64,000 nucleotides of DNA, taken from the IMG/VR virus record IMGVR_UViG_3300042518_001429, positions 1-64,000 of that record; one strand, 5' to 3'. This document shows, in pieces, positions 1 through 64,000 of this stretch. Position 1 is the stretch's first letter; each line of letters begins with the position of its first letter. Both the position numbers and the translations under genes were made by a program. The DNA comes from a virus. The notes beneath the pieces are model-generated. The model worked only from the letters and a program-made list of their open reading frames with translations. It was not told the origin of the DNA and did not search any database.

Positions 1-84
1 CGTTTTCCGTACGGTCCAATACCTAAAAGAGAAGTCTTAGAACAAGATTTCTTAAATAAAGCCCGAGAACTTAATCTCCTTTAG
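1..84 (+). CDS. 3' end of a CDS entering the window (...RFPYGPIPKREVLEQDFLNKARELNLL*)
   Basis: Frame 1 is open from base 1 to TAG at 82-84, followed by the late-promoter motif of the portal gene. Confidence 0.5.
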   Translation, partial: RFPYGPIPKREVLEQDFLNKARELNLL

Positions 85-91
85 ATTTAAT

Positions 92-97
92 TAAATA
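92..97 (+). promoter_or_regulatory. T4-like late promoter motif (TAAATA) of portal gene; representative of dozens of copies
   Basis: TAAATA/TATAAATA recurs just upstream of starts, e.g. 2010, 2414, 3347, 4377, 9441, 19436, 20631, 22985, 24565; matches the T4 gp55 consensus TATAAATA. Confidence 0.75.
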
Positions 98-107
98 ATA
101 CTATTAC

Positions 108-2012
108 ATGATTCATCAAGCTTACACTTACAATAATGCTATTCCGGGTAATACAACAGGACCGGTACAAGATCAGGCGTTTCCATCAACTACTTTATTA
201 GGGGCGTTTGTCTCCCGACTCCCATATGCTTATCAAATTTTGGACAGTTTAATGGAACGGAATCCTCGATTCCAAGACTTCCGTAAAGTAGCACCTAAGA
301 GAGAAGAGCTCATTCAAGATCAATCCGTCTTTTTAAATGACCCGGAATTGTCTTTTGGTTCCGGTCCCGGTACCCCAGGTGCTTTACAAATTAATAAAGA
401 CTACCAGGCCTTTATCTATGCTAATGTCGATAAGGATAAGACAAGACGTTTACAAGATTATCGCCGTATGGCAGCATTTGCAGAATTGGCTGATTGTATT
501 GACGAGATTTGCGATGAATGTATCGTTAAAGACGAGAATGATACCATTGTTCAGTTTAACTTAAGAGGCACTTATACCAAAGAGGTCAAAGATACAATTG
601 AAAAGGAATATAAGAAGTTTGTAGAGGTATTTGACTTAGAGGATAAGGGCTGGGAGTACTTCAGACAGTTTCTTATTGACGGGGAGTTATATTTTGAGAA
701 CATTATTGTAGAGGATAAGAAGGATCTAGGTATCATTGGTCTTGTTTCCATTCCTTCTGAACTTATCAATCCTGTTTATCAGAATGTTCAGAATGAATTA
801 GTCAAGGGCTTTTTAATTCGTAAGCCTGTTGTCGGTCCGGCTACATCGATGAATCGTAAGGATCAGGAAGAGCTATTCTTTATGAATAAGGCTCAGGTCA
901 CTTATATCAATTCTGGTATTTGGAATGAGTATAAGTCAATTCGTCTGCCCTTTATTGAAAATGCTAAAAGAGCTTATCGTCAGTTATCTCTTATTGAAGA
1001 TAGTATTGTTATCTATCGTCTTGTAAGAGCACCTGAGCGTCTAAGATTTACTATCTATACCGGTTCCATGCCGCCTCCCAAGGCTGAAGCTTATCTCAAG
1101 CGTCTCATGCAGTCTTATTGGTCAAAGAAGAACTATGACACCACACAAGGTTCAGGTGGAAGAGTTACTAACGTCTATGACCCACAGTCCATGCTTGATG
1201 CTTATTGGTTTACTAAAGACGCTCAAGGCAATGGCTCAACAGTAGATACCTTACCAGCAGGTCAGAACCTAGGACAGCTTGACGATCTCAATTACTTCCT
1301 TAAGAAGCTTTATAACTCTCTCAAAGTGCCTACCTCGCGCTTCATGCAGAATGATGTACCCTTTAAGGATGGTGCTGAGATTACAAGAGAAGAATTGAGA
1401 TTTGCTCGTTTCATTATTCGTATTCAGAGACAGTTTGCAATGGGTATTCGCGAGACCTTTATTGCACACCTGAAGATGAAGGGATTCTGGAAGCAGTATA
1501 GACTCCGTGAACGCTCTATTCAGTTAGAATTTAATGTTCCCACATCCTTCATGGCAATGAGGGACCAGCAGCTCTTACAGATCAAGTTTGATAATTTTAA
1601 TACTGCTACTCAGAACGCTTCTATCGCACCTTCTTATGCTCAGAAGTATTACATGCAGTGGTCTGATGAACAGATGAAAGAGAATAGAGAGTGGATTAAG
1701 AAGGATGCTGCTCTTCGTTGGGAACTAGCACAGATTGAAGGTTCAGGCCCTAACTGGAGAGAGCAGCTAGCAGCTCAGGCTGGCGTAGCACCAGAAGGTG
1801 GAGCAGCTCCTAGCGAGCTTGGCGGCGGTGGTGGCGGAAGTGCTGCAGGTGGTTCTGAGATTCCTGAGTTTGGCGGGTCAAGCGCGTCCCCAGAAGCAGG
1901 CGCTGAAGCTGGAGGAGCCGTAGGTGCTGAAGGCGGAGCAGGAGCTCCTCCAGAAGTAGGACCACCCACACAGGCAACCGGGGCTGGTACCCCAACACCA
2001 CCTCCAGCATAA
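108..2012 (+). CDS. gp20: T4-like portal vertex protein (gp20) with G/A/P/E-rich C-terminal tail
   Basis: gp20 motifs: YRRMA..E...IDEI, FLIDGELYF, QLSLIEDSIVIYRLVRAPER, AEAYLKRLM, TLPAGQNLGQLDDLNYFLKKLY.SLKVP.SR, EITREELRF. Confidence 0.97.
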   Translation: MIHQAYTYNNAIPGNTTGPVQDQAFPSTTLLGAFVSRLPYAYQILDSLMERNPRFQDFRKVAPKREELIQDQSVFLNDPELSFGSGPGTPGALQINKDYQAFIYANVDKDKTRRLQDYRRMAAFAELADCIDEICDECIVKDENDTIVQFNLRGTYTKEVKDTIEKEYKKFVEVFDLEDKGWEYFRQFLIDGELYFENIIVEDKKDLGIIGLVSIPSELINPVYQNVQNELVKGFLIRKPVVGPATSMNRKDQEELFFMNKAQVTYINSGIWNEYKSIRLPFIENAKRAYRQLSLIEDSIVIYRLVRAPERLRFTIYTGSMPPPKAEAYLKRLMQSYWSKKNYDTTQGSGGRVTNVYDPQSMLDAYWFTKDAQGNGSTVDTLPAGQNLGQLDDLNYFLKKLYNSLKVPTSRFMQNDVPFKDGAEITREELRFARFIIRIQRQFAMGIRETFIAHLKMKGFWKQYRLRERSIQLEFNVPTSFMAMRDQQLLQIKFDNFNTATQNASIAPSYAQKYYMQWSDEQMKENREWIKKDAALRWELAQIEGSGPNWREQLAAQAGVAPEGGAAPSELGGGGGGSAAGGSEIPEFGGSSASPEAGAEAGGAVGAEGGAGAPPEVGPPTQATGAGTPTPPPA

Positions 2013-2021
2013 ATATAATAT

Positions 2022-2399
2022 ATGGCAACACCGATTTTCACTACTACCCCAGCTTTAACAAGTACATATAATCCAGGAATGGCCGAGACCTTTTCTTGGA
2101 TTCCAATGGAAGGCGCCGGAAGACCTCTATTTGCTAAAGCAGCATATATTGTCGGTGGTGGTAGCGGGGCTGGTGGTGGTAACGGGTTTGATTTAGTATC
2201 TCCAACAGCCATTTCAACAGGTCCTTATTCTTCTATTCAAGTACTTTCAGCTTGTAGAATCTCAGGTTTAACAGCAACTAATGTTTCAACAGCTACTGTT
2301 CAGACATTAACTGCTATTGAGTTGCCAGTTAATTTTACCTTCTCAGCCGTTATTCAAGGTATTAGTTTAACTTACGGCCGGGTTCTTGCTTACAAGTAA
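2022..2399 (+). CDS. hypothetical virion-associated protein
   Basis: Own late promoter; N-terminal AETFSWIPMEGAGRPLFAKA motif shared with 32216..34186. Confidence 0.7.
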   Translation: MATPIFTTTPALTSTYNPGMAETFSWIPMEGAGRPLFAKAAYIVGGGSGAGGGNGFDLVSPTAISTGPYSSIQVLSACRISGLTATNVSTATVQTLTAIELPVNFTFSAVIQGISLTYGRVLAYK

Positions 2400-2426
2400 T
2401 AACGTTTATTCCATAAATATAGGTAT

Positions 2427-2765
2427 ATGACATACGATATACCTACAGCCAAAAGAGGTGATACTTGGGATGGTATTAATTCTATTTGTATAAGTGTCAA
2501 CGGAATACCAGCAAATTTAACAGGTGCTTCAATTAAAGCTGATTTTCGGCAAAAAGTAGATACACCAACAGTATTAACTCTTTCAACAAATAATGGAGGT
2601 ATTGTTATTACTAACCCTACAGGCGGTTTAATACAATTTCCACCTAAGAAGATCGAAATACCATTCGGCACTTATATATACGATCTTCAAGTTACATATC
2701 CTAATGGAGTTGTTAAAACATATTTTTCTGGTACCTGGACTATAACACCTGATATTACTGAATAA
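2427..2765 (+). CDS. Ig-like/BppU-N-like phage structural domain protein
   Basis: GDTW...NLTGA.I....R...YIYDLQVT..NG.VKT...G..TI.PDIT pattern typical of this phage Ig-like family. Confidence 0.65.
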   Translation: MTYDIPTAKRGDTWDGINSICISVNGIPANLTGASIKADFRQKVDTPTVLTLSTNNGGIVITNPTGGLIQFPPKKIEIPFGTYIYDLQVTYPNGVVKTYFSGTWTITPDITE

Positions 2766-2769
2766 TTGA

Positions 2770-3351
2770 ATGTCTGATTGTTTTTTTAACTACACTACTG
2801 CAACTGATCTTGTTACCTATTCTACAAATATAGGCGACGGGATTAATAATGTTTTTACTGTACCACACAATCTAGGTACTAAAGATGTTTCGGTTACAGT
2901 TAGAGATACACAGACCAATCTTTTAGCTTACCCGGCTATTGAAGTCATTACTTTAAGCTCGGTTAGTGTTTCGTTTAATTTTGTTCCTACTTTAACTGCT
3001 TATGACGTTACTATATTTGCAGCTGCTTCTGCAATTAGAGTCGAACCATTTACAGATCGGGTTGTTATTAACATTGATGAACAGCCAGCTCAGAACGTAA
3101 CTGTCAGTGTTAGCAGTGTTGGAGACAATGTAAATGTAAATGTTATAGACTTTTTATCTCAGTGGGGATCTATTATAGGCACGATATCTGCTCAAACTGA
3201 TCTCTGGGCTTATCTTTCTTCGGATAGCGATTTTCAAACTCTGTCTTATACTCCTTCTTCTATCCAAATTTCTATATCTAACGGCAACACAATTACTTTA
3301 GATAACTTAATAACTAAAACCCAGGCCCTTGCCTACTCAATTGCTCTATAA
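2770..3351 (+). CDS. putative tail/virion structural protein
   Basis: GDG....FTVPHNLGTKDVSVTVRD motif common in phage tail proteins. Confidence 0.6.
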   Translation: MSDCFFNYTTATDLVTYSTNIGDGINNVFTVPHNLGTKDVSVTVRDTQTNLLAYPAIEVITLSSVSVSFNFVPTLTAYDVTIFAAASAIRVEPFTDRVVINIDEQPAQNVTVSVSSVGDNVNVNVIDFLSQWGSIIGTISAQTDLWAYLSSDSDFQTLSYTPSSIQISISNGNTITLDNLITKTQALAYSIAL

Positions 3352-3361
3352 ATATTAAACA

Positions 3362-4381
3362 GTGAAGACTCTTGTAACAAATTATACATTTTCAGCCAGT
3401 GCAAAGCAAATTACACTTACAAACTACCCGTCTTTAAGGCTTGATCAGATTCTTCTTATAACCAACGTTACCGATAATGTTATAATTTATAATTTTGCTG
3501 ATCCTACAGCAGGTGGTACTCTTGCAGGAAATGTTCTTACTTTGTTGTATAACACTACCTCAATGTCAGATAGTGACCGGTTACAAATCTTTATTGATGA
3601 TTATACAGTACCTGCTACCGAAGCTTCTCTTACCGCAGTACAAGTTAAAATAGATAATACTAATGTTTTATTAAATGCTTTAACTGCTAAACAAGACACT
3701 TTTAACTTTGATATATCTTCGGTTAATGTAAATACAAATGAACTTGAAGGTTTAACAAGAACTGTTAATGCTAGTATTACAGCAACAAATAACAATTTAG
3801 TAACTTTTAATAGACAGCTTACAGGTCAAGTTTTAGCTTTTAATAATCAATTATCAGGTCAGGTACAAACTTTAAACACCCAGTTAACTGGGCAGCTCTT
3901 TACAATAAATCAAAATGTAAGTTCTACTAATCCCAGACTTTCTAGTATAGATACAAAGCTAACAACTCTTATAAATCAAACTGATGGCATAGAAGGCTCA
4001 GTAGATCAAATTGAAGGTTATATTAATGATGTTGAAAGTACTTTAACAAGTATTAGTAATAACACCATATATTTAAACTCTGCTGAATTCAGTCAAACTG
4101 TATCTCAATTAACAAGTAGTGTTTATATAGGGGAAGGAAGAATTTTTAGTATACAGGGTATTTCTTATGCTGGTTACGATCAGTACCTGCAAATTGAAGA
4201 TGCACCACAAGGCCCTGGAAGTCGTTTTACTCAATTAATAAAAGCAAATGAAAATTTTAATATTGAGTTTTCGAAAGGCTTTTACGGTGAAAATTTATAT
4301 GTTAGAAATAGTTTAACTCCAGTGACCCATACACCCGGTAATAATGATATAATGTTGACAGTGCATTGGCGAGGGATATAA
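3362..4381 (+). CDS. virion structural protein with central coiled coil
   Basis: N-terminal YTFSASAKQITL...ILLITNVTDNVIIYNFADP seen in T4-like structural proteins; heptad-like N.QLTGQ repeats; TATAAATA 7 nt upstream. Confidence 0.65.
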   Translation: MKTLVTNYTFSASAKQITLTNYPSLRLDQILLITNVTDNVIIYNFADPTAGGTLAGNVLTLLYNTTSMSDSDRLQIFIDDYTVPATEASLTAVQVKIDNTNVLLNALTAKQDTFNFDISSVNVNTNELEGLTRTVNASITATNNNLVTFNRQLTGQVLAFNNQLSGQVQTLNTQLTGQLFTINQNVSSTNPRLSSIDTKLTTLINQTDGIEGSVDQIEGYINDVESTLTSISNNTIYLNSAEFSQTVSQLTSSVYIGEGRIFSIQGISYAGYDQYLQIEDAPQGPGSRFTQLIKANENFNIEFSKGFYGENLYVRNSLTPVTHTPGNNDIMLTVHWRGI

Positions 4382-4391
4382 ATAACTAAAA

Positions 4392-5006
4392 ATGATTATA
4401 GACGAAAACAGACCAGAACCCAATGAAGGTAAAGTGACATACACTTATGATCACTTAGATCGTTTGCTTTATAGAAATGTTTATCAAGGAGATGTACCGC
4501 ATTTGAGGCAAACCAGTGAACGCAGTTATATCGGTTCTGGCGGAACAGGTAAATTAGCAGGTCAAAGAAAACCTAAAAAGCTTTTGTATCAAGACTATTA
4601 TACCTATAACAATAATGGCTTAAGATCAGTAAGAAGAATTTATCAACCTATTGTTGAAACTCCTTCATTTTCTCGAGATGAAAACGACTATCCAATATTA
4701 GCAACCAATATAATTTGTAAATCCCCAGTAATTGCTTCCGGATTTATGTGGATACAAGCAGGTGATTCCAATGAAGGAAAAATAAAATTAATGTACAAAG
4801 GTATGTATACAACTAATAAGTTTGTTATTGGTAATAACCCTATTCATTTAGAAGATGATGTTTATTTGTTTCGTTTTCTTGGTAGTAATGCAGTTGGCCC
4901 AATTACATACACTTTAAATAGTAATGCAACTTACTTTGTTAAAGCCTGGGCACAGGTTGAAACTGGAACTTTATTTTCTAAAACAATACAAATTGACGAA
5001 ATTTAA
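4392..5006 (+). CDS. hypothetical protein
   Basis: 204-aa ORF with TATAAATA 7 nt upstream. Confidence 0.7.
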   Translation: MIIDENRPEPNEGKVTYTYDHLDRLLYRNVYQGDVPHLRQTSERSYIGSGGTGKLAGQRKPKKLLYQDYYTYNNNGLRSVRRIYQPIVETPSFSRDENDYPILATNIICKSPVIASGFMWIQAGDSNEGKIKLMYKGMYTTNKFVIGNNPIHLEDDVYLFRFLGSNAVGPITYTLNSNATYFVKAWAQVETGTLFSKTIQIDEI

Positions 5007-5008
5007 CT

Positions 5009-6451
5009 ATGAACGACTCAAGATTATTTACAGACAGTGAATTAAGCCAACCTTTGCCTCCTATTTATAAGGGCAAGGATATAACTATTTGGCCTGGTCA
5101 GCTTGCCCAGTACCCTGCACATGGAAATAGAGGCATTAACGGGAGTTATATGTTAAAACAAGGCAGACCTAGAAGATCAGCTTTACGAAGATATGTTTTT
5201 AGATATGAAGGGGGCAAATTTGTTTATTTGGCTACAAGAAAAGGTCAAAGAAATGGAGGCTTTACTAGTAAAAATGCTGGCACTAATTTAAAAATACAAT
5301 TTAACGTTACTAATCAAGGAGAGTTGTTTAATTCTAATTTTACTTTTCGAGGCAAGAATACAGCTGGTGAAGACGTATGGTCTACTGGGCCTTTAAATCA
5401 GTTTCGTTATGACAGTGCAAATAGTAGATGGGTTTGGGAAACAGCTCCTGCCCCTGCAGCTGGTGCCCCTATGCCTGCTCTTAGCGCTAATGGTTTTTCC
5501 TCTTCAACAACAAACACTCTACCTAATGCAGGAACTATAAACGAGGTGTCTTGGACTTATATTTCTAATCCCTATACTACTCAAACACCTCAATTACCAG
5601 CTACCCTTGTTGCTACACCTATACAGTGGTATAACAACAATGACATAGAAAATCTTAACAAATGGCCTATTAAAAATAAAGATATGAACTATGGAGTTAG
5701 AAAGCATATGTTCTATCATAGATGGCAAGAACTAGACTATGATTATATAGAAGGCGTAAGATTTGATGGCTGGGATTATGGAAACGGTTTGTATATTAGA
5801 CAAGATAGAAATTCTAATTATTTTTATAGAGTAACAAGCATTGGCCCCAATATAGGCATGACTCTTTCTCAAGATGATTATCTTTACTGGGACAATACTC
5901 AGTGGTGTTTATATAATCAAACGGAAGTAGGAGGAGATTGTATTACTAATAATAATACACCTCAGATGTCAATGCATAATAATGATGGTGGACAACTATG
6001 GACTGATAATGGCTATGGTCTAGGTACAGCTTCAAAGCACTATGCCGTTAAACCTGAAGGTAGACCAGATTGTCTTACAGATGATTATCTTAATAAATGC
6101 TTTGCAGGAGTTAACCTTAAACACTATGATACAGTCTTTGTTGAAGTTATGTGGAAATTTGTTTCTAATAAAAATTATAAAAGAGGGGTAAATTATTTTG
6201 ATTCTGGTCTTTGGAATGTAGACTCCTATAAAGGTATGCTAAATTTTGGTATACCTCTTGACCAAATAAGTGATATGGATTGGTGGACACCTAGACCTTT
6301 TAGAACAAAAAGTAATAAAGGGAGAGTTTATAGAATAGGTATACTAGAAGAAGATACTGGTGTTGGCGGGTATGATAAAGTACTTTGGTGTCAAAGAACT
6401 AAAACAATTACTACTAAATATGATAGAGGAGGACATACAGCATTAGAATAA
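5009..6451 (+). CDS. hypothetical protein (W/N/Y-rich)
   Basis: 480-aa ORF, tightly packed in operon. Confidence 0.75.
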   Translation: MNDSRLFTDSELSQPLPPIYKGKDITIWPGQLAQYPAHGNRGINGSYMLKQGRPRRSALRRYVFRYEGGKFVYLATRKGQRNGGFTSKNAGTNLKIQFNVTNQGELFNSNFTFRGKNTAGEDVWSTGPLNQFRYDSANSRWVWETAPAPAAGAPMPALSANGFSSSTTNTLPNAGTINEVSWTYISNPYTTQTPQLPATLVATPIQWYNNNDIENLNKWPIKNKDMNYGVRKHMFYHRWQELDYDYIEGVRFDGWDYGNGLYIRQDRNSNYFYRVTSIGPNIGMTLSQDDYLYWDNTQWCLYNQTEVGGDCITNNNTPQMSMHNNDGGQLWTDNGYGLGTASKHYAVKPEGRPDCLTDDYLNKCFAGVNLKHYDTVFVEVMWKFVSNKNYKRGVNYFDSGLWNVDSYKGMLNFGIPLDQISDMDWWTPRPFRTKSNKGRVYRIGILEEDTGVGGYDKVLWCQRTKTITTKYDRGGHTALE

Positions 6452-6470
6452 AATAATATAAACAAACAAA

Positions 6471-6732
6471 GGCCCTAATCGGATGAATTCGGGGAAACCT
6501 TCCTCTGCGTTGTAGAGATGGCAATCCCGAGCCAAGCCATAAACCATTTTATGGAAGGTGTAGAGACTACTGGAGACAAAAAGGTTTGTCTTAATAACCA
6601 GCAAGAGCGTCCGACAAATAAAAAATATTTGAAGATATAGTCCAACCTGTAGTGAAAACTATAGAACATGTTGCGACGCCAGTACTTTATATAACAAGCC
6701 ACGCGAGTGGGCAGGCTCGGTTCACAAGGGTC
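6471..6732 (+). ncRNA. group I intron-type ribozyme (has P7.1, IA-like), apparently permuted: guide sequence first, 5' splice-site strand last
   Basis: P3 TCGGATG 6479-85/CGTCCGA 6608-14; P4 TTCGGG 6488-93/CCCGAG 6526-31; P5 CTCTGC/GTAGAG; P6a CCATAAA/TTTATGG; P7 G-A-GACTA 6563-69/TAGTCC 6638-43; P7.1 CTGG-AGACAAA/TTTGTCT-CCAG; P8 CAAATA/TATTTG; J8/7 AAGATA; P9 CTGTAGT-GAAA-ACTATAG; P9.0 AAC 6644-46/GTT 6670-72 then omega-G 6673; P1 GGCCCT 6471-76/AGGGTC 6727-32 with G6472.U6731 wobble. Confidence 0.88.
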
Positions 6733-6741
6733 AAACAACAT

Positions 6742-9435
6742 ATGCCATACACAAGAGAATCAGGCTATCTACAGAACATGGTCGAAAATGGAATTACGTT
6801 TTCTGACCGTGATAGAGATGCTGTAGAAAAATTACGAGTATCTAATCCGCAAAGTCTTATCGATACAGACTTTGAGTATTCTTTGCAAAATACAAAATGG
6901 GAATTCTTAACTCTCTGTAATAACTATCCAGGGGTATATGCAAGAGCTAATGAACCAGCATTTACTTCAAATCAAATAACTTCTATACTACCCTCAGGCA
7001 TTGGTAATAGATCAGTAACTGTAACAGTAAATGAATTGCCTCGTTCTCCTTTCAAAATAGGGGATTCTGTAGTGTTAAAAGAAACAGCTAACACCACTTA
7101 CGTAGATGGGGCTTATATTATAACAGCAGTATTATCTCAATATTCTTTTCAAGTAGTTACTAAATCTCCTGCAGCATTAGTAGGTGATCAAAAAACGCAA
7201 TATACTGCACTCTACACTGGTGGCTTCTATACAAATGCCAATATACCTATTGTTGGTGTATCTTCAATTGCTGGAACGAGTGCAGCGTTAATTCAATTTG
7301 CAAACCCTCATAACCTTTATATAGGAACCCCTCTCACAGTGGTTGACTATAGACTATCAGCTGTTCCTTGGTCGGGTAGTTTTGAAGTATCTGCGGTAAG
7401 AGATGATTATAGAGTTATCTATCAGACTTTAACTGGTTCTAATTATTCAACATCAACTCTATTAGTGCCTGCAACAGGGGCAGTATATGCCAGAACCGAA
7501 GGTGTAGCGGTTCATAGATTCTTTGACGGTGGTGTACAAATTAATCCAGGTACCTCAGCTCCTAATGCTCGCATAATGCGTCAAACCAGAAAGTACTTTA
7601 AGTATCAGTCTGGTAAATCAATGCAATTTTCAACCGGTGTCTTGTTTAGACCGGTTTATGAAGTTACTAATGCTTATATTGACAAAACCCTTTATACTGC
7701 TAATTCTGCCACCTACCCTTACTACGACTTCGTTATATCAACAGAACAATATCATGGCTTTGCTGCTCCTGACTCCCATAAACAAGGGGTAACCATAAAA
7801 ACATTTGGCTTTGTATTATCTTCAAATGAAACTAATCCATATAATAAGACATTTGTTGTTAATAAAGTTTTAAATTCTAAAACCTTTAGTGTACAAATTC
7901 CGGTAAATGCTCAATTTAATCCTTTCCCAACAACAGACTTATCTCCCGGTGGTATTGCTTACGTGGAAGTACAAAATTGGAATGATGCCACAGTAAGAAC
8001 AGGTCTTTTTGATGATCAGAACGGAATGTTTTTTGAATATGATGGTAAACAATTTTATGCTGTAAAACGACAAACTACAACACCTCTAGCAGGAACAGTA
8101 AGAGTTGTAAATGGTTCTCCTTGGATTGTAAGTAGTGATGGATTTACTAAGTTTAAAACACAATTAGACGAAAATAATTTTATATCAATACAAGGAATGT
8201 CTTATCAGGTAGGATCAATTGTTAATAATTTATCAGCTACTGTAACCCCTGTTTATCGTGGTCAGAATGCTACAGGTTTAAAAGTTATAAAAACAGAAGA
8301 ATTGAGAATACCTCAATCTGAATTTAATCTTGATAAACTTGATGGCGCAGGGCCTTCTGGTTATGTACTCAATCTCAATAAAATGCAGATGATGTTTATT
8401 GATTACTCCTGGTACGGTGCCGGGAAGATCCGTTATGGTATCAGAGCTGTAAATGGTAAGATAATTTACTTTCACGAAATTTATAATAACAACGTAAATA
8501 TTAAGGCTCACATGCGTTCAGGTAACCTTCCCGGACGTTTTGAAATATCTAGTATTTCAAAGACCGGTACCTTCCTAACAGCTATAAGTTCAAACTCTAC
8601 ATCAGGTTTAATATCTCAAACCGACGCTAATATGCTACCACCTAAAGGCCGTATTGTTATAAATAACGAATACATAAACTATACAAAAGGTAGCACACAA
8701 TCAGGAGGAATAGTTCTAAACTTTAATCAAAGAAATGTCGGGGGTTTAACCTCAGGTGCTAAAAATCATAATGCTGGGGATCAATATGCTTCTTATAATC
8801 AAAACTGTTCACCTGCTTTAAGTCACTGGGGTGTAGCAGCGTTGATGGACGGAGAGTTTAACGAGGATAAGTCTTATCTTTTTACGGGGTCTAATCAAAC
8901 CTCCCTAACTGCAATGTCAGCAGATAAAGCTTTATTGTCTGTTCGTCTAGCACCTTCTGTTGACTATGGTATTATAGGTAAACTCGGTGAAAGAAGCTTA
9001 GTAAATCATTCCACCCTTAAACCACAAACTATAGGCATTGTCACTAACAATCCCTTACAAATTAATGTAAGAGTTAATTGCGAGCCACAAACTTTATTTA
9101 AGAATTTATCAGCCTGGAATTTTGTAGCCAATGGAAGTATAGCACAATACTATGACCATTCTGTTGATGGTTCGTTTGAAGTGGAGGGCACCGGTGGAGA
9201 TCTCATTGCTTCGTTCTTTGTATCTCCGGAGTCTCCTATTAATTCTAACTATCAAACATGCAAAGACTTTAACATTGAAGTTGTACGAGAGTTAACAAAC
9301 AGTATTCTCGGCGGGGATTTCCCTTTTCCGGATGGCCCCGACGTCGTAACAATTAGTGTCAAAACATTAGATGGCGGTTTAAACTATAATGCTGTATGTC
9401 GGGCTAGAATGTCTTGGACTGAAGATCAAGGCTAA
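6742..9435 (+). CDS. large virion structural protein (paralog of 32216..34186)
   Basis: ATG at 6742 preferred over GTG 6652, which lies in the ribozyme P9 hairpin; RQTRKYFKYQSGKS and DKLDGAGPSG...IDYSWYGAGKIRYG motifs shared with 32216..34186. Confidence 0.8.
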   Translation: MPYTRESGYLQNMVENGITFSDRDRDAVEKLRVSNPQSLIDTDFEYSLQNTKWEFLTLCNNYPGVYARANEPAFTSNQITSILPSGIGNRSVTVTVNELPRSPFKIGDSVVLKETANTTYVDGAYIITAVLSQYSFQVVTKSPAALVGDQKTQYTALYTGGFYTNANIPIVGVSSIAGTSAALIQFANPHNLYIGTPLTVVDYRLSAVPWSGSFEVSAVRDDYRVIYQTLTGSNYSTSTLLVPATGAVYARTEGVAVHRFFDGGVQINPGTSAPNARIMRQTRKYFKYQSGKSMQFSTGVLFRPVYEVTNAYIDKTLYTANSATYPYYDFVISTEQYHGFAAPDSHKQGVTIKTFGFVLSSNETNPYNKTFVVNKVLNSKTFSVQIPVNAQFNPFPTTDLSPGGIAYVEVQNWNDATVRTGLFDDQNGMFFEYDGKQFYAVKRQTTTPLAGTVRVVNGSPWIVSSDGFTKFKTQLDENNFISIQGMSYQVGSIVNNLSATVTPVYRGQNATGLKVIKTEELRIPQSEFNLDKLDGAGPSGYVLNLNKMQMMFIDYSWYGAGKIRYGIRAVNGKIIYFHEIYNNNVNIKAHMRSGNLPGRFEISSISKTGTFLTAISSNSTSGLISQTDANMLPPKGRIVINNEYINYTKGSTQSGGIVLNFNQRNVGGLTSGAKNHNAGDQYASYNQNCSPALSHWGVAALMDGEFNEDKSYLFTGSNQTSLTAMSADKALLSVRLAPSVDYGIIGKLGERSLVNHSTLKPQTIGIVTNNPLQINVRVNCEPQTLFKNLSAWNFVANGSIAQYYDHSVDGSFEVEGTGGDLIASFFVSPESPINSNYQTCKDFNIEVVRELTNSILGGDFPFPDGPDVVTISVKTLDGGLNYNAVCRARMSWTEDQG

Positions 9436-9452
9436 TCCCATAAATACTATTG

Positions 9453-9914
9453 ATGAATGTTCCTTTTTTACAGGACACTACTTTTACGGGTTTAATTAGC
9501 ACTAAGAATTATAAGACTTCTCAGGAATGGTCCCAGGCTTATAGTCTTATACAAGCTAATTCTGCAACCTGGGAAGAATCAGCCGATATACTTCCTACAG
9601 TTACAAATTATCTTTCAACAAATAGGGTACAAATATCTGCTTTAACTATTACAAATACTTTTTCAGGTATTAATAGTTTAACAGTATTTGGCAATATTTC
9701 AGCTTCTAGCACAGTATACGCTCAAGAAGGTAATTCAAGTAATTGGAATTCTGCCTATCAGCAAACTTCAGCATCTGATCTTGTACGAAGTAATACAACA
9801 TTTGAAACCCCAACTACCGGACTTTCAACTATTCAAAATATTGTTTCACTATCTTTAGAAACTTATAACAATTTAACCGTTAAATTACCCGGCACCCTAT
9901 ACGTAGTAGTCTAA
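9453..9914 (+). CDS. short fibre-like structural protein
   Basis: TAAATA 6 nt upstream of ATG; WEESADILPTVTNYLST module shared with 62423..63571; C-terminal Y..L..K.PGTLYVV motif. Confidence 0.7.
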   Translation: MNVPFLQDTTFTGLISTKNYKTSQEWSQAYSLIQANSATWEESADILPTVTNYLSTNRVQISALTITNTFSGINSLTVFGNISASSTVYAQEGNSSNWNSAYQQTSASDLVRSNTTFETPTTGLSTIQNIVSLSLETYNNLTVKLPGTLYVVV

Positions 9915-9915
9915 T

Positions 9916-11331
9916 ATGCTATTAACAGATAACAATTATTACCTTGACAATGAGCCAGTTCTTCGTCTTTATAAAGATGATAAACTAGTCTTTCCTGAAC
10001 GAAATTACCCTGTAACCCTTACTATAGATACAAGTAAAACGGCTCCTACCGATCAGTTTTTTATAGGTACACTAAATAATACTGTTTATAATTTTTTAGT
10101 TGATTGGGGTGATAATATCGTAGAAAATCTTACCGCTACTAGCACTGGTGCATTGCCATTCACTCATACTTACCCAGTATCAAATCAACTTTATAATGTT
10201 TATATATCTGGTGCACCTCTTTCCGGGTTTCCATATATGGGTTTTGCCTCTGTTAATGTAAGAGAAAGGGTGATAAAAGCTATTATAAACGACGATAACC
10301 ATTTTACTCAGTTTAATACTACTTTTCAAGGGTGTATAAATTTAAGAAAATTTACAGCAGGTGTATTTCCAAGCGCGGTTAACTTTGCAACTGCATGGCA
10401 AAATTGTTCTTCGCTAACAGAATTTCCTGCTATTAGTAGTCTAAGAGGTACTAGTTTTTCTCAAACATGGCGGGGATGTACAAGTTTGCAAAGCTTTCCC
10501 TTGATAGAAATTCCTGATACAGCTACGAATATCGCAGGGGCGTGGTTTGGTTGCACTTCTCTTACTTCATTTCCTGCTATAAATTTTAAAAATGTTGTAA
10601 CTTTTAGTATAGGTAGTGCTATAGGTACCTGGCAAAACTGTAGTTCATTAACAACATTTCCAAAGATTACATGTAATAGTGCTAATAATATTGCATCAGC
10701 CTGGGTAAATTGTACTTCTTTATTATCATTTCCGGATATAGAATTTGGAGGTTCAAGCTTGACCCTCACCAACACTTGGGGTAATTGCAGATCTTTAAGA
10801 AACTTTCCAAATTTAAATTTAAGTCGTGCAATTACTCTTATTTCTACTTGGCAAGGTTGCGTTTCTCTCACTTCATTTCCGCCTTTAAATTTATCTGCAG
10901 GTACTAATTTTTCTAGCGCCTGGAATAGCTGTTCATCCCTTAACACTTTCCCTCTTATTACCTGTATAAATGCTACTACATTAGGAAATGCTTGGTTGAG
11001 TTGTTTGTCTCTAACCTCTTTTCCTCCTATTAGTTGCCCAAATGTAACTAATTTTAGTAACACGTGGAGTAACTGTATATCATTATCGGTCTTTGAATTT
11101 AATATAGATACATTTTCAAAAGTAGCAACTACAGGTGGCACTAATTGTTTTTTAAATGTTACTCTACCTACACAGACTTGGTCTTCTATACTTACTTCCA
11201 TATCAGCCACAAATACTAACTTAAATGTCACATTTCATGGAGGCAACTCAAAACGTAATGCTGAAGGTACAACCGCTTATGCTTATCTTACAGGCCGAGG
11301 CTGGTCTATAACTGATGGAGGGCCTGAATAA
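9916..11331 (+). CDS. BspA/DUF285-like leucine-rich repeat protein with N-terminal PKD-like domain (putative adhesin/fibre tip)
   Basis: About 10 repeats of W..C.SL..FP.I; VDWGD..HTY PKD-like motif; C-terminal GWSITDGG. Confidence 0.8.
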   Translation: MLLTDNNYYLDNEPVLRLYKDDKLVFPERNYPVTLTIDTSKTAPTDQFFIGTLNNTVYNFLVDWGDNIVENLTATSTGALPFTHTYPVSNQLYNVYISGAPLSGFPYMGFASVNVRERVIKAIINDDNHFTQFNTTFQGCINLRKFTAGVFPSAVNFATAWQNCSSLTEFPAISSLRGTSFSQTWRGCTSLQSFPLIEIPDTATNIAGAWFGCTSLTSFPAINFKNVVTFSIGSAIGTWQNCSSLTTFPKITCNSANNIASAWVNCTSLLSFPDIEFGGSSLTLTNTWGNCRSLRNFPNLNLSRAITLISTWQGCVSLTSFPPLNLSAGTNFSSAWNSCSSLNTFPLITCINATTLGNAWLSCLSLTSFPPISCPNVTNFSNTWSNCISLSVFEFNIDTFSKVATTGGTNCFLNVTLPTQTWSSILTSISATNTNLNVTFHGGNSKRNAEGTTAYAYLTGRGWSITDGGPE

Positions 11332-11339
11332 ATTATTTT

Positions 11340-11555
11340 ATGCCATTCTTAAACTATCCAGAAACTGCTAAATGGGTTGTTGCACATAACGGAAATGATA
11401 TATTTCATCTCTCTGAAGTACAGCCCCAGAATTGCTTTGCTACAGGACAACCATTCTTAGAAGTTTTTAATACCCAAGAAGAGGCTCTAATAGCATTTCC
11501 TCAACTATCAGCTCAATTTGTAGAAGAAACAGAATTATTTGACCTTATCGACTAA
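11340..11555 (+). CDS. small acidic protein following LRR gene (possible fibre accessory)
   Basis: 71-aa ORF directly downstream of the LRR gene. Confidence 0.6.
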   Translation: MPFLNYPETAKWVVAHNGNDIFHLSEVQPQNCFATGQPFLEVFNTQEEALIAFPQLSAQFVEETELFDLID

Positions 11556-11828
11556 GGCAGCCAAGTAAGGAACCAAATCTAGAGCTGTATCGTGCTTGTA
11601 ACCGCCAATGAAGCGAGAGTACTTCTGATCAATAAAGACCGCTAAACCGATACAGGCTAGTTCCTCTTCTGATAAATCTTTATCGGTATATTTCTTCACA
11701 AGAGCTTTTGTAAGAAGCCAAATAGCATCTTCACCCCAGGAATCACTATACTGACCACCTCGTTCTTGCATAGTACTAGCAACCTCTTTTAAAGTTGCTG
11801 TTGCAGCTCGGATAAATTCGTTAGCCAT
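11535..11828 (-). CDS. hypothetical protein, nucleotide-modification-associated/DUF6378-like
   Basis: ERGGQYSDSW ... K.SR ... DTALDLV.Y pattern; ATG overlaps upstream TAA (TAATG). Confidence 0.5.
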   Translation of the reverse strand: MANEFIRAATATLKEVASTMQERGGQYSDSWGEDAIWLLTKALVKKYTDKDLSEEELACIGLAVFIDQKYSRFIGGYKHDTALDLVPYLAALVDKVK

Positions 11829-12094
11829 TAATGACCAAGCCAATTAATGTTCGTAGCAGCCGAGCAGTCCGTAGTATCAAAGAAGAGGGAGTGTGACTGC
11901 CCTCCGGCTTCTACTAGAAAAGATACAATGCGCCGAGGTGTCTTAGAATATGAAACAAGCCTGTTCATTGTTTGCTCATTAACAATCTCATAATTGTTAC
12001 TAAATTGATGTGCAATTTGCTGACGAAGGAAGTCCATAATGTCTTTGCCCCCGACTTGTTCTGGTTTAACTTGGAATATAGTAGGTTCTGCCAT
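11828..12094 (-). CDS. hypothetical protein
   Basis: 88-aa ORF in a minus-strand operon. Confidence 0.7.
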   Translation of the reverse strand: MAEPTIFQVKPEQVGGKDIMDFLRQQIAHQFSNNYEIVNEQTMNRLVSYSKTPRRIVSFLVEAGGQSHSLFFDTTDCSAATNINWLGH

Positions 12095-12107
12095 AATAGT
12101 CTAATTA

Positions 12108-12368
12108 TTAAAAGTTTGATTCGTATTCCACCACAGAATCAACTCGAAAGGATCTCCAAGCTAGCTTTTCTAGATCCCATACCGGAAGAGTATTAGGATT
12201 TTCTTTTTTCTTTTTCTTTTCCTGGCCTTCAATTATTTCTTCCGGATCAGGGAGATAGTCTTCCGATAGAGTACAGACCATTTTACGGATGCTATCATCT
12301 TTTTTTCGAAACTTAATTGTAACGACCTTACTTTTTAAAAGATTAACCAAGTCTTCTTTTGATGTCAT
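12108..12368 (-). CDS. SH3/Sm-like beta-barrel protein (DUF2693/WYL_2-like)
   Basis: F.KKDDSIR.M.CTL ... VWDLEK.AWRSFR.DSV signature. Confidence 0.75.
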   Translation of the reverse strand: MTSKEDLVNLLKSKVVTIKFRKKDDSIRKMVCTLSEDYLPDPEEIIEGQEKKKKKENPNTLPVWDLEKLAWRSFRVDSVVEYESNF

Positions 12369-12374
12369 GCAATC

Positions 12375-12402
12375 ATAATACTATCAAACTAAATATAATC
12401 AA
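12375..12402 (-). promoter_or_regulatory. sigma70-like early promoter TTGATT-N16-TATTAT, ATG 6 nt downstream
   Basis: Read directly on minus strand; same geometry as 12406-12433 and 36207-36234. Confidence 0.6.
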
Positions 12403-12405
12403 CTC

Positions 12406-12433
12406 TTGACTTAAACTCTTTTACCTCTATACT
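12406..12433 (+). promoter_or_regulatory. sigma70-like early promoter TTGACT-N16-TATACT, ATG 6 nt downstream
   Basis: Near-consensus -35/-10 hexamers upstream of RNase H. Confidence 0.65.
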
Positions 12434-12439
12434 AATAGT

Positions 12440-13345
12440 ATGAATAATTTAGTAGTGGATGGTAGTAACGCCCTCTGGCGCACATATTGGATCGCTGAAA
12501 CACGCCATAAACTTGTTAATTCTAAAGGTGTATGGACAGGCCCTATATACCTTTTCCTTAAATCTATAAAGGCTTTACAAGAGAAATTTAAACCTAACAA
12601 CACCTACGTGACGTGGGATAAAAAATTAAAATATCCATCGACGAACTTTCGTAAAGAGCTGGCACCAGAGACGTACAAACAGAATAGAGACGACGATAAG
12701 TCAAAACTCATCCACGAACAACATGATGAGCTTTCTAAATGGCTGACCGTCTTAGGTATTAAGCAGATCTATCCTGGAGTGTTGGAAGCTGACGACATTA
12801 TTGCCTGGCTTTGTAAAGAGAAGCTTCAATCAAGTATTATTGTTTCCGTTGACAAGGACTTACTTCAATTGGTAAATGATTTCTGTCATTACTACAATCC
12901 AATTAAGAAGAAGCTCATTACACCCGCTAACTTTTTAGAAGAGGTAGGAGTTGAGATTATTGAATACAATTACTACAAAGCTCTTCTCGGTGACAAGTCT
13001 GATAACGTTGAAGGCATCCAAGGGTACGGGGTTCAGAGATCAGCCAAGCTTTGCAAAGAAGGCTATAACGGTATCGTTCAAAAGCTATCTGAAGAGGATA
13101 AGCAGAAGTTTGATAAGAATTTAATTCTCACTAATCTAACTGGCTCTTACTATAAAGAGGAAGGCGAGGTTGAGCTCTATCAAGACCAATACGAGAAGCA
13201 GCAGTTAGTTAAAGCTGACATGAAGAAGTTCGAAGAGATGTGCCAAGAGTCTGAGTTTTATTCTTTTGTTAAGGAGATGGACAAGTGGAAGGATACTTTC
13301 TCTAGAGGTCAGTCGCTTGTTGACTTAATCTCCCAGCTCTCCTAA
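12440..13345 (+). CDS. rnh: T4-like RNase H / 5'-3' exonuclease (PIN/FEN fold)
   Basis: LVVDGSN, FRKEL.PETYKQNR, LEADDII, SVDKDLLQL, LGDKSDNVEGI.GYG motifs. Confidence 0.92.
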   Translation: MNNLVVDGSNALWRTYWIAETRHKLVNSKGVWTGPIYLFLKSIKALQEKFKPNNTYVTWDKKLKYPSTNFRKELAPETYKQNRDDDKSKLIHEQHDELSKWLTVLGIKQIYPGVLEADDIIAWLCKEKLQSSIIVSVDKDLLQLVNDFCHYYNPIKKKLITPANFLEEVGVEIIEYNYYKALLGDKSDNVEGIQGYGVQRSAKLCKEGYNGIVQKLSEEDKQKFDKNLILTNLTGSYYKEEGEVELYQDQYEKQQLVKADMKKFEEMCQESEFYSFVKEMDKWKDTFSRGQSLVDLISQLS

Positions 13346-13555
13346 GTCTTCAGGGCCCATCTTTTCTAAGACCATAACTACAAAGTCTTCAATGTCTTCT
13401 TCTGAAGCATACTTAACATCAAAGATCTTAGCAACCGCAGCTGCAAATTCCCAATCATAGTCCATCTTTAGGACTATTCGATCACCTTTATCGATTGCGT
13501 CTGTTATCTCGAGCTTCATTTTTGTACTTCTTCTTTTTACGAGCTCGGCGCTCAT
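13325..13555 (-). CDS. small acidic hypothetical protein
   Basis: 76-aa ORF; start may be the later Met (MKLEIT). Confidence 0.55.
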   Translation of the reverse strand: MSAELVKRRSTKMKLEITDAIDKGDRIVLKMDYDWEFAAAVAKIFDVKYASEEDIEDFVVMVLEKMGPEDLGELGD

Positions 13556-13880
13556 TTATTAGCGCACATTCGTAGGTTTTAACTGAAAGCATTTTTAAGA
13601 ATCGGGCATTATCGAGTATCGATACCCCGTTCACTACTCTTGATTCGGCATAGATGACCTGAGACTCTGACCAATCCGGATAGAGGTAGTGAATGAGTTC
13701 ATGATAAGCTGTTCTTAGCATATCTTTTCTGTGGTCAATTATAACTACATCTTCGTCATATAAGCACCATCCACAGATTTTTAATTTCTTAAAGATGAAG
13801 AATTCAGATGGCTTTCTTCTTACCAAAGACAGACATCTATTATAGACAGATTTAACGTCTTTTTTGGTAAGCCGTTTCAT
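13488..13880 (-). CDS. hypothetical protein with HExxH motif (possible Zn-peptidase-like)
   Basis: TAYHELIHY; late-promoter motif upstream. Confidence 0.55.
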   Translation of the reverse strand: MKRLTKKDVKSVYNRCLSLVRRKPSEFFIFKKLKICGWCLYDEDVVIIDHRKDMLRTAYHELIHYLYPDWSESQVIYAESRVVNGVSILDNARFLKMLSVKTYECALINERRARKKKKYKNEARDNRRNR

Positions 13881-13897
13881 ACTAATATTTATTCTGC

Positions 13898-14629
13898 CTA
13901 TAGGTCAAAGTCTTTTTCAAATCCCTTAAAGGATTGTTTATATGACTTTAAAGATTCATCGTACTTATCTTTGGTGAACTGCCAGTTCCAGGAGAGAGCT
14001 TCGGGCACCTTAAATCCATAGAACTTAAGTACTTGCTTCTGAACACTTAATACATTTTCACCGTTCCAGTTTTGGCCTGTAAGAATGATACCGGCATCAA
14101 TATCTTTAATGACATTGTCTTCTCCTAGAGTGGTGTGTCTACTCTCCAACCAGCAAAGTCGTTCAATAAGACGCTGATACACAGCATTCATCTGACCCCA
14201 GCGAACAGCTCCAAAGAAGATAACAGCTTCAGACTCAAGGAGTTCTTTTACAATCTTCCATAGTTCATCGTCCTTCATGTGGAACGAGGTCCAGCAACGT
14301 AAGCATCCAGAGGGATTCTTGTCTTTATCTTTGAGAGTCGCGGCCTTGACCCCGCAATCATTGTTCTTAAAGGAGACATGGCCCGTACAATCATGAACTG
14401 TCATATGCGCAGCATCCATAAGCAAAGTTCTATCGGACAGCTTTGACTGAATGTACTTTGCCAGCATCATTGACTTTGGCATTTCCTCTTCCTTTAACGA
14501 TTCCGGTCTATTAGAAGTAGAGATGAGAAGTATTTTCTTTTTCTTAGAAAGGTATTCAACAGTTTTATCGAGCTGTTTTTGTTCTGTCTTTTCTAAAAGG
14601 TAGAAGTATTTTTTAAAGTCTGCAGACAT
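13898..14629 (-). CDS. flavodoxin-like NAD(P)H-dependent FMN reductase / iron-sulfur flavoprotein family
   Basis: ILLISTSNR, Cys cluster (C.G...C...CLRCW), DD.L..I...L.ESEAVIFF.AVRWGQ....YQRLIERL. Confidence 0.75.
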   Translation of the reverse strand: MSADFKKYFYLLEKTEQKQLDKTVEYLSKKKKILLISTSNRPESLKEEEMPKSMMLAKYIQSKLSDRTLLMDAAHMTVHDCTGHVSFKNNDCGVKAATLKDKDKNPSGCLRCWTSFHMKDDELWKIVKELLESEAVIFFGAVRWGQMNAVYQRLIERLCWLESRHTTLGEDNVIKDIDAGIILTGQNWNGENVLSVQKQVLKFYGFKVPEALSWNWQFTKDKYDESLKSYKQSFKGFEKDFDL

Positions 14630-14677
14630 ATGTATAGTATTTAACCGAATTATAGATAAATACTATTATAATATCAT

Positions 14678-14956
14678 ATGTACGAAGATCAAAATTTATT
14701 AGGACCGGGAGGCTTTAATCCAGTACCTAAGAAGGTACTACCCTTCCCATTGGAGAACATAGAAGAGCAGTTAGCTGACGTTTACTTTGAGATGGATAAG
14801 ATCCGTAAACGTATTGAAGTTGTCAAGCGCAATAACGTCACTTCATTAACCGAAGTTCGTTTAAAGCAATTAGGTAAGATGCAGTATAAGATTAATACTG
14901 CAATGGGTCTAATCAGAGACCTAACAAAGGACTTGGACAGCTTTTGGATTGATTAA
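14678..14956 (+). CDS. hypothetical coiled-coil protein
   Basis: 92-aa ORF with TAAATA upstream. Confidence 0.65.
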   Translation: MYEDQNLLGPGGFNPVPKKVLPFPLENIEEQLADVYFEMDKIRKRIEVVKRNNVTSLTEVRLKQLGKMQYKINTAMGLIRDLTKDLDSFWID

Positions 14957-15423
14957 GACAGGGAAGTCTTAAATTCAATACTCTCATCTCCAGCCGGTAA
15001 CATTACTTTTTGTAACGGTGTAGTGACCTGTGCAGCAAAGAATTGCATCTTAACAGCATTTACCTGATTGCAGGAACCACATTTAAATCTATTTTCTTGA
15101 TTAAGAGTTATCGGGGTTGTATTGGGCTGTTTACAGTACGCACAGGCTAGTTGGATAGTGAATTTCGAGAGAGCTTCTAACTGTTCATTTACAATCCTAG
15201 CTCCTTCAATGGTATCTTTCCTCTGCAAATAGGTATTAACAATAGCAAAGGCTACAAATTGAATACCGAAAGCTAAAGCAAAGAAGCCCCAAAAGGATCC
15301 AGTAAGAAGGTACCCGCCAAGCCCTACCACAGCTGCTACTACAGCTGTAAAGAGCAAGGAGAGACCTATAATTACAAGAGCAGGACTATTAAGTTGTTTC
15401 AATTTTTGTACTAACTTTTTCAT
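14953..15423 (-). CDS. membrane protein with C-terminal zinc ribbon
   Basis: Two hydrophobic helices followed by CAYC...CGSC. Confidence 0.7.
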   Translation of the reverse strand: MKKLVQKLKQLNSPALVIIGLSLLFTAVVAAVVGLGGYLLTGSFWGFFALAFGIQFVAFAIVNTYLQRKDTIEGARIVNEQLEALSKFTIQLACAYCKQPNTTPITLNQENRFKCGSCNQVNAVKMQFFAAQVTTPLQKVMLPAGDESIEFKTSLS

Positions 15424-15625
15424 AAATTTTATCTGTCTGGCCGTCGACGTAAGTCATAATGTCGAGAGGGTTTAATTGAACCTTTTCAAAGTCCATTCCG
15501 CGCTCTTCACATTTATCGCCAATAAGGTTAATAGCTTCTTCGAGTGCTGACCAACGGCAGAGTTCATATAAGGACATCTGTTCAATATTTGCTTCGGATA
15601 CTTTTTCTTGTGCTTTGTGTTTCAT
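15389..15625 (-). CDS. hypothetical protein
   Basis: 78-aa ORF with TTGACC..TAGATT promoter-like motif upstream. Confidence 0.6.
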   Translation of the reverse strand: MKHKAQEKVSEANIEQMSLYELCRWSALEEAINLIGDKCEERGMDFEKVQLNPLDIMTYVDGQTDKIYEKVSTKIETT

Positions 15626-15658
15626 ACGTTCTGAATCTATAGGATATATTTACAAGGG

Positions 15659-15925
15659 TCAAGAACTTTTTTGAAATGTTTCTATATTTGCTGCCGCTAC
15701 TTCGAATACCTCTTCCGGTATCTGTTCTACAAAGTCTAAAAGTTTAATTGAAAGTCCTTCTGAGAATTCTTCTTTTGTTAAACAGATCTGATAACGATCT
15801 GGAAGTTGCATAAATTCTAGAACTTCAGAGTCTTCTTTTATAAAAAGTATAAAGTCACCTCTCCGATGTTTTGTAAATGCATAGACCCCTCGAGGAAGAG
15901 GTAGTTTGTGTTTCTTTTTGGACAC
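15659..15925 (-). CDS. hypothetical protein
   Basis: 88-aa ORF. Confidence 0.6.
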   Translation of the reverse strand: MSKKKHKLPLPRGVYAFTKHRRGDFILFIKEDSEVLEFMQLPDRYQICLTKEEFSEGLSIKLLDFVEQIPEEVFEVAAANIETFQKSS

Positions 15926-15945
15926 CTATATAGTTTATACTACTT

Positions 15946-16353
15946 TTAGGATGCCTTCCACAGAGGAATATAATAACTTTGATTATCTATATTAACCTCT
16001 AAGTATGTACCTGTATGGGTTACCTCACTACCGAAAGTGCGGGAAGGGTACGTTACCGGATCAAAGCGTAGTAAAGTTTTTACTACGACATTACTGACTG
16101 TAGTTACTCCATCTATTGTTGCATTACCGGTAGCAGATAAAGATAGATTGTTACTTCGAAGAGTTAAAGCAGTATCTCCTGCAAGCTGCGCGCTACCTGA
16201 TGCGGATAATGCTCCATTTAATACAAAGTCTCCTTGAAATGGCGAGTCATGAGATGCTATAGGATCATGCCCGGAATCCGGTAAATTTATATCCGCTGTT
16301 GGAGCAGTGTGGTGGTTATGTCTATGCCACTTATTATGTAATCTTGATGACAT
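15946..16353 (-). CDS. hypothetical protein with His-rich N-terminus, fibre-like C-terminus
   Basis: MSSRLHNKWHRHNHHT; C-terminal YLEVNID...YYIPLW; late promoter upstream. Confidence 0.65.
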   Translation of the reverse strand: MSSRLHNKWHRHNHHTAPTADINLPDSGHDPIASHDSPFQGDFVLNGALSASGSAQLAGDTALTLRSNNLSLSATGNATIDGVTTVSNVVVKTLLRFDPVTYPSRTFGSEVTHTGTYLEVNIDNQSYYIPLWKAS

Positions 16354-16401
16354 TCTATATATATTTATGCATCTCTTCTAGAATAAATAATATCAACATC
16401 T

Positions 16402-17073
16402 ATGTTGTTTATAGCCGAAGCAGTATCTATGGTTCCAGAATATATCCACTTCATTCCGTTAATGATAGCATTTTTAACAGGTATTCTTGGACCGGTTCTG
16501 CTTGTTTTGATCAAACATAAATTATTTCATAAAGATAAACAGCTTGAAAGACGTAAAACAGAATTTAAGCATGCTTTAGAAATTCAAGACAAAGTTAATA
16601 CTTCCCTTAATCAACTTCAGCAAAAGTATAATTTAGATAGACTTTGGATAGCTCAATTTCATAATGGAGGCAATTTTTGGCCTGGCAACAAGTCCATGAA
16701 GAAGATGTCCATAACCTTCGAATCTACTGCACCAGGTATTGCTGCCGATATAATGAAGATGCAGAATTTGCCGGTTTCATTTTTATCTCCGGTGCTTCAA
16801 AGGTTAACGGATGCTGATGCAACTGGAGTTAATATAGATGTTTACACCGAAGAGGATTATGCATTAAGATCGTTCTGGGAGACTAGAGGTGTTCAAACAG
16901 TTTACCTCTTCCCTATTAAATGCTTAGAATCAGATTTTATCGGCATTTTTGGTGTAGATTTTGTTAAGAGGGATGGTTTTGTATCGGATGAAGTGTACGA
17001 TCAATTAAGAGCTGAAGCTCTTCTGTTATCAGGTTATATTTCTGCAATTTCCGTAGATAAGTCAGCAAAGTAA
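16402..17073 (+). CDS. putative holin-like protein (N-terminal TM + soluble GAF-like domain)
   Basis: Single TM then RLWIAQFHNGG...FIGIFGVDF; heads a lysis-like cluster; architecture parallels T4 holin T. Confidence 0.5.
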   Translation: MLFIAEAVSMVPEYIHFIPLMIAFLTGILGPVLLVLIKHKLFHKDKQLERRKTEFKHALEIQDKVNTSLNQLQQKYNLDRLWIAQFHNGGNFWPGNKSMKKMSITFESTAPGIAADIMKMQNLPVSFLSPVLQRLTDADATGVNIDVYTEEDYALRSFWETRGVQTVYLFPIKCLESDFIGIFGVDFVKRDGFVSDEVYDQLRAEALLLSGYISAISVDKSAK

Positions 17074-17086
17074 CATAATTACTTTT

Positions 17087-17350
17087 ATGAAACATATTCT
17101 TTTATTGGCACTTTTATTGAGTGCTGGGTGTGCTACAACCAAGCAGACGCCACCACCTTCTGTATCAACGGCTCAAGTTATTGTATCCTTAACTGAAACA
17201 AAAGAAACATTAAAAGAGGCTGGAGATCAGAATACAGTTGTAGCACAAAAGATCGACAAAGCTTTAACCTTAGCTGAAAAGCTAGACGCTCTTCTTGAAC
17301 AAATTGAAAAAGAGGCACAACAAGCAAACAAAAACGTAATCAAACCTTAA
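17087..17350 (+). CDS. lipoprotein, putative o-spanin
   Basis: Lipobox LLLSAG-C, Pro-rich linker, coiled coil. Confidence 0.55.
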   Translation: MKHILLLALLLSAGCATTKQTPPPSVSTAQVIVSLTETKETLKEAGDQNTVVAQKIDKALTLAEKLDALLEQIEKEAQQANKNVIKP

Positions 17351-17351
17351 T

Positions 17352-17870
17352 ATGAAATACATCCTACCTCTCATTGCGGTTCTTTTTTTAACCTCAACCG
17401 TTCAGGCCTGGCCCTTTGGAAAGAAAGAACCTAAATCACAACCTACACCAGTAGCTGTTGCTAAGCCAACACCTAAACCTACTATCAACGAAGGTAGAGA
17501 GATTGTGAAGGGCATTGCTGCTGAATTAAAAGCTGCTAAAGAAGAGAATACAAAGCTTAAAGCCTCTCTTGATAAAGCTTTACAACAAACTAAAAACGCA
17601 GAAGCTAAGACAGTAGAGGTTCAAAAGTCAGCTGATGCTCTTAAAGAGTGGGGTGTTATTCAACAGGCTGAAGCCCAGAAGTTTATGGAGAAGTATAATA
17701 GTGCTGTTAAGCGTTATCATCGTTTGAAAGCTATTGCTGCTCTTATTGCTGCTGCCGTTGGGGTGTTACTAGGTTTACAGATTATGGGCTTTGTTCCTCC
17801 TCCATATAGCTTACTGGTACCCGTAGGCGGGGCTGGATTGTTTGCAGCTCTTGTCTGGTTCTTCCTCTAA
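17352..17870 (+). CDS. membrane-anchored coiled-coil protein, putative spanin component
   Basis: N-terminal signal/TM, coiled coil, two C-terminal TM helices; adjacent to the lipoprotein. Confidence 0.5.
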   Translation: MKYILPLIAVLFLTSTVQAWPFGKKEPKSQPTPVAVAKPTPKPTINEGREIVKGIAAELKAAKEENTKLKASLDKALQQTKNAEAKTVEVQKSADALKEWGVIQQAEAQKFMEKYNSAVKRYHRLKAIAALIAAAVGVLLGLQIMGFVPPPYSLLVPVGGAGLFAALVWFFL

Positions 17871-18124
17871 TGTCTCTCGGAGACATTTATTCACAATCAG
17901 TCAAAGGTAAAGCGGTTGGAGGGTTGCCTTCTATAGGTTCAGCTGCACCCCCTATCATAGAACGCGACCCTCAAGTTCGTAAACTAGAACAAGACGTCTT
18001 TGCCCGAATGCATGAGATTGTTAAACCTGAGCCTTTAGAACAAGGGCAGGCTGCACTTGATTTGGAGTTTGTTTCTTTTGAACAGGCTTTAAAAGAATTA
18101 CAGCAAATGAATAATGGCAATTAG
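17870..18124 (+). CDS. hypothetical protein
   Basis: 84-aa ORF with TAATG coupling. Confidence 0.6.
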   Translation: MSLGDIYSQSVKGKAVGGLPSIGSAAPPIIERDPQVRKLEQDVFARMHEIVKPEPLEQGQAALDLEFVSFEQALKELQQMNNGN

Positions 18125-18148
18125 TTAGACTGAGTTCTAATTAATTCC

Positions 18149-19438
18149 ATGACATTTATCTTAACATTAATGCTCTTGGGAGCCGTTGCCGGAGCTGTAT
18201 ATTTCTACCAGCAAGGACAGGGCTGTCAACAGCAAGTAATACTTCTTCAAGAACAAATAGAAGCTTATAAAGTTAATTCAGCTCCTTTACAAGAACAAGT
18301 AACAGAGCTTAAGAAGCAAAACGAAGAACTTACTTCTTATAAAGTTACTTTACTTCAAGAGTGCGCCCGTTTGGAAGAACGTAATAAAGCATTACAAGAC
18401 CAGATTGAAGTTGTCACAGATATTACAACTCAGCTCGAGAAGCATACAGCACAGGCTATTAAGGATCAGTATTTGGCCTCTCAAGACCAATCTGTCCAGA
18501 CTTTAAAGTATGCTTTAGATCCAATCCAAGATCAGCTTAATACCCTCAGACAGCACGTCTCTGAGACCGCAGACCGTGAGACTCAGGCCCGGTCATCGCT
18601 TCTCAATTCAATTGAAGAATTACAGAAGTATCAGACAGACTTCTCTGAACGGGCTCGGGACTTAGTATCAGCTCTCACTGGACAGAATAGAGCACAAGGT
18701 GATTGGGGTGAAATGGTATTGCAGACTCTCCTTGAGACTTCCGGGCTCATTGAAGGGGTTCACTTCACCGTTCAAGGACATGCAAGGAATGACGAGGGTA
18801 CAGCTTATCGCCCGGACGTCGTGGTGCAGTTCCCTGATAACAAGAACGTAATTATTGACTCAAAAGTATCTTTGGTTTCGTTTATGCGTTTAATGAATGC
18901 TACAAGTTCTGCTGATCAGAAGGCAGCCGAGAAGGATCTCATGATGTCTATTAAGCTTCATATTGATGGTCTTTCAAATAAGAACTATGAAGACTTGTAT
19001 CCATTCGGAATTGACTTTGTAATGTTATTTGTTCCTGTAGAAGGTGCTTATATGCAGATTATGCAACTGGATCCTTCCATCTGGCAGTATGCTTATAAGA
19101 AGCGCATTGTGCTTATGTCTCCTACGTCCCTTATTCCTGCATTGCGGATGGTACATCACATCTGGCAAAGAGATGGACAGCAGAAGATGGCCGATAAGAT
19201 TGTTAAAGAGGCTTCTAACTTCTATGATAAGATTGCCGGGTTCTGTGATTCGTTTGTCAATATTGGAGATGCCCTTGAGAAGGCTTCTTCGGCATTCGGG
19301 AAAGCTAAGACTCAATTGTCAGAAGGTAAGGGCAATTTAATTCAGAGAGCCGAGCAATTCAAACAGCTCCACCTCCAACCTAAGAAGAAGATTGATGAAA
19401 GTTTATTACTGCAAAATTCATTTGAAGAGGCAGCATAA
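18149..19438 (+). CDS. rmuC: DNA recombination protein RmuC family
   Basis: N-terminal TM + coiled coil; QGDWGEMVL..LLE.SGL, RPDVVVQFPD...IIDSKVSL, HI..LS.K.Y, DFVMLFVPVE, SPTSL..AL. Confidence 0.93.
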   Translation: MTFILTLMLLGAVAGAVYFYQQGQGCQQQVILLQEQIEAYKVNSAPLQEQVTELKKQNEELTSYKVTLLQECARLEERNKALQDQIEVVTDITTQLEKHTAQAIKDQYLASQDQSVQTLKYALDPIQDQLNTLRQHVSETADRETQARSSLLNSIEELQKYQTDFSERARDLVSALTGQNRAQGDWGEMVLQTLLETSGLIEGVHFTVQGHARNDEGTAYRPDVVVQFPDNKNVIIDSKVSLVSFMRLMNATSSADQKAAEKDLMMSIKLHIDGLSNKNYEDLYPFGIDFVMLFVPVEGAYMQIMQLDPSIWQYAYKKRIVLMSPTSLIPALRMVHHIWQRDGQQKMADKIVKEASNFYDKIAGFCDSFVNIGDALEKASSAFGKAKTQLSEGKGNLIQRAEQFKQLHLQPKKKIDESLLLQNSFEEAA

Positions 19439-19448
19439 ATAATCATGA

Positions 19449-19931
19449 ATGTGGGAGTCAGTTACAAATATAGCGAAGAATGCAGCCTCGTTTCTCTCTT
19501 CAAATAGAGTACCACCAGGCACCCCTATTGAGTTACAAGATTCTTTACGCAAAGAGAATCATTTTAAGTCAAAGAAGTTCTTTTTAGCTTTTTCATCGTT
19601 TATTGGTCTGTTGTTTTTTTATCTTGTATCTGTTGCTATTTTATTTTTACTACCAGCTCAAAATGAGCTTATAGCCGGTTACGTTACAATTTTTACTAAG
19701 ACAGTTGAAATAGTTGCTATCATCGTCGCTTCTTATATAGGGGTTCAGGCAGCCATTGACTTTAAGTATGGTAGTTCTTCAAGTACTAATTTAGATTCGC
19801 TGTTAACTTCTGAGCAAAGAGAAGAAAAGATTATAGAAGAGCAGACAATAGTTTACGCTAATAAATTTAAAGACGATCCATCATATGCCCCTCTTGATTG
19901 GGTCTTTAGTTACGGAGAACAACAGCAATGA
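19449..19931 (+). CDS. two-TM membrane protein, holin candidate
   Basis: KSKKFF followed by two TM helices; ASYIGVQA.ID; overlaps endolysin start. Confidence 0.55.
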   Translation: MWESVTNIAKNAASFLSSNRVPPGTPIELQDSLRKENHFKSKKFFLAFSSFIGLLFFYLVSVAILFLLPAQNELIAGYVTIFTKTVEIVAIIVASYIGVQAAIDFKYGSSSSTNLDSLLTSEQREEKIIEEQTIVYANKFKDDPSYAPLDWVFSYGEQQQ

Positions 19932-20623
19932 AAATCTTACAAAAAGGAGATGTAAATGAAGAAGTAAAGCAGTGGCAGTTATTTTTACAATCTGCTGGTT
20001 ACAAGATTCCTTATGTAGATGGCGCATTCGGTCCTGCTACAGAAAGAGAAACTATAAAGTTTCAACTTAAGAACGGGTTAAAGCCAGACGGTGAAGTAGG
20101 GCCAAAGACATGGGCTTTTGTAACTAACGTTTCAAATAATACTCCATTATCTCAAAAATGGCCTAAACAAGATTATACTTCAATGTGTAACTTCTACGGG
20201 CCGGTTGGCGAGAATATGACCTCTTTAGAACTGCCTTATGTTATGAGACTAGCTTGGGATAAGAATGCTACCATTAAGAAGATGTCTTGTAACCAGAAGT
20301 GTGCTAAGGCTTTTTATAATGTTTTCGAAAAGACTTTAAAGCACTACGGAGAAGCTGAAATTAAAAAGCTAAGATTAGACTTATTTGGTGGTTGTGTCAA
20401 CGTTCGCAGAATGCGCGGAGGATCAGCTTGGTCAATTCATTCCTGGGGCGCGGCATGCGATGTAGATCCTGATAACAATCAGCTTAAATGGGGTAAAGAT
20501 AAAGCAACTTTTGCAAAATCCGTTTATAATCCGTTTTGGAAATTTGTTGAAGAAGAGGGTGGCACGAGTTTAGGTAGAGCACGTAACTTTGACTGGATGC
20601 ATTTTCAGTTTGCTTATCTGTAA
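19928..20623 (+). CDS. endolysin: peptidoglycan-binding domain + peptidase M15
   Basis: DGAFGPATE...FQ...GLKPDGEVGPKTW (PG_binding_1); R...S.HSWGAA.D and DWMHFQ (M15 Zn ligands). Confidence 0.9.
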   Translation: MKILQKGDVNEEVKQWQLFLQSAGYKIPYVDGAFGPATERETIKFQLKNGLKPDGEVGPKTWAFVTNVSNNTPLSQKWPKQDYTSMCNFYGPVGENMTSLELPYVMRLAWDKNATIKKMSCNQKCAKAFYNVFEKTLKHYGEAEIKKLRLDLFGGCVNVRRMRGGSAWSIHSWGAACDVDPDNNQLKWGKDKATFAKSVYNPFWKFVEEEGGTSLGRARNFDWMHFQFAYL

Positions 20624-20643
20624 TTTTTAATAAATAATATATA

Positions 20644-21135
20644 ATGGACACTTTTGATAAATTAGTAGATCAGTTATTAAACGAATTTAACGTAGAGGAT
20701 CGCAACGACCCGGCTTTCTACGACTATGCTGTATTGTTTATACAACAACTTAAACAGCGCAACATGATTAAGCCCGGACAAGATGTCCGTAAAACGTCTA
20801 TGCAGATTGTTAAAGACGGTTACTACAATTTCATCGATGAAGACGGTAACTTATCTTACAAAATCGAATTTGTTTTTGATTCAGATCAAAAGGTACCTAA
20901 TAACCTTTCTGTTATCATTAAAGAGCTTCCTTCAGGTAACACAGTAAAAGAGATTAATAACACCCACGAAGAGTCATCGATTAATGAAATTGCAGAATTT
21001 ATTGCCGCTGAACAGCAAAAGCAGCAACAAGCTGGACAAACAGCACCCGAACAAGTAGGTGAAACACCATCAGAGATGCCTAATGCAGTTAAGCCTCAAG
21101 AGCCTAATACTTCCCAGTATCTAAAGGGACTCTAA
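20644..21135 (+). CDS. hypothetical protein (late gene)
   Basis: MDTFDKLVDQLLNE-type N-terminus; TAAATA 7 nt upstream. Confidence 0.7.
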   Translation: MDTFDKLVDQLLNEFNVEDRNDPAFYDYAVLFIQQLKQRNMIKPGQDVRKTSMQIVKDGYYNFIDEDGNLSYKIEFVFDSDQKVPNNLSVIIKELPSGNTVKEINNTHEESSINEIAEFIAAEQQKQQQAGQTAPEQVGETPSEMPNAVKPQEPNTSQYLKGL

Positions 21136-21137
21136 TA

Positions 21138-21305
21138 CTACTCTTCGAAGTCTTCGGGCTCTAAACCTTTTATCTTTTCTTTAAGATAATTTAAAGCGTA
21201 TTCAATATCGCTAATGTCGTGAAACTCTCCACTGAATACTTCTGATAGGATTTCATCGACAGCATGATCAACAATTGACTCGATTTCTGGTTCTTTAAGT
21301 GACAT
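21138..21305 (-). CDS. small acidic protein (55 aa, MSLKEPEIES...EDFEE), not in ORF track
   Basis: Manual translation: ATG 21305 to TAG 21138; fills the gap between neighbours. Confidence 0.6.
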   Translation of the reverse strand: MSLKEPEIESIVDHAVDEILSEVFSGEFHDISDIEYALNYLKEKIKGLEPEDFEE

Positions 21306-21318
21306 ATATAAATCTTAT

Positions 21319-21651
21319 TTAATCTTCGATATATTTCAACTGCTTTGTTGTAAACTTCTTTTCAGAACAGAATATAGAGTAAATTAATCTTAATATACCT
21401 TTCTTAGATTCCATTACTATATCGGTACATTCTATCTTATTTTGCTCTAATTGATTAAGACCTGTTCGGATACTTTTAACAGCTAAGGCCACATCTTCAG
21501 GTTTAAATTCTCTAGGGAATATTATATGAGTTTCATAAAACGGATCAGGCATTATAGTAACACCGTTTTTAAAGAATGCTGTAACAGCTGTTTCTGCTCC
21601 TAGAAGTAAGCAGCAGTCTTTTAAGTCTTCGTTAAATTCGAAGCCAGTCAC
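21319..21651 (-). CDS. hypothetical protein
   Basis: 110-aa ORF; upstream stop forms TAAATA 6 nt before GTG. Confidence 0.6.
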   Translation of the reverse strand: MTGFEFNEDLKDCCLLLGAETAVTAFFKNGVTIMPDPFYETHIIFPREFKPEDVALAVKSIRTGLNQLEQNKIECTDIVMESKKGILRLIYSIFCSEKKFTTKQLKYIED

Positions 21652-21660
21652 ATAAAGTAT

Positions 21661-21852
21661 TTATTGACAATGATAATTAAGAAAGCGCTGAGCAGCTTTA
21701 GCAGTATTGTTACCTTTATTCTTTTGCTTAGATTTTATAGCTCTAGCTTTTGTGCAGGTCATTTTACCTTTTACCTGACGTTTTAAGATTCCAGGACGAA
21801 CAGGATCGTGGATAGACTTTTTCTCATTTATGTATTCTTTTAGAGAGATCAT
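21661..21852 (-). CDS. small basic protein
   Basis: K/R-rich, PGILKRQ...TCTKA...AQRFLN.H. Confidence 0.65.
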   Translation of the reverse strand: MISLKEYINEKKSIHDPVRPGILKRQVKGKMTCTKARAIKSKQKNKGNNTAKAAQRFLNYHCQ

Positions 21853-22961
21853 TGTAAAGTAATCATCATTCCAGCAGCATCAAATAAGCTACCACCTTCA
21901 CCTTTATATTTGAAATAAATGCCTTTGCTATTTAATGTTTTGGAGAGCTGTTCAGGATCATTACCAATAATAGATACATCAAAGCCTATACTATCACCAT
22001 TCTCTTTAAAGATTATAATATACTTAAATTCTTCAACCTTTTTAATGTAATCGGTTAAATGCATTGCCCCGATTATTTGTCCTAGCTCATTTCTTTTCAT
22101 GAGAGGTACTTTATCTAATCTTTGATTAAAGAAGTTACTGCTAAACTGAGACGTATCTTCAACACCTGACATACCTGTCCATTGATCTTTACCGAGAATT
22201 AAATCCCCGAATGTAGCAAGTTTGTATTGACTCATTAATCCCTCTAAAGCGGTTATATCAACAGCTACATCTTGTCTTGGCATTGCTTTGCCGGTATAGA
22301 TCTTTTTGAGGTTAACTCCTTGAGCGGGTATAATGTTTTTACCAATACGACCTTCTTGTTTTTTAAGCTCACAAAGCACACCATTAATTTTTAAGTCGCC
22401 TACTTCTGGTTTTGTACCATTATAAAAGAAGGCTAAAAAGGCTTCACCAGGACCTGGAGCACCTCTAGTTGCTGTTCTTGCCATAGCAGGTTTAACAGTG
22501 TTAATCAGATATGAATTAAATTCGAAGTTACCACCGTAAATTTCGTCAAGTAAATTAATAAAATTAAAACGCTCTGAGCTACCCACCTTACCAAGGAATG
22601 TCTGACCAACTTTTGTCATCATTTCAGGTGACTTTAATATCTCAATAGCTCTATTAACGTCAGTGCTATCCTTAATATATTTGAAAAAGCCTAGAACCTC
22701 AGGTTGCATCACATCATCAGTCTCTTCAGAAATGCCTGCCTGTTTGCATCTCTCTAAGATTACTTCTAAAGATATTTCTTGTGTTGAGTTTTGTAAAATA
22801 GGCTGTAATACTTTTTTATAATAACTATCACTTAATGTATATGTTTTAGGCTCAGGGCTATCTGTACTTGAAACGGTTATACTTGTACGTTCAGTTATTA
22901 GTTTGGGATCTTGACCTTGTAATAAGCAGTCGTAAATCTTATTGAGAAAGTAATCAGACAT
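21849..22961 (-). CDS. hypothetical protein, possible PD-(D/E)xK nuclease fold
   Basis: GPGE.FL...GDL.I.G..CELK motif. Confidence 0.5.
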   Translation of the reverse strand: MSDYFLNKIYDCLLQGQDPKLITERTSITVSSTDSPEPKTYTLSDSYYKKVLQPILQNSTQEISLEVILERCKQAGISEETDDVMQPEVLGFFKYIKDSTDVNRAIEILKSPEMMTKVGQTFLGKVGSSERFNFINLLDEIYGGNFEFNSYLINTVKPAMARTATRGAPGPGEAFLAFFYNGTKPEVGDLKINGVLCELKKQEGRIGKNIIPAQGVNLKKIYTGKAMPRQDVAVDITALEGLMSQYKLATFGDLILGKDQWTGMSGVEDTSQFSSNFFNQRLDKVPLMKRNELGQIIGAMHLTDYIKKVEEFKYIIIFKENGDSIGFDVSIIGNDPEQLSKTLNSKGIYFKYKGEGGSLFDAAGMMITLQ

Positions 22962-22998
22962 ATAGATATATTATTTATTAAGGATATAAATAATTGAA

Positions 22999-23178
22999 AT
23001 GTCTTTTAATAGTCTCATACAGCAATATCTCGAAGAGAAGTCAGAGCCTACAAAAGAGGACTATGAAGCTATGCCCTGGAGTCTCGAGATTGTTAAAGAC
23101 TCAAAGCGCTCAGAGACGTATAATGAGCTGGGGGAACTCATTATTAAGCTTTTTGAGCTAAGATCTAAGCTAGAGTAA
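22999..23178 (+). CDS. small hypothetical protein (59 aa, MSFNSLIQQYLEE...), not in ORF track
   Basis: Perfect TATAAATA at 22985-22992, 6 nt before ATG; open to TAA 23176-23178. Confidence 0.65.
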   Translation: MSFNSLIQQYLEEKSEPTKEDYEAMPWSLEIVKDSKRSETYNELGELIIKLFELRSKLE

Positions 23179-23407
23179 CCGGCTCAGGTAAGGTCACAGT
23201 AGCCGGCATAGGCACGGAAGGGTTAGCCAAGGTACGAGACAGTTCTGGTACTTCTTGAGGCTGGGCAAATTGAATCACCTGATTACTCTTTCTACTATTA
23301 CCCTTACGGCGATAACCTAAAATCATTACCTTACCGTCCTCGGTTTTCTGAAGAATAGGAACGAGACGGCCTTGCATTACTAGTTTGTTTACTTTTTGTG
23401 GTGACAT
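23165..23407 (-). CDS. hypothetical protein (MSPQKVNK...)
   Basis: Start moved to ATG 23407 because the longer ORF overlaps the tmRNA T-arm/acceptor. Confidence 0.55.
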   Translation of the reverse strand: MSPQKVNKLVMQGRLVPILQKTEDGKVMILGYRRKGNSRKSNQVIQFAQPQEVPELSRTLANPSVPMPATVTLPEPVTLA

Positions 23408-23424
23408 AAATTTTAATTTGAAAG

Positions 23425-23872
23425 TGGAGGTGAGGGGAGTTGAACCCCTGTCCAAATAATTTGCTCTAAAAGGTCTACATGTTTTAGTATCTTTAGCATT
23501 TCAGCCACCATACGGTGACGAAGACTTTAGGCTGCTTGGCGATACTAACCGAGTTTTTAGTCTGCCTATAGACATTAGCGCACATCTACATACGGAGGAT
23601 TCTTTTTGTTACGTTGATACAGTCCACAATTCAACAACCTCTATAATCAAAGTATCCTTAGAGGATCTGGATACTAGGGTTTAGGCTGCCATTAAGCAGT
23701 AGTTTTCTTCAGGAGCGAAGAATTCTACTACATTAGACCAAGCGGACTTAACAGCTTCAACAGCAGAGGTAATAGCCTTTGCGTTTAGTTTTTAATCGAT
23801 TTTAACGAGGCCATCGATCAACCTCGACATGCACTTTTAGTCTCAACTATCTGTCGAAACCGGTACACCCCC
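23425..23872 (-). ncRNA. ssrA: tmRNA (phage-encoded), about 448 nt, CCA not encoded
   Basis: 5' GGGGGTG-TACCGGTTTCGAC; 3' GGAC-AGGGG-TTCAACT-CCCCT-CACCTCC-A; G3.U70 alanine identity pair; pk1-like CGAGG/CCTCG; tag frame 23782-23681 ending YCLMAA-TAA. Confidence 0.95.
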
Positions 23873-23889
23873 AAATTTTCAAAGATCTG

Positions 23890-24525
23890 TTAAAGCCTAT
23901 ACAATACTTTTGTCAGAGCATTGTGTAAGCTATTAACCCCTCTAATTGTAGAACGAATTAGAGTTCTATACCAGCTAAATTTTCTTAGAAACGATACAAT
24001 TCTTCTTGAGAGCTTTTTATTCTCTATGGCTCTTTTTTCAGCCCAGAGCTTGTTATTTTTAATTCTTTCGCTAATCGGGTCTTTAGAGACTTTAATAAGT
24101 TTAATATCATCAAGCTTACCTTTGGTGAAATAGGCTTCAAACTCAAACCACCAATCATAACCCTGAATTAATTCAATATCATCCCAGGACATTTGCTCCG
24201 GGTCATCGCTAATCCAATCCCAATGATAATCATTATTGTCGGTATGAGTAGTATAGAAGTTAATTGTACCGTGAAAATCAACATCTCTCCATTCTTCTTT
24301 AATAACTTCAAAATACCCTTTTAAGAAAGCACTATCATCGTCTCTCCATTCTCTTTCTTGCCAGAGATGACGAAGTTTACCGGATTTAGTAATCTCGTAA
24401 GCATCTAAAGCGTTGTCTAAATCTTTAGTCTGAAAGTCTATTTCTTCCCAATTAACATTGAGAGCTTTAAGCTCTTTAGTTAATGGAAGCTTCTTTTTTA
24501 CGTAGAGATGATCGAACATACCCAT
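23890..24525 (-). CDS. conserved phage hypothetical protein
   Basis: MGMFD...FQTKDLD..L..YEIT..G.L family pattern; TTGCAG-N16-TATAAT promoter upstream. Confidence 0.75.
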   Translation of the reverse strand: MGMFDHLYVKKKLPLTKELKALNVNWEEIDFQTKDLDNALDAYEITKSGKLRHLWQEREWRDDDSAFLKGYFEVIKEEWRDVDFHGTINFYTTHTDNNDYHWDWISDDPEQMSWDDIELIQGYDWWFEFEAYFTKGKLDDIKLIKVSKDPISERIKNNKLWAEKRAIENKKLSRRIVSFLRKFSWYRTLIRSTIRGVNSLHNALTKVLYRL

Positions 24526-24577
24526 TTGTAGTAATTATACAGCTTTTTATCTGTACTGCAAGAATAAATATTAATAG

Positions 24578-25390
24578 ATGAGCAAAAGTAAGCGCTCTCG
24601 TAAAGCTAAAGTAGTAAATAACAGCAAAGCCGAGAGCAATACGGCGCCGGTCCCTGACACTTCACCATATGTGTTTCAAAGGGAGAAGATCAGCTATGAC
24701 CTCAGTATTAGAGAGCTTCCATGGACTGAAAAACAAAAAGCTTTAATAGAACTTTTCCTTGATAAGAGGTGTAAGGTTTTGTTTCTTAAAGGTGTAGCAG
24801 GTACATCGAAGACAATCCTCTCTATGTATCTCGGGCTTCAGTTACTTCAAAAGCGTAGAGTATCAGATATTGTCTTAATTCGTTCAGCTGTTGAGTCAGC
24901 TGATTCAAAACTTGGTTATCTTCCCGGAGACATTACTGATAAATTCGGTGTCTATCTAGCCCCTTTTAATCACAAGTTTGAAGAACTTTTACCTAAACCC
25001 CAAATTGATAAACTGGAAAAGGATAACCGTTTTGTTATCTGTCCAATTAACTATGCAAGAGGTCTACACTTTGCTGCAAAGTTTATTTGCTGTGATGAAT
25101 CTCAAAACTTAACTATAGCTGAGCTCAATACTCTTATGACCCGTATGGGTGAGTTTGCAAAGGTTATTGTTTGTGGTGACCCGGAACAGTCTGACCTCCC
25201 TCATGGTAAGTCCGGTTTTACAAAAGTCTATGACGCATTCAATAACGATGAGTCAATTGAACAGGGCATCATTTGCGCAGAGTTAACCGAAGAGGATATC
25301 GTGCGTTCAGAACTCTGTAGATATGTTACTCACAAATTCAAAGAAATAAGAGCAGCAAATATACCACAAAATCATCACGGGCACAAATAA
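24578..25390 (+). CDS. phoH: PhoH-like ATPase
   Basis: GVAGTSKT, LGYLPGD..DKF, RGL.F, DESQN, TRMGE..K..VCGDPEQSDL, DIVRS. Confidence 0.93.
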   Translation: MSKSKRSRKAKVVNNSKAESNTAPVPDTSPYVFQREKISYDLSIRELPWTEKQKALIELFLDKRCKVLFLKGVAGTSKTILSMYLGLQLLQKRRVSDIVLIRSAVESADSKLGYLPGDITDKFGVYLAPFNHKFEELLPKPQIDKLEKDNRFVICPINYARGLHFAAKFICCDESQNLTIAELNTLMTRMGEFAKVIVCGDPEQSDLPHGKSGFTKVYDAFNNDESIEQGIICAELTEEDIVRSELCRYVTHKFKEIRAANIPQNHHGHK

Positions 25391-25398
25391 GTATATAT

Positions 25399-25884
25399 GT
25401 GAACGCTCTCATCGACGAGCTTTACGACTCGGAGGATTGTAATAAGATTCGGTCTTTTTACAAAGAAGATAACTCACTTCACACGGCATTACGTCAAGCT
25501 ATCGGTGAACAGATTACTATTAAGTCTGATAAGTTTTTAGCCTCTAATCCTATAGATGTTATTTGTCTAGTTTGTTTAACAGCTAAGTTTGCTTCTTCAG
25601 AAGACGAGTGCCATAGAGTGGGTGTTACGGTTAGCCAGATGATAGATGAACCCAACCCTCTACCCTATGTTCATAGAGATGATCCCTTAACTCTTGCTAG
25701 TAAGACACTTATATCATTATCCTTCTTTTATAAGGCGTTAGAACATAGATTCTTGTGTCACGGATCACCCTCTCCTGCGTTTTACCGTAATCTCTCTAAG
25801 TCCGTGTATAAGTCGAATAAGCAGCCAGATATAGCGGCTCATCACGAAAAGTGGGAAGGGTTCTTAGGAGAGATGTTTTGTTAG
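25399..25884 (+). CDS. hypothetical protein
   Basis: 161-aa ORF downstream of phoH. Confidence 0.65.
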   Translation: MNALIDELYDSEDCNKIRSFYKEDNSLHTALRQAIGEQITIKSDKFLASNPIDVICLVCLTAKFASSEDECHRVGVTVSQMIDEPNPLPYVHRDDPLTLASKTLISLSFFYKALEHRFLCHGSPSPAFYRNLSKSVYKSNKQPDIAAHHEKWEGFLGEMFC

Positions 25885-25919
25885 TTGGATCTTTGTAGTT
25901 TTTACTATAAATTAGTAGT

Positions 25920-26555
25920 ATGGATTCAGATACAATACTACCCCCTTTTAGCGATATTACAAATACCGAACTAACAGGAGCGAATATTTTTCAAGGTTTA
26001 TCAGGGCTTAATTTTACACCTACACCGGAACTTGTAAGTTTTCTTTCCGGGTCTAATATAGATTTTTCAAAATCGTCGTATGAAGTACTATCAGCTGTTT
26101 CTGCATATTTTTCTCAGTCTGTAAATTCTATGATACAGGGGTTGAGTGCCCCGGTGGTTCATCCTTGGGACGCTTTAAAGATGACACTATTTGACCAAGA
26201 CCATAAATTCCCAACTATTGAAGAAGTTACAATACCAGAAGGAGTAAATCTTGAAGCCATTCAAAGTAAAATTAAAGAACATGAACAAACATATAGAAGT
26301 CGAATTATTGATTGTATTAGTAATCGAGAGAGGTATGAGTTTGTCGGTCCGTTTGATCAGGTATCTATTATGTCAGAAGCTTCAGGTGCAGATTGTTTTG
26401 CTGTAACAGAAGATAAAATCAAAAGTTACGTTGAAACCGTCGAAACTATTCGATCTATAAACCCGGAAGATATTAACGAAGATAACTACCTTGAATATAT
26501 AACAAAAATTAATTATTGTCTCGCAAATATGTTAGCGCGCAGAACAATTAGTTAG
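25920..26555 (+). CDS. hypothetical protein
   Basis: 211-aa ORF. Confidence 0.65.
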   Translation: MDSDTILPPFSDITNTELTGANIFQGLSGLNFTPTPELVSFLSGSNIDFSKSSYEVLSAVSAYFSQSVNSMIQGLSAPVVHPWDALKMTLFDQDHKFPTIEEVTIPEGVNLEAIQSKIKEHEQTYRSRIIDCISNRERYEFVGPFDQVSIMSEASGADCFAVTEDKIKSYVETVETIRSINPEDINEDNYLEYITKINYCLANMLARRTIS

Positions 26556-28294
26556 GTACCTAGACGTTGAATTGTAGCTACAACTAATTGATAAGGCACT
26601 TGTATTAATTTGAATAATTTTAATAATGCGCTTTCTTTATTAGCAGGCACCGGGGCTCTAAGCTCCTTAGCTTTAGCTGGGCCGCGAACCTGTTCATCAC
26701 TTTCAAGGAGGTTAATGTTAGGTACACGCATATTATGGGCGTGTATTTGATCGGTTAAGGTGTGATGATGCGGGAAGTTCCAAATAGGTAATATTGCTGG
26801 ACCTGGCATAACACCTATCACAACACCGGTCGGTATTAGTTCTAAAGGCAAAGCCTTTTGTCCTAATTCCTTTGCATCCATTATTAAATTTAGAATCTGA
26901 CGAGGTGTTAGTATTATCATTGACGGATCTAAAGTTCTTACTGTTAGGGTTCTTAAGAAATCTTTTGCCCCTTGTACGGCTGCAAATGCAGACCATTTAG
27001 CAGGGCCTGTAAACTCTGTTTCTTGAGAAGAGTGTTTGGTTCTCTCTTCTTTATACGGACAGGTGGCTGATATAAAGGAAAGATCACCTTCAATGTGAGC
27101 CCCGCCTTGCGCAATCATGTTACCCGTACATGCAAATGTTCCCTGTGCTACAACTTGACCGTCTCCGTTACGTCCAGGGGTTAAGGCAATACTTTCTCCA
27201 TCAAGTTGTAAATGATTACCGGTAATGCGAGTTTCACCCGTTGCCGTACCAATAACAACTTCAGGACCTACAAATTGAGTTTGACCTGCTTTAACAATAA
27301 GAGGTCCTTCAGTGGAGAGCTCAATACCTTGGGCCCCAGCGCGCAGCTTAAAGTGATTACCGATCTCCATGGTGTAATTACCACCTATTGTCGGTAGTGG
27401 GTTTAACCCGTTTACTTGAGCAATTTTTCGACTTGTCTTAGTAGGGCCTTGTTTATCAATTTGAACTTTAGATGGCACATCTTTACCCTCTTTGACACTT
27501 TCGTAAGACTGAGAGTCATTATAGGCCATACCTACCTTTAAAAATTTACTACCGACTACTACCTTTACATCATTACCCCCGAGCCCGGTGCCACCTGATG
27601 CTTTAGATTCTAAATCTGTAAGTTTTTCTTTTTGAGCATTTGCAGCTGCAACAGTTTTTTGAATTTCTGGTTGTTGATTTGATTTATCTTTTACAGTTCT
27701 TTTACCTTCACATGTACGACATTTACCCTCTTTAATTTCTAAAATGTCCATGAGGTTATTAAAGAAATTTCCAATAGATTCTAATACTGCAGCACCTATT
27801 TGTAGAAAATTTAAACCTGCAAATGGCTGATTAGGGAACCAACTGTTAGTATCAGAAACTGGCTTTTTCTTTTTATTCGTAGATTGTTTACCGGCATTTT
27901 TTGTACCAGGTATCAAACCGCAGTCTGGGCATGGTTTTTCGGCTTCAGACTCTGAACTGCTCGCACTTGAACCGCTAGCCCCAGTACTGCCTGATTTACT
28001 GGCTGAAGTTACATTTGCAGTACCAGTAGTTTTTCCTGCATTGATGCTAAAGGCTTCCCCTGTAGTAGGATTAATAAAACCATCTGCATTAAGCCCGGGA
28101 GTAGATTGAATTTGATTAACAAGTGTAGCTTGTGTTGTTGCTGGCATTGCTGCGTTTTGAATATTGAACCCGGCCGCATTACTTGTTGTATTACCTAATG
28201 ACAGACCCCCGGTAGGTGCAATAGCTATAGCAGCCGGTTCTCCGGTTGCAGTAGTCGCAATTAAAGTTTTTGTCCCTGTACTTAAACTGGCCAT
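26552..28294 (-). CDS. putative baseplate spike/needle (gp5 C-terminal-like) protein with CxxC motifs
   Basis: Follows gp5; beta-helix-like G-rich strands (NYTMEIGNHFKLRAG...); CPDCG and CRTCEG; HHH...HAH near C-terminus. Confidence 0.5.
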   Translation of the reverse strand: MASLSTGTKTLIATTATGEPAAIAIAPTGGLSLGNTTSNAAGFNIQNAAMPATTQATLVNQIQSTPGLNADGFINPTTGEAFSINAGKTTGTANVTSASKSGSTGASGSSASSSESEAEKPCPDCGLIPGTKNAGKQSTNKKKKPVSDTNSWFPNQPFAGLNFLQIGAAVLESIGNFFNNLMDILEIKEGKCRTCEGKRTVKDKSNQQPEIQKTVAAANAQKEKLTDLESKASGGTGLGGNDVKVVVGSKFLKVGMAYNDSQSYESVKEGKDVPSKVQIDKQGPTKTSRKIAQVNGLNPLPTIGGNYTMEIGNHFKLRAGAQGIELSTEGPLIVKAGQTQFVGPEVVIGTATGETRITGNHLQLDGESIALTPGRNGDGQVVAQGTFACTGNMIAQGGAHIEGDLSFISATCPYKEERTKHSSQETEFTGPAKWSAFAAVQGAKDFLRTLTVRTLDPSMIILTPRQILNLIMDAKELGQKALPLELIPTGVVIGVMPGPAILPIWNFPHHHTLTDQIHAHNMRVPNINLLESDEQVRGPAKAKELRAPVPANKESALLKLFKLIQVPYQLVVATIQRLGT

Positions 28295-28304
28295 ATATTA
28301 TTTT

Positions 28305-30659
28305 TTATCTGTTACTTTTGTTAGCTTTTTGTTGAGTTTCGTTGCGTTGTTCATTACTAAAAGAGTTTATTTTGTTAGTAAGATTTTTTAAAGAATTAGT
28401 AAGACCGGTTGTTATAGTGGGTTTAGTTGTCGTTGTGCTTGCTGAACTACTACCCCCCTCTTTAAGCATATTTTTATTAATATCCTTAACTATTTGAGCG
28501 TGTTCTTCTATAATTGCTAAAGCTTCTTGCGACATATTTCCTACAATTGTGATTCGGTCACCAATAGTGACTTGATTACTGTCCCCCTGGGTCCAATCCT
28601 CTCTATTTAAACAACTATTATAAGCATTACCAGCAACCTGTTGCACGTGCTCGTTTGGTGAATAAAGCACCGACCCTTTTGAATGCCATTCCATATGCCC
28701 GCCATTTGCGTGAAATAATCTTAAAGAGCGAGCATCTTCTTCATCTGTAATAGTATCAACAAACGAAATACCACCTGATTGATTAGGTCTGAAAATTGCC
28801 TGATTACGAGGTGTTGTATCTCCTTCTTGAGGATAGTGTGCCCCTGGTGAAGAGGACTTAAAAGCGTTTTGCCACTCTCTAGAGCCATACGAAGCAGCGA
28901 AGTATACAGGAAACAATGGATCTCCTTCTCTGAAGAATACCCACAACATCGCACCTGGGTTTGGAACAGAGAACATTCCTTGAGGCATACCTGTTGTATC
29001 TGTTACAGATGGTTGTGTAGGTGTAGGGTTTCGGACCATGCCTGCCTGGCCTTCCAAACCATTAACATCAGCAACACTTGTTACTGGACCAATTGGTCCC
29101 GCATATGGTATACCCATATAATCAGTATTACAAAGACCTGTCTGTTGAACAGCCGCTTGACCGTCTGGTGTAAGGCGGAACACTGTTGTTTGTTGACCGC
29201 TTTTACCAGCGTACGCATCAAAATTTAATCCTTCTGTTTTATATGAGTGCCAGTTGCCGTCGACAAATATTTGAGCATGCCCGTATTTCCCAGCACCGGC
29301 CTGGTGTATAGCTATATCTCCCTGTTGTGGTTGATAGCCTGTACCTTGTATTATACCTAAATTACCATACAAAACTTTACCTTTCCCGGGACCCGAAGTT
29401 GCCAGAGATGTTAATTTGTTATTAACACCACCTACATCTTTTGCAAAACTAATACCAGTAGATCCCTGCCAAGCAGTATTACCGGTTATATAAGCGGCTG
29501 AATTAATAGTTCCGTTCAAACATGCTGTCACCCCACTTGATGTTCTTAATATACCATCACTACCAATATTATATTGACTACTAGCGACTGAATTACTCCA
29601 ATTAAAAGGTTTTCCGCCACCACCAGAGCTCGGGCCAGTTCCTGGTAGTGTACTCTGGCTTGTAGTTTGGGCAACATTATTTAGAATTGCCTGTTGACTG
29701 GGCTCAAGTTGTATATAGGGTGGAGGTTCTGGCGACAAAAATGGTGAAGGTTGAGCTGGGTTTGAGCTCCCCGGGTAACCGCCAGCAGACGGGTCTGTTA
29801 TATCTATAGAACTTGCAGGTGGTGTCCACCCCCTCCGTAAAGGTCCCCAATAGCGCGCGGCTCCTGTGTTTGCACTATTACCTATTGCCCCATCTTGTCT
29901 TACAAGTTGTTGTGTGATAACAATTGCTGCCGTAGTATTAACAACAGGATCAATTAGTTGTTGCTGGGAGAAGGCAGGTTGCCCATTAATTGTGGTTCCA
30001 GGCTGAATACCAGCTGCCTGCATCGCGCCTTTATAATTGTTATAATCTAAAGGAGATAGTTGAAATAGTCCATTTGAGTTTCCAGTAAATTTACCTATAT
30101 CTCCGACAGTATTTGTATTAAAGCTTGACTCTTTACCCGCTAGATGATACAGGTAATTAGCCCAAGACTGTGGTGTACCATCAATTCCATATTTAGCTCC
30201 GTCAGTGGGCACAAACCCGTTTAACCCGGAATTTGCAATTTGACTTTCCAAAAAGCCAAGAAATTCCCCTTTGCTAACAGAACCATCAGAATTTAAACTA
30301 ATAGATCCACCACCTACAGCTACCGGGTTAACACCTACCGCCGCTTGATTTTCTGTATTGTATGATTGATTAAAATTACCAGATTGTGGATTGTAATGAC
30401 CTGCTACAGAGTTGCCAAATACTGGGGAAGCAGCTTCAGCCCAAGGTAGCATCTTTTTTAATTGATCAATATCTTTTTGTGGTAATGCTTGTTCAAGATT
30501 GTTACCTACAATTTCAATTTTGCGATCAACACCAGCTTGATTCCAGCGTTCATACAACGCAGGCATAATATGAGGAATAAAGATTTGTACCCGACCTCGA
30601 AATTCTGGATCGGTATTGCTTATACAAAGCCCTAAATAGTTTCCGTAAAATTTGTCCAT
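28305..30659 (-). CDS. gp5: gp5-like baseplate hub with inserted SLT-like transglycosylase and CHAP/amidase-like domains
   Basis: OB-fold halves YLG.C..NTDPEFRGRVQIFIP..LPWA and FSVPNPGAMLWVFFREGDP.FPVY; KESSFN..GLFQL (SLT); C...GDIAI...GHAQI (CHAP-like). Confidence 0.8.
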   Translation of the reverse strand: MDKFYGNYLGLCISNTDPEFRGRVQIFIPHIMPALYERWNQAGVDRKIEIVGNNLEQALPQKDIDQLKKMLPWAEAASPVFGNSVAGHYNPQSGNFNQSYNTENQAAVGVNPVAVGGGSISLNSDGSVSKGEFLGFLESQIANSGLNGFVPTDGAKYGIDGTPQSWANYLYHLAGKESSFNTNTVGDIGKFTGNSNGLFQLSPLDYNNYKGAMQAAGIQPGTTINGQPAFSQQQLIDPVVNTTAAIVITQQLVRQDGAIGNSANTGAARYWGPLRRGWTPPASSIDITDPSAGGYPGSSNPAQPSPFLSPEPPPYIQLEPSQQAILNNVAQTTSQSTLPGTGPSSGGGGKPFNWSNSVASSQYNIGSDGILRTSSGVTACLNGTINSAAYITGNTAWQGSTGISFAKDVGGVNNKLTSLATSGPGKGKVLYGNLGIIQGTGYQPQQGDIAIHQAGAGKYGHAQIFVDGNWHSYKTEGLNFDAYAGKSGQQTTVFRLTPDGQAAVQQTGLCNTDYMGIPYAGPIGPVTSVADVNGLEGQAGMVRNPTPTQPSVTDTTGMPQGMFSVPNPGAMLWVFFREGDPLFPVYFAASYGSREWQNAFKSSSPGAHYPQEGDTTPRNQAIFRPNQSGGISFVDTITDEEDARSLRLFHANGGHMEWHSKGSVLYSPNEHVQQVAGNAYNSCLNREDWTQGDSNQVTIGDRITIVGNMSQEALAIIEEHAQIVKDINKNMLKEGGSSSASTTTTKPTITTGLTNSLKNLTNKINSFSNEQRNETQQKANKSNR

Positions 30660-30680
30660 TTTATTAATTTATTATAAAGT

Positions 30681-31964
30681 TTAAGATACAGCTATTTGAG
30701 TCGGATTATTATAGTTCGGATTAGGTTGATTGGCTTGGGTTTGAACAATGTTGCCCCCTGTGTTACCTTTATTGTATGTAGGACCTGCAGGTGTGCTAAA
30801 TGGCACTGTTGCATTATCGTATGATTGAGCTCCAGAGGTCGGTATACCTGTAAACAGAGGAGCCAAAATAGAAAATTGAGTTGCAAAACCATTTAAAATA
30901 CTAGCCATTACCCCGCCCTGCAAACCTTGCAATACACTTTGCAAACCAAAGCCCATATTACCATTAAGACCGAATCCAGTTACAGAGGATATTTGCCCAA
31001 GAAAATTATTAAGGCCAGGTACCTGTCCTAGCAAATTATTAAATAGTTGTTGAGGGTTTTGCAAAATGTATACACCTTGGTTGAAGCTTGGCGGGAATAA
31101 AGAAAAGGCAGCATCTAGTGGGTTTTGTAATGCACCATTTATAGTGTTAGTAAAGGATATTAAATTATTTGTAAATGCTGTTATTTGATTAAATCCACTA
31201 AAGATAGTAGCAATACCCCCAATTTGATTTGCAAAAATTGAAAGCTGGTTTAGAAAATCAGTTAAACCAGGGAATAACTGATCAATCATATTAACCAAAA
31301 ATTGTTGTATCATATCGAATATAGCGTTTATAGCATCGCTAATAGCAGACATAATCTCCATCAACCCTGCATAGATATCAGAAATTAACTGAATAGGTAT
31401 GGCTAATATCTGATCTACTAAACCGATAAATGACTGTATACTACCTAATATATTACCAGGTATTTCTAACATTTTACCTAAATTAAAATTTTTATAGCTA
31501 CCAACAAATTTAGATCGAAGTGTAGGGCTAATTGCATCTAGTACTGGTCCAATAGCGTTTGGTAAATCAGTTAATGCACCTAAAGGATCCTTCATTACAT
31601 TTGTTAATGAATAAAGGGTAGCCCCCATAAAACCTGAAACTGGTTTTAATGTTTCTGAAATCGCTTGATTTGCCTGACTAAGACCGCTTCCAATTCCTTG
31701 AGTAACACTATTAATACCTGAAGTTACTAACCCTGCACCTGTAGCTACATAAAGGTTCGCATATTGATATTTTAATGTTTTATAAACATTATTATCAATT
31801 TTACCTTGCAGATTAACACCATTAACTACATCACCAAAATTAACAACACTTTGCTTAGCCGCAGTAATTGTAGATCTTATAGGGCCATCCGGGCTTAAGA
31901 TTTTAAAAGCTGCAGTTGTAGTATGTTGTAATTTGTCATCTGCATATGACCAAACTTGTCCCAT
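30681..31964 (-). CDS. helical, hydrophobic baseplate/tail-associated protein
   Basis: Long amphipathic I/L/F-rich helices; immediately upstream of gp5. Confidence 0.55.
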   Translation of the reverse strand: MGQVWSYADDKLQHTTTAAFKILSPDGPIRSTITAAKQSVVNFGDVVNGVNLQGKIDNNVYKTLKYQYANLYVATGAGLVTSGINSVTQGIGSGLSQANQAISETLKPVSGFMGATLYSLTNVMKDPLGALTDLPNAIGPVLDAISPTLRSKFVGSYKNFNLGKMLEIPGNILGSIQSFIGLVDQILAIPIQLISDIYAGLMEIMSAISDAINAIFDMIQQFLVNMIDQLFPGLTDFLNQLSIFANQIGGIATIFSGFNQITAFTNNLISFTNTINGALQNPLDAAFSLFPPSFNQGVYILQNPQQLFNNLLGQVPGLNNFLGQISSVTGFGLNGNMGFGLQSVLQGLQGGVMASILNGFATQFSILAPLFTGIPTSGAQSYDNATVPFSTPAGPTYNKGNTGGNIVQTQANQPNPNYNNPTQIAVS

Positions 31965-32001
31965 TATATATTATTTAACCAGAGAATCTAGTTAAACAAC
32001 A

Positions 32002-32193
32002 TTACTTTACCAATCCCTTAACCCAATCAACAGCTTTCTGCCAGTAAGATTTAACTACAGGAACTGTAGCTGCTGGTACTTCAGCGGTAGCTTGAATAGC
32101 TTCTACTGTTTCCTTTTTAACTCTCTTAACTGTTTTTTTAAGAGTTGTTGAAGGTTTTTTAGTATATTTACGTTTTGTGGTATACTGTGCCAT
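32002..32193 (-). CDS. small basic protein
   Basis: K/T-rich; C-terminal amphipathic W..AV.WVK; late promoter upstream. Confidence 0.6.
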   Translation of the reverse strand: MAQYTTKRKYTKKPSTTLKKTVKRVKKETVEAIQATAEVPAATVPVVKSYWQKAVDWVKGLVK

Positions 32194-32215
32194 AACTATT
32201 ATTATTTATTCTATT

Positions 32216-34186
32216 TTATCTGCTAATCTCTTCCCAGTCCATTGAAGCGTGAATATCTGCGCCGTTTGAATCAGCAACAGCAACAACAGAAAGTTCATAT
32301 GGAGTTCCAGGGGTTCCGTTTAATGCATCTCTTTCCAATTGAAATTTAAATAATGCCTCTTTAAGAATATCTACTGATGTTGAACCCTGATTAGAGCCAT
32401 ACATATAACCGGAAGCTAATATTCTTCCCCCTGTATAAGTTCCTCCACCAATCTTATATTCAACAGCACTATCAACACCAGCATCAATCCAAGTTCCTCC
32501 ATTAGATGTACCGCTTGCTCGCACCTGCCAGTTATAAGTTGCATTATTCGTAGTACCTAAAAGTGAAATTGCAGTTAAGATTACAATTGCATCTAACCTG
32601 TTTGGTGTTGCTTTAAGACGAATTGACAGAACTGTATAAACCGTTCCTGCAGTTGTTAAATCAACAGGTGTTTGAACTGGTGTTCCCACTGCTTGTTGCA
32701 AACCTCTCAATTCATAACCACCTTCTGATATTACAGTGGAACATACTTGTTTTAATGTTTTGGAAACACCTGTTGCTGCCTTATTAGTAATCTCATATCT
32801 CAGAGGCAAAGATGCTGTAGTAATATAAGTTGAAGCAATTCTGTTAGCATGGTGAAATGAATGACAAACAATAAATTTACCATCGATAACAAACCCAGTT
32901 CTTACCGTTCCTAAACCAAGCCATTCGATATCTGTCCACAATATTTGTGCCTTAGTAATATCTAAAGTAAAACCAGAAGGCCCGGTTCCATCTAATTTGT
33001 CACCATTCCAAGCTGATACAGGTACTATAGTTTCTGAAGAAGGAGAACCATTTACTAATGTTCTTTCAACAAAACTCATTACACCATCATCTAGTTGAAA
33101 ATAGATACCATTATCTTGTCCAAAATAACCTACTCTCTGTCTTAAATTTGTAGCAGAAGAAGCCATGACAAATGTATTCATTACTAATAATGACTTACCG
33201 GGTTGATAAGAAAATACTTTTGTTGTTTCTCTAATAACAGAAGAACCAGATAACCCAGTTACATTTAGTTCCATCAACCCTTGATTTTGATTAAAGACAT
33301 ATGAAGCACTAACTGCAGTTAATGATGACCAGAGATTATTGTCTCTATATCTATGACTTGAATCAAATAAAGTCATAGGGGAAGATGTTCTCAATCTTCC
33401 AAAGGCATCAAGCTGAGTTGCTTCCGGTGTTGTGGTAACTTCTGTAATTGGATTTAAGACAGTAATTGAACCAGAGATTGGTAAGGTTTGAGTTGTACTA
33501 ATTGCTACAGTATTTGTTATTGTAGCATTAACAGAAGTTACAGGATTTGTTACCGTTAAAGAACCTGAAACTCCAATTGTGTTTGTAACAACAGCATTAA
33601 CAGAAGTTACGGGGTTAGTAACTGTAACACTTCCTGATATTGGCAAGGTCTGAGCTGTACTGATAGATACGGTATTTGTTATATTAGCATTAACAGCTGT
33701 AACAGGATTTGCAACTGTAACATTTCCTGATATTGGTAAAGTTTGAGTTGTACTAATTGCCACTGTATTTGATATAACAGCTGTTAAAGGCGTTACATTA
33801 GCCACTCTAACATCTAAAGCTGATAGTGTAGGATCAACATTGGCAAAATTACCTTGTTTATCTCCAATTGTTATATCATCGATAGTAGATTCTAAGTCTT
33901 GTGTAAGAACTTGAAGGCCGTTTCCATAACCAGGTATAGCTACAACATCTACGGTTACCCCTGAGCTTTCATCTGAAATGTGTACTGAACCAATATTTAC
34001 CTCTGAGGATGAAAGAGTTACTTGAAGATCAGAGAAGTTAGTTATATAATTGGCCTGAGCATATAGAGGTCTCCCTAGAGCTTCACCTTCAATAGGTATC
34101 CAGGAATAGGTTTCAGCTATTCCAACGTTATAAGCTCTTGGTGTATCTTTAGTAGCAGATAATATAGGGGTTAATACAGTTCCCAT
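32216..34186 (-). CDS. virion structural protein with internal V/T/N-rich repeats
   Basis: DAFGRLRTSSP.TLFDS, YQPGKS, DKLDGTGPSG, EWLGLG.VR.GF motifs; paralog of 6742..9435. Confidence 0.8.
   Translation of the reverse strand: MGTVLTPILSATKDTPRAYNVGIAETYSWIPIEGEALGRPLYAQANYITNFSDLQVTLSSSEVNIGSVHISDESSGVTVDVVAIPGYGNGLQVLTQDLESTIDDITIGDKQGNFANVDPTLSALDVRVANVTPLTAVISNTVAISTTQTLPISGNVTVANPVTAVNANITNTVSISTAQTLPISGSVTVTNPVTSVNAVVTNTIGVSGSLTVTNPVTSVNATITNTVAISTTQTLPISGSITVLNPITEVTTTPEATQLDAFGRLRTSSPMTLFDSSHRYRDNNLWSSLTAVSASYVFNQNQGLMELNVTGLSGSSVIRETTKVFSYQPGKSLLVMNTFVMASSATNLRQRVGYFGQDNGIYFQLDDGVMSFVERTLVNGSPSSETIVPVSAWNGDKLDGTGPSGFTLDITKAQILWTDIEWLGLGTVRTGFVIDGKFIVCHSFHHANRIASTYITTASLPLRYEITNKAATGVSKTLKQVCSTVISEGGYELRGLQQAVGTPVQTPVDLTTAGTVYTVLSIRLKATPNRLDAIVILTAISLLGTTNNATYNWQVRASGTSNGGTWIDAGVDSAVEYKIGGGTYTGGRILASGYMYGSNQGSTSVDILKEALFKFQLERDALNGTPGTPYELSVVAVADSNGADIHASMDWEEISR
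33440..33780 (-). repeat. about 4 degenerate intragenic repeats (TVAISTTQTLPISG.VTV.NPVT.V.A..TN)
   Basis: Visible in protein and DNA (repeated TGTAGCATTAACAGAAGTTAC-like blocks). Confidence 0.75.
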
Positions 34187-34214
34187 CTATAATACTTATA
34201 AAGCTCTTTAAAGA

Positions 34215-36170
34215 TTAACCTACTTTCCAAATTTCTAGTTGGAATAATATTGCTCTTGTTTCTGATGGGAAAGCAGCGGTAACGGGTTCCCGTAAACTAC
34301 CTGTTACACCACCTTGATTGCCGCGTATTCTTATACGGTAAGAACTTGCTATTGGGACATTTATTCTACCAGTAAGAACATGGTCATAAGTCATAACAGA
34401 AGACGCACTCCACGGTTTTGTCATGTATGGTGTACTCATAAGTACAGGGGCACTTGTTCCCGCTTGTTCAAAAATGTAATCAACAGCACTTTCAACACCT
34501 GAAGACCATGTTATTAAAAGAGGTGCTCTAAGAGAAATTTCATAAACACCTGCACTCGGGAATGAAACAAGACCACTTGGGTCACATGTTATACCTATAG
34601 TATCGTAACGTAAACTGTTTGTCGGGTCTTGAGGTTGACCTGGTTGAAATCTTAAAAATCTTTCTACCATAGAGCCAAAAGCGGGTCTGGATGTGTTAGT
34701 GGGTGCAGGTAAGATAATTTGAGCTGGTTGATTTTCAGCTGCTGAAGCTCCGGTTATAAGTTTTAACGTACTGACATTGGTATATGTACCAGCCATTTCA
34801 TAAAATCTAGCATATGGTATATTAGATAAATAATTTCTCATAAGTTCTGCAGTTATTTTTTTAAGAGAAGTTCCTGATGTATCATAAATTAGAAACTCAT
34901 CATTATTACTTAAGGATGTTTTGGAATTTTGATCAGTAATAACACTAGATTGAAGAGTACTTGTTATTGAAACATTTGCAGTACCGTCAAAGCTAACAGA
35001 TCCAACAACAGCTCCTGCTAAGGCTATATTTCGTGCTATTTCTAATCTATCTGCTCTATCAGCATTACCTGTAAGATTACCTGTAACATTTCCGGTTACG
35101 TCTCCGGTTACGTTACCTGTAACATTACCTGTAACATTACCTGTAACATTACCTTTTACATTTCCAACAAATCCGAAAGCTGCAGCAGAAGCTGTAACTA
35201 CTCCAGCAGAAAAATCACCGTAAGTGTCTCTTAATACTAAAGTACTTCCAAGAAGACTTGATGTACCTGTTGTTGCTTCATTAGGAACATTTGCAAACTG
35301 TAATGAACCGCTCGCGCGCACTAAAACTTTATTATCAGTTGATGCCACTATATCTGTCGGTGTACCGGTAGTGTTGGTTGCATTACCTTTTATTGAATAA
35401 GCTGGAGATGTTGCTAATTTTGCATTTGTAACATTGCCGTTTGCAATCTTAGTAACAGTAATTGCGTCAGCGGCAATTTTATCTTCTGTAACAGCAAGAG
35501 CAGAAAGTTTTGCTGTGTTAACAGCTTCATTACCTATTTTTGCATTAGTTACTACACCAGTGCCTAATTTAGTTTCAGTAACAGATCCGTCATAAATTTT
35601 AGCTTCTATAACAGCATTATTAGCAAGTTCTGTCTGATCCACTACCCCAGGATTAATATTCCAAGTAAGAGTGTTGTTCGATACGGTGATATCTCCGTAA
35701 TTTCTATCTACCAACGAACCTGATAATGCCCCGGTATCTGGTTGATTTGTCCAGAATGCTCCATCCCATTTTAAAACATGACCGTTAACAATTGTTGAGG
35801 TTAGTTTGACACCAGCAAGAGAGGATAGAGCTATGTTTGTTGAAGTTAAAAGTTGTTTACCGAATGTTGTAATGTCCTGACCAAATTTTATAGTACCTAA
35901 AGAATTATTAATAACATCTGCTGATAAAATATAACTATTAGGGTTAAAACTCAAATCAATTGTTGAAGAATCTTTTGCTGAAAGAGATTTAACAAAAGCA
36001 GAAAGAGCAACTATACGGCCATTAAGAATGCTTGATAAGCCTGTTAGTGTTGTGTAAAGACTACAAAGGTCTTGGGATAAAAGACTAAAATTATTATTAA
36101 TAACAATACGTGTATCCCCGATACAGTCAGTACCCTGAATAGAAGTTAAAGGTGTAGAACAAGCAGCCAT
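34215..36170 (-). CDS. tail fibre protein
   Basis: 10-aa VT.AKI repeats, GNVT repeats, A.RL..AR.IAL.G.V.GSVSFDGTANV.I motif. Confidence 0.8.
   Translation of the reverse strand: MAACSTPLTSIQGTDCIGDTRIVINNNFSLLSQDLCSLYTTLTGLSSILNGRIVALSAFVKSLSAKDSSTIDLSFNPNSYILSADVINNSLGTIKFGQDITTFGKQLLTSTNIALSSLAGVKLTSTIVNGHVLKWDGAFWTNQPDTGALSGSLVDRNYGDITVSNNTLTWNINPGVVDQTELANNAVIEAKIYDGSVTETKLGTGVVTNAKIGNEAVNTAKLSALAVTEDKIAADAITVTKIANGNVTNAKLATSPAYSIKGNATNTTGTPTDIVASTDNKVLVRASGSLQFANVPNEATTGTSSLLGSTLVLRDTYGDFSAGVVTASAAAFGFVGNVKGNVTGNVTGNVTGNVTGDVTGNVTGNLTGNADRADRLEIARNIALAGAVVGSVSFDGTANVSITSTLQSSVITDQNSKTSLSNNDEFLIYDTSGTSLKKITAELMRNYLSNIPYARFYEMAGTYTNVSTLKLITGASAAENQPAQIILPAPTNTSRPAFGSMVERFLRFQPGQPQDPTNSLRYDTIGITCDPSGLVSFPSAGVYEISLRAPLLITWSSGVESAVDYIFEQAGTSAPVLMSTPYMTKPWSASSVMTYDHVLTGRINVPIASSYRIRIRGNQGGVTGSLREPVTAAFPSETRAILFQLEIWKVG
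35064..35165 (-). repeat. 12-bp tandem repeat encoding (G-N/D-V/L-T/K)x8
   Basis: ATTACCTGTAAC units on the + strand. Confidence 0.85.
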
Positions 36171-36206
36171 TATAAAATATTTATGCTATAGAAACCTTAA
36201 AACAAG

Positions 36207-36234
36207 TTGATTGCAGAATAGTTTCTAGTATTAT
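36207..36234 (+). promoter_or_regulatory. sigma70-like promoter TTGATT-N16-TATTAT, ATG 6 nt downstream
   Basis: Identical hexamers and spacing to the 12375-12402 promoter. Confidence 0.65.
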
Positions 36235-36240
36235 TTAATC

Positions 36241-36777
36241 ATGAATATATTTGTAACTAATGAAGATCCGGTTCTTGCAGCACAAGAACTCTGCGATAAA
36301 CATGTAAGATCTAAAATGCAAATTGAGTCTGCTATTATGCTGCAGAACTGTTTTACCAACGAGCAGTTACAAGATCCAAAATGTCCTAGAACAAAGACAG
36401 GCAAGGCTCGTAAAGCAGGTAAGGGGTACGCTAAGCATCAATGCACACTTTGGACTATGGAGTCAAGAGCTAATTTTATGTGGCTTGTTGAACACGCTTT
36501 AGAGATGTTCGACGAGAGGGATTATCGTTGGCCAGAATCTAATCCTCATTTTACTAAAGAGTTTATCGAATGGTGTAAACAAAACAAAGACAAGACTATT
36601 CATACAAATAATGAACCGACGCCTTTTACTATTGCGATTGCAAAAGACACCGAATGTCGGAAGATAAAAGATTTTGACAAGCTTTCTGTAATTGAACAAT
36701 ACCGGCAGTATATTATAAAAGATAAACCTTTTGTATCTTGGACTAAACGTGCCCAGCCCTTCTGGTATACAACTTAA
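36241..36777 (+). CDS. denV: pyrimidine dimer DNA glycosylase (DenV-like)
   Basis: MNIF....DP..AA..LCDKHV..KM.IESA.ML, H.CT.W...SRANF.WL, YRQY....K....W..R..P.W. Confidence 0.85.
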   Translation: MNIFVTNEDPVLAAQELCDKHVRSKMQIESAIMLQNCFTNEQLQDPKCPRTKTGKARKAGKGYAKHQCTLWTMESRANFMWLVEHALEMFDERDYRWPESNPHFTKEFIEWCKQNKDKTIHTNNEPTPFTIAIAKDTECRKIKDFDKLSVIEQYRQYIIKDKPFVSWTKRAQPFWYTT

Positions 36778-36787
36778 GCATTTGTTA

Positions 36788-37081
36788 ATGGCAAAATATT
36801 CTTCAATGTATATTCCCCTGTCTATGCCTCCTACTACAGAGGATAAGTTTGCTATCTATCTCACTATAGAAGGAGATGTAGAAATGTTTCTCTATGATGG
36901 TAAACAGGTTTTTACTCCAGACTTCCCTGATATACCTATTGAGAGAATTGACTTAAAGGACGGCAGAACTATAAGACAAGAAACATTAGCTCGTATCTGC
37001 CGTTACCTCATGTCTCAGCAAACTGTTGAGTATAATAAAGAGTTTAAGTTCTGGGAAGCTTTACCTAACGATCCTTTTTAA
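36788..37081 (+). CDS. hypothetical protein
   Basis: ATG 36788 is in frame with the track ORF; ends at the terminator. Confidence 0.6.
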   Translation: MAKYSSMYIPLSMPPTTEDKFAIYLTIEGDVEMFLYDGKQVFTPDFPDIPIERIDLKDGRTIRQETLARICRYLMSQQTVEYNKEFKFWEALPNDPF

Positions 37082-37119
37082 AAAAAGAAACTCCCGACCT
37101 TTCGATCGGGAGTTCTTTG
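37081..37119. terminator. bidirectional intrinsic terminator after major capsid gene
   Basis: ACTCCCGA/TCGGGAGT stem flanked by an A-run (minus-strand U-tract) and a T-run, between convergent genes. Confidence 0.8.
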
Positions 37120-37150
37120 AATTTGTTGAGATTTTCCACCAATACCTGTA

Positions 37151-38599
37151 TTAGAGGTATGTAGCTGCTTGACCAGGTACGAACGATTGGCCCAAGCCGG
37201 TGCAGATTACCATGTGATAGTAAAGTGAAGCACCGAAGATGTGGTCAACAACACCATAACGTGTTAATAGACCTACTCTTGGACTGAAATCGTTAGGACC
37301 GATTGTGCGCTGAACCATGACAGGGATATATGGGCAGTATACGATACCTGTATCGTAGTACTCAGGGCCCTTATAACCTAACAGAGCATAGTCAACAGTT
37401 GCTGCGCGGCCTGCGGCGTAGCCAGCATTAGCGTAACTTTGTGTTGATTGTGCTTCTGTGCGTGTGTCACGATAGATTTGGAAACGGCCACCAACTGAAC
37501 CAACCTTGGCGATGCCAACAGGTGCTGTGTTAACAGAGCCTGTTACGGGCTGCCAGGTGAAGTTAGGAAGTGTTTCGAGGATTGCGCAGATACGTGGTGT
37601 AGCGATGATGAAGTTAGCAGCGCCACGACGGTTGCGAACAGCAACGCGGTTTGCTTCAACAACAATTCTGTTGTAGAAGTCACGGGCACGCTCACCTGAC
37701 CAACGGCCGTCAGCTGAGATAGCTGACCATGTTGAATAGCCAACGCCAGCGCCAGCATTCAAGCATGTTTGGATCATACGAGCAATCATTTCACGGTCGA
37801 TCTCAGCTTGAATTTCATATGACATAGCATTTGTTAATTCAGCATCGATGTCGATACCGTTCATGTTTCTTAAATCTTGTTCGAGTTCAACGGACCACTT
37901 AGCTGCGAGACGGCGTGTACCGGCTTCAACTGCGGTCTTTTCAAACGAAACAGTTACTTGAGGAATGTTTGAAGTTAATTCAAACTGTGAGAGAAGGGCT
38001 GCAACACCTGAATCTTCACCAACAACCGCGAAGGCTGAGTTACCGGAAAGAGCTGCACTGGATACACCTGTGAAGGATGTATTCAGGTAGTTATAACCGA
38101 TTTCTTTGCCTGTTACGTTTGCTTGGTTGTAGATTGAGTTAGCGGCTAAGCCGGAAGAATTACCGTCTGAACCGTTACTTGATGTGCCAAGTGCTGAACC
38201 TTCATACTTGTAGCGCATTGCGAATGCTAAGCCAACAGGACCAGTCATAGGCTGTACACCAACGATCTCATTTGTGATGAGCTCAGGGAATGTACGGCGA
38301 ATCATTGGGATGAGGACTTTTGGCAGACGTGCGTCACCAGTTGCGTAGGTATCGCGGTTAGGTACTGCGCCACCGTTGACATTTAAATTGCCACCTGTAG
38401 CACTAAATACTGAACCGTTACCAGCTACGTTTGATGCTTCAAAGCACCACTTTTCTTGGTTCTCAAGAAGGATAGCGGTGTTCAAGCGTGTGTGTTCGTC
38501 TGAGATAGCTGCAACTTTGTCTGAAGTGTAATCCAATACTGGAGTCCACTTCTCAACTAAAGCTTCAGCTCTCGATTTATCGATATGTAGAAGTTCCAT
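37151..38599 (-). CDS. gp23: T4-like major capsid protein (gp23)
   Basis: LVEKW.PVL, LENQ, LIPMIRR.FP.LI..EIVGVQPMTGPVGL.FAMR, R.LAAKWSVELEQDL...GID...EL, EIQAEIDRE, YCPYIP, TRYG; AAGGAG SD at 38613-38618. Confidence 0.98.
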   Translation of the reverse strand: MELLHIDKSRAEALVEKWTPVLDYTSDKVAAISDEHTRLNTAILLENQEKWCFEASNVAGNGSVFSATGGNLNVNGGAVPNRDTYATGDARLPKVLIPMIRRTFPELITNEIVGVQPMTGPVGLAFAMRYKYEGSALGTSSNGSDGNSSGLAANSIYNQANVTGKEIGYNYLNTSFTGVSSAALSGNSAFAVVGEDSGVAALLSQFELTSNIPQVTVSFEKTAVEAGTRRLAAKWSVELEQDLRNMNGIDIDAELTNAMSYEIQAEIDREMIARMIQTCLNAGAGVGYSTWSAISADGRWSGERARDFYNRIVVEANRVAVRNRRGAANFIIATPRICAILETLPNFTWQPVTGSVNTAPVGIAKVGSVGGRFQIYRDTRTEAQSTQSYANAGYAAGRAATVDYALLGYKGPEYYDTGIVYCPYIPVMVQRTIGPNDFSPRVGLLTRYGVVDHIFGASLYYHMVICTGLGQSFVPGQAATYL

Positions 38600-38665
38600 A
38601 GTTATTTTATTTCTCCTTTATAAAAAGAATATTTTCGACCTTAATGTGAGGTATGAAGGATGACC

Positions 38666-39634
38666 TTAGTGTCTAAGTTTTAGCTTAGAGCCGTCAAGCT
38701 TCTTCATCTCATTCAGATATCCGCCAACAGGAGATTGACTCTCAACTATTGGTGCAGAAATGACCTCGTCTTGTGTCTCTGTTGCTTCGGGGCGGTCAAC
38801 GGCCTCAACGATCCGTCTTGTAACCTTTTCCTTAGCATCTTCGACTTGTTCGGAGGTTTCTTTCTCGAACATCTCAACTACGTACTGATAGTTTTCTTGA
38901 ATGTACTCGGGCGATTTGCCTCTGAGTAACTTACTGACATATGCCTTAGTACTTTGTGGCATATCTTTTGTTTTTTCTTCAAGCAAAATTTTGGCTTCAG
39001 CATTGTTTAACTTAGCGTTAAGTGCTGTGTTAGCCTCTAGTGCTTCATTTAATTCCTTCTTTAAGGAATCGATTGTTGTCTTACCATCGATGAGAGCGTC
39101 TTTGATCTCTCCATTGATAAATTCTTCGTTAATACCAACAAGCTTACGAATCTCGTCAAGAACTTTGCGTGAGCGAATATTTTCAACAGCTTCATTTACT
39201 TGTGATGTTGGTACTACTTTTTCAAGATACAGATCCATGTAATTTGAAATCTCATCCACTAAACGTGAACGGAAGGATTCTGCTTCTTCTTTTAAAGTTG
39301 TTTCGTACTTCTCAACTACAGTCTCTAACTTTGCTGTGTGATCTTCGTCGATCTTTGTAAGTACTGCTTTGAGCTTTTGGGCGTGATCGAAATCAATTGT
39401 CTCAACAAGTTTTTGAAGCTTTGCTGTGTGATCAGAATCGATTGACTCGATTAATGATTCGAGCTTAGCAGCGTGATCTTCATCGATCTTTGTTGTTGCT
39501 GCTTCAACAGCAAGTTCTGCTCTTTGTTCTGCTTTTTCATTTACAGCAGCTTCGAATGCTTCGTGTACTGCGGTTAAGGTTTCTTCTGTGATGAGATCCT
39601 TAAACTGTTCTTTGAGAATTGATTTGAAGTCCAT
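38666..39634 (-). CDS. gp22: prohead core scaffold protein (gp22)
   Basis: Acidic coiled coil, FEAAVNEK, ISNYMDLY; lies between protease and MCP. Confidence 0.85.
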   Translation of the reverse strand: MDFKSILKEQFKDLITEETLTAVHEAFEAAVNEKAEQRAELAVEAATTKIDEDHAAKLESLIESIDSDHTAKLQKLVETIDFDHAQKLKAVLTKIDEDHTAKLETVVEKYETTLKEEAESFRSRLVDEISNYMDLYLEKVVPTSQVNEAVENIRSRKVLDEIRKLVGINEEFINGEIKDALIDGKTTIDSLKKELNEALEANTALNAKLNNAEAKILLEEKTKDMPQSTKAYVSKLLRGKSPEYIQENYQYVVEMFEKETSEQVEDAKEKVTRRIVEAVDRPEATETQDEVISAPIVESQSPVGGYLNEMKKLDGSKLKLRH

Positions 39635-39665
39635 ATTTGTTGTATATTTATTTATTCTAAAAGGG

Positions 39666-39815
39666 TTAATTTTCTTCTTGATTTATGTAAGAACGGATTT
39701 TATTTTTGATTTTAGCTTCAACGGCGTCTTGTAGAGCTTGTTGAGCTTCGGAGTAATCTTTATTGGCAATCTTACCAATGAAGCCGGTAATAGTTTTTTG
39801 TTCTTCTTGTGTCAT
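39666..39815 (-). CDS. small prohead core-like protein (49 aa, MTQEEQKTITGFIGKIANKDYSEAQQAL...), not in ORF track
   Basis: Manual translation; fills the gap between gp21 and gp22; helical, gp67-like position. Confidence 0.65.
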   Translation of the reverse strand: MTQEEQKTITGFIGKIANKDYSEAQQALQDAVEAKIKNKIRSYINQEEN

Positions 39816-39818
39816 ATG

Positions 39819-40493
39819 TTAACCTAATTTAATCTTGTTAATGAAACCAATCAAGGCCTCTCTTAAGAATGTATCTGTGCCGTGTTTAGGCATGTTAGAA
39901 AGTTTTTCAGTAAGTTCTGCCTTAGCGCGTGCTGAGCACTCGATGATTGAACCATCGGGACGAATCATATACTCTCTTGACTCCATAACAGATTCAAGCA
40001 TAGCATTTTGTACTGAAGGCTGGTGAACAACATCCAAGCAAATAAGATGAAAATTTGAAACGTGCTTGGCATCTGACATCTCTTGAATGTTACCTAAAGC
40101 ACGGGATGAAATGCCCATTTTAATTCCATCAGTAATGAGGGACTTAAGAAGTTGACCCATTGGTGTATTGAGCACTTGGGACTTGCCCATGAAGTAATTA
40201 CCATTCTGTTTTAACTCTGTAACAAGGTGACAGGCATTAACCGGGTTAACTTCAGTTGATTGTGGGTGATTCATTTCACCAATAGCTCTACGGGACTTAA
40301 CCATCTCATCAGTGTAACGGTTAACTTCTGTAATCATTTCGTCTAGTTTATAGATACGACCGTTTTGATTCTTTTGTTCGGCCATTAAGAACGGACCGGT
40401 GATATAGAGTTTTTGTTCTCCTTGACGGTTTTTTTCCTCGATCATGAAATCAAGTCCGTCATGGATGTCTTCGACTAAAAATTTAAGTCCCAT
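39819..40493 (-). CDS. gp21: prohead core protease (gp21)
   Basis: LYITGPFLMAE.KNQNGRIY, GEMNHP, TPMGQ, GISSRALG, DVVHQPS. Confidence 0.95.
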   Translation of the reverse strand: MGLKFLVEDIHDGLDFMIEEKNRQGEQKLYITGPFLMAEQKNQNGRIYKLDEMITEVNRYTDEMVKSRRAIGEMNHPQSTEVNPVNACHLVTELKQNGNYFMGKSQVLNTPMGQLLKSLITDGIKMGISSRALGNIQEMSDAKHVSNFHLICLDVVHQPSVQNAMLESVMESREYMIRPDGSIIECSARAKAELTEKLSNMPKHGTDTFLREALIGFINKIKLG

Positions 40494-40559
40494 ATGTTTC
40501 TATTATTTAATCTACCAGGTTGTAATTTCTCCAGTTAAAATAGCATAAATATTGCTACT

Positions 40560-41441
40560 ATGTTTACAGCACTATTAGCTTTTACAGCTTTATTGGTAGC
40601 CGGTTGCGGGGCTTATTTTTCCGTTCTCGGCATAGCAACACTATTCTCTGGTCACTTTTGGCAGGTAGCCATTATGGCCGGGTCTTTAGAACTAGGTAAA
40701 TTAGTCGCAACCTCTTTCTTGTATCGTTATTGGAAGAAGATTATTTGGTTCTTAAAAGTTTATATGATAACAGCTGTTTTGGTGCTCATGGTTATTACCT
40801 CTATGGGTATCTTTGGTTATCTGTCTTCAGGTTATCAAGTTAATGCTGGTAAGACTGAATTAATTGATAATAAAGTATCTCTTATTGAGCAACAAAAAAC
40901 AAACATTAAAAATGAAATTGACCAAATCAACGCGCGTATTACTACGCTTAATGAGGCTCGTAAATCTCAGGAAGCTCGTCTCCCGCAAATGTCACGCCGC
41001 TCTGCAGCACCCGTCTATGAGGACATGGCTAGAGCAGCAGAAGAGATCAAGGGTTTAACAGCTAGAGCTCAAGAGCTTCAAACAACAGTATTTGAAAAAG
41101 ATAATGAACTCATTACATTGAGTAGTGAAGGTAATGAAGTACATGATATTGGTACATTTAAGTTTGTAGCTGAATCTGTTGGCTTACCTCTCGATACTGT
41201 AGTAAAGATTTTTATTATCTGTATTGTTTTAGTATTTGATCCTTTAGCGGTAGCTTTAGTGTTAGCTTATAATATTGCCCGTGGTGGTTCTATTCTAAAA
41301 GAAACTAAATCAACTAAACAGCTTTTAGTTGATGAGCCTGTTCCTGCACAGCCTAAGACTAAGACAATTATAACAGAAGAGATTATTGAAGAAGTTGTTC
41401 CTGATTCAGGAAAGACTAGAAAGTATTCTTCAAAGGCCTAA
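40560..41441 (+). CDS. multi-TM coiled-coil membrane protein
   Basis: A.FSV.G...LF, LELGKLV, ITSMGIFGYLS, VFDPLAV.L motifs. Confidence 0.75.
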   Translation: MFTALLAFTALLVAGCGAYFSVLGIATLFSGHFWQVAIMAGSLELGKLVATSFLYRYWKKIIWFLKVYMITAVLVLMVITSMGIFGYLSSGYQVNAGKTELIDNKVSLIEQQKTNIKNEIDQINARITTLNEARKSQEARLPQMSRRSAAPVYEDMARAAEEIKGLTARAQELQTTVFEKDNELITLSSEGNEVHDIGTFKFVAESVGLPLDTVVKIFIICIVLVFDPLAVALVLAYNIARGGSILKETKSTKQLLVDEPVPAQPKTKTIITEEIIEEVVPDSGKTRKYSSKA

Positions 41442-41882
41442 ATGCTTTTCAGTAAGCACTACAAACTCTGAGCCCTTCTTAGTTGCAAACTGTGTTGCTG
41501 CCTGCCACTTTGCTTGATTCTTAACATACTCGGCTTGACGTCTAAGTAAGGCTCTAGTATTTTTACCCGGTTTAGGTGGCAGTGTTTGAATAGAGGGTTT
41601 TATTTCAACGAGATATTTTTTAAGTTCGCCGTTTTTGTTTCTTAAAGTTATGTTAAAGTCTACAAAGTATCTAGATACTTTTTGCGTAAGAGGGTTTTGA
41701 TACGGTACTATAACTGATTCTGAGCCCCAAGTAAGTACAGCTGGGTTGTGATCACACCAGCGCATGAATTTAATTTCGTAGGATGAACGATAGAGTACAG
41801 GCAGAGTGCCTTTATATTTGTCTTTATTGACAGGGTTGAAGATACCTTGCTTAAACTTAGATGTTCTTTTTCTTTGTAGCAT
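41430..41882 (-). CDS. gp4: head completion nuclease (gp4, TnsA-like)
   Basis: KYKG....YRSSYE.KFM.WCD.NP.V..WGSE..I.PY, RYFVDF, LVEIKP, NQAKW.AA, F.VLTEK.L. Confidence 0.92.
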   Translation of the reverse strand: MLQRKRTSKFKQGIFNPVNKDKYKGTLPVLYRSSYEIKFMRWCDHNPAVLTWGSESVIVPYQNPLTQKVSRYFVDFNITLRNKNGELKKYLVEIKPSIQTLPPKPGKNTRALLRRQAEYVKNQAKWQAATQFATKKGSEFVVLTEKHLGL

Positions 41883-42163
41883 TACCAATCCTTACAGGCT
41901 TGATAGCGAGGGGTGCCTGGTTTAGCTGATGAGCATTTATGACGGGCTCTGAAAGATTTTTTACGTTTGGTGTTACCAGATTTACCGGTAACTCTAACAC
42001 CGGCTTGACCCCAGTGAATACGTTTATAGCCACCGCCCGGAGCTTTAACACACTTCATCCACTTCTTTCCAGGACGAGTTGATGAAGCTTTCTTAGTTAC
42101 TTTTTTACAACGAGCTGATTTAGCTTCTTCTAAAATTTCTAATACTGTATTGTTAAAGTCCAT
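41882..42163 (-). CDS. small basic Cys-containing protein
   Basis: I.WGQ.G...RKKSFRARHKC...PRY.AC..W motif. Confidence 0.7.
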   Translation of the reverse strand: MDFNNTVLEILEEAKSARCKKVTKKASSTRPGKKWMKCVKAPGGGYKRIHWGQAGVRVTGKSGNTKRKKSFRARHKCSSAKPGTPRYQACKDW

Positions 42164-42171
42164 AAAAGTAA

Positions 42172-43032
42172 TTATCCAATAAAGAACATAGCACCAGTGA
42201 CATCCTCGTAAGTGTTTTTTAATTCAGCTTCTAAAGCGTCTCTTTCAGCAATACCCTGAGACATAAAGTCTTGATAGTTAACTTGTCCGCCACCGAAGAG
42301 ATTTGTACCACCGAATTTACCTCTTACGTTACCAACTATAACCTTTGAAAGAGCTAAAGCATATCTGTAAATCCATCTCTCATTAATAAGATCTTTAACA
42401 GGTCTTTCAAGATAGCAGCCAACAACACCAAGATAGGATTGTTCGAGAATAGGTTCAGGAAGAATTCTAAGAATCTGACTTTTAGGATCAAATCTATAGT
42501 GAGGGGTCATTGCTAGGACTTTATTTCTAGTATCAATAAATCCTTTAAGTACTTCCCAAGTTACCAAGTCAAAACCGAAGTTACCGACCATATAACTAGA
42601 ATAGATTTGCTGGGCCATGGCCTGCTCTAGCGTAAAGAGTGTATTAATGCCTGTAGTTTCACCGTATGTAAAAGAGAAGCAATCTAACACTCTTCTATAG
42701 GAGTTTAAATCATAATCATACCCTGCTGACAGGCCTGGTGTTAATGACTTATACATCTCCGGGGTTTGATTAATGAGAGTTGCTACATCAATGCCGACAC
42801 CTCTTGTATATTTCTTGGAATCAAATACTAAGAATTCCTCTGTGTATCCGGCATACTTGGTAAAGAATTCCATAGCCTGGGCAATACAATCGTAAATCTG
42901 TTCATTAGCTATTTCAACGTTAACTAGAGGTTCGCCCATTTGACGACGAATTCTTTGAGCCAAGGCATCGTAACTTGTAATAACAGAGTTAAAGTTAGTA
43001 GATCCGGAAGTATATCTTGGCAAAACGTTCAT
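42172..43032 (-). CDS. gp13: neck protein gp13-like
   Basis: R.MGEPLVNVEI...QI.D.I..A..FF; WI.RYA.AL.K...G..RGKF....L.GG...N. Confidence 0.85.
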   Translation of the reverse strand: MNVLPRYTSGSTNFNSVITSYDALAQRIRRQMGEPLVNVEIANEQIYDCIAQAMEFFTKYAGYTEEFLVFDSKKYTRGVGIDVATLINQTPEMYKSLTPGLSAGYDYDLNSYRRVLDCFSFTYGETTGINTLFTLEQAMAQQIYSSYMVGNFGFDLVTWEVLKGFIDTRNKVLAMTPHYRFDPKSQILRILPEPILEQSYLGVVGCYLERPVKDLINERWIYRYALALSKVIVGNVRGKFGGTNLFGGGQVNYQDFMSQGIAERDALEAELKNTYEDVTGAMFFIG

Positions 43033-43045
43033 ATTAGTTATTTAA

Positions 43046-43759
43046 TTATATTTCTTTTAACCCTCCGTAGTAACCATAAGGTTCAGTTTTTTCTTGATTA
43101 GTTATTAGATCTTGATCAACGATACATTTAGCTGCCTTATCATTTGATTGCTCGTAAGGTTGTACCAACTCTTCAGGGTTAGCTCCTCCAGCTTCTCTTC
43201 CGTACTCTTCATCATCGTTAAACTGCACATTAAGAGGCTCTGCTTTTGTACCAGGCTCGTATGAGTATTCCCAACGCTTACATTTTATAACCCAGATGTA
43301 ATGACCCATAAGCTGGTTGGCATTAAATTGTAAGTTTTGATCGTCTCGTTCTGTTATTTCGTATACTGGGGCACCTCTGCCTCCAGGTCGATCACCTGCA
43401 CCACCATATTCTTTTAACTCAATAAGGTCTCCAGCTTTTGGTTCTCTATATGTTCCAAAGAACTCTTGGAAGGATGAAATATGTAACACACAAGTCATAT
43501 CACAGTCAGCCATGATACCAAATTTAGAAAGCATAATGGCATCATTGGTAATATCAGTGAGCATTACAATAGGTCCAGCACTTACGAAAGGTGTTGTTGG
43601 ATCTTCTCCGTAGAGGTAGTAATGAGAGGAAAGAGTGTAGCCATGGGTGTAGTAAGTTACTTCTGCACCATAATGCTCAATCTGTTCTTTCCAATAACCG
43701 GAGACTAAATTTCTCTCGTTATCGTTTATTGTTTTGTCTAGATAACGAACTTTTTGCAT
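43046..43759 (-). CDS. gp14: neck protein gp14-like
   Basis: EQI..YG.EV.Y, LYGED, LSKFGI, P.AGDLI, W.IKC.R.EYS.E. Confidence 0.8.
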   Translation of the reverse strand: MQKVRYLDKTINDNERNLVSGYWKEQIEHYGAEVTYYTHGYTLSSHYYLYGEDPTTPFVSAGPIVMLTDITNDAIMLSKFGIMADCDMTCVLHISSFQEFFGTYREPKAGDLIELKEYGGAGDRPGGRGAPVYEITERDDQNLQFNANQLMGHYIWVIKCKRWEYSYEPGTKAEPLNVQFNDDEEYGREAGGANPEELVQPYEQSNDKAAKCIVDQDLITNQEKTEPYGYYGGLKEI

Positions 43760-43760
43760 G

Positions 43761-44339
43761 TTAGATTGTTGTTAGTTTTTTAATACCTTTTTTAAGAGAA
43801 GTTTTATGCTTTAATTTTGTTGGGTCTTTGTAAAGCTTTTCTAAATCTGATTTTGCTTCACCGAGAAATCTAGGCTTCTTTACCCATTTTTCTGTAAAGG
43901 GATGGTAGATGGCTGGATATCTTTCCTGATCTAAGTCTCTAATAGTAGGAATATAATGAATAGGGTGTTGAGTGCCAGTAGCTAGTCTTCCGTTTAGTTC
44001 TTTAATTGTCTGAAGAATTCTCTCTTTAAGCATATCATCCAAGTTTGTCTTATTAATCAAGACTAGAATGTTTATAGAACATTTTTCAGAGGAGTTTTCT
44101 TCTAATACAGGACCAACAATAAAGTAATCCCAAACTCTTTTTCTAGCATATTCTTGTTCTGCAGAATTAATACGATCGATATCTTGAAGTATTTGGGTTT
44201 TTACACCAGGCTGTAATTTTGGATCTCCTCCACCAGGGAGGAAATACCAAACACGAGGGTCTAAAGAATTAGGAGCTACAGGATCTGTATGATAAGGGAG
44301 ATAAGCTTTATCGAATTCCTCTTGAAACAATTTCTTCAT
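43761..44339 (-). CDS. hypothetical protein, possibly degenerate nucleotidyltransferase fold
   Basis: L.P.VK.QI, DYFIVGP...CSINILVLI, HPIHYI, IYHP..EKWVKKP. Confidence 0.45.
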   Translation of the reverse strand: MKKLFQEEFDKAYLPYHTDPVAPNSLDPRVWYFLPGGGDPKLQPGVKTQILQDIDRINSAEQEYARKRVWDYFIVGPVLEENSSEKCSINILVLINKTNLDDMLKERILQTIKELNGRLATGTQHPIHYIPTIRDLDQERYPAIYHPFTEKWVKKPRFLGEAKSDLEKLYKDPTKLKHKTSLKKGIKKLTTI

Positions 44340-44372
44340 ATATTGTATTTAAGCTTTTCTCTATAAACAGAA

Positions 44373-44398
44373 ACGGCCCCTTACGGGGCCGTCTTTTT
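44373..44398. terminator. intrinsic terminator hairpin
   Basis: ACGGCCCC-TTAC-GGGGCCGT with adjacent T-tracts on both strands. Confidence 0.8.
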
Positions 44399-44416
44399 AA
44401 TTTCTGTTAATAATTC

Positions 44417-45208
44417 TTATTTGAAGAATTCGCCCTTTTTGACGTTACCTACTTCAGCTTTACCTTTTGGATTTTGAAGTGCTTTGTCAAATGATTTAGC
44501 AGGCTTGAGTTCTGGATCTGATTCAACATCACCGCCGTGAGCTTTACCGCCGTGAGGTTTTACTGATCCGGCTTTGTTGTTCTTGTTTTGAAGAACTTTA
44601 CTCTTATCGCCGAGCGGCTTTAATTCAGTAGCTTCACCCATTGGCTTCTCTTCTTCTTTTTCTTCTGATTCTACTTCTTCTTCAGCTGATTCGTCACCGA
44701 ATTCCATCTCAGCTTCGTCTTCTTTTTCTTCTGAACCAGCCTCGTCAGTTACTTTATCGAGAATTGTTTGAAGCTTACCCATAAGATCTTTAAGATCTGA
44801 AACGAGATCTGACACTTCATCAGCTTCACCTTCGAGCTCGTCTACCATCTCTTCGTTTGAGGTTGGTACTTCAACTTCCATTGAATCAGCGGCCATATCT
44901 TCCATCATGTCTTCGTTGATTGTGGCTTTGAAAAGCTTTTCAAATGAACCTTCAAATGACTTCTTAGGAGCTTCTTCTACTGAATCCTTAAGAACTTTTG
45001 GAGCAGCAGCTTTAACGTCTGTGCCTTCAGCTTCTTCTGGCTTTTCAACGTCTTTAACCTTATCTGGGCCTTGGCCTGATACTGGTTGTGCTTTCTTACC
45101 GTGAATCATTGCGTCTAATTCTTTTTCGCCTTTAACTTTGTTAGAAGGAACTGATTCAGAAACTAGAACCTTTGATGCATAGATTTCTTCGAGAGGATTT
45201 TTCTTCAT
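44417..45208 (-). CDS. acidic/Lys-rich protein, probable prohead core/internal protein
   Basis: E/K-rich, own late promoter and terminator. Confidence 0.65.
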   Translation of the reverse strand: MKKNPLEEIYASKVLVSESVPSNKVKGEKELDAMIHGKKAQPVSGQGPDKVKDVEKPEEAEGTDVKAAAPKVLKDSVEEAPKKSFEGSFEKLFKATINEDMMEDMAADSMEVEVPTSNEEMVDELEGEADEVSDLVSDLKDLMGKLQTILDKVTDEAGSEEKEDEAEMEFGDESAEEEVESEEKEEEKPMGEATELKPLGDKSKVLQNKNNKAGSVKPHGGKAHGGDVESDPELKPAKSFDKALQNPKGKAEVGNVKKGEFFK

Positions 45209-45244
45209 ATGTTGTAATTATATTTATTCTAGAGGGGGAGATTT

Positions 45245-45490
45245 TTAAGGTATAATAAGTGTAGAAAGAGTTAAAAAGGTTGTACTTAAAGAATTATATG
45301 TAGTACCTACGGCCCCAATACCTGTTAAAGTTTGTATAAGTGTGTTATGCTGGTTTTTTAATAATATATTAGATGCACTTACCGCTAAAATAGCGTTATT
45401 TAAGTTAACGTAATTACTGTTAATTGTAGGGAGTGTGTCTCCCATACATTGATCTTCATTTATTTCTGTTACAAAGGTATATACTGCCAT
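45245..45490 (-). CDS. small structural protein with fibre-anchor-like N-terminus
   Basis: I...QCMGDTL..INSNY..L motif shared with 45499 and 34215 genes. Confidence 0.65.
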   Translation of the reverse strand: MAVYTFVTEINEDQCMGDTLPTINSNYVNLNNAILAVSASNILLKNQHNTLIQTLTGIGAVGTTYNSLSTTFLTLSTLIIP

Positions 45491-45498
45491 ATTGTTAT

Positions 45499-46041
45499 TT
45501 AGTTATTAAAGAATGTTAAGCAAATAAGAGAAGGATCAATAGCAGCTCCTTGTAAGTTGCGTACAATAATTCGGCAGCTTTGATTACCCGGGCTAGGGAA
45601 CGGATTAGTTGGATGTAAATTTATAACTCCAGTATAATCTGTACCGGTTGTACCTGGTGGTAGTGGGGACGTTATACCACATACAGAGAATTCATTACCG
45701 ATAGGGCTCGTTAATGTTGTAAGATATATACCCGTATCTTCTCGCAAGACACTTGCAACATTATAGCTGTTTTCTATTTTACGATTAGTATTAAGAGAGT
45801 CAGGGGCACCGCTTGAATTTTGCCGCGGGTTGAACTTTACCCAGGCTTTTGCAAGTTGGGCTGTAGATATAGAATTGAAAAAAGTTGTTAAGGTATTTAG
45901 TGTGCTATTAATCGTTGTAAGATCTGTATTAACACTTGTAAAAGAGTTTTTAATATTATCATAATTTGTGTTGATTGTAACGAGAGAGTTACCAACACAT
46001 TCAGTTTTAGGTATTACGGTTATTGCGGGTACGGTAGCCAT
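45499..46041 (-). CDS. short fibre protein
   Basis: ECVGNSL..IN.NY motif, coiled coil, AKAWVKF...SYNVASV....TG.Y C-terminal domain. Confidence 0.7.
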   Translation of the reverse strand: MATVPAITVIPKTECVGNSLVTINTNYDNIKNSFTSVNTDLTTINSTLNTLTTFFNSISTAQLAKAWVKFNPRQNSSGAPDSLNTNRKIENSYNVASVLREDTGIYLTTLTSPIGNEFSVCGITSPLPPGTTGTDYTGVINLHPTNPFPSPGNQSCRIIVRNLQGAAIDPSLICLTFFNN

Positions 46042-46057
46042 TCTATGTTATATTTAT

Positions 46058-49000
46058 TTAACAGTTTGTTTTATAGTATTCCAATAAAGTATTAAAATTA
46101 CTCCAAAGATAGTTTAAAGCTCTATTAACTACAGTGCTGGTTACTATTTCATTTTGACCAATTGTTATTTCTTCTTTGCTATAGATAGGTGGTTTATACC
46201 TTTTACATGTACCTGTATCGTTGTAAAGTAGAGTGTTTCGAAATATTTCTATATTATCCCAAAGCCTATGCAAAACTTTCGTGTAAACCCAGTTCTGTAC
46301 ATACTCTTCTTGGTGTATTAAAAGATCATTCAATGACCAGTACTGAGGGGGTAACGGAGATTTTAAAGGAATAAGGGTCATGGTATCAACAAATTTTAGT
46401 ATCTTGTCGTCGTTAGCTACTAGTAAGTTTCTATATTCATCATGAAAAAGACTATTAATATTATCTACACACTCCTTATTATTGATAATAGTGCCACTAT
46501 AATTACCGGTTCTAAAATGTCTAACAACTTGAGATCTACTAGCAATATATATCATTTCCCGGTTATAACTGGCTGCTATTTTTCTTAAACTACCTAAAGT
46601 TATAACAGGTTCACCAGGCGTGTACTCAAACAAGAAGGTACCACGATACGTATAAACTCTTATAACTTTACCGGTCATTACGTGTACATTATTTTGAGAG
46701 TCGACACAAACGTCGAGTGGTGCATCCGTTTTAAAGTAACTATCGTCTCTTAAAGTAAATAACCAGCTACCGGTATTTGTATATTGTTTTAATACGAAGT
46801 TGCCTGAATCGACTACCCACACAGTATCGTGCTGGTCTATATGTATATTTGTCGGATTTAAAAATTTTGTTTTAGATAAAGATCCGCCTACTCCACCAAA
46901 AGTTGTAAATAGTGTCCAGCGTTCCCCAGGCGCGGCTTTATTGTAGTTATAAATAGCAATTTGAGAAAGTGTTGAATCGAGAATAAAGATTTTTTGCTCA
47001 CTATCCAGAGCTATGCTCTTAATATTAACAAAAGGTGTTGCTTGATTAAATGTTGTTCTTATGTCAAAAAATGTAGCTGCTCGATTCGAAGATAGTAATT
47101 TTACTTGTGTATCAAGTGCTGTATATATAATATTTTTATAAGATGCTATGCTATTATATGAACATCTATTTTGAGAATAGCAATTAGGTATCGGGTCGTA
47201 ATATAAGTTAAGACCAGGTAAATCGATATTCCATGTACCTTCATCACAGTTCGCATTGGTGAAGGTTTCACATTCTTCTAATGGCTGTCTCCATTTTTTT
47301 GAATAACTACCTGATAAACTTGTATCCTTCCATGTTACAAGTGCTGTGGCATTTTCGCTCTTGCGTGATGCCCAACGCCACTCCAAGCAATACCTGCCTA
47401 AACAATTAGGTACAACCGACGAGAGGGTGCATGTCTGTAAGTCCCAAGTACCACAACTTGCAAAAGATCCAGTTTCATTAATATTAACAAATTCTCCACC
47501 TGTGAGTGCTACTACTCCTGCAGACATTAACTCACTCCATGAAACATAATACTCATTTTCAGGAATAGAACAATCTACATCCTCCCAAGTCCAAACCGGA
47601 CAGGCGGTTACGTTTTGTATTACGGTTGGCTCCATACCTAACCAACCATAATATTCATTATACGTATCTCGATAAACATTACTTCGTTTGTTTAGATAAT
47701 CTAAATTATCATAAAACATTTTAATACATGAATTAATATTATCACTTACAACCCAATCATTAGATCCAATATAAGGTTGTGTCTTCCATGGCAAATTAAT
47801 TAGAATTTTATCAAAATTATAATATGCTTCTGTTTCGATAGTATCATAACTTGTAACAACCTTTATTATGTTAGGAAACGTCTGTGTAAAATTCTCTGAA
47901 TAGTATTGGGAATAACCTGTGATAGTAATATTTTTATCACCTATAGAAGAATAAGAAACAGTGAAGCTTTGCTTAATGTCGTCTCCTGTTAAGAAAATTG
48001 TTTCGTCATCTACATCATCTAATACTATTTTTACAGCTGAAAGAGAATTACCTACATTAAGAAATAAATTTTCAAAAGTAACAGGTTCATTAAGTAGCAC
48101 ATACTTATTAGGTGTATAAACATATAGTTTGTATGGCTCAATAACTGTAAAATTATATACATCTTTAAAAATGGTTTCCTTTGTGGGCCAATCACTAATA
48201 CCATAATTTGTAATAGCAATAGGTATGTTGCAATATAGTTTACGTTCTACAGCTAAGGTTACATTTGTGTTACTAAAACGGCTTACAGTAAATCCAGGTA
48301 ATTCAGGTGTTAAACTGCCACCATAACCAGATAGTTGTAGGGAGAAGTTAAATGTACTACTATTATTATCTAAAGGTATATCGGTCCATCTATCAAATGG
48401 AGTATATGCTGATAGTGTCCAAACTGAAGATGAAAGTGTGCAGGTAACAGGAGACGATCCTGATAGTTCACTTATCCCCTGAACGGACCAAAATTTTGGA
48501 TATGTACCTGAGCACTCTACTGTAGCCCAAGTAGAGGGCCGTGGAAATGTTGTACCAGCACTACAGCCTTCAAATGTACTCCATTTCCATATAGTATCAA
48601 ATTTATCATAACAAGCAGATAGAGCATTGAGATTGTTAACAATAACATCGTAAATAGCTGAAAAATCTTTAAGAGAGCCGTTTAAAGGCAAGTAAACAGA
48701 GGGCCCTGTACCTGGGTCAAAGTAAGTAACGGAAACAACATCATAAGGATTAACAGATATACTCTGTTTATACTTCGTATTACCAGATAACTCATTTCCT
48801 GAAAAATCAACTGTAGAGGTGTAAAATGGGTAATATAGTTTACTGCCTGTCGCATCATCATAATAAGAAATTGGACCCGTAGATGAAATATATGTATTAT
48901 TGGTATCAGAAATTAATAGTGAAATAGGTAATTTAGGATAAAAATCTTGTTTTGAAGTGATAGTAGCTACTGCAGTATTATTAGTATCTTCAACAATATT

Positions 49001-49915
49001 GTATTCATCTAATGAATTATTAACTCTCCATGTGTAGTTATACGCTCCAACGTTGGCTGCACTCAATACAATTCTTTCAGTGTGCCCTTCACCATAAAAG
49101 CAAACACCAGGAGATAGTGTATAATTACTAGCATTCAGGTACGTTAAAGTGGTAGAATTTACAAAATATGCAGTCGGGTAAGCTATAAATGTAGCTGTCG
49201 GGAAGGTAGGTACAAAATATACCTTTAACTCTTTTTCTATAGAGTGTGCACTAAACCACGGATATAAAGATCCAGGGGCCGACAACGCCGTTAAAGTGGC
49301 CTGTACACTACTTAGGCCAGGACTGTTGCGTAGAAATTCATATTTAGCGGAAGCTAAATAATTTTTAGTAGAATTATTGTTAATGTTAAACCATGCAGCG
49401 TGGGTGCTAGAGGTAATTGTGTTCGATAAGGTATAATTTGTACTAAAAAGTTTTATATTAGCCGTTAGTGTGCTAGTAGAAGTGGTTCTATAAAATAGCG
49501 TATCAGTATCAGTGTTTTGATAGTTTATAAACAAATTAAAGTCTATATCTGGAAAGGTGTCGTATTGCAAACTGTATGATGTAGTTTGAACAGCTAAACT
49601 ATCACTATAACTGGCACAGCTTAAATTAAGTGTGCAAAGAGTGTAGTTAGTTGTTTTATAATCATAGCGGTCAGCTGAGAAATAAAAATAAAGAGTGCCG
49701 ATTGATGATACAGGAGCTACAAAATCGGCTGCTATAGAGCTACCTTGAGGTGTTAGTGCATAAGCCTGGCCTGGATAATTCCACGAAATTAAATTCGAGC
49801 CAGATGCTCGAACGGTTGCAGAACCGTTTGTATTCATAACAGTAGCAGTCAAACTACGAACAAAAGGACTGTTATTAAACCTTATAGCTGATATTGAAAT
49901 ATTTGTTAACTGCAT
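46058..49915 (-). CDS. large structural protein with PKD-like and NHL beta-propeller domains
   Basis: FLNPTNIHID...VWVVDSGN, PLDVCVDS NHL repeats; Trp/Cys-rich modules. Confidence 0.75.
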   Translation of the reverse strand: MQLTNISISAIRFNNSPFVRSLTATVMNTNGSATVRASGSNLISWNYPGQAYALTPQGSSIAADFVAPVSSIGTLYFYFSADRYDYKTTNYTLCTLNLSCASYSDSLAVQTTSYSLQYDTFPDIDFNLFINYQNTDTDTLFYRTTSTSTLTANIKLFSTNYTLSNTITSSTHAAWFNINNNSTKNYLASAKYEFLRNSPGLSSVQATLTALSAPGSLYPWFSAHSIEKELKVYFVPTFPTATFIAYPTAYFVNSTTLTYLNASNYTLSPGVCFYGEGHTERIVLSAANVGAYNYTWRVNNSLDEYNIVEDTNNTAVATITSKQDFYPKLPISLLISDTNNTYISSTGPISYYDDATGSKLYYPFYTSTVDFSGNELSGNTKYKQSISVNPYDVVSVTYFDPGTGPSVYLPLNGSLKDFSAIYDVIVNNLNALSACYDKFDTIWKWSTFEGCSAGTTFPRPSTWATVECSGTYPKFWSVQGISELSGSSPVTCTLSSSVWTLSAYTPFDRWTDIPLDNNSSTFNFSLQLSGYGGSLTPELPGFTVSRFSNTNVTLAVERKLYCNIPIAITNYGISDWPTKETIFKDVYNFTVIEPYKLYVYTPNKYVLLNEPVTFENLFLNVGNSLSAVKIVLDDVDDETIFLTGDDIKQSFTVSYSSIGDKNITITGYSQYYSENFTQTFPNIIKVVTSYDTIETEAYYNFDKILINLPWKTQPYIGSNDWVVSDNINSCIKMFYDNLDYLNKRSNVYRDTYNEYYGWLGMEPTVIQNVTACPVWTWEDVDCSIPENEYYVSWSELMSAGVVALTGGEFVNINETGSFASCGTWDLQTCTLSSVVPNCLGRYCLEWRWASRKSENATALVTWKDTSLSGSYSKKWRQPLEECETFTNANCDEGTWNIDLPGLNLYYDPIPNCYSQNRCSYNSIASYKNIIYTALDTQVKLLSSNRAATFFDIRTTFNQATPFVNIKSIALDSEQKIFILDSTLSQIAIYNYNKAAPGERWTLFTTFGGVGGSLSKTKFLNPTNIHIDQHDTVWVVDSGNFVLKQYTNTGSWLFTLRDDSYFKTDAPLDVCVDSQNNVHVMTGKVIRVYTYRGTFLFEYTPGEPVITLGSLRKIAASYNREMIYIASRSQVVRHFRTGNYSGTIINNKECVDNINSLFHDEYRNLLVANDDKILKFVDTMTLIPLKSPLPPQYWSLNDLLIHQEEYVQNWVYTKVLHRLWDNIEIFRNTLLYNDTGTCKRYKPPIYSKEEITIGQNEIVTSTVVNRALNYLWSNFNTLLEYYKTNC

Positions 49916-49934
49916 TGATAATATTTAGTATGTG

Positions 49935-52403
49935 TTAATCCCATTTAATACTGAGCAGTTCGGTATTTTTGGGTATTATTTCAAGTAAAGCAGCTCTAAT
50001 ATCATTTTCTATAGTTTCTTTTAATTGCGGATCTGAAATTTCAGATTGATTAATTTTAATATTAAAATAGTTACTCTTATGACCTGGTACGCGGTGTTTA
50101 AAAAATCTATCTATTGACTCAACATACTGTAATGGGGCAGTAATTATATTCCAGATCATATCATCACCTTGTATTTTTTCCTTTATAAAATACTGTATAA
50201 GGGACTCATCAATAGCATAATCGTAAATCCTTATAGTATCAATATAGCCGTCCCATATTAATGATTGGGAGTTTATTTCTTTATTGAGATTTTCTGATTT
50301 ACCTGTGGGGCAACCAATGAATAAGTTGTTTTTGAAAATATAATTTAAATCTAAGTTAAAATCTAAGTTAATAGTATCTCTTAGATAGTTATCAATATAT
50401 AGGTTTAGCTGTTTATTTTTTAATGTTACAACAATAAGATGCCATTCGTTGTTAACTAATTGTGAGACTGGTACTGATATTTTATAGATTGTATTTTTAT
50501 TTGGCAATTCAGAGGAATTGACTGCAATTTTAAATTGCATTTGGGTATTGTTGTTATATTTTATTTTATGAAATATGCGTTTCCATTCGTAACCGGTAAA
50601 GTCCCCTTTACTTAAAAAAGTTAACGCGTCTCTGTCTTGTCGAGCAGTTTCTGTTTCTAAAATGTTAAGCTTTTGTGGTAAAAATATTGCCTGCTTTACA
50701 ACACCGTCTAGCGTTACTTGATAAAGAGTTTTTTCATTGCTATGATAAATCATGGCGTACCAGGTTTTAACACCTGTTGATCTTGTATAACTATAAATAA
50801 AGCTAATATTCTTAGTATCGGTAGTCGTTGCATCAGTGCCTACATAAAACGTTGACTTAATTTGTTTAGTGTTAGTATCAACTTTATAAACCAAATTTGT
50901 ACCAGCTAATACCCATAAGTCGTTGTTTGGATCTATGTGAATGTTTGTAGCATTTGATACACTAGAAAATATAGTATTATCATAATAGAGCTGACCAGAC
51001 AAGCTTATATACCATTTAGTATTATTAGAATCATACTTAACATCTAGACAGTTTGCTTGTCTAATAAGTTCGTTATTAAAATTAAAACAAATTTGTTCAT
51101 TTTCAATATAAGGTTGACTTGAAAGATATGATGTCAAGATTAAATCTTGATCAAACGTATAGGTACCTGAAGTTGTAATAACTATTGTGTTGTTATTACC
51201 ATCTAATATTGATAGTTTTGGAATACCGTTCATACCAACAGTAGTATTGTTTTGATCCCGAATTAATGCTTGAACTTCCCCTAAATGATTAAATTTATAA
51301 ACTTTATATGAAGTATTTTGTAGATTATTACCTGATTGACCTTCGACGCCAATCAACTCACTTTCACCATTAATATGAACATTAAAGAAGTTAATTGGCT
51401 GACCTAAAATGACTTGAGAATTTTTTTCGTTATATATTTGACTTTCTTGATTGAATAGAAAGAAGTGTCCGTAGGTAGTTTCAGAAACTACAAAGAAAGG
51501 GTAATATTTTAAATCATCAAAAAATAAACTATACCCCCCTCGATTAAGATTACCTACGAGCTGAGTACTTGGAGACTCTGACCAATCTTTACTTTTAACC
51601 CAAAATGCTATTGAAAATTCATTTTTTAAATTATAACTGTTATCGTGCGGTATTTGGCAGTTTATAAAATCATTATTGTCAAAAGATAGAATATTACGAT
51701 CAATATATCCGGGGGTTAGTTCTTTATATACCCAATTTGATGAAAAATTCTCTATAATAGCACTATTATTGTAAATCGATTTATCAAGCGGGGTAGCACC
51801 CCAATCATCAATTTCTAAACGAAGACGGGAGCTGTCATTACCTGCAAAAGTTTTTATAAATTCTGCCGCTGTTTTTTCACCTTGATGAAAGTATTGATAC
51901 CAAACACCTGATTCTAATGTTAAAGTAGACGGAACGTCATAGTAAATAGGGTCATGTTTTTGATATGTTAAAAGATTTATTCCTTGTGATAAAGCTTCTT
52001 GGTATGATAAATTACCAGGATTATAATACCGGTCAAGCCATTTAGGCGATTCTGATGATACAGCATAAAGCCATGAACAAAGCCAAGTGCCATCTTGTCT
52101 TTGGGTTGTATTGCCCCATGGGGTGCTATTACTATAGTCTCCTAATTTTTTAAATATTTTATCGGCTCCAGCAGGTATGGGCCCGGGAATTGCGCCGGCA
52201 CCTATAAGATCACTATCTTGAATGTGTTGTGTTTCAGCAAAAAAAGGAACGTGAAAAAATGTTGTTTGATCTTTTTTTAAAGTAACTTCGGTAGTTGAAG
52301 CCTCATAACCTAAATGTAGTTTTTCATTATTTTGCTCTTGGTTAGTTCCAGCAAAAATTTTATAATACTCTCTTTGTGTTATATGAGATTCAATATGGGA
52401 CAT
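49935..52403 (-). CDS. LamG/concanavalin-like domain structural protein
   Basis: FSIAFWVK...NEWHLIVVT...LYID...GYIDTIRIYDYAI; start moved to ATG 52403 (MSHIESH). Confidence 0.75.
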   Translation of the reverse strand: MSHIESHITQREYYKIFAGTNQEQNNEKLHLGYEASTTEVTLKKDQTTFFHVPFFAETQHIQDSDLIGAGAIPGPIPAGADKIFKKLGDYSNSTPWGNTTQRQDGTWLCSWLYAVSSESPKWLDRYYNPGNLSYQEALSQGINLLTYQKHDPIYYDVPSTLTLESGVWYQYFHQGEKTAAEFIKTFAGNDSSRLRLEIDDWGATPLDKSIYNNSAIIENFSSNWVYKELTPGYIDRNILSFDNNDFINCQIPHDNSYNLKNEFSIAFWVKSKDWSESPSTQLVGNLNRGGYSLFFDDLKYYPFFVVSETTYGHFFLFNQESQIYNEKNSQVILGQPINFFNVHINGESELIGVEGQSGNNLQNTSYKVYKFNHLGEVQALIRDQNNTTVGMNGIPKLSILDGNNNTIVITTSGTYTFDQDLILTSYLSSQPYIENEQICFNFNNELIRQANCLDVKYDSNNTKWYISLSGQLYYDNTIFSSVSNATNIHIDPNNDLWVLAGTNLVYKVDTNTKQIKSTFYVGTDATTTDTKNISFIYSYTRSTGVKTWYAMIYHSNEKTLYQVTLDGVVKQAIFLPQKLNILETETARQDRDALTFLSKGDFTGYEWKRIFHKIKYNNNTQMQFKIAVNSSELPNKNTIYKISVPVSQLVNNEWHLIVVTLKNKQLNLYIDNYLRDTINLDFNLDLNYIFKNNLFIGCPTGKSENLNKEINSQSLIWDGYIDTIRIYDYAIDESLIQYFIKEKIQGDDMIWNIITAPLQYVESIDRFFKHRVPGHKSNYFNIKINQSEISDPQLKETIENDIRAALLEIIPKNTELLSIKWD

Positions 52404-52404
52404 A

Positions 52405-53319
52405 TTAGTTTGTTGCAGAAACAGTTTTTGTATAACTATTGTTAATTGTTGGTAAGCCTCCACCTGGGGTTACTACATTTTTAAGATTAGCTATATTTAT
52501 ATTTGTATTATTGTTATTAATATCTTCAAATGTAAAACTTAACAAAAAGTTATTTGGGTTATTATCAACTTTTTTATTAACTATTAAATTTTTATTATTA
52601 GCACCACTTTCAAAATCAAAATAATAAGTTAGATAATCATTAACCGGAATAAATCCGTAAACCCCGGTGTTAACTGCTACATACTCAACATTAAAAATAT
52701 AATCATTCAAAATAGTGTTATTTAAAATTGTGCCAGTGGCACGAAGCACGCCATCAGTACAAAAACCTAAATACCGGTAACCTGAATCTGTTTTAGTCTT
52801 TAAAGAAATTGTGTTATTTTGAATATTAATAATAAATCTCTGCCTATATATACTTTCGGGATCTAATGTTTTATCATTTAGAATTATTTCGTACGGGTAG
52901 TTTTCTTTAACTTGAATATATTTTTTTTCAACCTTAAGTTCGACCTCGTTGGTGCCTGAGACTGGTTGTATATATATTTGACTAGCAGATGGAGAAAGAT
53001 ATAAAGAATTTAAAAACGGATTGTAAGAGACGTAACTTATATCAGAGTTACGATCTCTCAATATAACAGAACCGAAAAAGTTGTTTTCAAATAATTTTGT
53101 AGTAAAAAACGCACTTAAGTTTAATGAAGAAGTTAGTACTAAACATGTATCGTTATTAAACGATACATCTTGAAATTGATTTGTACCCTCTAAAACTAGT
53201 GTATTAAGACCTGTGTCGTAAGTTATTTGCTGTTTTAGCAAAGGCTCTGTGCTATTATAACTATAATTTAAATTTATAGGTTTTAAAGCCGATAATGACT
53301 TATATACAATATTTGACAT
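52405..53319 (-). CDS. hypothetical structural protein (N-rich)
   Basis: 304-aa ORF in structural operon. Confidence 0.7.
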   Translation of the reverse strand: MSNIVYKSLSALKPINLNYSYNSTEPLLKQQITYDTGLNTLVLEGTNQFQDVSFNNDTCLVLTSSLNLSAFFTTKLFENNFFGSVILRDRNSDISYVSYNPFLNSLYLSPSASQIYIQPVSGTNEVELKVEKKYIQVKENYPYEIILNDKTLDPESIYRQRFIINIQNNTISLKTKTDSGYRYLGFCTDGVLRATGTILNNTILNDYIFNVEYVAVNTGVYGFIPVNDYLTYYFDFESGANNKNLIVNKKVDNNPNNFLLSFTFEDINNNNTNINIANLKNVVTPGGGLPTINNSYTKTVSATN

Positions 53320-53342
53320 ACCCTATATTACTTATTAGGTAT

Positions 53343-55688
53343 TTAATTTTGATTACCGAAACAAATAATATTATTCCTATAAAAATCGTAAAACTGTAAT
53401 GAACCATCATTTAAAATAGTTCTAATACCGAGATTTTTATCATCTTGAACATCAAGCCTTATATCCCTCTGTATTGTTGCAGTGTAGGGTTGTCCAGATA
53501 AGGATGGTGGTAATATGGCTGTACCTGCAAAACCGTAGTATACAGGGTTTATAAACCCGGTCTCAAAGTTTAATATATGGGTACCTGTATCAACATATGT
53601 AACTCTAGGTATCTTAAAGTTATCATCTACACGACAAAAACGTAGAATCACGTTTCCGCTAACCGATTGTAAGGTATTAGTGCTTAAAGTATAACTTGTT
53701 ACGTTATTAGGTATACTTTGAATAACATACAAACCAGATGGCTGCGCTACATACGACCCGCTTCCTAAAGGTACCCCTGTTAAAAATTGAGCATTAACTA
53801 TATGCCCTGTCTCGAGTTTATGTGTTGAATTAAAGAAAAGTTCATCAAATTTAATATTTACATTACCAGATGCATACTGTACAATACTACTGGAGATATA
53901 TATTGTAGCAGTTGCTGGTGTAGGGAATTCCAGTAATCGATCTAAAACTATATATGAACCGCTAGGTAGAGATGTATATGTACCTGTAATAGCTTGTTCA
54001 TTTGAAAATGTAGCTGTAAGAGGTGTGCCGGTAAGCAAATTATACTCTAAAAAGGTATTTAAATCCTCGCTAAAGCTTGTTAATACAATACTAATAGTGG
54101 CGCTGCTATCTTGTTGAAATTCGCAAAACTTATCACCAATTCTCATCCCACTTAATTCTTGCACTGTTACAATAATTTGATCGCTTTCGGTTGTACTTGT
54201 GCCTTGTGTATAGGTACCAGTTAGATTATTAAATACTGTAGTATAAACTACCCAAGGTGGTGGTAGTGTTAGGACCGTATTAGTAACTTCCATTGTAACG
54301 TTTTCACTACCATCAAAAGCTACTTGACCTATTGCATCACCGGTGAGCTGTAAAACTTTGGCGTTTTGTAATTTTGAAGCTGTACTTGAATTACCTTTAA
54401 GATTTGCAGTTACTTCAATAGCTGATAAATTACCTGCTGAGTCTCTATTAACAAGTGTATTTGGGATTGCTGCAGCATAGGCTGTGGTTTTCTGTAAAGT
54501 AACGGCACCGTCTAATATTTTTGTGGTGGTTATTGCACTATCTACTATTTTAGATGTTGTAACAGAGTCAGAAGAAAGCTTAACTGTTGTTATGGCATTA
54601 TCAGCTATTTTTTCCTCAGTAACTATTTCGTTACCTAACATAGGGTTAGTTATAGTTCCAGATAGAATAGAAAACTCTGTAGAGCTTAAACTCTGCCAAA
54701 CAGATGCAGAACCTGTACTTATAAGTACCTGACCTGATATAGAACCCGTGGTATCAATAGCTGTAGTAGAAACCTTTCCTTGAGATACAATTTGTGCTAA
54801 CTTTGTATCAGAAATATTTGCACTATTAGAAATATTATTATCTGTAACAACGCCTGTAGAAAGGGTTGTATATATAGTAATGTCTTGCGTGCCATCGATA
54901 GAAGTATTTCCGTAAATTTCACCACTCAAGGCAATACCTCTGACAGTGTTCCAACGGGATGAAGTTTCAGCATTACCTGAAAGATTGGCATAAACAATAC
55001 TTGCTAAAATATTATTCGTGGCTGAGATATTACCTGAAACTGTTAATACCTCATTTGGTGTAGTTGTATTAATACCAACTTTACCTGCACTTAAAACACT
55101 AACAACCTCCCCGATCGGTGTAGCTACTAAACCAATACCTGCTACTCCACCGATACGAGTAAATCCAGTAGAATCAGAAGCAATATATGACTCGTTCGAA
55201 TTTGTAGTTTGCGTTAGTTTTATATGTGCGCTTGTAGCATTAGTAGAAGCAGTATTATGTATATGAAGTTTATTTGTTGGTGTAGGTGTACCGACACCAA
55301 CATTTCCGGCAGATGTAATAGTGAAGGGCGTACTATCTGGGTTTGCACTATCTTCAACGACAAGGGCATTACCAGAACCTGTCTGTGTAATTCTTAAAGC
55401 GGTAGACAAACTATTAACATCTATAATTTGAGGTCCTGTTGAACTTAAAACATTTGTTTGAATATTAACCTGATTACCTACTAGTGAGATAATATTTTGA
55501 CTTGAAAGTGTGAATGTGTTAGAACTATAAGTTATTGGGTATGCTTGTTTAACAGCACAAAGAGCTGTATTGGTTAATGTTAACCCGGAAGCTCTGTTTG
55601 TTGTACTACCGCGTTGGACCGGTACGTAGTCCGTATCTTGGAAGGTTGTAATAACGGGTAATTGGGATATTTTAGTACCGGAAATCAT
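53343..55688 (-). CDS. tail fibre protein
   Basis: KISQLP N-terminus, GNVGVGT..P...LHI, VT..KI.D.AITT.K repeats, A.KL..A....LTGD..G.V.FDGS.NV. Confidence 0.8.
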   Translation of the reverse strand: MISGTKISQLPVITTFQDTDYVPVQRGSTTNRASGLTLTNTALCAVKQAYPITYSSNTFTLSSQNIISLVGNQVNIQTNVLSSTGPQIIDVNSLSTALRITQTGSGNALVVEDSANPDSTPFTITSAGNVGVGTPTPTNKLHIHNTASTNATSAHIKLTQTTNSNESYIASDSTGFTRIGGVAGIGLVATPIGEVVSVLSAGKVGINTTTPNEVLTVSGNISATNNILASIVYANLSGNAETSSRWNTVRGIALSGEIYGNTSIDGTQDITIYTTLSTGVVTDNNISNSANISDTKLAQIVSQGKVSTTAIDTTGSISGQVLISTGSASVWQSLSSTEFSILSGTITNPMLGNEIVTEEKIADNAITTVKLSSDSVTTSKIVDSAITTTKILDGAVTLQKTTAYAAAIPNTLVNRDSAGNLSAIEVTANLKGNSSTASKLQNAKVLQLTGDAIGQVAFDGSENVTMEVTNTVLTLPPPWVVYTTVFNNLTGTYTQGTSTTESDQIIVTVQELSGMRIGDKFCEFQQDSSATISIVLTSFSEDLNTFLEYNLLTGTPLTATFSNEQAITGTYTSLPSGSYIVLDRLLEFPTPATATIYISSSIVQYASGNVNIKFDELFFNSTHKLETGHIVNAQFLTGVPLGSGSYVAQPSGLYVIQSIPNNVTSYTLSTNTLQSVSGNVILRFCRVDDNFKIPRVTYVDTGTHILNFETGFINPVYYGFAGTAILPPSLSGQPYTATIQRDIRLDVQDDKNLGIRTILNDGSLQFYDFYRNNIICFGNQN

Positions 55689-55709
55689 ATATTAGAATAC
55701 TTATTGTTA

Positions 55710-57149
55710 TTATTTATAGAGTAAAGTTGTGTCTTCCAGTGTTATAGCTGTTTCACCATCTTCTTCTTTAACTAAGTATATAAGGTTTGGCTCTGATGGA
55801 ATATAAGTACAACCGGGTACAAAGGTAGGTGGGTAGTTTTCTCCGGTATTACCGAAATAAATAGCAGGGATATTCTCTACTATTTGTTTAATAGGTGCTG
55901 ACGGTTTTGTGGGTGTAACAGCTTTTGATGACTCTGTACTTGTTAATGTTGTTAGTACGGTAAGATTTTTATTTATTTCTATTCCGTAAAAATCTCCTTT
56001 TGTTGTATTTTTAGCTTTTAGTAGCTGAATATTTTGTGTTTGAGGTTCTAATAAAATAGGTCCAACAACTATAGAACAACTATCAAATGAATTAGTACTA
56101 GCACTATAACAAGTTAATGACGGATAAAATACAGGGTATGTATCAGCATTACGATGCAGTGTATACGTGAAATCATAATTTCTTGGATCTAATGGGTCAC
56201 TGAAATAGGTGTTATTGTAAGTGAAATATTTACTATCTGGTGTTGTGTATCTTGTTACGGTTTTGATTGAAGTTCCGTCACCTGGGTTCCAATCAATTCT
56301 ATCTATTGGGAAGCTTCCGGTTTTGGTATTTTTCGGTGATAGTTTGTATGTAAGCGGGGAGTAGCCTGTGAGTGGCAGTGTATCGTTATGAATAGCTGCG
56401 ACAGGCATGAGCTCTTTAACTTCAACTATAAAAGTTTTTAATGCTGTTTGTTCAGTTGTGTCAATTGTAGCTTTAGCTATTTCTCCTAAATCGCAAATAT
56501 AATCGTTAACTTCATAATCCCAGCGCTTGTAAAAATCACCATATCTATAAGTTTGAAACCAATAGACGGGATTCTTGCCTTTTAAACTCAAATCTCTCCA
56601 GTTCCAAACTTTACAAAATTTTTGAAAACATGTGTCCTCTTCTGACCACCATTTAGGTCGTCTATTAACTGCTGTAGCTGGCGGAACACACATTGTTTCG
56701 TTCCATGTAGTTTTTCTTAAGCTATCACATGTAAGATTGTCCCAGTACCAACCTATCTTATATCTACTAATACATAAGTCGTCTTCATCCTCTAAAGGTT
56801 GATTTTCTTTTGATTGAATGTTTGTTAAAGATACATTGTATTTTCCTGGTAAAATGTAAGTGTGTTCAATAACCTCTTGGCAAGGCAACACTGCAACATT
56901 GTTAACAGAATTATAATAGTCTCCAAAATTCCAAATATATGTTGCTGATACATTTGCGAATCCTGCATAAACTAAATCTGTTATATTTGTTTTAAAAATA
57001 ACTTTTACACCTGGAGCATACCCAGAAATGTATTCAGTAGTGCTATCAGCAACGGTATAGGTAGGAGTAGTTTCAAGAGGATTTCCAATATCCCAAGAAT
57101 AACTTTCAGGTACAGTGCTTCCTGATATTATATAAAAATCCGTTGTCAT
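55710..57149 (-). CDS. PKD-domain structural protein with Trp/Cys-rich insert
   Basis: YIWNFGD...HTY..PG.YNVSL and WNPGDGT PKD motifs. Confidence 0.7.
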   Translation of the reverse strand: MTTDFYIISGSTVPESYSWDIGNPLETTPTYTVADSTTEYISGYAPGVKVIFKTNITDLVYAGFANVSATYIWNFGDYYNSVNNVAVLPCQEVIEHTYILPGKYNVSLTNIQSKENQPLEDEDDLCISRYKIGWYWDNLTCDSLRKTTWNETMCVPPATAVNRRPKWWSEEDTCFQKFCKVWNWRDLSLKGKNPVYWFQTYRYGDFYKRWDYEVNDYICDLGEIAKATIDTTEQTALKTFIVEVKELMPVAAIHNDTLPLTGYSPLTYKLSPKNTKTGSFPIDRIDWNPGDGTSIKTVTRYTTPDSKYFTYNNTYFSDPLDPRNYDFTYTLHRNADTYPVFYPSLTCYSASTNSFDSCSIVVGPILLEPQTQNIQLLKAKNTTKGDFYGIEINKNLTVLTTLTSTESSKAVTPTKPSAPIKQIVENIPAIYFGNTGENYPPTFVPGCTYIPSEPNLIYLVKEEDGETAITLEDTTLLYK

Positions 57150-57164
57150 GTATGTTAATCTAAG

Positions 57165-57437
57165 TTATACCTGCTGTCCAAGCCATATCTGTACCGGTGT
57201 ATTCACTTCTATTCTAAACTGTTCTACAAAAGATAGGTCTGGTTCGTTTTGATGTACTACATTTACATGCCATCCTTCTATAAAAGTAGGAGCTGTTAAT
57301 TGGTTACCTTCTTCATCATAAGTTCCGGGCTGATCTACTATCTGACCTACTTCACTGACGCTAACACCCTCTGGCCATTCATCAAGAGGCGGTACCAGGT
57401 CTTTACTAGGAAATTTATAATATTTGTATTGTAGCAT
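57165..57437 (-). CDS. small accessory protein following lectin-like fibre genes
   Basis: G.YDEEGN.L.AP....GWHVN...TP...W motif. Confidence 0.65.
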   Translation of the reverse strand: MLQYKYYKFPSKDLVPPLDEWPEGVSVSEVGQIVDQPGTYDEEGNQLTAPTFIEGWHVNVVHQNEPDLSFVEQFRIEVNTPVQIWLGQQV

Positions 57438-57445
57438 AAAATTAT

Positions 57446-59308
57446 TTAAGAGGTTATAAGTCTTAATCTATTGTTTGAAAGTCTTGTAGGCCAGTAAGTG
57501 ATTTTGCGGAGATAATTGTTAAGATAAAATTGTGAGCCATTTAATGAGCCAAGGGACAGGCGGTTTATATTATAGGGAGGAATTCTTGTAGTATTGAGCG
57601 TTGTTAAAATAGAATTTTGAGCAGCTTGAGTATTACCTAGTTTATAGGTACCTATCATTTCATATATTGTATTAAGCTGACTATTGTTTGTAAAATTAAG
57701 AGTAGTTGATACACCGTTATTCCATACTGTAAAACCGTGAGCATCTGCATAACTTTGCAAAGTAATATTATTAGTTGTATTAGAAGAATTGGTAAATGAA
57801 ACTATTTTCCAATCGCTTGGTGAATTAACTTTATAAATTTCTGCAAATAATGTTCCTTGTTCTTGATTATAAAACGAATCGACTGTATTTACATAAGCAA
57901 AATCTGCAGATCTCGTAGCCGACAAACCAGCTGTAGGAATATAAGAAGTCGGAAATGTTCCTTGTTCAAGCTGTGGGGCAGCGATACGAAGAGTTATATC
58001 AATTACATCACCATTATCTATACCTATTAATTCAATTTGAGAATTAACAAAAGATGCTGTTGGTTCTATTAAAGTTCTTGTTGCGGTATATCTTTTTAAC
58101 TCAACACCGCTTATATTATTAGATTGAGTTCGTTGTAAAAATGTCCCCGCGGAATCTCTTTCTACAGTAGAGAGCCAAAGATTAGATATATTAGCAGTTG
58201 ATCCGGAAAGCACCCCCACGTAGCAAGAACCTGTCCAAGTTTGGTTAGGAAGTGCTGATAATTGAGTAGTAGAATTAAATCTAACAGCAATATTGTTAGA
58301 CCCAATTTGCGTACACGTACCACTAAACTTTATATCTATGTAAGAAAACCCATTTAGTGTTCCTGTATTTACAATTTCTCGGTTAATGCCGCTCGGACCA
58401 CTAGTATCCCAACCAAAAATTGGCATAGTTCCTGGTGCACCGACAATAGCACCTATAGCTTGAGAATTATATATACTATTAGTTCTAGACTCTTCAATTA
58501 AAAGCCCTCTAGGTACCCCGGTAGTAACTGCTGTTGTAGTTGTAGGGATGTAGCTTGTGGCCGATAGACCTGTCTCAACTTGAGCACCCCATAAAAAGAC
58601 TCCTGAAGAACCATCCCCTGTATAGCTTCCAGCAAAGGTGGAACTGTTACTTGAAGCAAGTCCAACAACAGTTAAAGTATTACTAGAGCTTAAAGCTGTT
58701 GAGGTTATTGAGCACCGGTACCATCCGTTGCTTAAAGCTGATATGGAGGGGGTTATATTACCTAAAGTTGTGAATATACTGCCATTACCTGTCAAATTAA
58801 AATATGAATATCTTGTACCTAAACCAAAAGGACCACTTACAGAAGGGTCGTTATAAAGCTCTACATAAATGCTATTACGCCCGTTAGGTTTAACAAAAAC
58901 CGAGTATGTAAATGGCCCTGCAAACGGGATTGTTATAGATCGAGATACTACATGAAAAGTGTTAGGATCAGTGTTTTCAATAACTCTATCAGCTGTTGAA
59001 GTGCCAATCGGATCTGTTGTATTATTTGCTGTAACTGTTAATTGATTTGGACTCCATTGATCAAAGTCTTGACTAAAAGTTCTATAATTCGTCCTAAAAT
59101 CTCCGTATTCAAATCTCGGAACATCATTAGGTACTGTAGAAAGAATGCCTGTAGAAGTGAACACAGTAGCTGAAGAAGCTCTAGTAAATGTTATATTAGG
59201 TCCTACTCCATGATTGAGAGTATTATTGGTTACAAAGTCTCTACTAAATGTCGGTGTAATGACATTCCTCGATCTTCTAGAACCTATATTAATACCGTAA
59301 TCTGACAT
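57446..59308 (-). CDS. carbohydrate-binding/spike-fibre protein
   Basis: FTRASSAT..N.PRF, GLLIEE.RTN, QLEQG.FPTSYIPT, YWPTRLSN modules. Confidence 0.75.
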   Translation of the reverse strand: MSDYGINIGSRRSRNVITPTFSRDFVTNNTLNHGVGPNITFTRASSATVFTSTGILSTVPNDVPRFEYGDFRTNYRTFSQDFDQWSPNQLTVTANNTTDPIGTSTADRVIENTDPNTFHVVSRSITIPFAGPFTYSVFVKPNGRNSIYVELYNDPSVSGPFGLGTRYSYFNLTGNGSIFTTLGNITPSISALSNGWYRCSITSTALSSSNTLTVVGLASSNSSTFAGSYTGDGSSGVFLWGAQVETGLSATSYIPTTTTAVTTGVPRGLLIEESRTNSIYNSQAIGAIVGAPGTMPIFGWDTSGPSGINREIVNTGTLNGFSYIDIKFSGTCTQIGSNNIAVRFNSTTQLSALPNQTWTGSCYVGVLSGSTANISNLWLSTVERDSAGTFLQRTQSNNISGVELKRYTATRTLIEPTASFVNSQIELIGIDNGDVIDITLRIAAPQLEQGTFPTSYIPTAGLSATRSADFAYVNTVDSFYNQEQGTLFAEIYKVNSPSDWKIVSFTNSSNTTNNITLQSYADAHGFTVWNNGVSTTLNFTNNSQLNTIYEMIGTYKLGNTQAAQNSILTTLNTTRIPPYNINRLSLGSLNGSQFYLNNYLRKITYWPTRLSNNRLRLITS

Positions 59309-59309
59309 A

Positions 59310-62300
59310 TTAGTTACTTAGTGCTGTTAATTGTTGGTTGGTTAATTGGGTGTTATAATATTCAATAGACTGAATATGTCCGTTAAAATAGCTAAAACCT
59401 TCAAGTGACGGTAATGCTGATACAGCTGTTGACTGAGTCATGAGGGAGCTACTAACACTAGCTGCAAAAGTACTCGGGCCATATGAGTAAGCTATATAAG
59501 AAGCTGAATTAGCAGCATTTAAATTGCTTGTAAAGTTTGCTGTAAGAGGGGTGTATTGAGCACCAGCTGAAAGGAAATAGCTATCTGTAAATGCATTCCA
59601 TTGAGTGCCTACAGATCCGTCACCGCCTGGACCAGACTTCCAAATACCGTGAATTGAATTATAAGTGTCGCCAATATCAAGAACGGCTGCCGTCTGTGCA
59701 CCTGATAAAGGAACAGCTCTTGTGTAAAATGTTCCTTGTTCTGGGTTATAGAAAGAATCAAAAGAGTTACTGTTAACCTGTATAATATCTTCAGCTCTTG
59801 TTACAGCTGCATTAGTTGTAGGAATATAAGATGTTGGGAAAGAGCCTTGCTCTAACTGCGGAGCAGCGATGCGGAGGGTTAGGTTGATGGGGTTGCCGGA
59901 GGTGTAGCCAATGAACAAATACGGAAACACTCTTTCGACTGATGCGCTGGACATTGTGCGCGTTGCCGAACGTCTTTGGCTAATTAGCGGGTCGCCGGTT
60001 GGAAGCGTGGTGTTTGCGGTAGATTGCCCCGCAACCGAAGAGCCGCCAGCCGTGCCCCCCTGAACGCCTATTCCGTATGTCGCATTAGTAAATGCGCCAG
60101 CTTCAAGTTTTACATAGGCAGAGTTTGTCCAAGTCTGTGCATCGGCGGCTACAACTTGTGTTGCCGTTTCAAAGGGTAGCGTAACAAAGCCTGTCGCCGT
60201 TGGGGTGCCGTGATAGCGGACATCAATGTAAGACAGCCCATTGTCTGTCCCAGCGCCGACAATTTGTCGCGTAACGCCGTTGGTTGTTGAAGTAAAGTTC
60301 CAGTTTGTAGGAGGCGTCCCGGGCGTCCCAGCTACAGCCCCACCAGCCTGCGAGTTGCGGATGCTATTCGTCCGAGCCTCCTCAACCAACAACCCCTGAC
60401 AAACTTTAGTAACCGGGTCATAGTTAAATCTTGGCTTATTGGCTCCGGCAATTCTTAAAACACCATTTGAGTCAAAATATGTAGCTTGAGAATTTCTATA
60501 AACTTCTACCCCAGGCCCTGTGCCAGTATAGAGGGAAGCATCTTCGGCAAAATATTTAGCAAAACCTAGACTTGATAAGGTCAAAGCTCTTAAAGAAGTA
60601 TTTGAAAGACGTTTAGGCCAGTAACCAACTTTACGGATATAGCCGTTTATATAACCAAAATTATCTATTTTACCTAAATGTAAAGTTAATACTTTAGGTA
60701 TATCAATAGAAGTAGTACCTATATTAGCATTATTAACAAAAAGCGTTGCTGAGGTTGTATTATAACTAGTACCCGCTCTTACAATATTTTCATTTAAAAG
60801 ATTGACTTGTGTTGATCGTAGTATTGGAGATGGAACACTATTAACTTGAAATTGAGTGCCAACATAACTAGTTGTACCAATCCGGGTATATATACCAAAA
60901 TGATTTACAGTACTATTATCATTAATTACAGCGAGCCATGGCGTACTAACGGGGCTTTTAACCACCCCTTCAACAAATAGTGTTCCTTCTTTTTTATTAT
61001 ACAAATTTGTAAAACTACTACCAGATATAGTAGCATTATCTGCAGCTTTTGTAACCTGAGTACCAGCTGTAGGAATATAAGATGTTGGGGTAGTGCCTTG
61101 TTCAACTTGAATACCGGCTACTTCACAAGTACCTGTTAAAGCTGGTCCGCCAATACCATGAGCTGGGTATATTTGAAAATATGCATAACTTAAAGGAAAG
61201 CTACTAAATGTGGTGTTAAAAGAAAATCTTTTATACGTTTTAAAATCAGCGGCACTTACATTTTGTACACTATTAGAAATTGTAGCATAAGGACCGAGAT
61301 ATTGAAGGGTATCTGGTCTGTAATAAATTCCAGTGTGGTAAGTTGAAACTGGGTCTGTATTAGTCACCCAAGCAATTCTAGCTACAGCTGCAGCAGTAGA
61401 TTGCGGAACATTTGTTGCATAAAAAGAACAATTATAAGTCCCAGTTGTCATCAATGTGAAAGATGTGGTAATAGATGTATAGCCTATTACTTCTGATTGA
61501 GTTGTAATTACAAAAGAGCTTAACCCCGCAATGCCTGAACCACGTGTACTACTAAGTGAGGTTGATCTTGACCATTGGGAGGGATGGGTTAAGTCATTTT
61601 GGGGTATAAGATTAGTTCTTTGTTCTTCAATTAAAAGCCCTTTTGGTGTAGAGACAGTAACAGGCTGGGAACCAGTTGAGATATAAGAGGTGGCTGTAGT
61701 ACCTATTTCGCATTGAAAGCCGTAAACATAAACTTTAGAGTTTGGATTACTACCAGTGCCAGAAACTACTACAAATTGAGTACCTCTTGGCCCGTTAGGT
61801 GCGCCAGGATTATAATATGTTGAATAGGTAAATCTTTTCCAGTTTGTTGTTAATTGATTTTTAATATCAGGATTAAACCCGTCGGATGTACCTAGCGAAA
61901 CTGCGAAAGCTGATGTATCATCAGCTTTAACCCAAGCAGAAACCGTTATAGGAGTACCTGATAGTAATGGTGGTATTACTTGTATGATCCCGTTTCGGGC
62001 AAATGTAGGGGAAATATATATACTAGAAGATAATGGTATAGACCATGCTGAATTAGCAACGCCATCTGGTCCGACAGTATCTTGCCGCCAATCTGGAGAT
62101 TTTGTACCATACCCAACCCAAGCACTTGAATTAATATCATTAGAAGCTGAAAGAAGATTAGTTCTATGATCACTCCATTCAAATCTCGGTTCATTGATAT
62201 TTGCCAGAGCTATATTGCCGTTCCGGTCAATGTAAGTTGCCGAAGTACTTCTAGTAAAAGAAATATCCGGGCCAATTCTAGTTAAAGAAGGAAGAGCTCC

Positions 62301-62423
62301 AACAGATATCGGGCCATTGAGTTGAGGATCTAAAGTAAAATCTCGATAAAATGTTGGCTTCTCTGATCTAAGACCGGAGAGAGAAGCTTGCTGTTGAGAA
62401 AATGCTATAAAATTATTAAACAT
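59310..62423 (-). CDS. carbohydrate-binding/spike-fibre protein with tandem modules
   Basis: Two tandem copies of the module set in 57446..59308; contains a GC-rich patch. Confidence 0.75.
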   Translation of the reverse strand: MFNNFIAFSQQQASLSGLRSEKPTFYRDFTLDPQLNGPISVGALPSLTRIGPDISFTRSTSATYIDRNGNIALANINEPRFEWSDHRTNLLSASNDINSSAWVGYGTKSPDWRQDTVGPDGVANSAWSIPLSSSIYISPTFARNGIIQVIPPLLSGTPITVSAWVKADDTSAFAVSLGTSDGFNPDIKNQLTTNWKRFTYSTYYNPGAPNGPRGTQFVVVSGTGSNPNSKVYVYGFQCEIGTTATSYISTGSQPVTVSTPKGLLIEEQRTNLIPQNDLTHPSQWSRSTSLSSTRGSGIAGLSSFVITTQSEVIGYTSITTSFTLMTTGTYNCSFYATNVPQSTAAAVARIAWVTNTDPVSTYHTGIYYRPDTLQYLGPYATISNSVQNVSAADFKTYKRFSFNTTFSSFPLSYAYFQIYPAHGIGGPALTGTCEVAGIQVEQGTTPTSYIPTAGTQVTKAADNATISGSSFTNLYNKKEGTLFVEGVVKSPVSTPWLAVINDNSTVNHFGIYTRIGTTSYVGTQFQVNSVPSPILRSTQVNLLNENIVRAGTSYNTTSATLFVNNANIGTTSIDIPKVLTLHLGKIDNFGYINGYIRKVGYWPKRLSNTSLRALTLSSLGFAKYFAEDASLYTGTGPGVEVYRNSQATYFDSNGVLRIAGANKPRFNYDPVTKVCQGLLVEEARTNSIRNSQAGGAVAGTPGTPPTNWNFTSTTNGVTRQIVGAGTDNGLSYIDVRYHGTPTATGFVTLPFETATQVVAADAQTWTNSAYVKLEAGAFTNATYGIGVQGGTAGGSSVAGQSTANTTLPTGDPLISQRRSATRTMSSASVERVFPYLFIGYTSGNPINLTLRIAAPQLEQGSFPTSYIPTTNAAVTRAEDIIQVNSNSFDSFYNPEQGTFYTRAVPLSGAQTAAVLDIGDTYNSIHGIWKSGPGGDGSVGTQWNAFTDSYFLSAGAQYTPLTANFTSNLNAANSASYIAYSYGPSTFAASVSSSLMTQSTAVSALPSLEGFSYFNGHIQSIEYYNTQLTNQQLTALSN

Positions 62424-63571
62424 TAGACGAAAACTCCTACACCGAAGAGTTCATTGTTTGTTTTATAAATGAACATTCCGGAGTAAGGTGTATTGTTTTC
62501 AGTCCCTGAAGCATTAAGAGGTGAGCCAGCTGATAGATATATTGATCCAGTACCAACATTAACAATTGAAACGTTAAACCCGTTTAATAAGCTTCCTGGA
62601 AACTGAGCCGTGATGGCAGGTGTTGTTGTTGTATTGAAGTTAAATGCTCTACCGGAATCTGTATCGGTAAATATAATATTTGAACTTGTAGTAGCAGAAA
62701 CTTGATAGTTAGTAACTCTTAATGAACTAATAGCTACATTTGAAGTTGAAAGATAGTTAGTAACGGTGGGAATAATATCAGAGGACTCTTCCCAGGAAGC
62801 AGAATTCGCGCGAACCAAGCTTGAAGCTGCATTCCAAAGATCGGAAGTACCACCAGGGGTATTAATAACAGCTGCTGAAATATTACCGATAACAGTTAAA
62901 GCTTGACCGGTTAAGGGAAGACCGGAAATACCTACTTGACCTGTAGCGGTGTTGATTATAAAGGAAGTGAGAGTTGTTGTACCAGTTCTACTTGAACCAA
63001 TAAATCTATTAGTAGGTTCTTCATAACGAATTCTAAAACCAGAAAAAGATCCCGTTCGAGTTTCACCGATATCAAAAATAGGGTCAACACCATCATTAGC
63101 AGGATCGTGAACAAGAGTAAATGTTCGAGCGCTTAAAGACCCAATGCCAATTGCAGTAGCTGAAGTAGCGCCTATAAATGAGCCATTAAATGTAATAGAA
63201 CTCATTGTTACATTTGAAGTAGAAAGGTATCTAGTAACTGTAGGAAGAATATCAGCGGACTCTTCCCAAGAAGCAGAACTATTTTGTACTATAGTTGCAA
63301 CATTAGCTGCTCTATTCCAGTTAGCAGAATTAGATTCTACAACTGTTGATGAACTGTCATACCGGCTAGAAACAGAACTAAAGACGGTAGATCTATTAAA
63401 TGCAGTATTCCAGTTAACAGAATTACCGGAAAGTGTATAAGCTGAAGCTAAAGAAAGTACTTGGGATACATTAGTTTTATATTCAGTAGAACCGTCGGCA
63501 TTATATCCTACTAAAAAGTCTGCTGTATCTGGAGTTTTAAGGTTAAAATCTAAAAAGCTATTGTCGGCCAT
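62423..63571 (-). CDS. fibre-like structural protein
   Basis: Two WEES.DI.PTVT.YLST modules; late promoter upstream. Confidence 0.7.
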   Translation of the reverse strand: MADNSFLDFNLKTPDTADFLVGYNADGSTEYKTNVSQVLSLASAYTLSGNSVNWNTAFNRSTVFSSVSSRYDSSSTVVESNSANWNRAANVATIVQNSSASWEESADILPTVTRYLSTSNVTMSSITFNGSFIGATSATAIGIGSLSARTFTLVHDPANDGVDPIFDIGETRTGSFSGFRIRYEEPTNRFIGSSRTGTTTLTSFIINTATGQVGISGLPLTGQALTVIGNISAAVINTPGGTSDLWNAASSLVRANSASWEESSDIIPTVTNYLSTSNVAISSLRVTNYQVSATTSSNIIFTDTDSGRAFNFNTTTTPAITAQFPGSLLNGFNVSIVNVGTGSIYLSAGSPLNASGTENNTPYSGMFIYKTNNELFGVGVFV

Positions 63572-63575
63572 ATAT

Positions 63576-64000
63576 TTATTTAACTCCTACTCTAATTAAA
63601 TTTTGTCCATTTATACGAATAAGGTTATTATTATTTATGCGTATAAGATTCGATCTTAATAATGTGGTAATATTTAAAGATGAATATATTGGACCGGCAT
63701 CATTTGTTACACTAAATGACAGATTAAAGCTTTGAGGTGTAGTTGGTGTAAGACAAGTAAAAAGTCCAGTACTTGTTAGGGACGCCCATTCAGGAAAATT
63801 AATTGATTCAAATGTACAATTATTTGGGGTTACTAATAGTTGTTGAGTGTAACTAGCACTAACAGGTAGGGTTACATTGAGATCAGAAAGTATAGCCGGT
63901 GGTAGGCTTTCTTCAAGTTGTGGAGTGTATATTTTTATATCTTCAACCGTTAATTCCGGTTCATTATTGATATAAATCGATATAATAGTATCTTTATTAG
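63576..64000 (-). CDS. 3' part of CDS entering from right edge; Ig-like domain and terminal NLIR(I/V) x3
   Basis: Manual translation open to TAA 63576; FPEWASLTSTGLFT..TPT Ig-like motif. Confidence 0.6.
   Translation of the reverse strand, partial: NKDTIISIYINNEPELTVEDIKIYTPQLEESLPPAILSDLNVTLPVSASYTQQLLVTPNNCTFESINFPEWASLTSTGLFTCLTPTTPQSFNLSFSVTNDAGPIYSSLNITTLLRSNLIRINNNNLIRINGQNLIRVGVK

Follow-up and report, generated by a model that had tools for sequence, protein, structure and literature searches.

Group I ribozymes are the textbook selfish introns. The small group I introns of phages that carry a P7.1 element belong to class IA; those of T4 td, nrdB and nrdD are of this type. In a conventional intron the guide is preceded by the splice-site strand, with which it forms the P1 hairpin, often accompanied by P2, and the exons of the interrupted gene are rejoined. 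The lariat-capping ribozyme GIR1 works without P1: it forms a 3-nt lariat by branching, contains a P2-P2.1-P10 junction and resides inside a twin-ribozyme intron before an endonuclease gene. GIR1 and the c-di-GMP-dependent ribozyme of Clostridioides difficile are both derived from group I and act on a message that follows them, whose 5' end or start of translation they shape (PMC8637638; PMC3984707). The C. difficile element keeps the normal order of splice sites and requires an upstream aptamer.

The order of the parts can be changed. In engineered STS and cis-splicing constructs it reads guide, ribozyme, terminal G, insert, target, and these RNAs circularise; P1 alone is enough for the reaction, which is enhanced by helper duplexes near P9.0 and the terminal G (PMC10457212; PMC11417360). 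They are laboratory designs with long cargo. A natural case is the giant group I intron ND5-717 of coral mitochondria, which is removed by back-splicing and yields a circular exon RNA (Chi et al. 2019, PMC6545197). It interrupts a gene, back-splicing restores the ND5 frame, and, rather than forming a compact free-standing element, it is permuted at the level of the primary transcript, which is made from a circular genome. Bacteria also have group II introns with a natural circular permutation, which stand alone, leave ORFs intact and give off circular RNAs (Roth et al. 2021, PMC8637638); they belong to another ribozyme class, use branching chemistry and are permuted at the level of domains. 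For the locus described here, ND5-717 is the nearest natural case and the permuted group II introns are the nearest in concept. A preliminary description of this locus had been aware of no described natural example. This stands for phages and bacteria, for which full-text searches of the literature yielded none, but not in general, since ND5-717 back-splices from a permuted precursor (PMC6545197).

The window, i.e., the whole stretch of DNA analysed, comprises positions 1 to 64,000 of the IMG/VR virus record IMGVR_UViG_3300042518_001429. The record is 91.9 kb long, and its completeness is estimated by CheckV at 43%. In one of its intergenic spacers, the window contains a permuted, guide-first group I ribozyme sequence (Table 1). 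We read it as a functional group I ribozyme whose P1 is naturally permuted, placed in the spacer between two co-transcribed late genes, and would give this reading, from the sequence data, a probability of roughly two in three.

Table 1. The guide-first element and its two neighbouring genes, in positions of the window
Feature	Position	Strand	Remarks
Upstream gene, 480 aa	5009..6451	+	TAA 6449-51, 19 nt 5' of the guide; homologues directly precede the ribozyme in at least 20 loci
Guide (internal guide sequence) GGCCCU, 5' strand of permuted P1	6471..6476	+	wobble G is G6472; G.U in 41/41, flanking pairs covary
Group I catalytic core P3, P4-P6, P7, P7.1, P8, J8/7, P9; P2 absent	6479..6664	+	RF00028 77.7 bits; RNAalifold
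P3, 7 bp	6479-85 with 6608-14	+	
P4	6488-94 with 6525-31	+	
P6	6537-43 with 6548-54	+	
P7	6565-69 with 6638-42	+	
P7.1	within 6570-6601	+	
P8	6615-19 with 6627-31	+	
J8/7 AAGAUA	6632-37	+	
J7/9 AAC, 5' strand of P9.0	6644..6646	+	partner GUU 6670-72
P9, loop GAAA	6647-53 with 6658-64	+	
AUGUUG, 3' strand of P9.0 (6670-72) and 5' strand of the closing helix	6668..6673	+	ends in terminal G6673
Enclosed 58-nt segment, predicted circle	6674..6731	+	hairpin CCAC-GCGA-GUGG 6699-6710
Target AGGGUC, permuted P1	6727..6732	+	predicted cut U6731/C6732; U6731 opposite G6472
CAACAU, 3' strand of the closing helix	6736..6741	+	abuts the start codon
Downstream gene, 897-aa virion structural protein (phrog_5838)	6742..9435	+	starts 10 nt past the predicted cut

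All ORFs from 3362 to 11331 run on the + strand. The stop of the 480-aa ORF is separated from the ATG of the 897-aa ORF by a gap of 290 nt, in which matches to promoters or terminators are not above chance. In Pfam and PHROG the upstream ORF was without a match. The downstream protein has homologues among the virion proteins, about 1,000 aa long, of T4-like cyanophages. The triad of a homologue of the 480-aa ORF, the ribozyme and the virion gene recurs in at least 20 loci, where the homologues of the flanking genes end and start at the same positions. Both flanking ORFs are complete and the ribozyme splits no gene; in the strict sense it is thus not a group I intron. Nor did the flanking ORFs match any endonuclease-like family in Pfam or PHROG. 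That the element interrupts no gene and comes without a homing endonuclease, as had been proposed beforehand, is therefore supported.

The core is matched by the Rfam family RF00028 at 6435-6664, with 77.7 bits (E 5e-18; gathering threshold 50). It is the sole group I match in the record, and the P1/P2 portion of the model remains unmatched. Between 6300 and 6900 no other Rfam family appears at E values up to 1, and no aptamer family. The hallmarks of the family are present: the P3-P9 core with its P3/P7 pseudoknot and J8/7, a P1 with U.G at the reactive U, albeit in permuted order (G6472.U6731), and a terminal G preceded by P9.0, as the GUU before G6673 pairs with the AAC of J7/9. The preliminary description had claimed a complete core in a gap of about 290 nt, foreseen an RF00028 match that lacks its 5' part, and denied any upstream P1 exon and any P2. 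All this agrees with what we found: the elements it named lie at its coordinates or within 1 nt of them, the guide has no partner upstream, and P2 is absent. A conventional P1 was considered and rejected, as AGGGY does not occur upstream and the duplexes of the guide with upstream sequence are weak. In one relative (L002) an upstream match to the guide falls inside conserved Arg-Gly-Gly codons and was discarded as chance.

How does the element compare with the described systems? With conventional introns it shares the core, including an identical 19-mer across J6/7-P7-P7.1, as well as P7.1, P9, P9.0 and the terminal G. Conventional relatives are found in tRNA genes (L005, L010, L022, L048) and, according to a by-eye reading of the exon translation, in a ribonucleotide-reductase-like gene (L015, L019, L021, L039). 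Unlike these introns, our element has its target strand past the terminal G, lacks P2 and leaves genes intact. With GIR1 and the C. difficile ribozyme it would have in common that a group I-derived RNA serves a downstream message instead of repairing a gene. It is, however, not a GIR1, since it has a P1-type helix with G.U, matches RF00028 only and has no endonuclease-like family next to it; nor is it of the C. difficile type, since 6300-6900 contains no aptamer family and the order of the splice sites is reversed. The order is the same as in the engineered constructs and is kept in 41 sequences, and the closing helix described below parallels their helper duplexes. In contrast to these designs, the element is natural, its insert is a non-coding segment of 58 nt, and it is embedded in an operon, so that the predicted cutting would also separate two messages. 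Like ND5-717 it is a natural group I ribozyme with a permuted precursor, the circular product here being predicted from sequence. With the permuted group II introns it shares the character of a stand-alone permuted ribozyme that interrupts no ORF.

Within the window, the guide GGCCCU pairs with AGGGUC, which begins 54 nt past G6673, and the G.U of this helix is G6472.U6731. No copy of AGGGYY is seen on the + strand from 805 to 6727. In the window as a whole the motif is not enriched (77 observed, 92.5 expected), and a lone match of 6 bp would be weak evidence. The minimum-energy and the centroid fold of 6465-6745 both include the GGCCCU/AGGGUC helix, with z = -3.7 relative to shuffled sequences. 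The enclosed segment itself contains no AUG when read by eye, and its structure is not unusual (z = 0.54). Judged by the homologues, which provide the deciding evidence, the pairing of guide and target is not due to chance.

Homologues were searched by exact-pattern scans with two core motifs over viral, genome and metagenome contigs. The scans returned conventional introns and many guide-first elements. Altogether, 41 distinct guide-first, target-last ribozymes were recovered, among them one in the cultured Flavobacterium phage immuto. The immuto element, at about 145,030-145,320 of MW353175, was found by blastn and is likewise intergenic; its guide is GGUCCU and its downstream strand AGGAUC, a double change that preserves both the pair and the G.U. 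The 41 sequences were aligned with flush ends, from 3 bases before the wobble G to 3 after the reactive U. When target, terminal G and closing helix were called fully automatically, AU-rich sequence gave rise to many spurious matches.

All 41 aligned sequences keep the G.U wobble. Guide position 1 and the nucleotide after the cut form GC in 22, UA in 14, CG in 2 and GU in 1 of the sequences and are unpaired in 2. The pair of guide position 3 is CG in 31 and UA in 7; that of position 5 is CG in 32, GC in 2, UG in 2 and UA in 1. P1 is only 5-6 bp long, and position 6 is unpaired in 17/41. Its covariation score amounts to 0.309, versus 0.151 after shuffling (0/500) and at most 0.105 in slid registers. 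Since the target cores were found by complementarity to the invariant core of the guide, only the flanking pairs are unbiased. On the core tree, the flanking pair next to the cut switched independently 2-3 times if only well-supported branches are counted and 5-6 times if all are, which is too few for a sign test at 0.05; all of these switches are concordant, and every change observed at guide position 1 is matched in the target. RNAalifold, unprompted, predicts the permuted P1 together with P3, P4, P6, P7.1, P8 and P9, and 32 of the 47 consensus pairs show compensatory changes. The columns of the catalytic core (J6/7-P7, J8/7, P7) are invariant across the 41. The pairing with its U.G wobble, first proposed from the window, and the covariation that was to be looked for between 6471-76 and 6727-32 are thus both recovered in the family, the wobble being kept and the pairs beside it compensated. 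The permuted layout is very probably real and under selection.

On the core tree, most guide-first forms fall into one supported set together with conventional gene introns, which nest among them, and a second guide-first group sits elsewhere; because of this, the permutation may have arisen once or several times.

A second long-range helix was detected in the family. Here 5-8 bases ending at the terminal G pair with bases located 2-6 nt past the cut. In the window this closing helix is made from AUGUUG 6668-73 and CAACAU 6736-41 and directly abuts A6742 of the start codon; it is present in both the local minimum-energy fold and the centroid fold. The counterparts are AAAAGUCG with UGGCUUUU in L033, UAUGUGC with GCACAUA in L050 and AAGUGA with UCACUU in L066. 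Pairing with the own partner yields -6.38 kcal/mol, as compared to -5.24 kcal/mol with crossed partners (0/5000 permutations). Both the closing helix and P9.0 need GUU 6670-72 and are, in consequence, mutually exclusive.

The terminal G was taken as the 3'-most G of the closing helix, P9.0 not being used for the choice. At the G so chosen, P9.0 is fully paired in 16/41, versus 16 of 286 other Gs in range (5.6%). The class C/D set, to which the window and its relatives belong, shows six different fully paired P9.0 combinations. In most class D relatives with a 21-26-nt insert 2 of 3 bp are formed; the relatives of the immuto type (class F) form no more than 1-2 of the 3. P10 comprises at most 1 bp. 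The proposed exchange of partners, in which G6471 would pair in turn with C6732 and C6674, has partial support in the family, guide position 1 being paired with the nucleotide after the cut in 39/41 and with the one that follows the terminal G in 30/41.

From these elements a sequence of events can be proposed. The closing helix would keep the target near the core, while the guide pairs with AGGGUC. Free guanosine or GTP would then attack between U6731 and C6732, and the downstream message would be freed, carrying an extra G at its 5' end and a leader of 10 nt, its start region being released. Thereafter the closing helix would open, GUU 6670-72 would switch to P9.0 and G6673 would enter the G site. 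Finally, the 3'-OH of U6731 could attack at G6673/C6674, which would yield a 58-nt circle from 6674-6731, and the upstream message would end in the folded ribozyme. Cutting at U6731/C6732 we consider likely; for the formation of the circle the chances appear evenly balanced. Given at least 41 related phage sequences in which the layout persists along with compensating substitutions, the most likely action of the element is to cut the message immediately ahead of the next gene.

The surroundings of the element were compared across relatives. In every locus examined, the guide starts 10-33 nt past a stop codon on the same strand. The predicted cut lies 0-12 nt before AUG in the class of the window and 24-324 nt before it in other classes. 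The enclosed segment measures about 16 to 77 nt where its length was taken and is longer in three more sequences; with inserts so variable, the terminal G and the AUG stand in no conserved frame to each other. In immuto a terminator-like hairpin is all that follows the predicted cut, which implies that release of a downstream message cannot be a universal role. With inserts of 16-22 nt, or with a cut 0-12 nt before AUG, it may be cutting of the mRNA that is selected and not the circle. The flanking proteins of the other classes gave almost no PHROG matches.

The remaining debate concerns what the conserved layout is for. A one-step processing ribozyme would suffice to separate the cistrons and to set the 5' end of the virion message by the cut at U6731/C6732; the terminal G and P9.0 would then be unused relics and no circle would be made. 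The inserts of just 16-22 nt in relatives, the weak P9.0 of the immuto type, the proximity of cut and AUG in the window's class and a P10 of at most 1 bp are in line with this. Nevertheless, it appears unlikely: class C/D keeps the terminal G and P9.0 by six fully paired combinations, guide position 1 finds a partner in the nucleotide behind the terminal G in 30/41, and engineered constructs of the same order do circularise (PMC10457212; PMC11417360). Could the RNA dispense with chemistry altogether, and merely stabilise the 3' end of the upstream message or occlude the downstream start? The closing helix abuts the AUG and the element always lies 3' of a stop codon, both in keeping with such a role. 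A mere scaffold, however, has no need of a G.U that occupies one fixed guide position in all 41 sequences, nor of invariant J6/7-P7, J8/7 and P7 columns, and the 19-mer is common to conventional introns of tRNAs and genes; a non-catalytic role is therefore very improbable.

Two further explanations start from the missing 5' exon. It might reside elsewhere and be joined by conventional or trans-splicing, one candidate being an N-terminal domain at 3362-3646, 3.1 kb upstream. Residues 4-106 of S-PM2 p175 match residues 2-93 of ORF 3362 (E 7e-19), residues 93-178 match residues 15-100 of the 6742 ORF, which count as 45-130 in the translation of 6652-7200, and the reading frame is open from 6652. 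Yet the + strand is free of AGGGY between 805 and 6727, insert lengths vary and so does the frame between terminal G and AUG, the N-domain ORF of L049 lies downstream of the ribozyme, and the covarying partner of the guide is the downstream site, all of which makes this explanation hardly credible. Alternatively, the 5' exon might have been lost and the element be a decaying remnant, GGCCCU and AGGGUC matching by chance. P2 is indeed missing and a lone 6-bp match is unremarkable, but decay is difficult to reconcile with compensatory changes in 32/47 consensus pairs, with a layout kept in several sequence lineages and gene contexts, and with target changes that match all changes at guide position 1. 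We regard a remnant as extremely improbable.

The functional permuted ribozyme thus remains our preferred reading. Taken to its full extent, it would mean that a permuted group I ribozyme, domesticated, serves several phage lineages in making mRNA ends by RNA alone. The closing helix would lock the start of the virion gene, attack by GTP would free the message with a GTP-derived 5' end and a leader of 0-12 nt, the folded ribozyme would cap the upstream message, a tiny circle would be shed, and translation of late genes would come to depend on the GTP level and on how the RNA folds. This comprehensive version is tentative and, as a whole, rather doubtful. If the functional reading is true, the element would be the second natural self-splicing ribozyme rewired by permutation, after the permuted group II introns, and a natural counterpart of the constructs used for therapeutic circular RNA; RNA-catalysed cutting of mRNA would join the ways by which phages process late operons. 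As phage immuto is cultured, the prediction is directly testable.

Some relatives deserve mention in their own right. One contig, IMGVR_UViG_3300007214_000017, harbours two guide-first ribozymes (L033:2186-2463 and L038:11816-12032), each before a paralogous virion-protein gene. In L165:3627-3869 the predicted cut falls right before the A of the start codon (GGGU/AUGCCC), and cutting would accordingly leave a leaderless message. The target of L199:882-1087, GGGGUC, is placed in a hairpin loop (UAUAGGGC...GCCCUAUA), not beside a helix with the terminal-G strand. Second, fully Watson-Crick complements of the guide occur inside the enclosed segments of L002 (~6380-6420, - strand; GGAGGGCG) and L049 (~1130-1150, + strand; GGGGGCAU) and could compete with the true target. 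In L013, L018/L045, L140, L149, L189 and L209 the same core is closed by a fully complementary helix of 11-16 bp without G.U, which joins the 5' leader to a strand about 110 nt past P9 and contains one A/C mismatch in L013; these closed cores may represent another variant, or else a site of double-strand processing.

The element is also a source of annotation errors. Gene callers put spurious ORFs inside it, and the gathering threshold of Rfam misses at least the immuto copy, which RF00028 does not match at that threshold. The immuto core holds an annotated hypothetical CDS of 44 aa, immuto26A_226 (MW353175; L001 4005-4139). In the window, GTG 6652 lengthens the virion ORF by 30 codons (6652-6741); a coding role of this stretch was rejected because the frame is not conserved.

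As to the S-PM2 p175-type protein, the two matches given above imply that the N-terminal domain of the cyanophage protein is encoded here on a separate ORF 3.1 kb upstream. The domain, of about 93 aa, opens a 339-aa ORF at 3362-4381 (+), and the rest of the protein is found in 6742-9435 (+); L044 and L052 show the same split between N-domain and body. Splicing of the ORF 3362 N-domain to the 6742 body was rejected, as there is no guide partner at the domain end, the frame is not conserved and the order is reversed in L049. Going by the sequences, we take the split to reflect shuffling of domains in a module of fibre or baseplate genes.

Finally, the window contains a second RNA of possible interest on its - strand. 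Rfam reports a full-length tmRNA at 23422-23872, with 137 bits and a 102-nt insertion, whereas ARAGORN finds neither tmRNA nor tRNA in the window; this may be a phage-borne tmRNA of unusual form.
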